Below the pieces are notes generated by a model that saw only the letters and a list, made by a program, of their open reading frames with translations, made no database searches and was not told the DNA's origin. A stretch of DNA of 55,662 nt, the filler included, from Platydemus manokwari (lineage: Eukaryota): the NCBI GenBank assembly GCA_037951405.1. It is 5 parts of 5 records of this genome, joined end to end, with 100 filler letters (N's around TTAATTAATTAA, not from the genome) between each part and the next. Parts side by side here need not be neighbours in the genome. Positions count along the whole stretch, not along the records: positions 1 to 12,370 come from JBBMOY010168899.1; 4 more parts are not named here. The stretch is one strand, 5' to 3'. Numbering within the stretch: the stretch's first letter is position 1; every line of letters begins with the position of its first letter. The translations under genes and the position numbers were made by a program. Below are positions 1-55,662 of the stretch, piece after piece.

Positions 1-699
1 AATGTAATTGTTTAATAATATATTCAGTTAAGTAATTCTTGTTATTAAATCTTAAAAGTGAATAGAATTTCGGTAAGTTGACAATGAAAAATCCTAACCC
101 GACTAACGAAATTTATGTTATATATTAATGAAGCTTAAAAATATATGGATGGTAATTATTTAGATATCTTAGAAGCATTCTCAGTTGAAAGTACAATATG
201 TGAAAAATGAATGATTGGTTAGGAATAAATAGTCAATAAAAGTAATGTACCGAAAGAAACATGTAAATAATATTATTTAGGTAAAACATTTTTGTTAAAA
301 TGTTAATGAAATGTCAAAATATAAACAACGGCTGATTAGTTATATTAAAGTTTTTCAATCGGTAATCACTAGTATACTTAAAAAATTGTAAAATCCTTGG
401 TAATAAGTCGATGATCGGTAAAACCCCGTGAATTATATTTTGGGAGGCTCAACCTCATATTATTGTATTCAGGCGTTCATCAGCTTGACCTCTGAATCAT
501 TGTCACTTGGATCTTCTTCGCGGTGCATTTTCCTCTTTATTGATTTTCTCAAGATGGAAATTTCATTGAAGGTAACTCGCTTTGATATTCGATGATATTC
601 TATTTTCACAATTCGGTTAATGAACTTCTGATAGAATCAAAACTTTTTAATTACTGAATCGTTTTGTGTGTGCTTTAAGTGCAAAACACTCTTATAAAA

Positions 700-2000
700 A
701 AAGGATATTCGGTTAGATATTAAAATTTTGCCGCATTTTTGAATGACTTGTTGAACTAGGCAAACTTTTCAAGGTTTTTATATTCTCAACATCCATTAAT
801 CTTAGTTTGTCTATGGGTCATTTGAAGCCAACTAAGAAGATTATTAATATTCATTCACTAACAATTTGGAGTTCTACTCTCATTTTGGATTTTGTGAATT
901 GGTGTTCTCAATCAGTGTAAATCTTGTTATTAAACTACTTTATTTGTTATTACTTCCATAATTTTATGATGTTTAAATGGTCCAAATAAGTTTGGGGGAG
1001 GACACATTGTAAAAAAGTGCGTTTATGACTTTGAATCAAATAAATAATTTCTGAAGGACATGATCCTTACTTATTTCTTGTTAATTATAGGAAATGTGTT
1101 GGAACAGTATTTATTTAGAAATTAAAATTCACTAATAGAGGGATCTCTACAAAATACTACTTTCTCCAATATAGGAGTAACTAGCGGAGATAAAGCTATT
1201 GTATGTATTACTTCTGATCTACTTGCACCAATTATTTGATGGAGTCAAATAAAGCATTCCTGGAGGACTTTAGGGATATCTTTAATTTTTGATTGGACCT
1301 ACAATAACATGAAAGATATTTTGAAAATCTATAAAAAGATTTCGTCACCCAGGAAAGGAAAATGAAGTAATAGGTTTTGGTAATACATTTTAAGATAGTC
1401 AAGAGAATTTCCTGCAACAAGATTGAAAGACTATCAGATTTAGTAGGATCAAATTTAAATCTGAGTTTTCAGCCTAAATGATAAAATGTATTGATCATCT
1501 TTGTCACCATCGTTATTTTTCGCGATGATGTCAATCTTGTTAACATAGCCAAAACACAATAGGCAATGAATGACGACAATAAGAATGATATTTTTGCAAG
1601 ACTACGTTTTTATTAGGATCTGATTAGTGGTGATGTTGAAAAGCAACAGAAATGTTGGGGATCTTTGCCCTACACATTTACACAGATCTTGATTGGATAT
1701 GTAAGGTATTCATTTAAAGAAAAGGATGTGCTACATACTTAGTACATCAACACTACCGTTTGAGATACTTATAAATTCCTACTTGGCCAAAATTGTATCA
1801 ACATTATTTTACGGTATGGAATTTTAAATTTCTCAAAAGGTGATGCGTATGTCGCATTGTTATGATGTTTTTCGAGAGCTACTCGAAGTAAAGAGTTGTT
1901 TTGTGAAAGCGTCAATTGGCCCGTATTCACTTGCTAAGATATAGATCTTTTATGTACAGTCAAGAAGAGCGACTAGTAAGTAAGATACAACTAAGCTGTT
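700..2000 (-). mobile_element. Heavily decayed LTR-retrotransposon pol remnant (RT/integrase-like fragments)
   Basis: Manual minus-strand reading gives broken fragments such as TYASPFEKFKIP (like RT 'TAFxTPFGKYEF') and IYTD*EHQFT (like integrase 'IxSDNGxQFT'). Many stops; boundaries are approximate. Confidence 0.3.
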
Positions 2001-5000
2001 GTGTCCTTATTTAATCGGTTGAAAATCATAACCATATGATGATTTCTCTATTCAAAATGAATCGATTTTTTTTCAATCGATACATTTTTCAATGATACAC
2101 ATCAACATTAATATTGTAATGATTGTTTACCTGAGAGACTGGTTTAGGTCATATCACTTCAGTCTTGGTAGGAACGGAATGACAGATATTTAAGGAGTTA
2201 CGAATTCAGTCATTTAGAATATTTCTGGTCTCACAGTTGTCAATACAATGAGAAGAGTACTGCGAATATTTACATAACCGGTTTTGCACTAAGATCTGTG
2301 TGTAAGATCTGTTGATTTTAATTAAAATTATTTACTATATACTTTCTGAAAGGGGAATTGAGCTTAGTATTTGAAGATTTCTATGTTCAGTGTTCTATTT
2401 GGAGAATAATATAATTCACAATATTTGTTCTTGATCACTGAATCATTGATTTGGTTGGTATAAGGTTTAGCTATAGTTGCTAGTTGCTTCTTTATTTTAA
2501 ATTGGCCAAAGAACGACGTTACATTTCAGTTTTCACAAATTGTATAATTAATTTAACCTTGCTTAGCTAATAAATTAAGTAATTTTTTGGACTCACTCGA
2601 TCTGTCGATAAGTATAATCGATCGAAGAGTAATTTCGATCGAATCTGTAATTAATAATCAAGTTGAAGACAAATTCCAGCTTGATTATTTGTGCTTACCG
2701 AAGTCAAATTCGTCTACCACCATTTACAGTATAATAAAGTTGAACATAGGTTTGTTCAAATTTCAAATCGTTAGCCTGTTAATTAAGGGTATTATAATTT
2801 ATTTTCAGTTAAGCCAAAAATCATAAATCAAATTAATAGCTCCATATGAGAAGAATGAAACATTACATGATCTTGGAGTAAGAAAAAAACACACGAATTA
2901 AATATGCAATATAATTCATGGCATAGGAATAAAAAGGAAAGTTTTTCAGCAATCAACAACAATGAAATAACTATGCTTAGTTTAATAAAGAAGGTCGTTG
3001 ATAAGAAAGAGGTAGCGTAAATTTAGTCAATGATGAATATGTTTAACGAAGAAAACATTAACATTGACATACAAAGTGTCATAAAACATTCTTGATTTAC
3101 ATAGAAATGGAGATAAATTTAGCAAGACTAACTCGACAGGAATATCGGGATCCAGATATCGATTCCCTTATTAAGTGGATGTATCGGATATGTAAGATGA
3201 ATTTCAAAATAATATCATTTAAAATAATGGGAATAGACAAAGGATAAATGAGCTGTAAATTGATGGATCGGAAATAAACAAAATTGTAAAAGTCTTACCA
3301 CATGAGTATGAATGATCGATATTATGTTGAAGGCTCAGCATATAAAATATGGTAGGAAATTCGAACAAAAGCATGCAAGAGAAATAATATATAACTTAAA
3401 AATAAACAGATTAATGCATGACATTGCAAAGGAAGTAGATTAATATCTGAAGTACAGTAGAAGCAAGTTTCCATAACCAATAATTAAATATTTGGTGTAA
3501 AGATATGTTAATCCAGGATTAACACTATTGTTTTTGAGGTTGGGTCTTATTTTTATTATGATTCACTGTATATTTTTCAACGCTATTTGATTTATTTAAA
3601 ATTTATTTGCGCAATATCAGAGTCAAGTCAAACTACTGGAGTCCTTATAACCCACAGGTAAACAACAAACCTATTATTTTTTGGTATTCTTTCGCGTCAA
3701 TCGTATCGATCCTCGTGTGAAGACGGGGTGAACGGCTCAACGATATTGCTTGAAAATATCAGTTTCAATTTAGCCTTATGCACCTTTCAAAAAGGTGATG
3801 AAATGATAATGAAATGTACTGTTAATGAAATGAACTTTATGACACTCGCCAAAACCAACTATCCTTTTAAAATACGCTTTTATTATGAATTAAACAATTA
3901 CAAAATGACTACCTGTATACGATCAATTTATAGAACAATGTTTCTATACATTTAAACAACAAGATGTTAACAATTCCGGGGAAGCTCTGGTTAATAGTGT
4001 TTCAAATAGGAGTAAAACCAATCAACCAAGATAATTGGGATTAACCATACAGATATGAAAAATATGCGGTTGTTTATAAATTATAGATGATTTTATAATT
4101 ATTAAATCTTACTTTATCTTCCCATACAATTGATGTTCTTCCAGTATGAATACTAGGCATATACAAAGTCTGGATGTCTCTGCAATAAATTCCTCTATCA
4201 TAGAGAGAAATTCTCTATGTTAGCTATTCTAATGCATGGGTTTTTATGTTTAATCCATGGCTATTAAATTTTATGCATGAATATTTATTTAATGTATAGC
4301 TATTTATTTTATTCTAGGTGTATAGTTTGTCTGCAGTGCGCGATAATACATAACGGGTTATTTATTATTATTATTTTATAGCTATTTTTTATTGTAGGGA
4401 AAATTTTAAAGGATTTTCAAATTGTAATATTTCAAAGGATATTTTAAACGGGTAATACACTATTATTTTTGGTCTAATTTATATTGTATTTAATTTATGT
4501 CAATCGAGAAGCTTTCCAGATTTTTTTACAACAAAAATATCCAATATTATTTCATGAGGGATTCTTTTTATACATCGATACAATGGTGGGTTAAATACAC
4601 AATATCAAGGATAAAGATAAAATAACATGCATATAATTCTCATAAAGTACACGATCTTTTTCAAAACCTTAACAAAAGGAACAATAAATGAGTCAGAAGA
4701 AGGAAATGAAAATGGACAGATCAATACAATCTTTAAGAAAACTTCTCTGCCTATATTAGCTGAAGGAATTAGATGAGGAATTAGGAAAAATAAAGACTCA
4801 CTAATGCTGAGTGAAATTGTATTTGAGAATATAGATTATGAGGCATGTATTAGTTATTTTAGGAATGGAATTACATATTAATATGACTGCCGAAATACAC
4901 GATTAAAGTAGTTTCATTGACTACAAAACTCACTGGAATATTAGTGGAGAAATAACAACCAATGAAATAGTTAAGGAAATCCAGATCCTAAGTATTAGGG

Positions 5001-6334
5001 GACTACTGGTGTGAAGGCCAACGTGATTCTAATAATCACTAACATCAGTCGACACCAATAATAAAGACCATTTATACAAAGCAAACATTTTGCAATTACA
5101 TTAATATATTATCACCACTTCATGAAGAATGCGTCTTCTATCTTATTAAAGAATAAAAACTGTCAATACTAGAGCTAATGTAGAGCTGATATTGGAAACA
5201 CTGTCGAGATGTTAAACAATCACTGTTGATTGAATATTAGAATGAACTGAAAAATGAGGTCAGAAAGTCAAGGGGAACACGATAATGAATGGGGTCTTAA
5301 AATGTACATATTAGTTATGATATTAAGTTACGAATATGAGGAAATGTGAACAGTGAACATAAGAATTCAATGGAACGGTCAAGAGATTTTAAAGTGTAAC
5401 GATTAAGGAATGATTAAAATTAATCTTATCATTCAACAAAAGCGAGCTACATTTCAATAATAATTTCAATAATAATAATAAGAGAATAATAATTATCGGA
5501 ATAAATAAATATTGAAATAATAATTAAACACAGAATAGAGGGCAAAAAGAAGTGTTATATATTCCACTCAATATTCAAATACTATGAAGTAGATCTTGAT
5601 AACAAATATTATGGTGAGTGAACAGAAGAACCACATGAATCAGCAAGGAAATTACCCAGACAGTTCAGTAATTTATGGTAGAAAAAGTTATAGTTAGGTG
5701 TCAAATGTGTTATCATTTCCATGGACCAGTGTGGAAATAAAATGCCTATTGAAACGTCACCAAAGCTAACTATACCTGAAGAGATATTGATGGTTTCAAT
5801 ACTACTAAAGCTAACACGTAATTATCAATTAAAAGTGACCAGGAAAAAGATGCTGAGAGCAATAGAACACGAGTTGACATGATTGGTATTTATCAATAAT
5901 CAGAAATAATTGCCCCTATTAATAAAATAATTATCTGTGTTACTTAACTGTCTGGAAACAAGATTTGTGAATTTTTAAGTGGGGCGCTTATCCGAAGGAA
6001 TACAATTAATTAAATTTCAGCGATTTTATTTACAAAATTGAATATAAACTGATAATTTAAAAAGAAGTTTAAAAAAGTTAAAATTGTTATCACCGATTTT
6101 AAAATATTTAACAACTTAGCTAATCATTCTACAATAAATAATAAGTGTAAACTTCAAAATTTTCTCGTGTTGTTGTTCATACTTTTCACAATTCATTATT
6201 ATAATTAACAAGAATACTAGATAATTAACATCATATCACTAAATACTTTATTATAGCTTTGAATAATTATAAAATTTTTTCATTTAAATCACAATAAAAA
6301 GAATAAATTAATATTGACAAATAAAACATAATTA

Positions 6335-7495
6335 TTATCGAATAACGAATTTTGCATGCATTTTTTCGGATTCTGTTACCGGAAAAGAATTCGTGTCATT
6401 CGATGAATCAATTGGATCCCGGCTAAAGATATCCGATCGTTCGAGACTTTTAATTGATAACAAAGTGTCGTTTCTAACATTATACATCAAATCAAAACTA
6501 TCTCTTTTAATCACTTTCATAACTTTGGATACGATTGTCATTCTCAATGGTTTTTGAATTATAAAAAACGGTAAAAATGAAAATGAACAAAACCCTAGAG
6601 GAAAGAAGAAATGAATTTTAATAGCAAAATTAAAGTACTCCTTACTATATCGAAATGCAGGATAATATCTAACAATAGTTAGGGGAAGAATAAAAATTAT
6701 AAGCATAATATATAATGCTAAATTAGTATTGTCTCTCATTTTATTGGTAATAATGAAAATATTTTTAGTCGATAAATTTGACAATCCAACTCCTGCATTA
6801 GGATCGATTTTGAAAAATTTACTAATAATGGCCACAAAATTTAAGGATATCATCACTATAGGAATTAAATTTAAAAATAATAAATCAAATATAATGTTCA
6901 GATGAAACACATCATATTTGAAGAGAACATAACCATAAAACGTAGAGTTGTACGAACATTCGAAATAATATGAAATCTCTTGTACTTCTAAACATACCAT
7001 AACAAGTGAGATGAATAATATAATAGCTACCATATCTACTGTATGTTTTTTATAAATAAAAATCCGTCCTTCAAAACAATGGAAATAACTTATTATTTTC
7101 TGATAACCAAAAAGACAGATGATTAAAATTTGTGTATACAGAAAAAAATTTGACATTAATAATCCAGAAATAGAATACAATACTAAAGCATGAGATGCAG
7201 TCATTTTTATCGTAAAGATGACTGGAAATACAAAGAAAAAATAAAAAATCGAATTCACACAAAACGCTGATGCTAAAATTAAAAAATGTGGTTGGATATA
7301 AATGATGGATTTTTCAGATAACGAAATCAAGAGAAAAACATGTCCAATTAATCCAATGCTTACCATTGGGATCCATAAACCATGTTGGAGATATTGAATA
7401 AACATGTCGTTATTATCGAAATAAATCAAGTTTCGTCGGCATTGCCGTAATTCATAACTTCCGTTCGATAAAGAATAAACCGGTAATATCGACAT
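6335..7495 (-). CDS. Divergent rhodopsin-like (class A) 7-transmembrane GPCR, single exon
   Basis: 386-aa uninterrupted ORF in AT-rich DNA with about 7 hydrophobic segments. TM1 IGLIGHVFLL (GN-like), TM2 ILASAFCVNS, TM3 end GYQKII, TM5 NLIPIVMI, TM6 FILPLTI, and a hydrophilic Ser/Thr-rich C-tail. Confidence 0.75.
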   Translation of the reverse strand: MSILPVYSLSNGSYELRQCRRNLIYFDNNDMFIQYLQHGLWIPMVSIGLIGHVFLLISLSEKSIIYIQPHFLILASAFCVNSIFYFFFVFPVIFTIKMTASHALVLYSISGLLMSNFFLYTQILIICLFGYQKIISYFHCFEGRIFIYKKHTVDMVAIILFISLVMVCLEVQEISYYFECSYNSTFYGYVLFKYDVFHLNIIFDLLFLNLIPIVMISLNFVAIISKFFKIDPNAGVGLSNLSTKNIFIITNKMRDNTNLALYIMLIIFILPLTIVRYYPAFRYSKEYFNFAIKIHFFFPLGFCSFSFLPFFIIQKPLRMTIVSKVMKVIKRDSFDLMYNVRNDTLLSIKSLERSDIFSRDPIDSSNDTNSFPVTESEKMHAKFVIR

Positions 7496-8687
7496 CGAGT
7501 TTTATGAATCTAATTAAACTGGTATATTGATTAATATAGACATTTTAATGATCTCGATTTTATTCGTTATTTGAATACTTATAATAAAGGGATAAAGTAT
7601 ATAAATGGTGCTTTTAAGACGTATTAAATTGATAATCAGCACTATTTAAATAAAACAAATTATTATTTTAAATACCAGTTCATAATGGAAAATATCTGAT
7701 CTTTAGTAGATATATTAATTGATTTCAGTAAAAATTATGAAAATAATTTCGCTGTATTTATGAAAAATTCCTAACAATATCAGAAATTTTTAGCAATGGT
7801 GCTGAAACCCATATGGGTTTGCTTGCATTGTTGAACGTGAAACAAAAATAAAACAAGGTACCTACGATAAACCCTCAAAAGGTTCGACACAGATAGACTC
7901 GATAAGCACACGTGTCAATAATTATTTAGATGCCTCCAAAATACAAATCCATAAATAAAATTTGATTGTCAATTGGCGCAAATCAACAAGAGGCAACAAA
8001 CACAAATATGAATCAACGGAACAAGAGTTAGAAGAGAACTTACTAACAAACTAGTTAGTAGACTGTTTCGACGAATAGAAAAGGTTAAGCCAACAAGTGA
8101 ACAGAAATAGTATGCCTATAAAAGGAGTCAGATTTGGGAGGTAATTAGCAATTTTCTTTGATCGGTAATTTTAACTGTCTTATTTTTTGCGTGATTATTT
8201 TAATAACCAATCTTTTGTGGTTGTTGTTGCTATTTCTATTCTAACTTGCGGATATTCATGCCTCTGTGAACTGACTTTATTGACTTTGCTCTTGATCGTC
8301 AAATTAATTTTAAACTGTACTTTTGTGATTATAATTACATATTTGAATATTACGCTTTAGTAGATATCTAAGAGCAAAGAAGCATTTTTTCCATATCTGT
8401 TTTATTAATGATAAAGTCAAATAAAATTTTTGTAATAATGAAAAGGGAGAACTATTTCCCTCTTCATATGATCGAATATTAAAAATCATATACTCTGAAT
8501 TTTATTTGGATTTCAGTTAAAGATGAATATTGGTAGGATACTCCTGAATAACTAACTAATCGCTGATTCTAAAAATCATAAGGCTAAATCTTTATTATAA
8601 CTACGAGCTACTTAGAACGACTTATAAAATAAATATACTCAACATACTTCTCAAAATATTAAAAAAAAACCTGACTGTCAACTGGCG

Positions 8688-8823
8688 GTTGGCCATCTTT
8701 AAATAGATATTTATATTCAAGACGTGTGTAATTTTTGTGTCATGTTTTATCACATTTTTTTGCTTTTTTATGTTACATTGTTATTTTTAGTCTTTGCATT
8801 AATAAGGTTGGTCAATTCCTATG
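8688..8823 (+). repeat. Dispersed repeat, copy A (related to copies at ~13541 and ~28765)
   Basis: Shares gttggccatcttta...tgtgtaatttttgtgtca...atcacatttt and ttggtcaat with 13541-13690. Confidence 0.6.
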
Positions 8824-9743
8824 CATGGTTACTATGAATGTGCGGTGTGTAAGTATGCAAACAATAGTTTCAAGGTGCAAATTAGTTTTTTTTGCAGAAT
8901 TTCATCTCACTCAACAATATGCAAAGTCACTTAAAAGAGCAACAATTTTTAGGCCAATTTTTCTCGTCGTATATATGTAAGTTTGAATTTTCAAATCTCA
9001 TTAATATGAACAATAAAACTAATCATGATTGAAAAATATCGAAGATGAACTGGGAATTACTCTGACTGAAAAAAATAAAATAGCATAATTAAAAAAACAT
9101 CGCAAATCACATATTTTACATTGACTGGTTTTTTCGAATATAAATTCATTTGATCAATATAAAGTTTTTTGTTGGCGAAAATTTTATTTGTTTAATTATT
9201 TTTATATTTTATTATTAATAGAATTATTTGCTTAACGCATATATACAACATAAGTATATATAAAAATGTGTTAATATTATTTTTCCCATTAGTTATTTAA
9301 TTTAAAATTTCTTCTTCAATGACGCCGTAGATGTGCCATGGTAAATTCAATGAAGAGGATGTCACTAAAACAAAAAGATTGAGAATAAAGTAATATGCTC
9401 TAACTAAAATTAGTTTTTGATTTTTAGATTTATAAACTTAATTAATATTAATCTAACTAGAAAATAATAGCACTAACAAATGTGCACTATAAGAAAATTT
9501 TTGTTCAAAATATCTAGTACTGATTAAATCGAATAAAATCCAACGTAATAAAAATATCTTTTCTCATGCAAGATTACAATAAACCTTAAACTTCATTAAA
9601 GTCTCATTCATAATATGATTATCTAAATACGAAGAAACGGCTAACGATTTTATTTTCGATGTATTAATATTCTTTCATTAATATTATGCATTACGAACTT
9701 CTTTTGTGCGAAACAATTAATTAAAATGTAAAAGATTCACCGC

Positions 9744-9906
9744 TGTTAATCACAAGACTTTTTAATAAGGGAACCTTTATTTAGAACAATTAGAATGTTA
9801 TATATCATCACATTTCTGATGATGTAATCAGATCATGGGAGGTTAAATGGTTAGTATCAACTGATAGTTGTGCAATCACTAATCTCATTTACGCATCTCC
9901 CTTACA
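9744..9906 (-). repeat. 3' LTR of the Gag-only element
   Basis: Minus strand reads TGTAAGGGAG...GATTAACA and contains AATAAA. Direct repeat of 10874-11036. Confidence 0.92.
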
Positions 9907-9927
9907 TCCCCTCTATTTTAAAATCTT

Positions 9928-10874
9928 TCAACCATAGTCATTTATGGCATTGAATTGTCTCTGCCCATCTGATTTTGAATAAAATGATCCTTTCGACTGT
10001 GAATCCCATCTGTCTCGATTCAGAAAGTTCTCGAAGTATCGTCGTGAGGGTGCACTGTCATCCTTTTCTCTGCAGTATCTAGTACTTGCTTGGTTGGATA
10101 CTCTCCATTGATATTGAAAATGTCCATTTCTACAGCAGTCAAGGCAGTTTACATTGTTGCATTGAGCTCTGATGTGTCCAAGTTGACCGCAAGCCCAGCA
10201 TCGTCGAGTTTTTTTCCACTTGTTTCGATATCGCCCGTTTAGTGGCTGCCTTTTCGTATCATGCTGACGACTTGAGAGTTGGCTTTTTCCAATTGGAGCA
10301 TTCCACTGCTTAGCATTCTTTGTTATATTTGCATATGACACTTTCTTAAAAATAGCAGCAAGTGATTGTTCTCCCTCGATTTCTTTTTGGATGTCTTCCA
10401 GCTTCTGAATGATGTCTTTTGCTCGATGCACCGTTCTTACTTCCCGCATTTTCATCTCTTTTTTTTTATTTCCACGTCTTTAATTGCGTGTTGAGTCAAA
10501 AACATCATCAATAACGGCTTGCTTAATTTATGCCTAAGAATATTGTCTGTTAATTTCTCCATTTTTTCGAAGAATTCATTGCAACTTTCTTCCTTTCCTT
10601 TCCGGTATCTTAATGCTTCATCAAGATCTGTAGCGAGGTTCATTTTAGGCTCGAACACTTTTCTAAGCCTCTCTTCAAAACCTCTTCCTTCGGTGGCCTC
10701 ATATATTGGCAGCAGTTATATTGAGATAAAAGCCTTTACCAGTATTTCTTCAAATTCTGTTGAAAGTTGAGTCAATTCGAAGAATCTCTTCATTTCAATG
10801 ATGAACTTGTCCAAATCATCTTTTGACTTCAATTGTTCAGGATGTTTGATATAACTCTGGACGTTGGTCGCCAT
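9928..10874 (-). pseudogene. gag: Retrotransposon Gag with two zinc knuckles, disrupted by one in-frame TAA and one frameshift
   Basis: ATG at 10874 gives MATNVQSYIKHPEQLKSKDDLDKFIIEMKRFFEL...; TAA at 10716-10718; the same frame continues as ORF 10452..10658; frameshift near the A-run at ~10455-10468; then CWACGQLGHIRAQC (CX2CX4HX4C) and the degenerate CLDCCRNGHFQYQW. Confidence 0.85.
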
Positions 10875-11036
10875 GTTAATCCTAAGGCTTTTTAATAAGG
10901 GAACATTTATTTAGAACAATTAGAATGTTATGTATCATCACATTTCTGATGATGTAATCATATCATGGGAGGTTAAATGCTTATTGACAACTGATAGTTG
11001 CGCAATCACTAATATCATTTACGCATCTCCCTTACA
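10874..11036 (-). repeat. 5' LTR of the Gag-only element
   Basis: Direct repeat of 9744-9906, followed immediately on the minus strand by the TGG-initiated PBS. Confidence 0.92.
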
Positions 11037-12370
11037 ATTAGATTATTATTATTATTACTATTATTATGTTCTAATAGCATTATTATAATTCCAAGTTATA
11101 ATGCACTTATTTTCCTGCTAACATTTTAAATCGTCAAACTAATTTCAAACCATTTGATTTATGAGTTCCAAGATGTCAAATGAATGAGAAAAATATATTT
11201 TGTCGTTTTCACAAAATCTTGTTGTAAATTTTTGCTCACCAAACATAAAATTTGATATGTATGCTGGTAACCACCCGATGTTGCTTTCCATATTTTGTTG
11301 GAAATGTTTCAATTAAATGAAATTAGATATTTATCAGAATAATAATCGTGATGCAACCAAAATGAGCTACATTTATTGATTATATTTATAAAAATTTATT
11401 TATGAAAAGAGCACACTGATAATTATTTGTGTACGATTTCTGCTCATATTATGAACAATTATACGATTTTCTGAAATTTCATCATTTCACAAACGTCCAA
11501 CCCGAATAACAAACCGATTGATGACAAATGTTTAGCAAATTAAGTCAAAAAAATATAGGATCGACATCCAATACGGAAATGTTATTGTAGTAGACAGTGT
11601 CGATGTTTTGAAACATCATCAACACAGAATCATACACACAGTTAATTTATATTTCCAATATTTGCATTTTTTGAATTGAAAATGTGTATTTTGCTTGAAA
11701 ATAAATGCCATTTGACAAACATACACACGCAAACACCGATATATATTTTCCCAACATTTTTTCACAGATAAAATTGAATTAAAAAATTCAATATTAATTT
11801 TATTAAACATTTTTTATCGTAAAAAATCCATTAAAAATATATTTATTTGACTTTACTGACTTATAATGACGTAATTAATTGATAAAAATATTCCCGCTTA
11901 TGTTCCCACACATTAATTTGTAATTATTTATGTTCGTTAAATTATTTTTTATCACATCACAATCATTGGAAATGTTTACCAAAATGTGATCGATAAAAAA
12001 TTCAGTTAATATTAAAATATGTAATTTTTGTTAGAATCGACAAATGTTTCTGGGAAGATTAATATTATTTTCAGCTTAAGTTAAGAAAAAGGGTCCTTTG
12101 ACCTATTTTCGATATAATGAAATTTCCCGCACGAGATAATTTTTAATGACTTTATTTTGTATATAACTGCTCAGTTTCATTAATTCATATAATTCAGCTA
12201 ATATCTCATTTTTTAAGATGTCTAATAGAGACAAAACATACTTTTAAGACCAAGTTCCCATTCTAATCAGAACACTTCTATATGATTATTTGAGTTTTTA
12301 AATTTAAATTTTTATAATTATAAATCAAGTTAGTTAATTACAGACATGTTTAATAATATCATTGGTTATT

Positions 12371-12470
12371 NNNNNNNNNNNNNNNNNNNNNNNNNNNNNN
12401 NNNNNNNNNNNNNNTTAATTAATTAANNNNNNNNNNNNNNNNNNNNNNNNNNNNNNNNNNNNNNNNNNNN
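12371..12470. other. Assembly gap with artificial TTAATTAATTAA linker
   Basis: 100-bp N-run with a central six-frame stop linker. The same structure recurs three more times. Confidence 0.95.
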
Positions 12471-13540
12471 TTATCAATTAGTTAATATATGACCTTACAA
12501 TTAATAAATGATAACAATTAAATTTATTCATTGAAATACAAATTTTAGCTCATTTTTGTAAAAGCCGGAATCATACTAATACACCTAATAAAAAAATTGA
12601 AACGGGTTTTATAAATTTCATCTCACTGATAAGTCATGATAATATGTGCTAGTAATTGCTATTCCATGAAACATAAAATACGAACTGTAAACGAATCTAA
12701 GAATATCAAATCATCAAAGCATATTCAATGAATAAATCCAAAGAAATTAAATCGATCATTCATATTTATTAATATCAATATATTTTCTATTTAAAATGAC
12801 CATTTGGATATTTATAGAATTTAAAATTCTCACAATCGTAATAAAAACCCGATATTGGATATTATAATCTGGAAAATTAAAATTGTGCTCTATCATTGTT
12901 GAACAGGGATACATTTTGATTTACATTCTTGATAAATGTCTTGAAACAAATTGCCATAATATTTTTTTACTTTAATATTTTAAATAAGACAGTTACAACA
13001 AGAAATTTCTGAGAAAAAAGTATTTTATTAAAAATTTTCCAATTTTCATAATTTCATCAATATTTCTTTAATTCATTTTAATTTCAATAAATTCTCTAAA
13101 TTCATCCTTAAAATCTTGATTTTCCACACAGATTCTTTTTATAGAATTCCAAAATATTTCCACCAATTCAATTGTTACAGTTCTCTTTTATTGATCTACT
13201 TAGTGAGGAATATTGAGAAACTAATTAATATTTTTAAACCCTAATAATCGATTTTTAAATTAATATTAAAAAAATTTCAAAAGATTGATTTTTATTTATA
13301 TTAAAATCTATATTTCTGATCATGACAGACAATATTTAAACCTCTATTGGAATTTTTGTTGTCTGTTTCTATAATCAATGTTGTTAGAAATATATTCTAC
13401 TGTTGGATCTGATTCTGTATAACAAAATAATTGGTGACTCCAAAAATCGAAGGTTGCAAGCTTTATTTTTAACTATCAGAAAATTTACAACTAAAACTTG
13501 ACTTTCAACTACACGCTCACGACCTGGTTTCCGACTGAGA

Positions 13541-13690
13541 GTTGGCCATCTTTACATCGGTATTTATATACGAGATCTGTGTGTAATTTTTGTGTCACGC
13601 TTGAATCACATTTTGATTTGATCTCTACTTTTCCATGTTGCTATTGGGCTTATAAGTCTTTGTGTGTGTGGGATTGGTCAATCCTCACGT
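13541..13690 (+). repeat. Dispersed repeat, copy B
   Basis: Matches 8688-8823. Its atcacattttgatttgatct motif also matches 28811-28830. Confidence 0.6.
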
Positions 13691-13891
13691 GAGTGTTGTT
13701 GTATAGCTGCGTCTCTTTTTCCATTTATCGTTTTCCATTCAACTCAAATCCCATTGGTTAATTGCCATGCCTGTATGGTTGTATAGGCGATCAAATGTTT
13801 TGCCTGTTTTGTTTTAATTATTAAAATAATATGAATAAAATAAATATTATTAAAAACATTGTAAATATTAATAAAATAATTCCTATATTTA

Positions 13892-13943
13892 TGATAATTT
13901 TTTACAATTTTTGATAATTTTTTACAATTTTTGATAATTTTTT
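13892..13943. repeat. Short tandem repeat, 20-bp unit x ~2.5
   Basis: tgataattttttacaatttt repeated. Confidence 0.8.
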
Positions 13944-14328
13944 TTATTATTTGTGCAAAGCTCATATAATAAAACGTCTCCGAATCCATTATTTAATATT
14001 GTTGTCATTAAATTGAATTGCTAATGTCACAGCTATTTGATTGGATCAATTAAAGTTGAATATCGACTTATTTCAAAGTTATAAATATCGAAAGTTATGC
14101 AATGAAATCAATGAAGAAATGTAAAAATCGCAGCAATCACCAAAACGATATCAGTATAAATTTGTATTTGAATTGATACCAGCAGCATTAATTATTGAAG
14201 ACATACATGCTGAAATCTGATTGGCTGGTCACTAGAACGTTCAATGATAAATATCGATTGAAAATTAATCAAACCAGTTGTGGTTTTGAATCTTAAATGC
14301 CATTTTCTTTCGAAATCATTTTCTCTCA

Positions 14329-14829
14329 ATGGATTACAAATTAAATTTATTAACACCTTCTCTCTATTCACCGGAAGGTAAATCGAACTGCGTGGATGAA
14401 CTTGCGGAAGAATTCGCCAGTTATGTTGTAAGCCGGGCAGAATATGAATTCCGATTTCAATGCCAATACAACAGAATTCCTGGACTGGCTTTTATTCATA
14501 ATTTTGAAAATTTCGAGAGAATATTCTTGATTCATTCGGAATATGCCGTTATAATTGCTTCTCCAGCGTCCCAGAAAGCGTTGAACATTTACATTCCGAG
14601 ACTGTTGGTGTTCTTGACATCGAAACCGATCTGGCAAAATCGATTCTTGTTCGTTTGTCTGGGTGATGTGGAGGTTTTGAGTAATTTAGTTGTGAATGAA
14701 CCGATTCGATTTTCGTTGAACGATTGGACCGATGGTGATGAAAATAGTTGGACAACGCTTTTTGAGCTAGTTAAAAGTAAGGAGATCATTAAAAATATTT
14801 CTCTATTAATATCCAATAAATTACAATAA
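14329..14829 (+). CDS. Standalone TIR (Toll/IL-1R)-like domain protein, single exon
   Basis: 166-aa ORF that is GC-richer than its flanks. Motif order matches the TIR fold: LYS (box 1-like), RIPG (BB-loop PG), NFENFERIFLIHSEYAVIIASP (cf. NIxxAIxxSxxxIxVLSP), RFLFVCLGDV (betaD), DW...SWTTL (box 3-like). CCAAT-type motif at ~14219 and AATAAA at ~14918-14931. Confidence 0.65.
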   Translation: MDYKLNLLTPSLYSPEGKSNCVDELAEEFASYVVSRAEYEFRFQCQYNRIPGLAFIHNFENFERIFLIHSEYAVIIASPASQKALNIYIPRLLVFLTSKPIWQNRFLFVCLGDVEVLSNLVVNEPIRFSLNDWTDGDENSWTTLFELVKSKEIIKNISLLISNKLQ

Positions 14830-16019
14830 GAAAATCAACAGCAGAATCATGATATTCGTATGCATATCACCCCGCATTTATACATTGTATGAACGTGTAA
14901 GCACACGCTTGTAGTGGAATAAATCAATAAAATACATAAAATGACGTGTCTTTAAAAGATTCGTGAATTTCTCGAGACGAAAGAATTATTTGTCCAATAT
15001 TTATAATCATAAATCGCTACTGTTTCCATGGGAACTGCTTGAATAAAATAGGTCAAATTGAATGTTTTTTTTACAAATATTTTGATGAAACATTATTGTG
15101 ATCACCAATCCGTGTTTGTAATCTGATATTGGCTTGCTCAATATCTATGTAAATTCATTAGTCAATGCTCCATAATTACTGAGCTCATTTAACTGAAATC
15201 ACGTTAATGATTGGAATCAATTCAATATTAAGTTCAGTTGTTTATTGTAATTTAATAGCAAAAACAATTATCGATGAAAGACCTATCATAACAACCAATC
15301 AAAAGAGGGTTATAAAATTATTTGTTTTAACAATTGACTTTCAGAAATAACAACACACACACGCACACACGTTAATGATTTCCAGCTGAATGTCAACCAG
15401 TACGAGATTATTTTTTTTTATTATTGCTGTTTTATTTTTTCAGTGAAAACTTTTCAAGTCGTCTTCAATATCGATTAATATTGTTTTGGTAAAATATGTA
15501 AATAACTTTCTTTTATTTTTTTGTTTAAACAATGGTTTCTGTTTAAAATTATTTTATATCCAGGATATCCAATCAATATTTCTGGATATATGTGTCAATT
15601 CTTTTGAGGATAAATTAAATTATTGATTGGAAATTATTTTTTATTTATAATAAAAATTATATTGATTTTATTTATTTTGTTTAAATTATATAAATGGTTT
15701 ATTAATTTTTCTTGAAATAATAATATCGATTTTCGTGATTGTCAGCTTTTTATATTCAATAAAATAAATAATAAAAATAGAGGAAGCACTTCATTTTGCG
15801 TACAAGTTTAAGGGAATATTTTATAGATTATTTTATTTATTTCCACCGGATCTATGATTCCAAGGTTATTTTCTTCAGCAGGAACAAATGAAGTGCGAAA
15901 TTTAACACTACATGTTTTTGTAATTTTTAAAATATTATAAATATAGTTTTACTTTTTCTGCCTAAATAAACTTAATTTTAATCAAACAAAAATAAATAAA
16001 TGACAAAAAAAATTTATTA

Positions 16020-16340
16020 AAATTTAATAATTATTACACATTATTCTCGGTATGGCATGTTTCAAAACATGGTGCAGAACACAGTGCAGGTTTTGATATG
16101 CAATTCTTGCAGCAATATGATGTTTCCTTCCGTATTCCCTGTTTATAACATTGTTTACAACCCCGAAAAAATGTTTTTCGCTGATAATTTTCAGGACGGG
16201 AAATTTTCTCAGGAAAATGTTGTGTTCCATTATAGTTCATTTCATTTGTTTTGATTCGTGCACCTTTAAATTGAACCTTCCATCCTTTTTATAATTTATA
16301 CCAGTTAGAGCTCGTATGATTGCTTCCCTTCACTACTCCC
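16020..16340 (-). mobile_element. piggyBac transposase C-terminal remnant (cysteine-rich domain)
   Basis: HFPEKI...CKQCYKQGIRKETSYCCKNCISKPALCSAPCFETCH matches the piggyBac CRD pattern and is preceded by REAIIRAL. No catalytic core is present. Confidence 0.85.
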
Positions 16341-16684
16341 TTTGTAACCACGTGCGTACTAAACCTGTAAGTCGCGTAATAGGTGGAAAACAAAAGTCAA
16401 CCGAAAGAATTGTTTCCAAAACATGACACTAGTCTTCTATTTGTACACCGGTAAATGCACATTTGTGCCACTATAGCCGCATTGTCCAAAAAAGACTGTT
16501 TCGTTTTAGACGGCTATTGCCATCATTCCACATAGTGAACTTCGCTTTGACGAATATAGACGCAAGTGTCCGTCACCATGTTAAGAATTATTCTAATTTT
16601 TATAAATTATTTAATTAAATATAATAAACGTTAAACTATTTCAATAAAATCGAAAATTTACAATCAATCATGTTATCCGTTTAG

Positions 16685-19600
16685 ATCAGAGCAAGATTTA
16701 ATAAAACTGACTGACGAAAAAGTGGGAAACATTAGGGTAATATTAGGTTTTTAAATTATATTTTATATAAATATATTAAAGTTTATCGATGTGTTGCGCG
16801 ATATTGCCATAAATGAGGATCAATCAGATCTCGATATCTTGAATGATTGTGCTGTAACGACAAAGCTTGATAATGATGAGATATTTTATGATCTCGATAG
16901 CGATTTGAGAAATATGCGATCTAAGATTGAGTCGAACGCTGTCGATTCCGATTATGTTTGGGCTCAAATATCGAGATCATTACACGAGGTGATTCGTTAG
17001 ATTCATTGATGAATTATTTTTCTTCCAAATGAAAAAACACGATTGATTTTATAAATAATTCTCTTACAGGCATCAAATCCTGATTTTATTAACAAGGTCG
17101 GTGAGCAACATTATGAATATTCAATTTATTATTATTATTATTAAATGGTATGTGTGTCGATTATAAGTATTTTAATGTTTGCAAGCAAGCTTGATTAATT
17201 TTTAACTCACACCTTAGAAGCACAAAGGATTTTTATGGATTTTACTAAATTGGATTTTCTTAAGTTGCCTTGCATAGTTGATATATTATTTGACCTTTAT
17301 CGATTATATTTAATATGATTTTTAGACCTGATTTTATCGATAATATATTAAGGAAATATTGTAGATAAAAATTGGATTTAGTTCAAAAAAATAGATTAGT
17401 TCAAAAATTCTGTAAAAATATAATGCCAAAATATTCTAAGAGGATCTATTATTAGAAAAAACATAACTCGATAAAGTCTTGATTAATTGGAGTCTGATGA
17501 AGCAGGATTTTGGAATTTGAAAAATAATATTGTGTAAAGAACATTTCGTTTTAATAGATCCCGCTTTTAAATCCGATAATATGAATTAAAAAAGAGTGTA
17601 CCTATAAAATTATAAACATAATACATTTACTAAGCATGATGTTATGGTATAGATAAATATATTGAAATGGAATCTTCAATATATTGAATGTTGCTAAACA
17701 AATATAATGGGTTGGGATTAAATAAACTTGATGACTGCATTATCAATGTGAAATGTGCCATATCTAGCACTCGTAACTATAACTTATTGGGTTTTGGTTT
17801 TAGGTTGTTTCACTGGAAAGTATGGGAGTTCTTATTTAGAAATACCGTGACCATGTGCCAAGAGATCTTTTGTGGAAATAATAGCTACTGGTACCTGTAT
17901 CCTACATGACTAAAAATCATTAATACTTCGGAAATTATCTTTAATAATTGTTTTATTTTATTATAATTTTGGTGCTAAATGTGATGATTGATTAATGTGT
18001 ACATTGGTTTTGAATTTTTTTTACAATGAAATCTATTTTTTAGATTACCGATGAAATGGTATTTAGTAATTCCAATCATTATCTTAAAGATTTTGAAAAT
18101 ATCGAAAAGTCGGACGATATCAATAAAATAGTCGATGATATTTTCAATAAAGGTGTTATGCTTTACAAAAAGGGCGAATTTTCTGAGGCTATATTGGCAT
18201 TTGAAGCTGTAGTTCAGAAGAAACCTGAATTCGAGTCAGGTTGGTCGTACTTAGGAATGAGTTTGTCGGAGAATGAACAAGATTACAAAGCTATTGTTAG
18301 TTTAATATTATACTATCAAACTTTCATCTTGAAATCATACTTAAATATGCTGGATTTTGTTTTCTATTATTTATAATTTTTTAATATTATATATTTCGAT
18401 ACAGAAATACAGTCGAACTAAATTGATATCATTTCATCTGTTCTTGGAAAAATAGTGATTATAACAGAATTTACCAAAAAAGGCTTGTACAAGAATCAAT
18501 ATATGTATACATACACCGTGTGATTCATAAGTCTCCGTCTGTAAAACTAAAATAAAACAACAAAACACAATATAATTTATACTCACATTTATACTCATTG
18601 ATATTAATTATTATTCACTGATTAATGTACTTTATTTCTTATTTCTTATTAATCAGTTGGATTATTACAATATGGCGGAAGCATCTGGTGATGTTAAATT
18701 TTCACTTGCGGATAGAGTGTTTATAGTTAGCCATGCAATAACGTGCCAGGGTAGTGCCAAATCTTACCAATAATTTCAACAATATTTCAATCGTGCACCA
18801 CCAACTAGAACCACCTGATGAAGGAAAGAGTGGTATATTTTGTAAAAGAAAATGATAGCGCAAATCAACGAGAAACTGTACAAGTATGTATGATTTCACA
18901 AATTTCTGTTCACAGATATCTAACGAAAGAAAAAAAATGTTATTCAAGCTACTGTTTGGGGCAAGATGATGAACATTTTCAACAGTTGCTATGAAATTGC
19001 TTATTATTTACCGTTATTTGTTCTTACTGTTATTGTGTTTTGCTGTGCATTAAAGTAACTCAATACATTTAGCTTGTTCTTACTGTTGTTTTATTTTAGT
19101 TTTAAAGACGGGGACTTATGAATCACAAGGTATATATAAGTGATTTTTGTTTTGGGATTACCATAATGTCTTTAGTTTTTTTTAATTTTTTCACATTTTT
19201 ATTTATTAATATAATAATAATAACAGTATAATATATCATAAATTATACATTATATAACGAAATTAGTTACTAGTAGGTTTGCTATCACAGTGATAATAAA
19301 AGAACTGATATATTAATTGAGTTCATTCATATTCCGAACTGTTCATTACGTTTGAACGTTAAAAATCTAAGAAATTCCAAAATCGAGCTTATAATAATAT
19401 TATAATTGATTATTATTTTGTGTGTTTAATTCCTAAACTTATTAATGTTTGTGTTTATTCTACATGTTTGATTTGAGAATAAAACAATAATTTGATTTCC
19501 TTCCAGTTAGCTCTTATTATAATTCATTGAGACTATTAATCATACATCACTATCAACAGCATCATTTTCAACTTAAGATAAATAGAACATTAATTCGATA

Positions 19601-20070
19601 ACAGATACATTGAACTCGTGATAGATGATTAGTAAAATGCGATATATAGATTTTGATAACTGTACTTTTATTATTTTTTATGAAATTTTCCTTTCATTAT
19701 TATTGATTGGTTTTTTCAATGTATTTTAATATTTTTTATAATATTTAATTTGTCGTCTAATGATAAATTGTGAGTGTTCCCTTGATACTAGGATTTGGAT
19801 GAATAATTTTGATATTGAAAATATATCTTAGATCGCTTGTAAGAAGTGCCTTGAGTTGAATAAAAATAATCGCGAAGTCCTTCTTTCATTGGCTAGAATC
19901 CATTGCAATGAAATGAATTTGGCTTCAACTATTGCATGCTTGGAACAATGGTTACTTGCTCATCCAAAATATTCCGATTTGGCTACTGTTGGACAGCAAG
20001 CAATGCATTCAGAAATATCGAATAATTCCTCTTTGTGGGATGACATGTATGAACTGGCTTTTGAATCTAG
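16685..20070 (+). CDS. PEX5: Peroxisomal targeting signal 1 receptor PEX5, partial. Exons ~16685-16736, 16782-16988, 17070-17096, 18044-18295, 19832-~20046/20070
   Basis: Exons join in frame through GT-AG introns. TPR region GVMLYKKGEFSEAILAFEAVVQKKPEFESGWSYLGMSLSENEQDYKAI|IACKKCLELNKNNREVLLSLA...NE...CLEQWL matches PEX5 TPR1-3. DEKVGNIRFIDVLRDI resembles the PEX5 DPKLANSEFLKFVRQI segment. The start and the C-terminal TPRs were not found. Confidence 0.8.
18514..19132. mobile_element. Non-autonomous Tc1/mariner-type element (~620 bp) in a PEX5 intron
   Basis: ~49-bp terminal inverted repeats (caccgtgtgattcataagtctccgtctgtaaaactaaaataaaacaaca at 18514-18562 and its near reverse complement at 19084-19132), flanked by TA on both sides. 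Confidence 0.88.
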
Positions 20071-22077
20071 GTTAGATAAATATATTCATCGGGCTAAATC
20101 ACGCATGTAAATACAAATTAATGTAATATTAAAGTAATCTATTCGGCTCGATCATGAATATGGAAATCTATATTCATAATCGTAAACTTCAAATTAAAAT
20201 AGGGGCAATTTATTGGAGAAAATATTTTCGACTTTATTATATTTTCTCCTGTTCGATAATATTGAAGATTTAGATTATTAAAGAATTTTCTTTTAAGTAG
20301 ACAAAAGTATGGTTGATTTCTTTGGAATTGATTCTCTATAATACGATTAATCTTATAATTCATTAGTTAATCCTATTATTAAAGCACGACTCGATATAAT
20401 GACATCATCTGTTTCCAATGGTAACTGCCATATTTGAAAAAATTACAATAGATTCTCTTTATCTGTTAAATGCGTCTATAAAACCTCAAATTAAAAATCT
20501 ATAATGCCAAGAGAGAAATTCATGGATATGTTCTTAATTTTGGTTAAATCTGCGATATTCAAGTTATCTATTATAAAACCTTCATTTTCAAAGATAAGAA
20601 TGTGATTCCAGTAAAAGCAGTATACATTAGAAATCATTAACTAAATCCGATGAAAAGTTTGTTGGAGAATGCTCAACATTTGATATTAGATTTATGCTCG
20701 GAGAACTTTTAGAGTCGGCCTTGTTAAAAAGTGAGATTCCAATCTTCGATTTATTGGATTTTTACATCGCCAGAGTTTGATTAATGAAATATCATTCTGT
20801 GTTTGTCATTCAAGCATCAATATAATTTCTGAAATCAAATTTTTATTGGATACATTTATTCCATCTTTATTTTAATCGAAAATTGATATTCAATATCCCT
20901 ATGATGTCGGTCTGTAAAATAATTCATGGAGATTCATGGTTTTGTAAATTGCAGACTTCATATTCTTCCTTAAAAAGTTAACAATTATATTTTTTTATAT
21001 TCTATTATATATTTTTATGAATTATTTTTTCTTTGATTTAAAATATCACTATAATTTTTTCGCCGTTCCTGACGATTATCATTATCTGCAATGTTATTGA
21101 TATGAGCGTCTACGAGCGCGCTCACAATTAGTTTCGCTACTATTATAAATTACCTTATATGTGTGCTTAAAGTTATACACACGGATGGGCTGTCTGATTC
21201 TAGTAGACAGTGACATCTTGATTAAAAAATAAAATCGATGTGAAATTTATCAATGAAACTATTGGAAATGTTTATAGATATTTTCCATTGTTATCCTGTT
21301 GATAATGTTTATCATTTTTCATTTACACGTGTTACAAACAGAAATCCATTTGGATATTATTTCTGACGTTATCGTTTTGATCAATTCAATTTTATTAATG
21401 ATTTGGCCTTTTGAAGTTTATAAATTTCCATTGTTAAATAAATATCATTGGAAAATCGCAACAACTGTTTCAATATCATTATATCGATATCGTCAATAAG
21501 AAATATTTCTAAAACCAAGACAAATAATTTGATGTGCCCATGAGTATATTTTCTAATATTCGTTGTGTTGTCCTATTTGTTTGTTGTCCGTTTTATAACT
21601 GTTTGATCGATATTTGTAATATTTATTGATTTTCGCACATTAATTTCTGGGATAGTCTTTTAATACTTTATAATCAGAGTTTTTATTGATATTATGGAAA
21701 GAAATAGTAATTTTAATTATTTGACAGTGGGAATATTATTACGCGTGGAAATATGCATAAAGGATTTTAATTATTACAATACTCACACGATTATTGTTTT
21801 ATATATATTTTATTACTGTTATTATAATTAATTATATTAATAATAATTATAAATATTTTGTGGGTAATATTATTATACTGTTAGGTCTATTAATACATGT
21901 ACAGGTTATGGGCAAGAATATGATTGGATATTAATTATTTTAATTAATTCAATTATTTGAAAGACCCTATAGAAAAGCCATTAATATAATCATAATATTA
22001 TAAATTTTCAGCTATCGAGAATGAAAAATAGTAAGACAATAATATAAATAAATTAATAAATTCCAAGATGATTGATA

Positions 22078-22177
22078 NNNNNNNNNNNNNNNNNNNNNNN
22101 NNNNNNNNNNNNNNNNNNNNNTTAATTAATTAANNNNNNNNNNNNNNNNNNNNNNNNNNNNNNNNNNNNNNNNNNNN
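22078..22177. other. Assembly gap with linker
   Basis: N-run with TTAATTAATTAA. Confidence 0.95.
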
Positions 22178-24849
22178 ATGTATCGTCTGTCCAGTCCTTC
22201 CCCAGAGAGTCCTCCTCGAAATGCTAATTCTAAATAAAAACACAAAGTAAAATTCATACAAAAGTAATTTTACGCCAGGTAAACTCAAGATAAACTCAAC
22301 TTTCTTAAATATCGGTTATTTCCCTTGTGAAAATTTTTAACTTCCATTTTCCAAAGGAGTCGGAAGTCACAATCTAAAGGTTTGGTGTATATTGGTATAG
22401 CAAATTCAATTTTGTATTAATAGTTATAAATAGTAATTTTATATCAATAAACGTGTAATCAACAATTAAAGTCGTTTAATGTTTCGACCCGCAAGTGTCA
22501 TAAGAAATCATTGCATATTTGATGACGTTATCATGTTCGATATCATTTTACCACCTTTTGATAATAGACAATTGTGGTTTTAAGGAAAGAGTGTAAATAA
22601 TAATGAAATCAATAGATATACCACATAGATTTTGTGTCCAATGCCTTTGTGGGGAACCAATCTGGCTATTTCTACCCAACGAAAAGACTAAATAATAATA
22701 AAAATTAATATGAAATTATTTTTCAAAATGTAGGACATAAATTGTATAGATAAAATTATTATTATAAAATTATTAAAATCATAAAAATATTACAAATAAA
22801 ATGTGTTTTAATAAATCAAAAATTATACTTGTTTAAGTGCTTCAAAATATTTAAAGTTATCTTTTAAACCTCAAGGTCATAAAACTTTTAATTGAAAACT
22901 ATTTTTGGCAACTACGTCAGTCCAAAAAATAGATCACCCCAATTTAGTGAAAAAATCAACTAAAATTGTGGACTGTTACTAAATTTAGCACTGACGTGTA
23001 AATGTTGCTAAAGATAGAAACAAATGTGGGTAATCTGCTTAGAAATACACACAAAGCACTCTAAACAGTATGTAAGCTAATAGCAATAGTCATTTACCGC
23101 ACTTTATCGACTGGTACAATACCGACGAGAATAAAAGCTGATGAAGAAATTTTATCCCATTCCGGCTTACAGAAGACATTTTTTATTATTATTTATTGTT
23201 CCAGAATTCAATGAGTAAATTTTTTAATAAAATTAAATTAATCTCGGCGCACGGCTAGTTTTAGCATCGTGGTCCTCTAAAATTATTTAAGCCTACTTTA
23301 TCAGTTCCCTACTTTCTTTTTATGAGAGAGGCTTGCCCTGTCACCTAAACGGCACGTTCTATACTTTTGCTAGATGGTTCTTTTGCTTCCACAATAGATT
23401 TGTATTTATATTGAAGTTATTTAAAATAATTGTTGGTTAAATAATTTGTTGATTAATATATTTTACCGTGTTATTTTATTTGCTTTTATTATTTATATTT
23501 TAAAATATTATTGACATTATAACCGAGCGACAACAACCTTATTTGTCTGAAGTCCAGATAAGTTGAAAATTTTAGAGAGATATTTCTTATAAAACCATAT
23601 TATAAACACTTCTGATTATATTTTCAGTATTTATTTACAAATTGCACATTCATACTGTGAACTCCAGCGAAGTTCTATCTTTATTAAACATCTACAGTCT
23701 TTAATGCCTCTCTTATCGCTCTCAAAAGAAAGGACATTCTACAATAATGTTTATTAACCTTAGGACACCAGAACCCAGGAGATTAATAAGGCCGCGGATA
23801 TTTGCAAAAGATAAAGTCAGAAAAGTCAAGATGAACAATCCAAGAGTTGACTTCATAAGGAATCGCACTAAATGCAAATTAGTGTCCATATCAAAGGACC
23901 AAGCGGTCTGGAATGTGTAATTAATATTATGCCAATTTGTTAGTAGTGTCAAGATAAAAAATATAAGGAAAATAAATGATTAAAGCTTGATAGAAACAAA
24001 GTCCATGGGCGAAAGAGAATTGATTGTAATTGAACAAATATTTAATATTTTCATATTTAATTCACTTACACGAATTCAGTTAGTAGAAAGTCATTGGTAA
24101 CTGAATAAAATATTTTTTGATTATATCTTATTCTTGGAAAGAGTTTTCAAATTAAATCAAATCAATATCTTAATACAGCGAGATAGACTGGCAGAATTTT
24201 ATTGATCGAAAATTGCGAGTTAACTCATCGTAACTATCCAGTGTATTTGAGATGAATTGTTTAGTCTAAATGATACGAATTGTTATTTGTTTAACTCATT
24301 TATATTATTTTAGAAACATTATTATTTAATGAATTTAAATATTCATATTTAGATCATTCAGATCTTCCTGTAATCATTTAATACTTTCAACAACACCAGG
24401 ATTCCTCAATTCATCATTAAATTAAATATTCGAAATTCGATCACCCATGTTCTTTTTACTTCAATTATTTCTATGGAGTGATTGGGGTTTAATATTTGAC
24501 AATAATTCAGATATTCATTAATAAATAATAGGCTTCCACAGTTTATGACTTCACGGTGAACTGATCTAAAGTCATTGTCGAAACATGAGAATAAATGTAT
24601 GGGTATTGAAACTAAAACCATGGTATTTTTATACCCTTAATTAACTCTATGAGAATAATATGAACAGTATCAATTTGATGAATATTTTTTAAATATTTTA
24701 TATATTTTGCACTTAATAGAAATTGTTACTGATTATCGAAATTTTAAAAAATATTTTCTAATAAAAAATTCTATATTATAAATAATCATCAATTGTTTAA
24801 ATTTTGTTAAAATTTCATTTTAGAAAAAGTGATTGGTTTTGATTTAAAT

Positions 24850-27610
<2,761 letters not shown>

Positions 27611-28179
27611 TCAATTTTGTTGTTTGATGTTTCATATATAGATGTTTTATCAAATAGAGATTGCATATTTTGTTTTTTGATTCCTTTATTATTTCCATCG
27701 AAAATGATATTTATCACTATTAAGATGTTCTCATATCAAATTATCGAGATATATATTGTTGATATAATTGTAATCGATTATTTTTAAACAATTACACTTA
27801 AATCGATTTTCCATTTTTTATCATGGCTATTATTACTGAGTTTTGTGTAATATTCATATTAAATAACAAGAAATTGAAAAAGATGAAAAGAATTATGCAT
27901 GACTTTTACATAGAATTTTACTTTATCACTGAAAACTATAAATGCACAGGCAATTTCGACATAAACGTTAGAATTAATTAATAATTTTTCAATTCAAAAT
28001 ATTATGTTGGCTTTTAAAGTTTCAAGGTTTGGAAAAACGACTCGTGATCTTCAATTTTTAGTATATTTAAATCTAAATTGAAGTCTCACATTCTGTTTTC
28101 ATAAATTTCATCTAGTTATAATTTTGAAGTAAACTATGAAAAAGTAATTAATTTAAATTAATTATTTTTTATTGAAAAA

Positions 28180-28290
28180 CAAGAGAATTAAAAAAAATTA
28201 TGTGCTATTAAAAACAGTAATTATATTTCTAAATATTACAAAAAATGATTCAAAGAACAGATCATCAAACAATTTATTCAACTCATAAGA
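28180..28290. repeat. Diverged, internally deleted duplicate of the PRMT1 3' region
   Basis: tatttctaaatattacaaaa-atgattcaaaga-cagatca matches ~29719-29759, and aacaatttattcaa-tca matches ~29971-29987. Confidence 0.65.
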
Positions 28291-28806
28291 TGGTGATGAA
28301 CATCTTTTAAAAATTGGTCTTCAACCACCATTTCGGTTTGTGCTGATGTCTCTTTTTTTCCGACTGTTTCACCTTTATTTCTGAGGTCTGGAGAAAAGTA
28401 ATACGGCCCACACCAGTCTTGAATAATATCTCTGATAGAAAGTCTTTCACTTAACGGCCATTACGTAACATTTCATCTAATTAATCTTTTAAGTAAAGGG
28501 CAGTCGTATAATCATTGTTTGTTCGGTCCATTTGAAAGAACTGGTCAATTGAGAGTTTCTGATACTTGGTAAAGTAAATTTGATCTGTGCTGGAACTTGT
28601 TGGGGACTTTGACGGATTTAATTATTAGTTGTCTAAACTCATAAAATTATTTTTTTAATGTCGGAATTATCAAATAATTGTTGACAAGAGAAGAATCGAA
28701 AGTTACATCTAAAACATACAAACACCGCCGAAACTTCTCATAAAACACAATCCAAAACTTGGACAACTTTATATCGGCTTTTATACATGAAAATTGTTTG
28801 AAATTG

Positions 28807-28930
28807 TTGTATCACATTTTGATTTGATCTTTAATGTATCGAGTTCGTTTTGGACTTGTTAATTTTTGTATCACATTTTGATTTGATCTTTAATGTACCG
28901 AGTTCGTTTTGGACTTGTTAATTTTTGTAT
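28807..28930. repeat. 59-bp tandem duplication inside dispersed-repeat copy C
   Basis: ttgtatcacattttgatttgatctttaatgta(t/c)cgagttcgttttggacttgttaattt x2, one mismatch. Confidence 0.9.
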
Positions 28931-30019
28931 GCTCAGAACATGTGTGGCTAAGTCCTTTTTTCGAATTATCAATTTCATGTTATGGTGTTATTTTAAATCT
29001 TTTTCGATTTTCGTTTTCTTATATATAAGCAGTGTTCTTATATATACTCTCGACACATTTATATTTATTGATTGTTGTGTAGATTTTACTTACAAACGAA
29101 CTTGCTGCAGCTAGGAAAACCATCCTTGTTGCAATAATCCATTTATATAGCTCAAAATCTTTATGCTTTTTAATAAATTTTTATACACGTTACCGGATCA
29201 ATTTAGGACCAGAAACAGCTAACATACCACCATAACATATATTTAATATTTTATGCATCATAATCAGAAACTGGATGAAACTTTTATTGATAAAATAAAT
29301 CAAAAATTTAATTCAAATTTGTCCGAATTTGATAGTTCAACGACTTAAAGTTTTGTTTAGTGTGGAGAAAATTAAAAACAATTTTTTAATCTTTGTATTA
29401 CGCTATTAATCCTGTTTATATTGAGTGTTTTTAAAGTTTTTTTTTGGCAAAATCAAACTTAGGACAACGCCAAACAAACCAATGGCACGTAATCATCAAT
29501 ATTAAGGTAATGGCAACAATTCGGTAAACCAAGTAGTTAACTAAATCTAAAATTAAGTTGCACCCACGCAATCTGTATTCATTAATTACATCCTGAATTT
29601 GGTTTTAATTAATCTAATTAAAGTAAACATGCAACTAAAAATTAATTTTTCATTTTTACTGAAAAATTTTGTTTAAAAGACAATAAACAATTAAAGACTA
29701 TGAAAAACATCGCAATTGTATTTCTAAATATTACAAAAGATGATTCAAAGACCAGATCAAACATTGTTCTCTGAAAATTTTCCTACAAATAAACACCACC
29801 AACCATATTTTCAATACGTTTCATATATAATATATCATAAAAATATAGCAAAATTCATGTCAGAATAGAATTCCACCTTTGATAACAAAATTTCTATACT
29901 TCTATATTCATACTTAAATATCAGCTCAATGTCATTTTTAACGAGCAAAAGAAATCAAAAAACAAATCGAACAATTTATTCAATTCACAATCCTACGATA
30001 TCCCATTCAGTGGATATAT

Positions 30020-31431
<1,412 letters not shown>

Positions 31432-31884
31432 TCAAGATATTTCGTTGATCATTATATTTAATCATCGATATTTAATTTTACGTTATTTATCATTGAAATA
31501 GAAAATTTTAAATTCATTGACACTCAAATATTAAATTTCTTTAAACACATTATCAATGACAATAAATTTTTAAAATAAGTATTTAAAATAAATTCAAATA
31601 TGAATCACATTTTAATGTTGCAAACTGAAAGTAAATTATAATTTGATTATCCTAAAATGAATGACATTCTTTAACGATGGCTATTTACTTATTAAGCATG
31701 CTTTATTTTCTCTTATTTTTTATTATTATTTGAATCAAAGTCGTAGTTAATTATTTTTAAATTTTTATATTTTTCAAAGCACTACATATTTTTTTTAATT
31801 GCATTTAAGCTAATTTAAAATATATGTTTCACTATAAAATCCAATTTGTGATGTTGCCTTATGACATTTTATTTTTAACTGATA

Positions 31885-33537
31885 CTTACATGACTCCATT
31901 TCATTGATGATAGCTGTCGTCTTAGTCAGCCTCTGTGGGTTTATGATTAAGACCACGTGTGCAATATACTTTACAACCATTAATAGTTCCACCTAGTACT
32001 ACAATATCTTATGACGATGACATGTGTGGCAACAGTGGTCCTATATTCCTATAATCAGTGTCAATCTTATAATATTAAGCTGTTTGACTATGATATCAAA
32101 ATTGATACTAAAATTGATTTTAGAAATAAAAATATAAAAATTACTCATAGATTTTAAAAATACTGTTTACATGAAATCCTGTAACGAAAACTTTATCAAA
32201 TTCTGGATGAAGTCATAGTTAATATACTCCAGCACTTTTTCAAGAAAAATCAATTAAATTAAAGATTTTTAGGTAAAAATCGATAATATGAGAAATATAA
32301 TACCGATCATTTGTTAACAATATTAAACGCTTACTTAGTTTCTAAACTTTACTGGTAAATATCCTGTCAAATCGAAGATCATATACGAATAAAAAGTAAT
32401 ACCCCTAATGGCTTCTGTGTATATGGTAATCGCGGTAACTGATCTTTTCCTCGTGTTTACTTCTTTTTTCTTCTTGTATGTTTCAGCTTTTAATGCATTT
32501 TATTAATTATTAATTTGTTGAAATTTACTTAATTCGCCAAAACCCTGTGGTTTAGCAATTTGTTTTCCTGTTATTCTAAAGTCTTACTTTTACAGAAACT
32601 ATTAATATTATTATTAGTACTTTCAATATGTTATATGAAATTATTATCATTATTTCTGTTATATTATTTGTTAAATTTATCTCTGTATTATTCGAAAATA
32701 CTATTTTATCTAAATATTTATCATCTTAATGATTTAATTATTAATATTAAAAGTTTTTAAAATTTTAGCATTTAAAATTTTCAATTTATAATTCATGATT
32801 TTAATATACATTTTATAATACATTTTTTCATGTTCAATTGTATNNNNNNNNNNNNNNNNNNNNNNNNNNNNNNNNNNNNNNNNNNNNTTAATTAATTAAN
32901 NNNNNNNNNNNNNNNNNNNNNNNNNNNNNNNNNNNNNNNNNNNTTAAAAAAGTTTTAATCTTGAAATAATGAATATTTCACATTATTTTGATATTTTGAA
33001 AATCTCGGCATTTTTGATCGATGCAAAATATGTAACAATTATTTTGAATGTTGAAAATTTAATATCGAATATATATATATATGAAAACAATATTGATTTG
33101 AAACATTACATTTATTTTAAAATCAATATTAGATTTTAAAACCACAAAAAATGATCTATCAAAATTTGTAATGAAATAGACATTAATTCTATTATTTTCT
33201 GTTTTATGGATAACATTAAAAAAATTAGATAACTTTTATTACTTTTTTCTATTATTAAAATGGATTGCTATTTCCAAACCTCTTATTTTGTTGGAGGTTG
33301 CATTTGTGACAATAATAGCAATGTAAAGTGACCTTGATGAATCAAAATTTATGATGTTTAAATGTATTATTGTTGACTTAAGCATGCATGTGAACGATAA
33401 TAAGTATCAATATTACCATCATAATCGATAGATAGTTTTTGCTATATATTTACCTTAAATCTTAAAGGAGGAACAACATCGAGCCTGTTAGTAACAGCTA
33501 CTTCGCTTGTAATTGATGTTTCAACAGAAGAACTCAT
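31885..33537 (-). pseudogene. Candidate decayed multi-exon gene, possibly WD40-like
   Basis: ATG exon 33537-33454 (MSSSVETSITSEVAVTNRLDVVPPLRFK|gtaaat), then AG/GT-bounded exons ITGKQIAKPQGFGEL and TETYKKKKEVNTRKRSVTAITIYTEAIR, then stop-interrupted AGVY*L*LHPEFDKVFVTGFH and DIVVLGGTINGCKVYCTRG. Spans a gap. Confidence 0.35.
32844..32943. other. Assembly gap with linker
   Basis: N-run with TTAATTAATTAA. Confidence 0.95.
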
Positions 33538-34015
33538 TTTCTTAAAATTTATTTAATTACAACACTTGTTAAAAAATTTTAAACAAATTATAATTCCGGA
33601 AAGAGCCGAACATACATCTATTTACTATTTCAAAAATCCACAGTAAAGTTAAGGTGTTCATACAAACAAAAATCAAATTCAAATCCTGTGCGTTACGATT
33701 TCCAAACCAAACTCTAATCTAATCCATTCGTATGACATTAAATATTGACTTAGTTTACTAGAACATTTGATTTTTATTTTAGCTTTTGATTGTTACATGA
33801 AAAATGTTTTATAAGTATGTTTTGAAATATATTTATGATATTAAAAATGAATCTGTAAATTTTATCGTTGTAAAAAAATAATAAAGAAAATTCTAAATAA
33901 ATCAATATAGAAAATAATAATAATATTAATTAATTAATTAATTAAATGATAAAAATAATACTGCTGTATTTTGGCCTTTTCGAACACTGTTTTCACATTT
34001 TTCAAACATGTATAC

Positions 34016-35057
34016 CAGTAGTTTTCAACCTTTTTGCTGGAGAAACTTCACAAAATCCTTCGTCTGGGTCAAGGAACCATTGTGCAATAATATAATTGCT
34101 TTATGCAGAAAACAGCATTTATTTTTAATAATGAAATAAAAGTACTTTAATTCATAGTATTTTACATGTTTGTTGGTAAAATTAAAATAAAACTGTACAT
34201 GTTTTAATAAACTAAATTTATTCTTATCAAAAACTCAGTGAGAAATTTGAGCCTGGTGTTTCTTGAACAACTCTTTAAAATTCGGTCGTGTTTTTTACAG
34301 ACACACAAGAAGTACATCTTCTACAGACATCAATTGTGCTCGTTTCTTGTGTTTGATGGTTTGAGCTGAAAATCCAAATTCACACAAAAATGAGGTTGAA
34401 ATTTGCACAAGAAGTCGTAGCACTTTCTTGGTAATTGTAGGATAATCCTTTTCAATCAGCAATCAAAATGCATTCAGGTTAAGCTCAAAATGCTTCAACT
34501 TTAATGTCCTGTCATTTATAAACACTTTTGTTAATGTGAATTATTCTTTAGATGGCTCAAATTCTACAAATGAGTTTCTAATCCAGTAATACTGGTCAAA
34601 AGATATCGATGGAAAAATACTTGTCAAGATTTGTTAACAAAGTGTTCAAATAGTTTAAAATCAGGAGCCTAATATCTTGACAATTCCTTTTTAAAGCACT
34701 TGGAAACATTCCCAAATTTCCTGCAGCTGTGTTTCTTCCATATTGTCAAGTTCTTCTGAAAAATATTTATTTTGTCAGTAGAAAACAAGATATTTTCATT
34801 CCTACCCTGTATGCTATTGTTCAAGAGGTTTAGTTCATGAAAGATATCGGTGAGATATGCCAACTTCGAAAACCAATGACCATTACTCAAAGATTCTACG
34901 AAGTCGTTCAGGTTTTCTTGCAATCAAAAAGTCAATAACTATTCTCTTAATTCGTAAAAACGAGAGAATTATTTCCCTCTTATCAACCATCGTATTTAAC
35001 ATGTTGTATATTTGTTCGTTGTTCTAATTTAGAAATTTAGAAATTGCAAAACCCCTG
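34016..35057 (-). mobile_element. Truncated hAT transposon (Buster/Charlie, ZBED5-like), C-terminal transposase remnant
   Basis: WFSKLAYLTDIFHELNLLNNSIQG and the dimerisation-domain STSFLCEFGFS...RPNFKELFKKHQAQISH*. Terminus CAGTAGTTTTCAACC at 34016; possible opposite terminus CAGGGGTTTTGCAA ending at 35057. Frameshifts and stops present. Confidence 0.85.
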
Positions 35058-36001
35058 TAGTGTACTGGTAGATCGAATGGATGAAATAAAATTATAAATA
35101 ATTATTATTTATTTTAATAGGTTTATACAAGGGGATATTATTAAAATTTCAAACGGTTATTATGAACTGCAAGAGTTTATTAATTATTTATTTATATCCT
35201 TGAATTATTCACTAATTGGGAATTATTGTGTTGGATATTTCGATGTAATTATAAAGTAGGTACTCATTTATTAGGATTTCTTTTACAGGTATTTTAAATA
35301 TAGGTCTTTATCTATGGGAGGGTTTATGAACTAGTTGCATTATTTCATTATCTCTAATACAATTATTCATGCAAAAATGTTTTATTGAAGATTTCTGTGA
35401 TCACCAGTATTTGTATTTCATAAGAGATTTTTGAATACTTACAAATGATGCTACGGGAATCTAACTTCGGTGCAAATATTAATAAATTAACAGGCTGGAT
35501 TTTAACTTCACCTGGATTAATAATTAAACTATAAACCACCTTTCTATAAAAAGATTACTGGTGATTCGAACCTTTGGTAAATTCTTTACATACTAGGACT
35601 TTATTCACAAAATATAATGATGAATTATAATTATTTACTTTAAAAATTAGTACTATTATTGGTTATGATATCACTATAAACTACGAAGTTGTTTAAAAAT
35701 ACTTTAGGGAGTTGTTTACACGATGTTATTACAGTTTCCATTATATTACTGATGCTATATGATTAATAAATATTCCATAATAAAACCTATATTCATGATA
35801 TTCCACTACTTGAAATAGAATTAAAAATTTGAAATTGCATAAAACTATTCTAAGAGAAATAAAATTTAATGAATAAATTTTAAAGTAAAAAATTAGAATT
35901 GTAAGAAAAATAATACATTTTAAAATATGAATTTAATTTTAAAAGTTAATATAGTTATTTCTTTGTATTTGTTTAAAAATTGTGTTTCTATATCAATAAT
36001 A

Positions 36002-37657
36002 ATGTTGCTATCTCGATCTAAACCCGTCAATTCCTCTACTGGAACCAACGAATTGAAAAAATACAAAGAAATTCCAAAACTAGAAAAGTTTTTAGAAAAA
36101 AGAGATTTCACTGGTTCAATTGCACTTTTAGAATATTCCAAAAACAGTGAATCTGCACTAGAGAATGTAGAATTATGGATTGCTTATTGTGCATTTCATC
36201 TTGGTGACTATAAAAAGGCACTTGAAGAATATCAAATAATTACAAAGCAAAGTAAGTTTAATCCGGATGTTTGGATTTATATAGGATGTTGTCAGTTTTT
36301 TCTTGGTATGTATGAAGAGTCAGATTCATCTGCCAAAAAAGCTCCGAAAAGTCGTTTGCAAAATAGGTTGCAATTTCATTTATCTCATAAATTTAATGAT
36401 GAGCGCAGACTTATGTCTTATCACCAAAATCTTCAAGATATAATTGAAGATCAGTTATCACTTGCTTCTATACATTATTTGAGAAATCATTATCAAGAAG
36501 CCATCGATGTTTACAAGCGTATTTTACTGGAGAACAGAGATTTTTTGGCTTTGAATGTTTATGTAGCATTATGTTACTACAAATTAGATTATTATGATGT
36601 TTCTCAAGAAGTGTTACAAATATATCTACAACAATATCCTGATAGTGCAATTGCAATTAATTTAAAAGCATGTAATCACTTTAAATTGTATAATGGTAAG
36701 GCAGCTGAATCTGAATTAAAGGCTTTATATGATATTTCATCTTCATCATTTACTTTCGCTAAAGATTTAATCAAACATAATTTGACTGTATTTCGTAATG
36801 GTGATGGTGCACTTCAAGTTTTGCCAAGTTTAATTGATACATTACCAGAAGCCCGCTTAAATTTAGTTATTTATTATTTAAAATTAAATGACATTAATCA
36901 AGCTTATGATTTGATGAAAGATGTTGATCCAACTACACCACAAGAATACATATTGAAAGGAGTTGTGAACGCTGCAGTTGGTCAAGAACAATGTTCTAGA
37001 GAAAATTTAAAATTAGCTCAACAGTATTTCCAATTAGTTGGAGGATCAGCAAGTGAATGTGACACGATACCAGGAAGGCAATGTATGGCATCATGTTTCT
37101 TTTTATTGAGACAATTTGAAGATGTTCTTGTATATTTGAACTCAATTAAAAGTTACTTTTATAATGATGATAATTTCAACTTTAATTATGCTCAAGCTAA
37201 AGCTGCAATAGGAAACTATAAAGAAGCCGAAGAAATATTCATTTTAATTCAAAATGAAAAAATTAAAATCGATTATGTTTATCTTAGCTGGTTAGCTAAA
37301 TGCTACATCATGAACAAAAAAGCCCGATTGGCTTGGGAATTGTATCTAAAAATGGAAACATCCGCAGAATCATTTAGTCTTCTCCAGTTATTGGCAAATG
37401 ATTATTATAAAATGGGAGAATTTTATTATGCTGCTAAAGCATTTGATGTTTTAGAAAGATTAGATCCGAATCCAGAATACTGGGAAGGTAAGCGCGGAGC
37501 TTGTGTCGGATTATTTCAGATGATTCTGGCAAATAAAGAGTCTAAAGATAAATTAAGAGAAATCGTTTTACTTCTCAGAAATTCGAATAATCCACAAATC
37601 GAATATATTATTAAAACAATTAAAAAATGGGCCAAGGAAAATGGTTTAACCATTTAA
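36002..37657 (+). CDS. TTC26: Intraflagellar transport protein 56 (TTC26/DYF-13), intronless, 551 aa
   Basis: MLLSRSKP start, [79 protein letters not shown]. The probable start is the ATG at 36002 rather than 35927. Confidence 0.96.
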
Positions 37658-38639
37658 AGATATAGTTAATTTCAAATAATGATATTTAAATTTGTAATTT
37701 GCTTCGAAATCAAAAAACTCCTGCATAAGATTTAACTGTGTTTCGTTTTGCATTTGATTGTTTTATTAATTATATCAAATCAAGATTTCAATTTATCATG
37801 AAAAAATAATTTTGAATAAAATATTTGTTTAATTAATTTTTTCTAATAACTGATATTTTAAAACATTTTAATGCCAATTTTAATTTTGTTATCGAACATT
37901 TTGCTGATGTTACGAAGTTCCATTTATATAGAATTTTAATTGTAATCTGCGAATCACCTATTAAAGCTCTTCATTTTAACTGACAATATGATTTTTTTGT
38001 AAATATAAATCACGAGAAAATCTAATTCTTTAGTCAATTAAGATCATTAAACTTAGCAAGTCTCTAATTTATCTATTCATAAAATAGAATTTTTTTTACA
38101 TTCCTTTTGATTTAATTCGTAATTTTTATACATTTCGCTTCAAAAAATAATTCACCACAAACAATACTAATTGTATGGAATTTAATCTCAATCATCATAA
38201 AATGAGGCTACTACGCAAAAAAATACAGATGTTAGGTTCTCCTATGTATTGACGCTGTAGTTCAATGAATTCGGTAAATGAGTTCAATTATAAATTTACC
38301 TTACCAGACTACACTACAACACTCAAATAAACTTTAGTTATACTAACAAAATATTCACAAATTGTTATCTACTAACTGATGGATTTCTATTTGTAAAATT
38401 TTATTTTATATCACTTGATTGTTGATAACCCAGCACGTTAGTTCGATATTTACTCCACGATTGTAGTAGAGAAAAATAGCACTTTAACACCTGAATGATT
38501 TTAATCATTATACAAATTATACCAATATCACTATTTCCTGTGTTCAGAATGAGGTTTGACACAAATTATGATTTAAAAAATGAATGATGACCGACTAGAG
38601 ATCACTGATACGCCGATATTTTCTATTATTTATTATAGA

Positions 38640-39650
38640 TTTTAGTGTGTAAAGTACGCCATATGATTGCTTGTTTTAATATTCAATTGTTTGATATTGT
38701 TTTTAATTATGCGTTTATTATGAATTTTACTGCCGACAACGCTGTGAAAATTAATGCTGTTACCAGAATCCAACAGCGCAAGATGTTTCTGAAAACACTT
38801 TTTAAAAAGGTATAAGAATAACTGAAAATATTCGAAAATATGCCAAATAAGACTCAAATGAAGCTATTCGATGGATCCATACTGTAGAAGACTTGTTATT
38901 AATCAATGACCTCGTTATCATAAGCGCCTTTTACTTATTATTATCGAAGGAAGATGGAATTTTAACGAAATACCTTTAAAATTAAAAAGTCGATTACCGA
39001 CTTAAATGTTGAATTAGCAAGAGTTCAACAAAATGATAATGAACAATTTGACACATTCAAGATTCGAGTTTTGGGGTCACTCTCTTTTTTATTCTTTATT
39101 ATTATTCTTTTTGATTGATCGAAATTTACGTCTTATCAGTACTCTGATTTCGTCTTGACCCTCAGGTAGTATTTTTACGTTACGAGTTTTGATGTTTATT
39201 CACATCGACGATCGCGACTTATATGGAGATAAGCGGATCGATATTATCTTATTCTTATCTCTTGCCTTTATTATCGTCTCCTCACTCTTATTATCAGTCT
39301 CTCTTATTAATTTATTTGACAAAACTGTTCCCAAAATATGTATTTTACAGGAATTATTTTTACGTGATCTCAACCTTTGATGGGCAGTTTAATTAAATAT
39401 TCTTCCTATATTGCTATAGGTCATAAACTGGATAGCACGGCTTCAGAGAAACTGGCTGGCTTCGGTGGCAAAATTATCTTCTTCGATTATCGGTTCACAC
39501 AACACACTATTTTAGTGGTTAATATGTTAAAGATTTCTAAGATTTGTTTCCTCAATCAAGTAAGTAAATCATTTGGTAGAGCACCTATTTTCGAGAAGGT
39601 TTTAATGATGTTTCAAGTGGGAAAAATCTTTAATTTTTCTAACAACAATT
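38640..39650 (-). mobile_element. Decayed LTR-retrotransposon gag-protease remnant
   Basis: ORF 38642..38857 contains LALLDSGNSINF (retropepsin active-site motif ALLDSGAxxNF). Upstream purine-rich low-complexity sequence resembles a gag tail. Boundaries are approximate. Confidence 0.5.
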
Positions 39651-40367
39651 AGTTTGTGATTAAAGCCCGGAAAAATTGAGATAATTATTATGCTGCCTAT
39701 GCTATAAATAACTCTCAAGGACAATACACCTTTATTTTCTTCCGGATATAAGAAATAACTCTCATGCATAACTTGGGTTTGAAGAAATCTTAATCTTTGA
39801 AATCATAGGCTAAACAACAATATGTGTAATAAAAATATGAAAATAATCTCAATACTTAATTACTAAAATGAGGAAATCAAAATTATAAAAACTTTACATG
39901 AAATTATAAAAATAAAACATAAAGAATTATAAAATACCAGAATCATGAAATTAAATCATAAATATAAGAAATTTCCAATCAAAACATAAATACAAGAAAT
40001 TATAAAACACAAGATAAATAAAACGATATTTAATATATAACCATGGCAATTTATAGATTGAAAAGGCAACAACATAAGCATTGATATGTCAATATATCAA
40101 AATAACATCTCAAAACAGGGAAAAAATGGTAAATAAATGAAAAATATTAATTAGCCAATCACAGGCCAAACAAGTGATAAAAAATACTATTAAAACAATT
40201 ACCAAAAAGATATTCGCACAAAAAGTATGCGAAAAGGGAAAATTATCGCAAGAAAAATTCTACAAAATTTCAATAATATTTCAACTATTTTACTACAATA
40301 TTATTTCAATCGTGAGTAAATTTTGTTCATTTAACATTGCCCACAACATATTATTACTTAATTTACC

Positions 40368-41140
40368 GTGACAAAGTTCGCATCGAATATTTGACAACTT
40401 TCTAACTTCTATTCCGACCTCTTTTTTCCTTCATTGTTGTGTCACATAAGGTATCAGCACTGATTTTTGACTTCTTCGTGGCACTAAAGTTGAAACGTTA
40501 AAATTTATAATATTAAACATTCGATATTTGTATTAATTCAAAAATTGTAATTATTGTGATTAGTAAATAAATCTTGAAAACTTCATTATGTTCTCATATT
40601 ATTATATATAGTAACAAGCAACATACCATGTGACTTATTTATAAACTTATATTTTCCTTGACTATCCTTTAAGCCAGTTTGTAAATATAGTCCCCATCAC
40701 TGTTTGCAAATTATCTTCAATACATCAGGACGGAAACATAAAAGATACTGCACTAAGCATGTGTTATTTTTAATTATCCTACTTTATAAATGAACACAAT
40801 TTGGAATCACATTTGTTAATTCTGTTTTCATAGTAATTACGCACAACCTTATTAACTGCTAAGGAATCAAAATATAATCTAAAGATTTTAGGTAAAAAGA
40901 TATTTTGAAAATAGATCAGCTTTGATGTTTGATATCACTAAGCATTTTTAACTCAAACAATCGAATTCCCAAAAAATATAAAAAATATGAATCCCGATTC
41001 AGACTTCTTATATATATTTTTCAGGGACATTTGCAAGTAAGCATTTCACCCAGAGTGTATATGTTTTGTTAGCAATTTCTGATGAAAAATACAATTTTTG
41101 GGATCAACTGAAATTCATTGAAGAAGCAAATATCTGTTAT
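40368..41140 (-). pseudogene. Candidate decayed multi-exon gene of unknown identity
   Basis: Consecutive AG...GT-bounded segments separated by short AT-rich spacers: LYFDSLAVNKVVRNYYENRINKCDSKLCSFIK and QYLLCFRPDVLKIICKQ*WGLYLQTGLKDSQGKYKFINKSH. In-frame TGAs present. Confidence 0.3.
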
Positions 41141-42026
41141 AATATGTTAAAAAATTTGAAACTTTTTTAATTTTGTTTTTTATCTTATCATTAAAGAATT
41201 TTTATTTTCAATTTTACTTATAAAAATTATTTAATTAAAAATTAAATTAAAATGAAATTTTAATAAATACTAAAAGGTAAAATAAATTAAATTAAAATAA
41301 AGTTGTTAATAAAATAAGTAACATATAATAGACTTAATTAAAAATACGAATAGGAATAACTTATGAACTAAGGCTTTTAATAACTTTATAACTACATTTA
41401 GTTTATTAACTTCTAACTCAAAATTAAGTTTAAAAATAAATCACAATTTACTTTCAAATTCGAATTATTAATAACAAGCAGCTTAAATGGTTATCATAGC
41501 CTTACCAATTATGATTTTGGAGATTTTTTGAGTCAGACACCAAATAAAATTAAATCAGTTGAATTGCAAGTATTTTCTAATATTGGGTTTTGAAAAATAA
41601 TTAGGATAATTTTTTTAATGAAACCAATTTTACATTATAAATTGCACACTAATTTATAAAATATTATTGATCACTATTGTTTAACAATTTATAAATAGTC
41701 TGAATGTTTGTTGAAGATTTTTAAGATTTTATTTTTTTTAATCGAACAATGAAATGTAATTAAATTAATTTTATTGATTAATTAATAGTTTGGAAAAATT
41801 TAACTTTTTAAAAATAAAATCTGGTAATTTGTTAACTATTTTCACGCAACATCAAACATTAAATTTCCAAAACAATTAAAAATTACTTTCATACAATATT
41901 GTAATTTAATAAACTAAATTTTAATAGATTAGTAATTATTCTATAATTAACACATCGTTGAAGATTATTTGTTTTAATAACATTTGTTTATAATTTATTT
42001 TGTGTTAGATTTGCTGTCATTTTGTG

Positions 42027-43389
42027 ATGGGACGAAAAAAGAAAAAGCAACTTAAACCGTGGTGTTGGTATGAAATCATATGATTCATATTAAATATTTA
42101 TGTGCTTACTTAGGTACTGTAATAGAGAATTTGATGACGAGAAAATTTTAATTCAACATCAAAAATCTAAGCATTTTAAATGTACTTTTTGTCACAAAAA
42201 ACTGTATACAGGTCCAGGATTATCTATTCATTCCATGCAGGTACATTGCAAAAATGCGATATCATATTTAGTTAAAATTAGGTACATAAAGAAAAAATCG
42301 ATAAAATACCGTTTGCATTGCCTCATAGAAGTAATGTTGAGATAGAGATTTATGGAATGGAAGGGATACCCGAAGAAGATATTAAGGACCATGAGCGACA
42401 AAAAATGGGAAAAGAAGGTAGTTATTAGATTTTCTAGTTATTAGATTTAAGCTATGTATAGATGAAGTAGAGGAAAAGAGAATAAAAATCGATATTCCAA
42501 TTCCTAATCAAGTTTTCCACATGCCTGGTATACCTCTCTCAGCTCCCGGTGTCCCATTTATTCCACCTCTTTGTAAGATTAATTTTAATTATTTAAATTT
42601 AACAAAAATAATTAGCTGTACCCGTTATGCCTCCAATTCAATTTGGGTAAATTTTTATATGTTTATTTTCTTTAAAAAACGTATGTAGCATTGGACCTCC
42701 TCCTATATTGGTGAGACCAGCCATTCAAGTTCCTGGAATTATTCAACATGGAATTGCCAGAATTAATCCGATTGGAAACCCTGTTCCTGTAAGTTTAGTG
42801 ATGCATACACAACAATCAACTCCTACTAACCAAGTAGCTTCTAATAATCAAATAAAAGTGGAAAACAATATTCCGCCACCTCCACCACCTCCTCCATCAA
42901 CGACAGAAACAACCTGCACAATAACCAACAATGTTCCCACTTTTCCAGCGTATTCGGGTAGTACTGATGTAACAAAAACCATTCAGAAAGTTACGAAACC
43001 CACAAGTTCTACCCAAAACGTTAAAGTTATATTGGTGCATCCCGAAGATGATTTACCCCTAGAACAAATTCGTTTAAAACTGACAAAATATTCATCATTT
43101 CTTAATGTCACGCCTAAAGTCTCTGAGGATTTAACGTGGTCTAGGCAAAATGCACCACATTTATTAATAAATTCTTCAGAAAGTGAAATTATTCCACCAC
43201 CTCCACCACCGTCAACAGTTCTCAACACGTATGTTCCTCAATTGGGTGGACCAGTACAAAGACGTAATATTAAATAAAATAATAATAATTATTATTATTT
43301 TAATAGCTCAAACAATGGTACGTCCGTGGATATCGCCAAACATAGGAGTATTTGTAAAGCCTCATAGTTTTGGTGGTTCGAGTTATTAG
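42027..43389 (+). CDS. ZNF207: BUB3-interacting and GLEBS motif-containing protein ZNF207/BuGZ, multi-exon
   Basis: [14 protein letters not shown]|[55 protein letters not shown]-like [15 protein letters not shown] last intron at 43264-43306 gives the C-terminus ...SFGGSSY* at 43389; unspliced stop is at 43277. Confidence 0.95.
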
Positions 43390-43871
43390 TGGTGGATTAA
43401 ACGTTTAACATTACAAGGCAAGAAATAAGTGTTTTTCTTATGTTATATGGTTAATAAATGATTACAATGCTTTTTGTTTTACATTTTCCATATTGAAAAA
43501 ATTTAACTTTTAGAAATTCAAAGAACTATATTTCATCGAAGGGTTAAATCGTTTCTGACCAATGAATAAGGTAGATTGAATTTACTGATTCAGTCGCATT
43601 ATTTGTTAATGCTGGGTTTATACCCCTAATCTCATTATTGAGATTGGTGACTTTAATTATAATTTATTTAAATTTTTCGGATAATTAAGTTTTATAAACA
43701 ATTTTCAGATGTTTTATTTTTGAAATTTGACGAGATTGGTTGAATAATTAATTTTAATGTAATTGGATTTATCTACTAAATTTTATTAAAGAGATCATAA
43801 AATTAACATTTATATATTTATTAAGAGGTATTTGAATAATACTAGTTAGAAATTGTTCAATGTGTTAATAA

Positions 43872-43971
43872 NNNNNNNNNNNNNNNNNNNNNNNNNNNNN
43901 NNNNNNNNNNNNNNNTTAATTAATTAANNNNNNNNNNNNNNNNNNNNNNNNNNNNNNNNNNNNNNNNNNNN
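43872..43971. other. Assembly gap with linker
   Basis: N-run with TTAATTAATTAA. Confidence 0.95.
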
Positions 43972-46900
43972 CTCAGTTTGAAATGGTCCTCTAAGCCCCG
44001 ATAACAAATCCTCTCGTGAAAGCGGTCTAAGATGGAAGCCTATTGAAGAGGGTACGGTGAGGCTAGCACTCGTTAGTTGGGCTTTACTCGGGGATAACAC
44101 AGTCTCCGCGGCTTTCGAGGAGGGAAAGCTCAGAATGATGCACAAGTCTCCAATGGAATGGAGTGAAAGAGAGAAGTCGATGATTATGGGATGAGATTGA
44201 AGCGATTGCAGTAGAGTTGGAAAGGAAAAAAAATATCAATCTAGACGATGAAGTGACAGAAAAAGAGAAATATTATGGTTGACAGATGTTGTTTGAAATT
44301 TTTTTCAATTGTTTCAATTTTTCTCTTTATTATTTTTATTTCTCTTTTATATATTAATGCAAATTACCATAGGTTTGTGTTTATATATATTTTTGCCTTG
44401 TCTCAAACAATTGTTAACGTTAATGCGACTCAAGTTACAATTTGGAAATGAGTTTTCATTGACCACACAGTCAAATGTGACTCATAAAAGAGCTTGATTT
44501 AAATTGTAATTTGTTTTCATAATTCAATATATTCGTATCGATTTTTTATTGTTTTTATTACGTTTTCTATCAACATTTTATGTTTAGAAAAAATAACGGA
44601 TTGATTTTAATACCACAGATGTATCTTAGATAATAATTCAGTCCACTGAATTTTTATCGTTGAATTTCATACTAAATTGATGGAATAATAGAATTATTTG
44701 ACCAAAATCAAGTAGACCCTTCTTTTGTCAACGACTTGGATTTGGATTTGTTTTAAATTATTCTATTAAATCTTATCCACATTAAAGTTATTTGGGGGTA
44801 ATATTTTCCGTGTGATTTCTTTAAGGAATTGTGTATGGCATCGATTTGATTTGATTCTCACTATGATTAATATTTCGACTGTGATTTAGCAATTGTATCG
44901 AATATATACACCGTAATTTATTGATATTTTTAATTCATAAAAATATACAAAACCAAAAATTATTATAAATTATAATGTATTTTTATTTTTTCTTTCAGTG
45001 GTCAGTTTTCAATGAAATGGTGACGTTGGATTTTGTAGGTCATATCTGTGATCATAATAGAGTAGGATATCGAATTCTTCATTTCATAGTTATTATGACT
45101 AAAAACCTATTATCTATTAATTTTTCAACAAACCTATAAGCTTAGTTGGACTCACCTCAATACAAGACCACTATATCTAATTCTATTTTCAATAGTTTGA
45201 TTCATAAGACTGGTGCTTTAATATCAAAACTTATTTTGTTATGAATAATAAATACGTCAGAATTTTAAATTTTTGAGGTTTTAATTTGCACTTGTACGTT
45301 GATAAATATGTAGAATATTCGATACAATGTCAATTGAGAATACAAACAAAATCAAAGATTTAAAAGAAAAGGGGATGGGAGAATTTTAAATTGATTTAAA
45401 TTTTCAAAGATTTTATTTTATATAAAATGATATTAATTTGTTTTAATATTTTTAATTAAAACATAATTCGATGTCGTGACTTTTCACTTCGTTTTTAATG
45501 TGTGGTTTTTTAAATAAGTAGCGGCTTGGAAAATAAATATCTTAATATAGGTATTTTGGCGAATCATTGTAAATGCTTATTTCAAAAATATCTATTGATA
45601 ATGAATCAGTATCTGAACCATTGACAGCAAGTTTATTTAAAAATTTTTATCATTATTAATAATAACCGATAATTATTTTTCTCTCAACCACAAAATTTTT
45701 GAAAAAAAAAATAATATCTTCAAACAACAACGTTGTTTTTCCCCTATAATCACTGACGATCTGATCATAGTAATATCCTGCAGGACAATTCGAGGCTTGA
45801 ATTAATTAATTCGCTAGCAAATTGGAAGATATTTCTTGTGAAAAAACTTTTCCACCGAATATCAGCCAAAGATCAGAATTTTCTCTCTGATAAAATAGCA
45901 TTTTTGGAAAAAATATCGATAGTTGAATTTTTGTATTTTTTTTGTTAATTTATTACGGCAGTGATAAAAAAATTCGATCAGTGCGTACTAGAGGGTGATA
46001 GAGGGGGTGAAAATTTATGATAATAGATAGCTCGAATTTAATAAATCAATATACATTATGGAATGAGATTATTACCAATAAATTCGTTTCAACGATCTGT
46101 TGCATGGTTTTGATAATTATTATTCTGTTGTTATATTTTACATAGGTTTTAAAATAATTTCTTTTCTCCATTTAGATTCATAACATGTTAATACTCTACG
46201 ATTTTGTTTATTAGCCGAGGATTAATCAAAGCAAATAGGTTTGAAAAGAAATAGATCTGCGTGTTACCACTTGAGATTTGAATAAAATTGCTAAAAAATA
46301 ATTATTATTATTTTTTTAATATTATAAAAAATTATTAAAGTTGTGACATTCTTTGGTGAATTTGATCTTTTTGAAATCTATTTGTTTGGAATCATTTGAA
46401 TATAATAATAATAATATCTTTGTATCTAATCAAACTCTTTCATAGAATATTTTATTTGTTTAAATATTTCGAGTATCTTATTGGTTAATTCCTATTCGTT
46501 CTCTGTTTAACAGGCATGGTATGAATCATTTATTGATAATGCTTATGATTTCGAGAAACCATCTTTTTCATTTTTTCAAATCTAAAATAACCAACCCCAT
46601 TCATTAATCGTTCAGATTCCTTTATTGATATTTAATTAACGAGACATGATAATATAATATTTAAATCTATTATTTATTTGAAAACAGAAAGTAATTTTTT
46701 ATTCACAATAAGTGTTAAACAAATTAAAGAGTAAGAAAATATTTGAAATAATGGTGTGCATTATGCATGAGTTATCAAGGTTGTTTGTTTGGTTTTTATT
46801 CATATCGAATGTATTTTGTTTTAATATAATCAGTAATTTTTTTTTGAATGAGGTTTTTTTAATAATAGTGACGATAATAATTATTATAATGAATTTTATT

Positions 46901-47082
46901 TCTATTGTTCTAATATTACGATAATTAATCATATATTAAGAATTATTATAGCAATATAAAATTTCTTCAATAGTTATAATAATAATACATTGATTTGAAT
47001 ATTTATTAATACTTTTAAAATTATAAATAATTAGTTATATAGTGACTATTTATTTTAAATAATCGCTCTCCATATTCCATTG

Positions 47083-47274
47083 NNNNNNNNNNNNNNNNNN
47101 NNNNNNNNNNNNNNNNNNNNNNNNNNNNNNNNNNNNNNNNNNNNNNNNNNNNNNNNNNNNNNNNNNNNNNNNNNNNNNNNNNNNNNNNNNNNNNNNNNNN
47201 NNNNNNNNNNNNNNNNNNNNNNNNNNNNNNNNNNNNNNNNNNNNNNNNNNNNNNNNNNNNNNNNNNNNNNNNNN
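47083..47274. other. Assembly gap
   Basis: N-run. Confidence 0.95.
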
Positions 47275-50200
47275 ATTCCATCCCATTATGTTATTTTTGT
47301 TTGTTTAGATTCTCTTTCCCATATTCATATATACACACAACATAAAATGCATAAATGATCCATTATCTAGATTCCCATAATCAATAAAAACCGATTCGTC
47401 CATGTTTACGAAACTACCTAAATCGTTCTTTATGTTTTCAATTTCAAAACCAAAATTATAAAACAAGAGAAAACATCTGAACCATCTCTCCAAATATGAT
47501 CGTCAGCATAAATCTGTCGTTGTCTGTTCACTAGCGAAGAACTCGATTGAAGTAGAAAATTTGAAGAAAAATCCGTAATGAAAATCGTATCCATAGTAAC
47601 GAATTTTTCTAATATATTACATAGTTGAAGGCATTAATGCTCATTAGTGACGAAACAATCAAATCTCTATTGAGTAACATGGTTTTTAATCAATTTTTAA
47701 CAAAATGCAAAAAAAACATCATGATATAGCTGCTTGACTATTTGTTCCACTGCAGTGCATAGCAATTCTCAGATTTTAAGGAACTAACGAGAAATAGTCT
47801 ATCAATTACTAAAATTTTACAGAAATAAAAAGACCTTTATGTTAGCTCATAGATTGAATGCCAAAAATGCTGTATCAAACAATTCCTAATCTAACAACAA
47901 CAATCTAAACCCATAAATGATGTGAGAAGCGAATCAGTACTGAACAGAAAAATTTGTTATTTAATGATATCAATTAGAGATGAGATGTTTTGGTGATTTG
48001 ATGCCAAATTCGAAACAAGAATTACAACAACAACAATGAAATCTCTGCATTAAAAATGCACTGTGAATTGAAATGGGCGATTTTGAAAATAGGTTATCAT
48101 TATAAAAATGTTTCGTATCAGAAGTTCTTACTACCGTATTGATCTTATTGCTACTGAGGGAGTTAAAAGCCAAATATAAATGGAGATGTTAAGAATTATA
48201 CTCGTGTGACTAATATCAACTAGATCATACCAACCAAGGGTTTCCCTGGGATAGGATGCACGAATATTGATGTCATGATGATAATTCTTTCTTATTATTT
48301 CAAAATATTATCAAATAATTATTAGAATGTATGAAATAATAATAATACATAATATTATAATGATATGTTTGTTGTGAAATGTTCGGTACAGTGATTTATA
48401 ATTTTATTCCAAGATCATTATCGAGTCGGTGTGATCGAATTACCGCCAGTGATGACAGTTAAAGTAGATTGAGATAATATAGAAAACATTGATGTGATAT
48501 TGTTTCAGAATTAGATTTTACGGATTACCATTGGCTATACCAGGTTTCCATTCGTCAGTAATAGCTGATGTATTTATCCATCTGAACTGTCAATCCAGAA
48601 TCGGTGTCATCAAAATCAATGAGAAAATACGGGAGTCTTGTTTTAGATCTTATCGCTTTAAATTTGGGTTTGAGTTTATAAAGTATATCTTCGATATTAT
48701 TACGATAATCGCAAATTGATGAATACACCATCTAGTATGGAATTACAGTTAGCTCTTGTATAAAATAGAATTTCTGGCACAATTTTCCTTGATACAATTT
48801 AAATTGTTATCAAAACAAAATTATCCTTAATAGAAGAAAGGCAAGCAATTTAAAAAACATAAATCTCACGCATTACTAATTCATAATTAGTTGCCATGGT
48901 TTTTATGGAACATTTCCTTAGACATGGCATAGGCACACGAGGTATGTGATTATGATTTCTTGAAGAGATTTTCGTATTTCCGTGACTTTATTATTATTAT
49001 TATTATTATTAATAATATAATTAATTAGTAGATTAAAACTAATAAATTAAATGGAAAAGTAATAATAATATAATTAAAACAAAATTAATAATTGCTTGAT
49101 TATATTTAATAATTATACTATTATGCTAATAATTGTATCAAAAATAATATTTAATAATAATAATAATGCTAAACCAGTTTTAATGCTTCAGTTAGATAAA
49201 TATTGGATTATCGATTTGTTTAAATATTCTAAATAACGTGGTGTGTAATAAATAAATACCCCTGATAAAATTTATCATCAATGCATCAGATCAAAGCTCA
49301 ATTCGACATTCTCCTTTTGAAATTTTATTTAGACGACGAATTAAAATACATGGGTTACTATTAAATGAACCAAGTCACCACGACTAGATAATCAAAAAAA
49401 CGGAAAACCAGTTAAAATCAGTGGCCACAAACTTAAGGAGATTTTATGCTAAAAAGAGAGGTTACGAATTATTGTGGTTTGAAAAAAAGTTTTAGTGAAT
49501 AAAGAACCACAGAAGATAAAGAAAAACCGGGATTGTTATCACGGTCCTCTCATTATTTTAACATTTTTAAGCCCACATCAAGTGCTTCTTGATTTCCAGG
49601 AATAGACAAAAATCTTGAAGAATTAACTGGCAGAAAAAAATTTTCAAAATAACGGGAGAGTGAAGTTAGTTAAATATTCTATATAACGTGGTTTTTCAAA
49701 TTTAATAAATTGTTACTGAATTGAATGGCGTTTTTACTGCTTCAATATTTTATTGATTTTGCAATTAAATATTTAGGTATCGATCTATTAGATAATAATA
49801 AATAAAAATAAACGGCTTTTAATCTCAACATGCTCGAAATTCATTTAGCACAAACTAGGTTTAGTATGCAACTGTTGCTCCCGATTTTCGATTCATATAA
49901 TCGATTTATGATTTAAGGAATTATAAATGTAAAGCTATTGCAGAACTTCAATTAAAATATTGATGTCGATTCGTCAGATTAAATAAGCAAATCAAATGAC
50001 AAGGTTCAACAAACGATTTCATAACAAGCCATTCGAAATATTGAAAGTCTATTTCAAATGAACCTGATCGAAATCTCGAAACTCAATACGGTAAATATTT
50101 GACATCACTAGGGATGGACATCAAATATATTTCCATGGTAACATAAATACATGTATCGAATATCAATAAACATTAAAATAAAAATTTACTAATAAATTTT

Positions 50201-51301
50201 CAGATTCCTTTCGGTTCAATTTGATCGGTATTGGTGCCGGATAAATTTTCTGTGGTATGAGCTTAATAAAATAATAATATCGCATTATAAATATATATCA
50301 TTAATTTATTATTAGATGAAAACACAGTCTCTTTATTGATGAATATTACAATTGAATATAATAACCCCATATTGAGGAACGATCACCAAAGAGAATTGGA
50401 CATACGAGAACAATGATATCAAAATGATATTTAAACAATTCATCACAGACAAAATTGACGTGCTAGAATGTGCTAGTTAAGACAAAAGAGTGTCACAATA
50501 GAAATATTAATGTATAAATTTATATCTCTTAATCTGAAAGCATTTCGTAATTGATATGAAATAGTATATTTATCGATCTATTGGACTACATAAGATAATC
50601 AACTAGGCACAGGATTTGATGCTTTACTACTTATCTATATCGAATAGAACCTCTGAAATTCTTAGGAAATCATTAGTTTATTCCAGCCGTTAAATGCTTG
50701 TTGTTATTCGATAAAAATCAATAAATATAAATCACGTTCAAGTTCCAGATTTCGAAGAAATTGTCACAAATCTTCCAGAACATAACGTATGGCTTTAGAA
50801 TAAATGAGATATTTGATCAGCTATCGTACACATTAACTCATCAAATGTTAAAATTCAAATCACAACAAATCATTGACAGCAAGCTTAGAAAATGTATGAT
50901 CAGACTCTGTGATTACAAAATTTAGAAGCCAGCAATTACAAAATACTTACCGTCGACATGTGGATGATTGGGTTGCTAAATTTTAGATAAACAATAAGTA
51001 TTTCAAATAAATTAATATCATAGATTAAACAAACTTTATTTTAATGAAAATCAAATTATCCAATAAAATTTCAATAAAATAACAATATCAGCCAATCAAA
51101 TCACAAGAAATATGTGTAATAATTTTAACGAATTTTTAAGTATTTTCAAACTAATAATAAAGAAAAGATTTAAATATATCCAGTTTTGTCAGGCTATTTA
51201 TTTCTTTAAATTGAGTCTGCTATAGAAATAACTAAATCAAATCAATACTAATAAACATAAATACGAAAAACCACAGATTAATTAAATACTTCATCATTTT
51301 T

Positions 51302-51587
51302 NNNNNNNNNNNNNNNNNNNNNNNNNNNNNNNNNNNNNNNNNNNNNNNNNNNNNNNNNNNNNNNNNNNNNNNNNNNNNNNNNNNNNNNNNNNNNNNNNNN
51401 NNNNNNNNNNNNNNNNNNNNNNNNNNNNNNNNNNNNNNNNNNNNNNNNNNNNNNNNNNNNNNNNNNNNNNNNNNNNNNNNNNNNNNNNNNNNNNNNNNNN
51501 NNNNNNNNNNNNNNNNNNNNNNNNNNNNNNNNNNNNNNNNNNNNNNNNNNNNNNNNNNNNNNNNNNNNNNNNNNNNNNNNNNNNNNN
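51302..51587. other. Assembly gap
   Basis: N-run. Confidence 0.95.
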
Positions 51588-51990
51588 GTTAAAACCATTC
51601 AAAAAAGAAATCGATGAGGCAAGTGGTCATAAATCACCACATTCTCTCAGAACAAGAAAAGTCGAGCCAATAGCTTCAGAACAGAATTTCGCTCCTATGA
51701 AGATAGACTAGCGTACTCGATGAGATGCATGACTAAGAAACTGCACAATAATTGTCGAGGTATGCCAGACCCAACAGAAGAGCTCTTGCACGCAGACAAT
51801 TGCTTCTGGTGTGGAGAAAGCGGACACTTACAGTGAAAAATGAACAAAAATTAGACCCAGAAATATTTTGCACCTCACAGTCAGCCCAACAACTTCTTGC
51901 CTTTTTGGATCTTTAGATTAATAAATCCAACTAAAACTTCGAACAATTCCAATTGGTGGAACTGTTTCAGCAGACTTTGGAAGATATGAA
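51588..51990 (+). mobile_element. Retrotransposon gag remnant with a broken zinc knuckle
   Basis: CFWCGESGHLQ* at 51801-51836 (CX2CX4H) within a GC-richer stretch next to a gap. Confidence 0.55.
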
Positions 51991-54900
51991 TCTCTTCCAG
52001 AAAAGCAATTTATCGGATAAAGGACAAATAAAATTTTAACAATCGACCTGAGGACTTGTTCCCATCGGATCACGAGGATGTTATTTTATGAGAAATAAAC
52101 ATTATTATCATTATCACTGAACATATCACTGAATCAGTGTCAATCCAAACAGTTAATCCACTGATAGATAACTTTTGTAGTCCTTTATCATTCATCACTC
52201 TCCGACAGCGTCTTCAATCCACTATTTATTAACTCAATCATTAGTCGATATGAACTCACCTTCATTTCATTTACATTTACTCGCATATTCCATTCGGAGC
52301 TTGTGACAGCCATTGTAACAGCACTGTAGTTCGATATCACTTTATCCTTCTCGATAACCATATCTACATTATTCATTGTAAATTCTCTCTCCTTAGATCT
52401 AAACTTTTAAACCAATTCCAACCATTATTGACGTTATCATCAATCAGGGTCGATGATCACCCATCTAATATCGATAAATATTATCAACAAAATCTTACAA
52501 TTTAATATATTAAATATAATACGATATGAAAATATTGTTTTAAATAATTATCGATATTCCTTGAGGTGATCCATTGATTCGAAAAATTAATAATCAACAT
52601 GAGGAAATATAATTAAAATATTTTCAAAAATATTATTTATTAATCTATTGATTGTTTTAATAAAATGAAATAATTGAAAAAAATAATAAAAAATCCATTA
52701 ATTAAAATTTATTTTTAATTTTTTTAAATCACAATTTATTTGATAAATATGCGATTGATTTTACTGAATTCTTGAGCAATTTCTTTTCTTATTTTACACG
52801 ACTTTATTTCTTTGCTCAGTCGATCAAGTGGGAGATGAACAGATAATAATCGATACGATTAACATTAACATTAAAATATCGTTGGATCTGAGTATTTGAA
52901 AATATATTTTTGATCATCAGTACGATTTGAGATTTCTCGTTTTTCTCTACAATCTACATCGATCACAGTTAATGCGATATTTGAGAGTCTCGATAATATT
53001 TCCTTACATCTGAATCGCTATTTTTTCTAATATATGGGGTTAACCGTTACATAGAAATATATTTCGCATTGGAAATCGGATTAGCTAAGTAGTAGCTTAG
53101 ATTTTATAAATTGCACTTGATGGACGAAATTATAATCAATATTTTATTGAATTTTATTTAAGATTAATAAAAGGAACTTTAATTATAACTGTAAGCTGAT
53201 AAAAAAACAAAGTGCAAATCACAACAGTTGCCTACAACCATGTAGTGATGACAGTAAGTTTGAATCCACCAATGAGAAAAAAAGAACAACACTATTATAT
53301 ATGAGTTTGATGACGAAAATTAATAATAATAACCAAAACCCATTTCAATCACCTATATGTATCAGTTGGTTTCAGTCGATATATTCTATTAGAAAATAGA
53401 TATGAACGATACAGGTGACGAAAGTTTGCATTGAAATGTGTGAATGTATTTCTGATTGTGATGGTGGTGGTTGAGGTGGAAAAATTTCATAAGAATTCAT
53501 GATAAAAGAAAACAGCAACGAATGAAACTATCAAAGAAAGATAAACTCAATAAAAATCGATAGCACACATTGTGAGGAAATTTGAATTAACCAGAATTCT
53601 TTCGTAAACAACTCAAAAGATGTATAAGAATAAAGGCAGAGGTTCGATCGATTAATAGAATTTTTGGGGAAGATTTTACAAGACAGTACGAATTTGCAAG
53701 AATCGAAAGTGCGCGGACGACTAGGGAAGACGAAAATTAGGGAAGTTAGAGTCGGTATATATAATTAACTACATAATAACGGCAGTGTTAAGATTTGTAA
53801 CGATTGATATATACATTTAAGTAAAGGCAGTATTTCCATTATAATAAGAAGAAACAGGGAAGAATATAAAATGAAAATACATTTAAAAAAAATAAGAAAA
53901 AACAAAAAATAATAATATTAATAATAATAAAATTATTTTGATCAATTTTTTATTTTTATTAACACGTCTTCTTGATAATTATGACAAATCTGTGGAAAGA
54001 TATTTCAAAATATTTATAAGACAAGTTATTTTCAAAGATTATCAAGAAATTCGTCGAATTTCCCCATTCTACTTATCAATCATCTGTACTCATTTGACAC
54101 AACTGGTTTTCGAATTGACTGAAGTTCAAGGAACGTTTCATGATTTATGATGTAGAGCGAATTTTATCTGATGATTTTACATGCAAAAATAGCCAAAACC
54201 ATCAAAAATGAAAGAAAATAATAATTATCGATATCAAGAAATTCAGTAGATTAGAACAAAACAACGGTTTTCATTTAATCCCGGATTAACAAATTCTCCA
54301 ATTGAATTTGTTTTTATCATTGAAATTTGAAGGAAATATTTGATTTTCATGACATCAAAATTTCATTTTCCCATCACAAATATCAGACAATTTCTATTTT
54401 TCCATTCATTAAAACAAAGTTAGACTTTAAGTCCAAAAATTTGATTTGTCGATTTTCTTTTCCAATAGAATCTTATGATTGATAATATAAAAGAAAACAG
54501 TTGAAACCGATTTCCATGACTTCAGTAATCCGAATTTCGTTCTCGTTTAAAGAAAGAAAAGATGTTAGTTCGAATTTTATTTTATTTTATTTTATTTTTT
54601 GTATTATTAAATTATTCTAAAGAAAAACCATAAAAATAAATTTTGTTATCCATTTTCATCGGATTAAATTTCGTATTTATTTATTCGATCGGGTAAAATT
54701 GTTTACAGTTTGTTTTACTGAAATACCTGCAATAAAATTTGTCCGATTTCCGTTAATTTTCGAATCAATTTTCTAACTAGTTTCGTTGTTTCCAAACCGA
54801 TATTTCATAAATACTGACGGTTTTTTAAACTGAAATTTTGATATGAATTGTGAATACTTTATTAATTATATATAATGATAATACATTCATTTTGCCAATG

Positions 54901-55419
54901 CCGTGGCATTATTGTGTGAAATCAAGTCAAAAAATCATACATTTTAGTGCAATAATATGCTGGATTTTTTTTTCATATTTTTTTGAAAACCTGCTAAAAA
55001 ATGTTTATCGAAACAATTTTATTGAATTACTTGCTGCACCACAATATTATTTTAACACCCAATATATTCATCAGAGAGATTCGAAAATCAATACATGGTA
55101 TTTTTATATCAAATTAAAACAAATTACTCTAAAGAAATACAATTTTTTTTGGATGATTTCATAAGGTCATTTTTAAGTAACTATATCTCGATCTTTAGTT
55201 CTTTAGTGAGATAATTAGCTTTCCAGAAAAACAGATTCATGTGAAACCGCATTAAACGAGACTACATATCAGTATCAAATCGGTCACGTTTAAATAAAAT
55301 TTTAAAATAAAATTTAAATTTGGTAGATATGACAAAGCAATATCATTATAATAACTTAACCATCGAGTTATAGGATAGAGATCGATATTTTATATTTATT
55401 ATAATAATCACTTTTTATC

Positions 55420-55591
55420 CTATCAACATATTATTTTATACTTTGAATATAATTATTATTTTTATCATTATTTTTGTTTTATTATTATTAATATAATTTT
55501 ATTATTATAATTTTAAATTATTATAATCATAGCCACAATATTTATTATATTACTATTTTCATTATTATTACCAATATATTATTATTATCAA

Positions 55592-55637
<46 letters not shown>

Positions 55638-55662
55638 TTTATGATTTTTGTTATTATTATTA
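55420..55662. repeat. Degenerate (ATT)n microsatellite
   Basis: Long imperfect tattattat run at the window end. Confidence 0.9.

What the first reader, a model, noticed from the sequence alone, without database searches (positions are those of the whole stretch)
9744..11036. Minimal Gag-only LTR retroelement: LTR-PBS-gag-PPT-LTR in 1293 bp
Seen: two 163-bp TG..CA LTRs (12 substitutions, no indels), a PBS, a PPT, and a gag frame that fills almost the whole 967-bp interior and stops about 10 nt before the PPT. There is no protease, RT, RNase H or integrase sequence. Known: Gag-only non-autonomous LTR elements (TR-GAG type) are described mainly from plants, and TRIMs usually encode nothing. Inference: this may be an animal family of 'satellite' retroelements that supply their own capsid and borrow Pol in trans. 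This copy is inactive (TAA plus frameshift).
Basis: partly seen in the sequence, partly recalled or inferred. Interest (0 to 1): 0.75.

Follow-up and report, generated by a model that had tools for sequence, protein, structure and literature searches.

The report
Pol-less, decayed Ty3/gypsy deletion derivative
This is a real but dead 1.3-kb remnant of a small Ty3/gypsy-type LTR retrotransposon that kept its two LTRs, primer sites and most of gag but lost all of pol, and nothing available here shows it ever spread as a "Gag-only" family.

Summary
On the minus strand lie two 163-nt TG..CA LTRs (12 substitutions, no indels), a PBS directly after the 5' LTR, a 314-codon gag frame, and a purine tract abutting the 3' LTR. 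The gag frame is broken by one TAA and one frame change at an A9 run. No pol sequence exists anywhere in the 12.4-kb piece.

The gag belongs to a family of 350-370-aa Gag proteins from metagenome and Logan assemblies. In one recovered contig (L001), such a gag sits in a compact autonomous element of about 4.7 kb per unit: LTR, PBS/gag, -1 frame PR-RT-RH-INT, PPT, LTR.

Against all these relatives, the window's gag lacks the last 36-40 residues, including the conserved "LGAIN" end. It stops right at the junction, with at most 8 codons of pol left before the PPT. So the element is a deletion derivative, not a separately designed Gag-only element.

There is no target-site duplication, which points to rearrangement at this locus. 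Whether the deleted form ever transposed as a family could not be tested.

Interest is modest.

The parts
10874..11036 (-). 5' LTR (163 nt, TG..CA), with AATAAA at 10911-10906 and a conserved 7-bp-stem hairpin
10856..10873 (-). Primer-binding site TGGCGACCAACGTCCAGA. The first 9 nt equal the TGGCGACCACGAAGGGAC motif (tRNA-Arg or Trp label in PMC4724089). It lies inside the first gag codons.
   Evidence: relatives keep TGGCGACCAC as codons M-A-T-T
10719..10874 (-). gag piece 1 (52 codons, ATG 10874-10872), 56% identical to P0003
10716..10718 (-). in-frame TAA that breaks gag
10455..10715 (-). gag piece 2 (87 codons, capsid region), 63% identical to P0003; weak Retrotrans_gag hit
10459..10467 (-). 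A9 run where the gag reading frame changes (frameshift break)
9931..10455 (-). gag piece 3 (175 codons): end of capsid, CCHC knuckle 10200-10159, degenerate second knuckle 10146-10105 (last Cys missing), basic tail ending NAINDYG (9951-9931)
9928..9950 (-). deletion junction zone: gag stops (TGA 9930-9928) 36-40 codons short of relatives; at most 8 codons of the pol 3' end can remain
9907..9919 (-). polypurine tract AAAATAGAGGGGA abutting the 3' LTR (L001 has AAAGGAGGGGGA in the same place)
9744..9906 (-). 3' LTR (163 nt, TG..CA), AATAAA at 9781-9776

Best explanation
The element is a dead, pol-less deletion derivative of a very compact Ty3/gypsy-type (Metaviridae-like) LTR retrotransposon, lying on the minus strand.

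The parent type is about 4.7 kb per LTR-plus-interior unit. It has no internal non-coding DNA: the gag ATG straddles the LTR end and the PBS, pol is read in the -1 frame overlapping the gag end, and the pol stop abuts the PPT.

One deletion of roughly 3.5 kb removed the last 36-40 codons of gag, the gag/pol overlap and essentially all of pol (PR, RT, RNase H, INT). What remains is LTR-PBS/gag(deltaC)-PPT-LTR.

All known cis signals survive (LTR ends, PBS, PPT), so such an RNA could in principle be packaged and copied by a partner's Pol. That step is inferred, not shown.

This copy has since decayed at about the neutral rate: one stop, one frame change, one lost zinc-ligand Cys. The missing TSD says the locus was rearranged after, or instead of, a clean integration. 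I judge a single-locus deletion more likely than an amplified Gag-only family. It could have arisen in situ, during one reverse-transcription cycle, or between two neighbouring copies.
For: Structure.

Gag homology:
- phmmer against 1.84 billion representatives gave full-length Gag relatives of 346-371 aa, with P0003 at E 5e-21 over the whole 175-aa piece.
- Pieces 1 and 2 are 56% and 63% identical to P0003.
- All relatives begin (N)MATT, which is the PBS read as codons, and all end ..LGAIN.

Autonomous relative L001:
- gag 3679-4728, followed by a -1 frame with DTG protease, RVT_1, RT_RNaseH_2, Integrase_H2C2 and rve.
- The pol stop is followed at once by the PPT and a TG..CA LTR that ends ..AACA|TGGCGACCAC.
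- The unit length is 4689 bp.
- Relatives' contigs cluster at 4.4-5.4 kb.

Truncation: the window's NAINDYG aligns to P0003's NAIYDYE, and the following 36 residues are absent.

No pol anywhere in the piece.

Decay: about 2 new stops are expected from half the LTR divergence, and 1 is seen.

TSD: absent. The chance that a 5-bp TSD decays to one match or fewer at this divergence is about 1e-4.

Fold: the AlphaFold model of P0003 is helical over residues 15-185. Its best PDB matches are dArc, Copia, PNMA2 and Ty3 capsids, though weakly, at E 0.04-0.8.
Against: No parent copy from the same genome was seen. The deletion is therefore inferred from relatives that are only 40-63% identical in Gag.

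The breakpoints are unusually neat, sparing the PBS, nearly all of gag and the PPT to within about 25 nt. That is what selection for trans-mobilisation would produce, so it fits a propagating family as well.

The absence of other copies in my searches says little, because the host genome is evidently not in the searchable collections. Even the window's own ORFs are not in the protein collection.
Confidence: 0.6

Rival explanations
1. Member of an amplified, non-autonomous Gag-only family (TR-GAG-like). The deleted form was transcribed, packaged (perhaps by its own truncated Gag) and reverse-transcribed and integrated by a partner's Pol, producing many copies. This would be one old, decayed copy.
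For: All cis elements are retained and the deletion is neat. The gag damage is no more than neutral decay since insertion predicts, so gag could have been open when this copy arose. The structural TR-GAG criteria other than copy number are met.
Against: No second copy was found, though the host genome was not searchable. The gag lacks the family-wide conserved C-terminus and ends at a junction-created stop. There is no TSD to prove integration of this form. Every relative whose context could be read is autonomous or continues into pol (L001, L002).
Confidence: 0.28
2. Chimera of two neighbouring copies. A single genomic deletion ran from the gag end of one full-length copy to the pol end of a second, same-orientation copy downstream. 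That would fuse LTR(A)-gag(A) to PPT-LTR(B).
For: One event would explain both the loss of pol and the non-matching flanks. Head-to-tail pol-LTR-gag order is seen in relative L001, although that contig may be an assembly loop.
Against: It needs two copies close together in the same orientation. No other fragment of the family lies in the 12.4-kb piece. The 7.4% LTR difference is equally explained by age.
Confidence: 0.1
3. Assembly artefact (collapsed or mis-joined repeat), or a host-domesticated gag gene.
For: None specific. Short repeats can be mis-assembled, and gag-derived host genes such as Arc and PNMA do exist.
Against: The two LTRs differ at 12 sites, so they are not a collapsed duplicate. 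The ORF is broken, truncated and still flanked by LTR, PBS and PPT, which is the opposite of a domesticated gene.
Confidence: 0.02

Closest known systems
TR-GAG elements of plants (Chaparro et al. 2015, PMC4350172)
   Same: Short LTR element (<4 kb) with LTRs, PBS and PPT, and with coding similarity to GAG only. It has the same presumed dependence on a partner's Pol.
   Different: TR-GAG is defined with at least 2 copies per genome, and only one copy is known here. The host is not a plant, and that survey found none in Drosophila. This gag is truncated relative to autonomous relatives and is broken.
Autonomous compact Ty3/gypsy-type element on contig Ga0307474_10011309 (L001), and the Gag proteins P0003, P0050 and P0049
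   Same: Homologous Gag with two CCHC knuckles. The gag ATG overlaps the LTR end and a TGGCGACC... PBS. The PPT is G-rich and abuts a TG..CA LTR. LTRs are short, 163 versus about 260 nt.
   Different: L001 carries PR-RT-RH-INT in the -1 frame and the full Gag C-terminus. The window element has neither. Gag identity is only about 37-63%, so it is a different family or host.
TRIM and LARD non-autonomous LTR elements
   Same: LTR-PBS-interior-PPT-LTR without pol. The size is in the TRIM range.
   Different: By definition TRIM and LARD have no coding capacity (PMC4350172 introduction). Here almost the whole interior is gag.
Internally deleted proviruses and retrotransposons that are trans-complemented (for example mouse IAP deletion forms, ETn/MusD). 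From my own knowledge, not tested here.
   Same: Derivatives of autonomous elements that lost coding sequence but kept their cis signals.
   Different: Those are documented multi-copy, active families. Mobility is unproven here.

Membership tests
TR-GAG (PMC4350172) | Element of at most 4 kb bounded by LTRs, with PBS and PPT | tested here: met
   1293 bp; 163-nt LTRs; PBS at 10873; PPT at 9919-9907
TR-GAG (PMC4350172) | Similarity to GAG only; none to protease, RT, RNase H or integrase | tested here: met
   Pfam finds only zf-CCHC and a weak Retrotrans_gag hit. tblastx against autonomous L001 hits gag only.
TR-GAG (PMC4350172) | Redundancy of at least two copies in the genome | not testable with these tools
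   The host genome is not in any searchable collection.
TR-GAG (PMC4350172) | One open reading frame coding a GAG precursor | tested here: not met
   This copy has an in-frame TAA and a frame change, and it lacks the conserved C-terminal 36-40 residues. Other copies, if any, are unknown.
Ty3/gypsy-type LTR retrotransposon (derivative of) | Gag homologous to the gag of elements with PR-RT-RH-INT order | tested here: met
   Gag family. L001's pol has RVP, RVT_1, RT_RNaseH_2, Integrase_H2C2 and rve in that order.
Ty3/gypsy-type LTR retrotransposon (derivative of) | RT/INT phylogenetic placement of this element itself | not testable with these tools
   The element has no pol. The clade (Mag, CsRn1 and so on) of relative L001 was not resolved, because no reference RT set was available.
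Ty3/gypsy-type LTR retrotransposon (derivative of) | Capsid (CA) fold in Gag | tested here: inconclusive
   The model of P0003 has pLDDT 75-87 over residues 15-185 and is all-helical. The top Foldseek hits are dArc2, dArc1, Copia, PNMA2 and Ty3 capsids, but at E 0.04-0.8.
Any integrase-inserted LTR element | 4-6 bp target-site duplication flanking the LTRs | tested here: not met
   In element orientation the 5' flank is ..CTAAT and the 3' flank is GCGGT... Decay alone is unlikely to explain this, at about 1e-4.

The most novel reading that the evidence does not exclude
The deleted form is the founder or a member of an animal Gag-only ('TR-GAG-like') family. Its truncated Gag would end near a possible protease cleavage motif, so CA and NC are kept. 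That Gag would package the element's own RNA while Pol is borrowed from the compact autonomous partner. This would be a capsid-encoding parasite of a retrotransposon outside plants.
Probability: 0.25. Interest if true: 0.55.

Novelty: new member of a known kind. Interest (0 to 1): 0.3.

Why it matters
If the deleted form proved to be multi-copy, it would extend Gag-only non-autonomous LTR elements from plants and brown algae to what is probably an animal lineage. It would also offer a very small system (1.3 kb) for asking which cis signals and which Gag parts suffice for trans-mobilisation.

As it stands, it is a useful annotation: an old, dead retrotransposon remnant. It also points to an unusually compact Ty3/gypsy-like family in which the PBS is read as the first gag codons and the pol stop touches the PPT.

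Tried and rejected
Searches that found nothing or could not be run:
- The search for homologous proteins with the 175-aa gag piece: no hit in the allowed length range.
- The 4-row alignment found nothing in viral or genome contigs.
- An exact 23-nt LTR core was absent from genome and viral contigs.
- Identifying the host through the neighbouring 386-aa ORF failed: no Pfam hit and no homolog.
- Rfam and tRNA scans of the piece were empty.
- Literature searches for animal Gag-only LTR families, and for a PBS overlapping the gag start, gave nothing specific.

Its three pieces were searched separately.

Readings rejected:
- Domesticated gag gene: the ORF is broken and still has LTRs.
- BEL/Pao or Copia origin: the relative's domain order and Pfam families are Ty3/gypsy-like.

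Full report
OBSERVATION

The region holds a 163-nt direct repeat, 9744-9906 and 10874-11036. The two copies differ by 12 substitutions and no indels, giving p = 0.074 and K2P = 0.078. Both copies start TG and end CA.

The element reads on the minus strand:
- The 5' LTR is 11036..10874.
- TGGCGACCAACGTCC follows directly from 10873.
- AAAATAGAGGGGA (9919-9907) abuts the 3' LTR (9906..9744).

The interior is 967 nt. One frame carries 314 sense codons in three pieces:
- Piece 1 is 10874-10719, ended by TAA at 10718-10716.
- Piece 2 is 10715-10455.
- Piece 3 runs to 9931 after a change of frame at the A9 run 10467-10459, and ends at TGA 9930-9928.

The other five frames of the interior have 13-20 stops each.

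IS IT GAG, AND OF WHAT?

Pfam alone is weak: zf-CCHC at E 1e-3 and Retrotrans_gag at E 0.07. A word-indexed protein search of the 175-aa piece found nothing within its length limits.

An exhaustive phmmer search of 1.84 billion representatives gave 40 hits. Several are 346-371-aa proteins that align over the whole query, with P0003 at E 5e-21.

Aligned piece by piece, the window's gag is 56%, 63% and 43-46% identical to P0003.

The family shares these features:
- a helical N-terminal half;
- two CCHC knuckles;
- a basic linker;
- a motif like NAI.D;
- an acidic tail of about 35-45 residues;
- a conserved end, ..(E)xLGAIN.

An AlphaFold model of P0003, built from a 15-row family alignment, is confidently helical over residues 15-185. 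Its best PDB matches are retrotransposon-type capsids (dArc2, dArc1, Copia, PNMA2, Ty3). The E-values are only 0.04-0.8, so I count this as supportive, not decisive. A profile search of PDB sequences matched only nucleocapsid zinc knuckles.

THE AUTONOMOUS RELATIVE

One scan of metagenome contigs returned L001 (Ga0307474_10011309, 6465 bp), which holds a full-length gag relative at 3679-4728.

- Downstream, in the -1 frame and overlapping the last 78 nt or so of gag, lies an ORF with a DTG protease and RVT_1.
- The contig's last 127 nt are identical to 1650-1776. The ORF therefore continues into RT_RNaseH_2, Integrase_H2C2 and rve.
- The repeat unit is 4689 bp.
- The pol stop (3435-3437) is followed at once by AAAGGAGGGGGA and a TG..CA LTR of about 260 nt. 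That LTR ends ..TTAACA|TGGCGACCACGCC.
- The gag ATG straddles the LTR/PBS border, exactly as in the window.

Relatives start (N)MATT because the PBS is read as the first codons. Contigs that carry other relatives cluster at 4.4-5.4 kb.

L002, a decayed copy from the same metagenome, is collinear with L001 past the gag end. L001's flank carries a Tc1/mariner-type transposase, so these are eukaryotic genomic contigs.

WHAT HAPPENED IN THE WINDOW'S COPY

The window's NAINDYG (9951-9931) aligns with P0003's NAIYDYE. The 36 residues that follow in P0003 are missing, and similar stretches are missing relative to every other relative. This includes the LGAIN end and the gag/pol overlap.

The stop comes immediately after. 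Between it and the PPT there are 8 nt. In the frame of the TAA that sits just before the PPT, as in L001, at most 8 codons are open.

tblastx of the whole 12.4-kb piece against L001 matches gag only.

The simplest reading is one deletion of about 3.5 kb, running from the gag tail to within about 25 nt of the PPT. This makes the element a deletion derivative of an autonomous Ty3/gypsy-type element. It is not a lineage with a purpose-built gag.

STATE AND AGE

If the LTR divergence dates the insertion, half of it applied to the 314 codons gives about 35 substitutions and about 2 new stops. The probability of one stop or fewer is 0.35-0.43.

Observed damage is one stop, one frame change and a lost Cys in the second knuckle (GHFQYQ-W against GHFKYQCW). 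The gag may therefore have been open when this copy formed. It has decayed neutrally since, with no sign of selection either way.

THE MISSING TSD

In element orientation the flanks are ..CTAAT|TG and CA|GCGGT... At 7.4% divergence, a 5-bp duplication would retain one match or fewer with probability of about 1e-4.

So the flanks are not those of a clean integration of this unit. Either there was later rearrangement, or the two LTRs come from two copies. This weakens the only local evidence that could have shown that the pol-less form itself was integrated.

FAMILY OR ONE-OFF?

No second copy appears in any of these:
- the window;
- prokaryotic genome contigs or viral contigs;
- the protein collections.

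The host genome is evidently absent from all of them, since even the window's own ORFs are not there.

For a family:
- The deletion is neat and spares every cis signal.
- The gag was possibly open at origin.

Against a family:
- The gag is truncated and ends at a junction-made stop.
- There is no TSD.
- Every relative with readable context has pol.

My split is as follows:
- one-locus deletion, in situ or during a single reverse transcription: about 0.6;
- amplified Gag-only family: about 0.28;
- deletion between two neighbouring copies: about 0.1;
- artefact or domesticated gene: about 0.02.

COMPARISON WITH KNOWN KINDS

TR-GAG elements are defined by four criteria (PMC4350172): at most 4 kb; LTR, PBS and PPT present; similarity to GAG only; and at least two copies. 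That survey found candidates in angiosperms and a brown alga but none in Drosophila.

The window's element meets the structural criteria. It fails the intact-ORF criterion, and the copy-number criterion could not be tested. I therefore do not file it as TR-GAG. It works like one only if it proves to be mobilised.

By definition TRIM and LARD elements encode nothing.

The PBS shares its first 9 nt (11 in L001) with the motif tggcgaccacgaagggac. That motif is labelled tRNA-Arg or, in one database, Trp (PMC4724089). The host's tRNA was not checked.

LIMITS AND RULES FOLLOWED

- The gag was searched only as separate pieces.
- The host organism is unknown. The piece is about 29% GC, and an animal origin was not verified.

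Noticed in passing
window 10856-10874 (-); L001 3700-3725; P0003, P0008, P0010, P0013, P0049, P0050 N-termini: Across the whole Gag family the start codon straddles the LTR end and the PBS (..AACA|TGGCGACCAC read as N-M-A-T-T). In L001 the pol stop also touches the PPT. The autonomous element therefore has essentially no internal non-coding DNA, and the PBS is under double constraint (tRNA pairing and coding).
   Followed up: partly
window 6335-7495 (-): An intronless 386-aa ORF with about 7-8 hydrophobic segments, looking like a 7TM receptor. It has no Pfam hit and no homolog among 5.8 billion proteins, so it is an orphan membrane protein gene or a fast-evolving receptor.
   Followed up: partly
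window 10934-10954 and 9804-9824 (-), LTR positions about 83-103: A perfectly conserved inverted repeat (ATCATCA..TGATGAT, 7-bp stem) is present in both LTRs, about 20 nt upstream of the AATAAA signal. It may be an R-region or polyadenylation hairpin.
   Followed up: no
Gag C-terminal tails of P0003, P0008, P0010, P0013, P0021, P0022, P0049: Two similar short motifs (..A-[AIT]-[IL]-x-D.. and ..LGAIN) bracket an acidic peptide of 35-45 residues. They may be protease cleavage sites. The window's gag ends just after the first motif.
   Followed up: no
L001 1650-1776 = 6339-6465; L001 4750-5032: The contig ends in a 127-nt exact repeat of an internal stretch. This indicates a head-to-tail or circular arrangement (pol-LTR-gag), or else an assembly loop. 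An N-rich array of about 67-nt repeats sits in the pol frame between gag and the protease.
   Followed up: partly
window 11041-11067: An (AAT)n-like microsatellite lies directly against the outer edge of the 5' LTR. It could have obscured or replaced the original target site.
   Followed up: no
L002 383-1328 (-): Next to a decayed copy of the L001 family lies a multi-pass membrane ORF. It is interrupted by or contains an (AATTGAAT)n microsatellite translated as repeated LFNYSIIQ. It has no Pfam hit.
   Followed up: no
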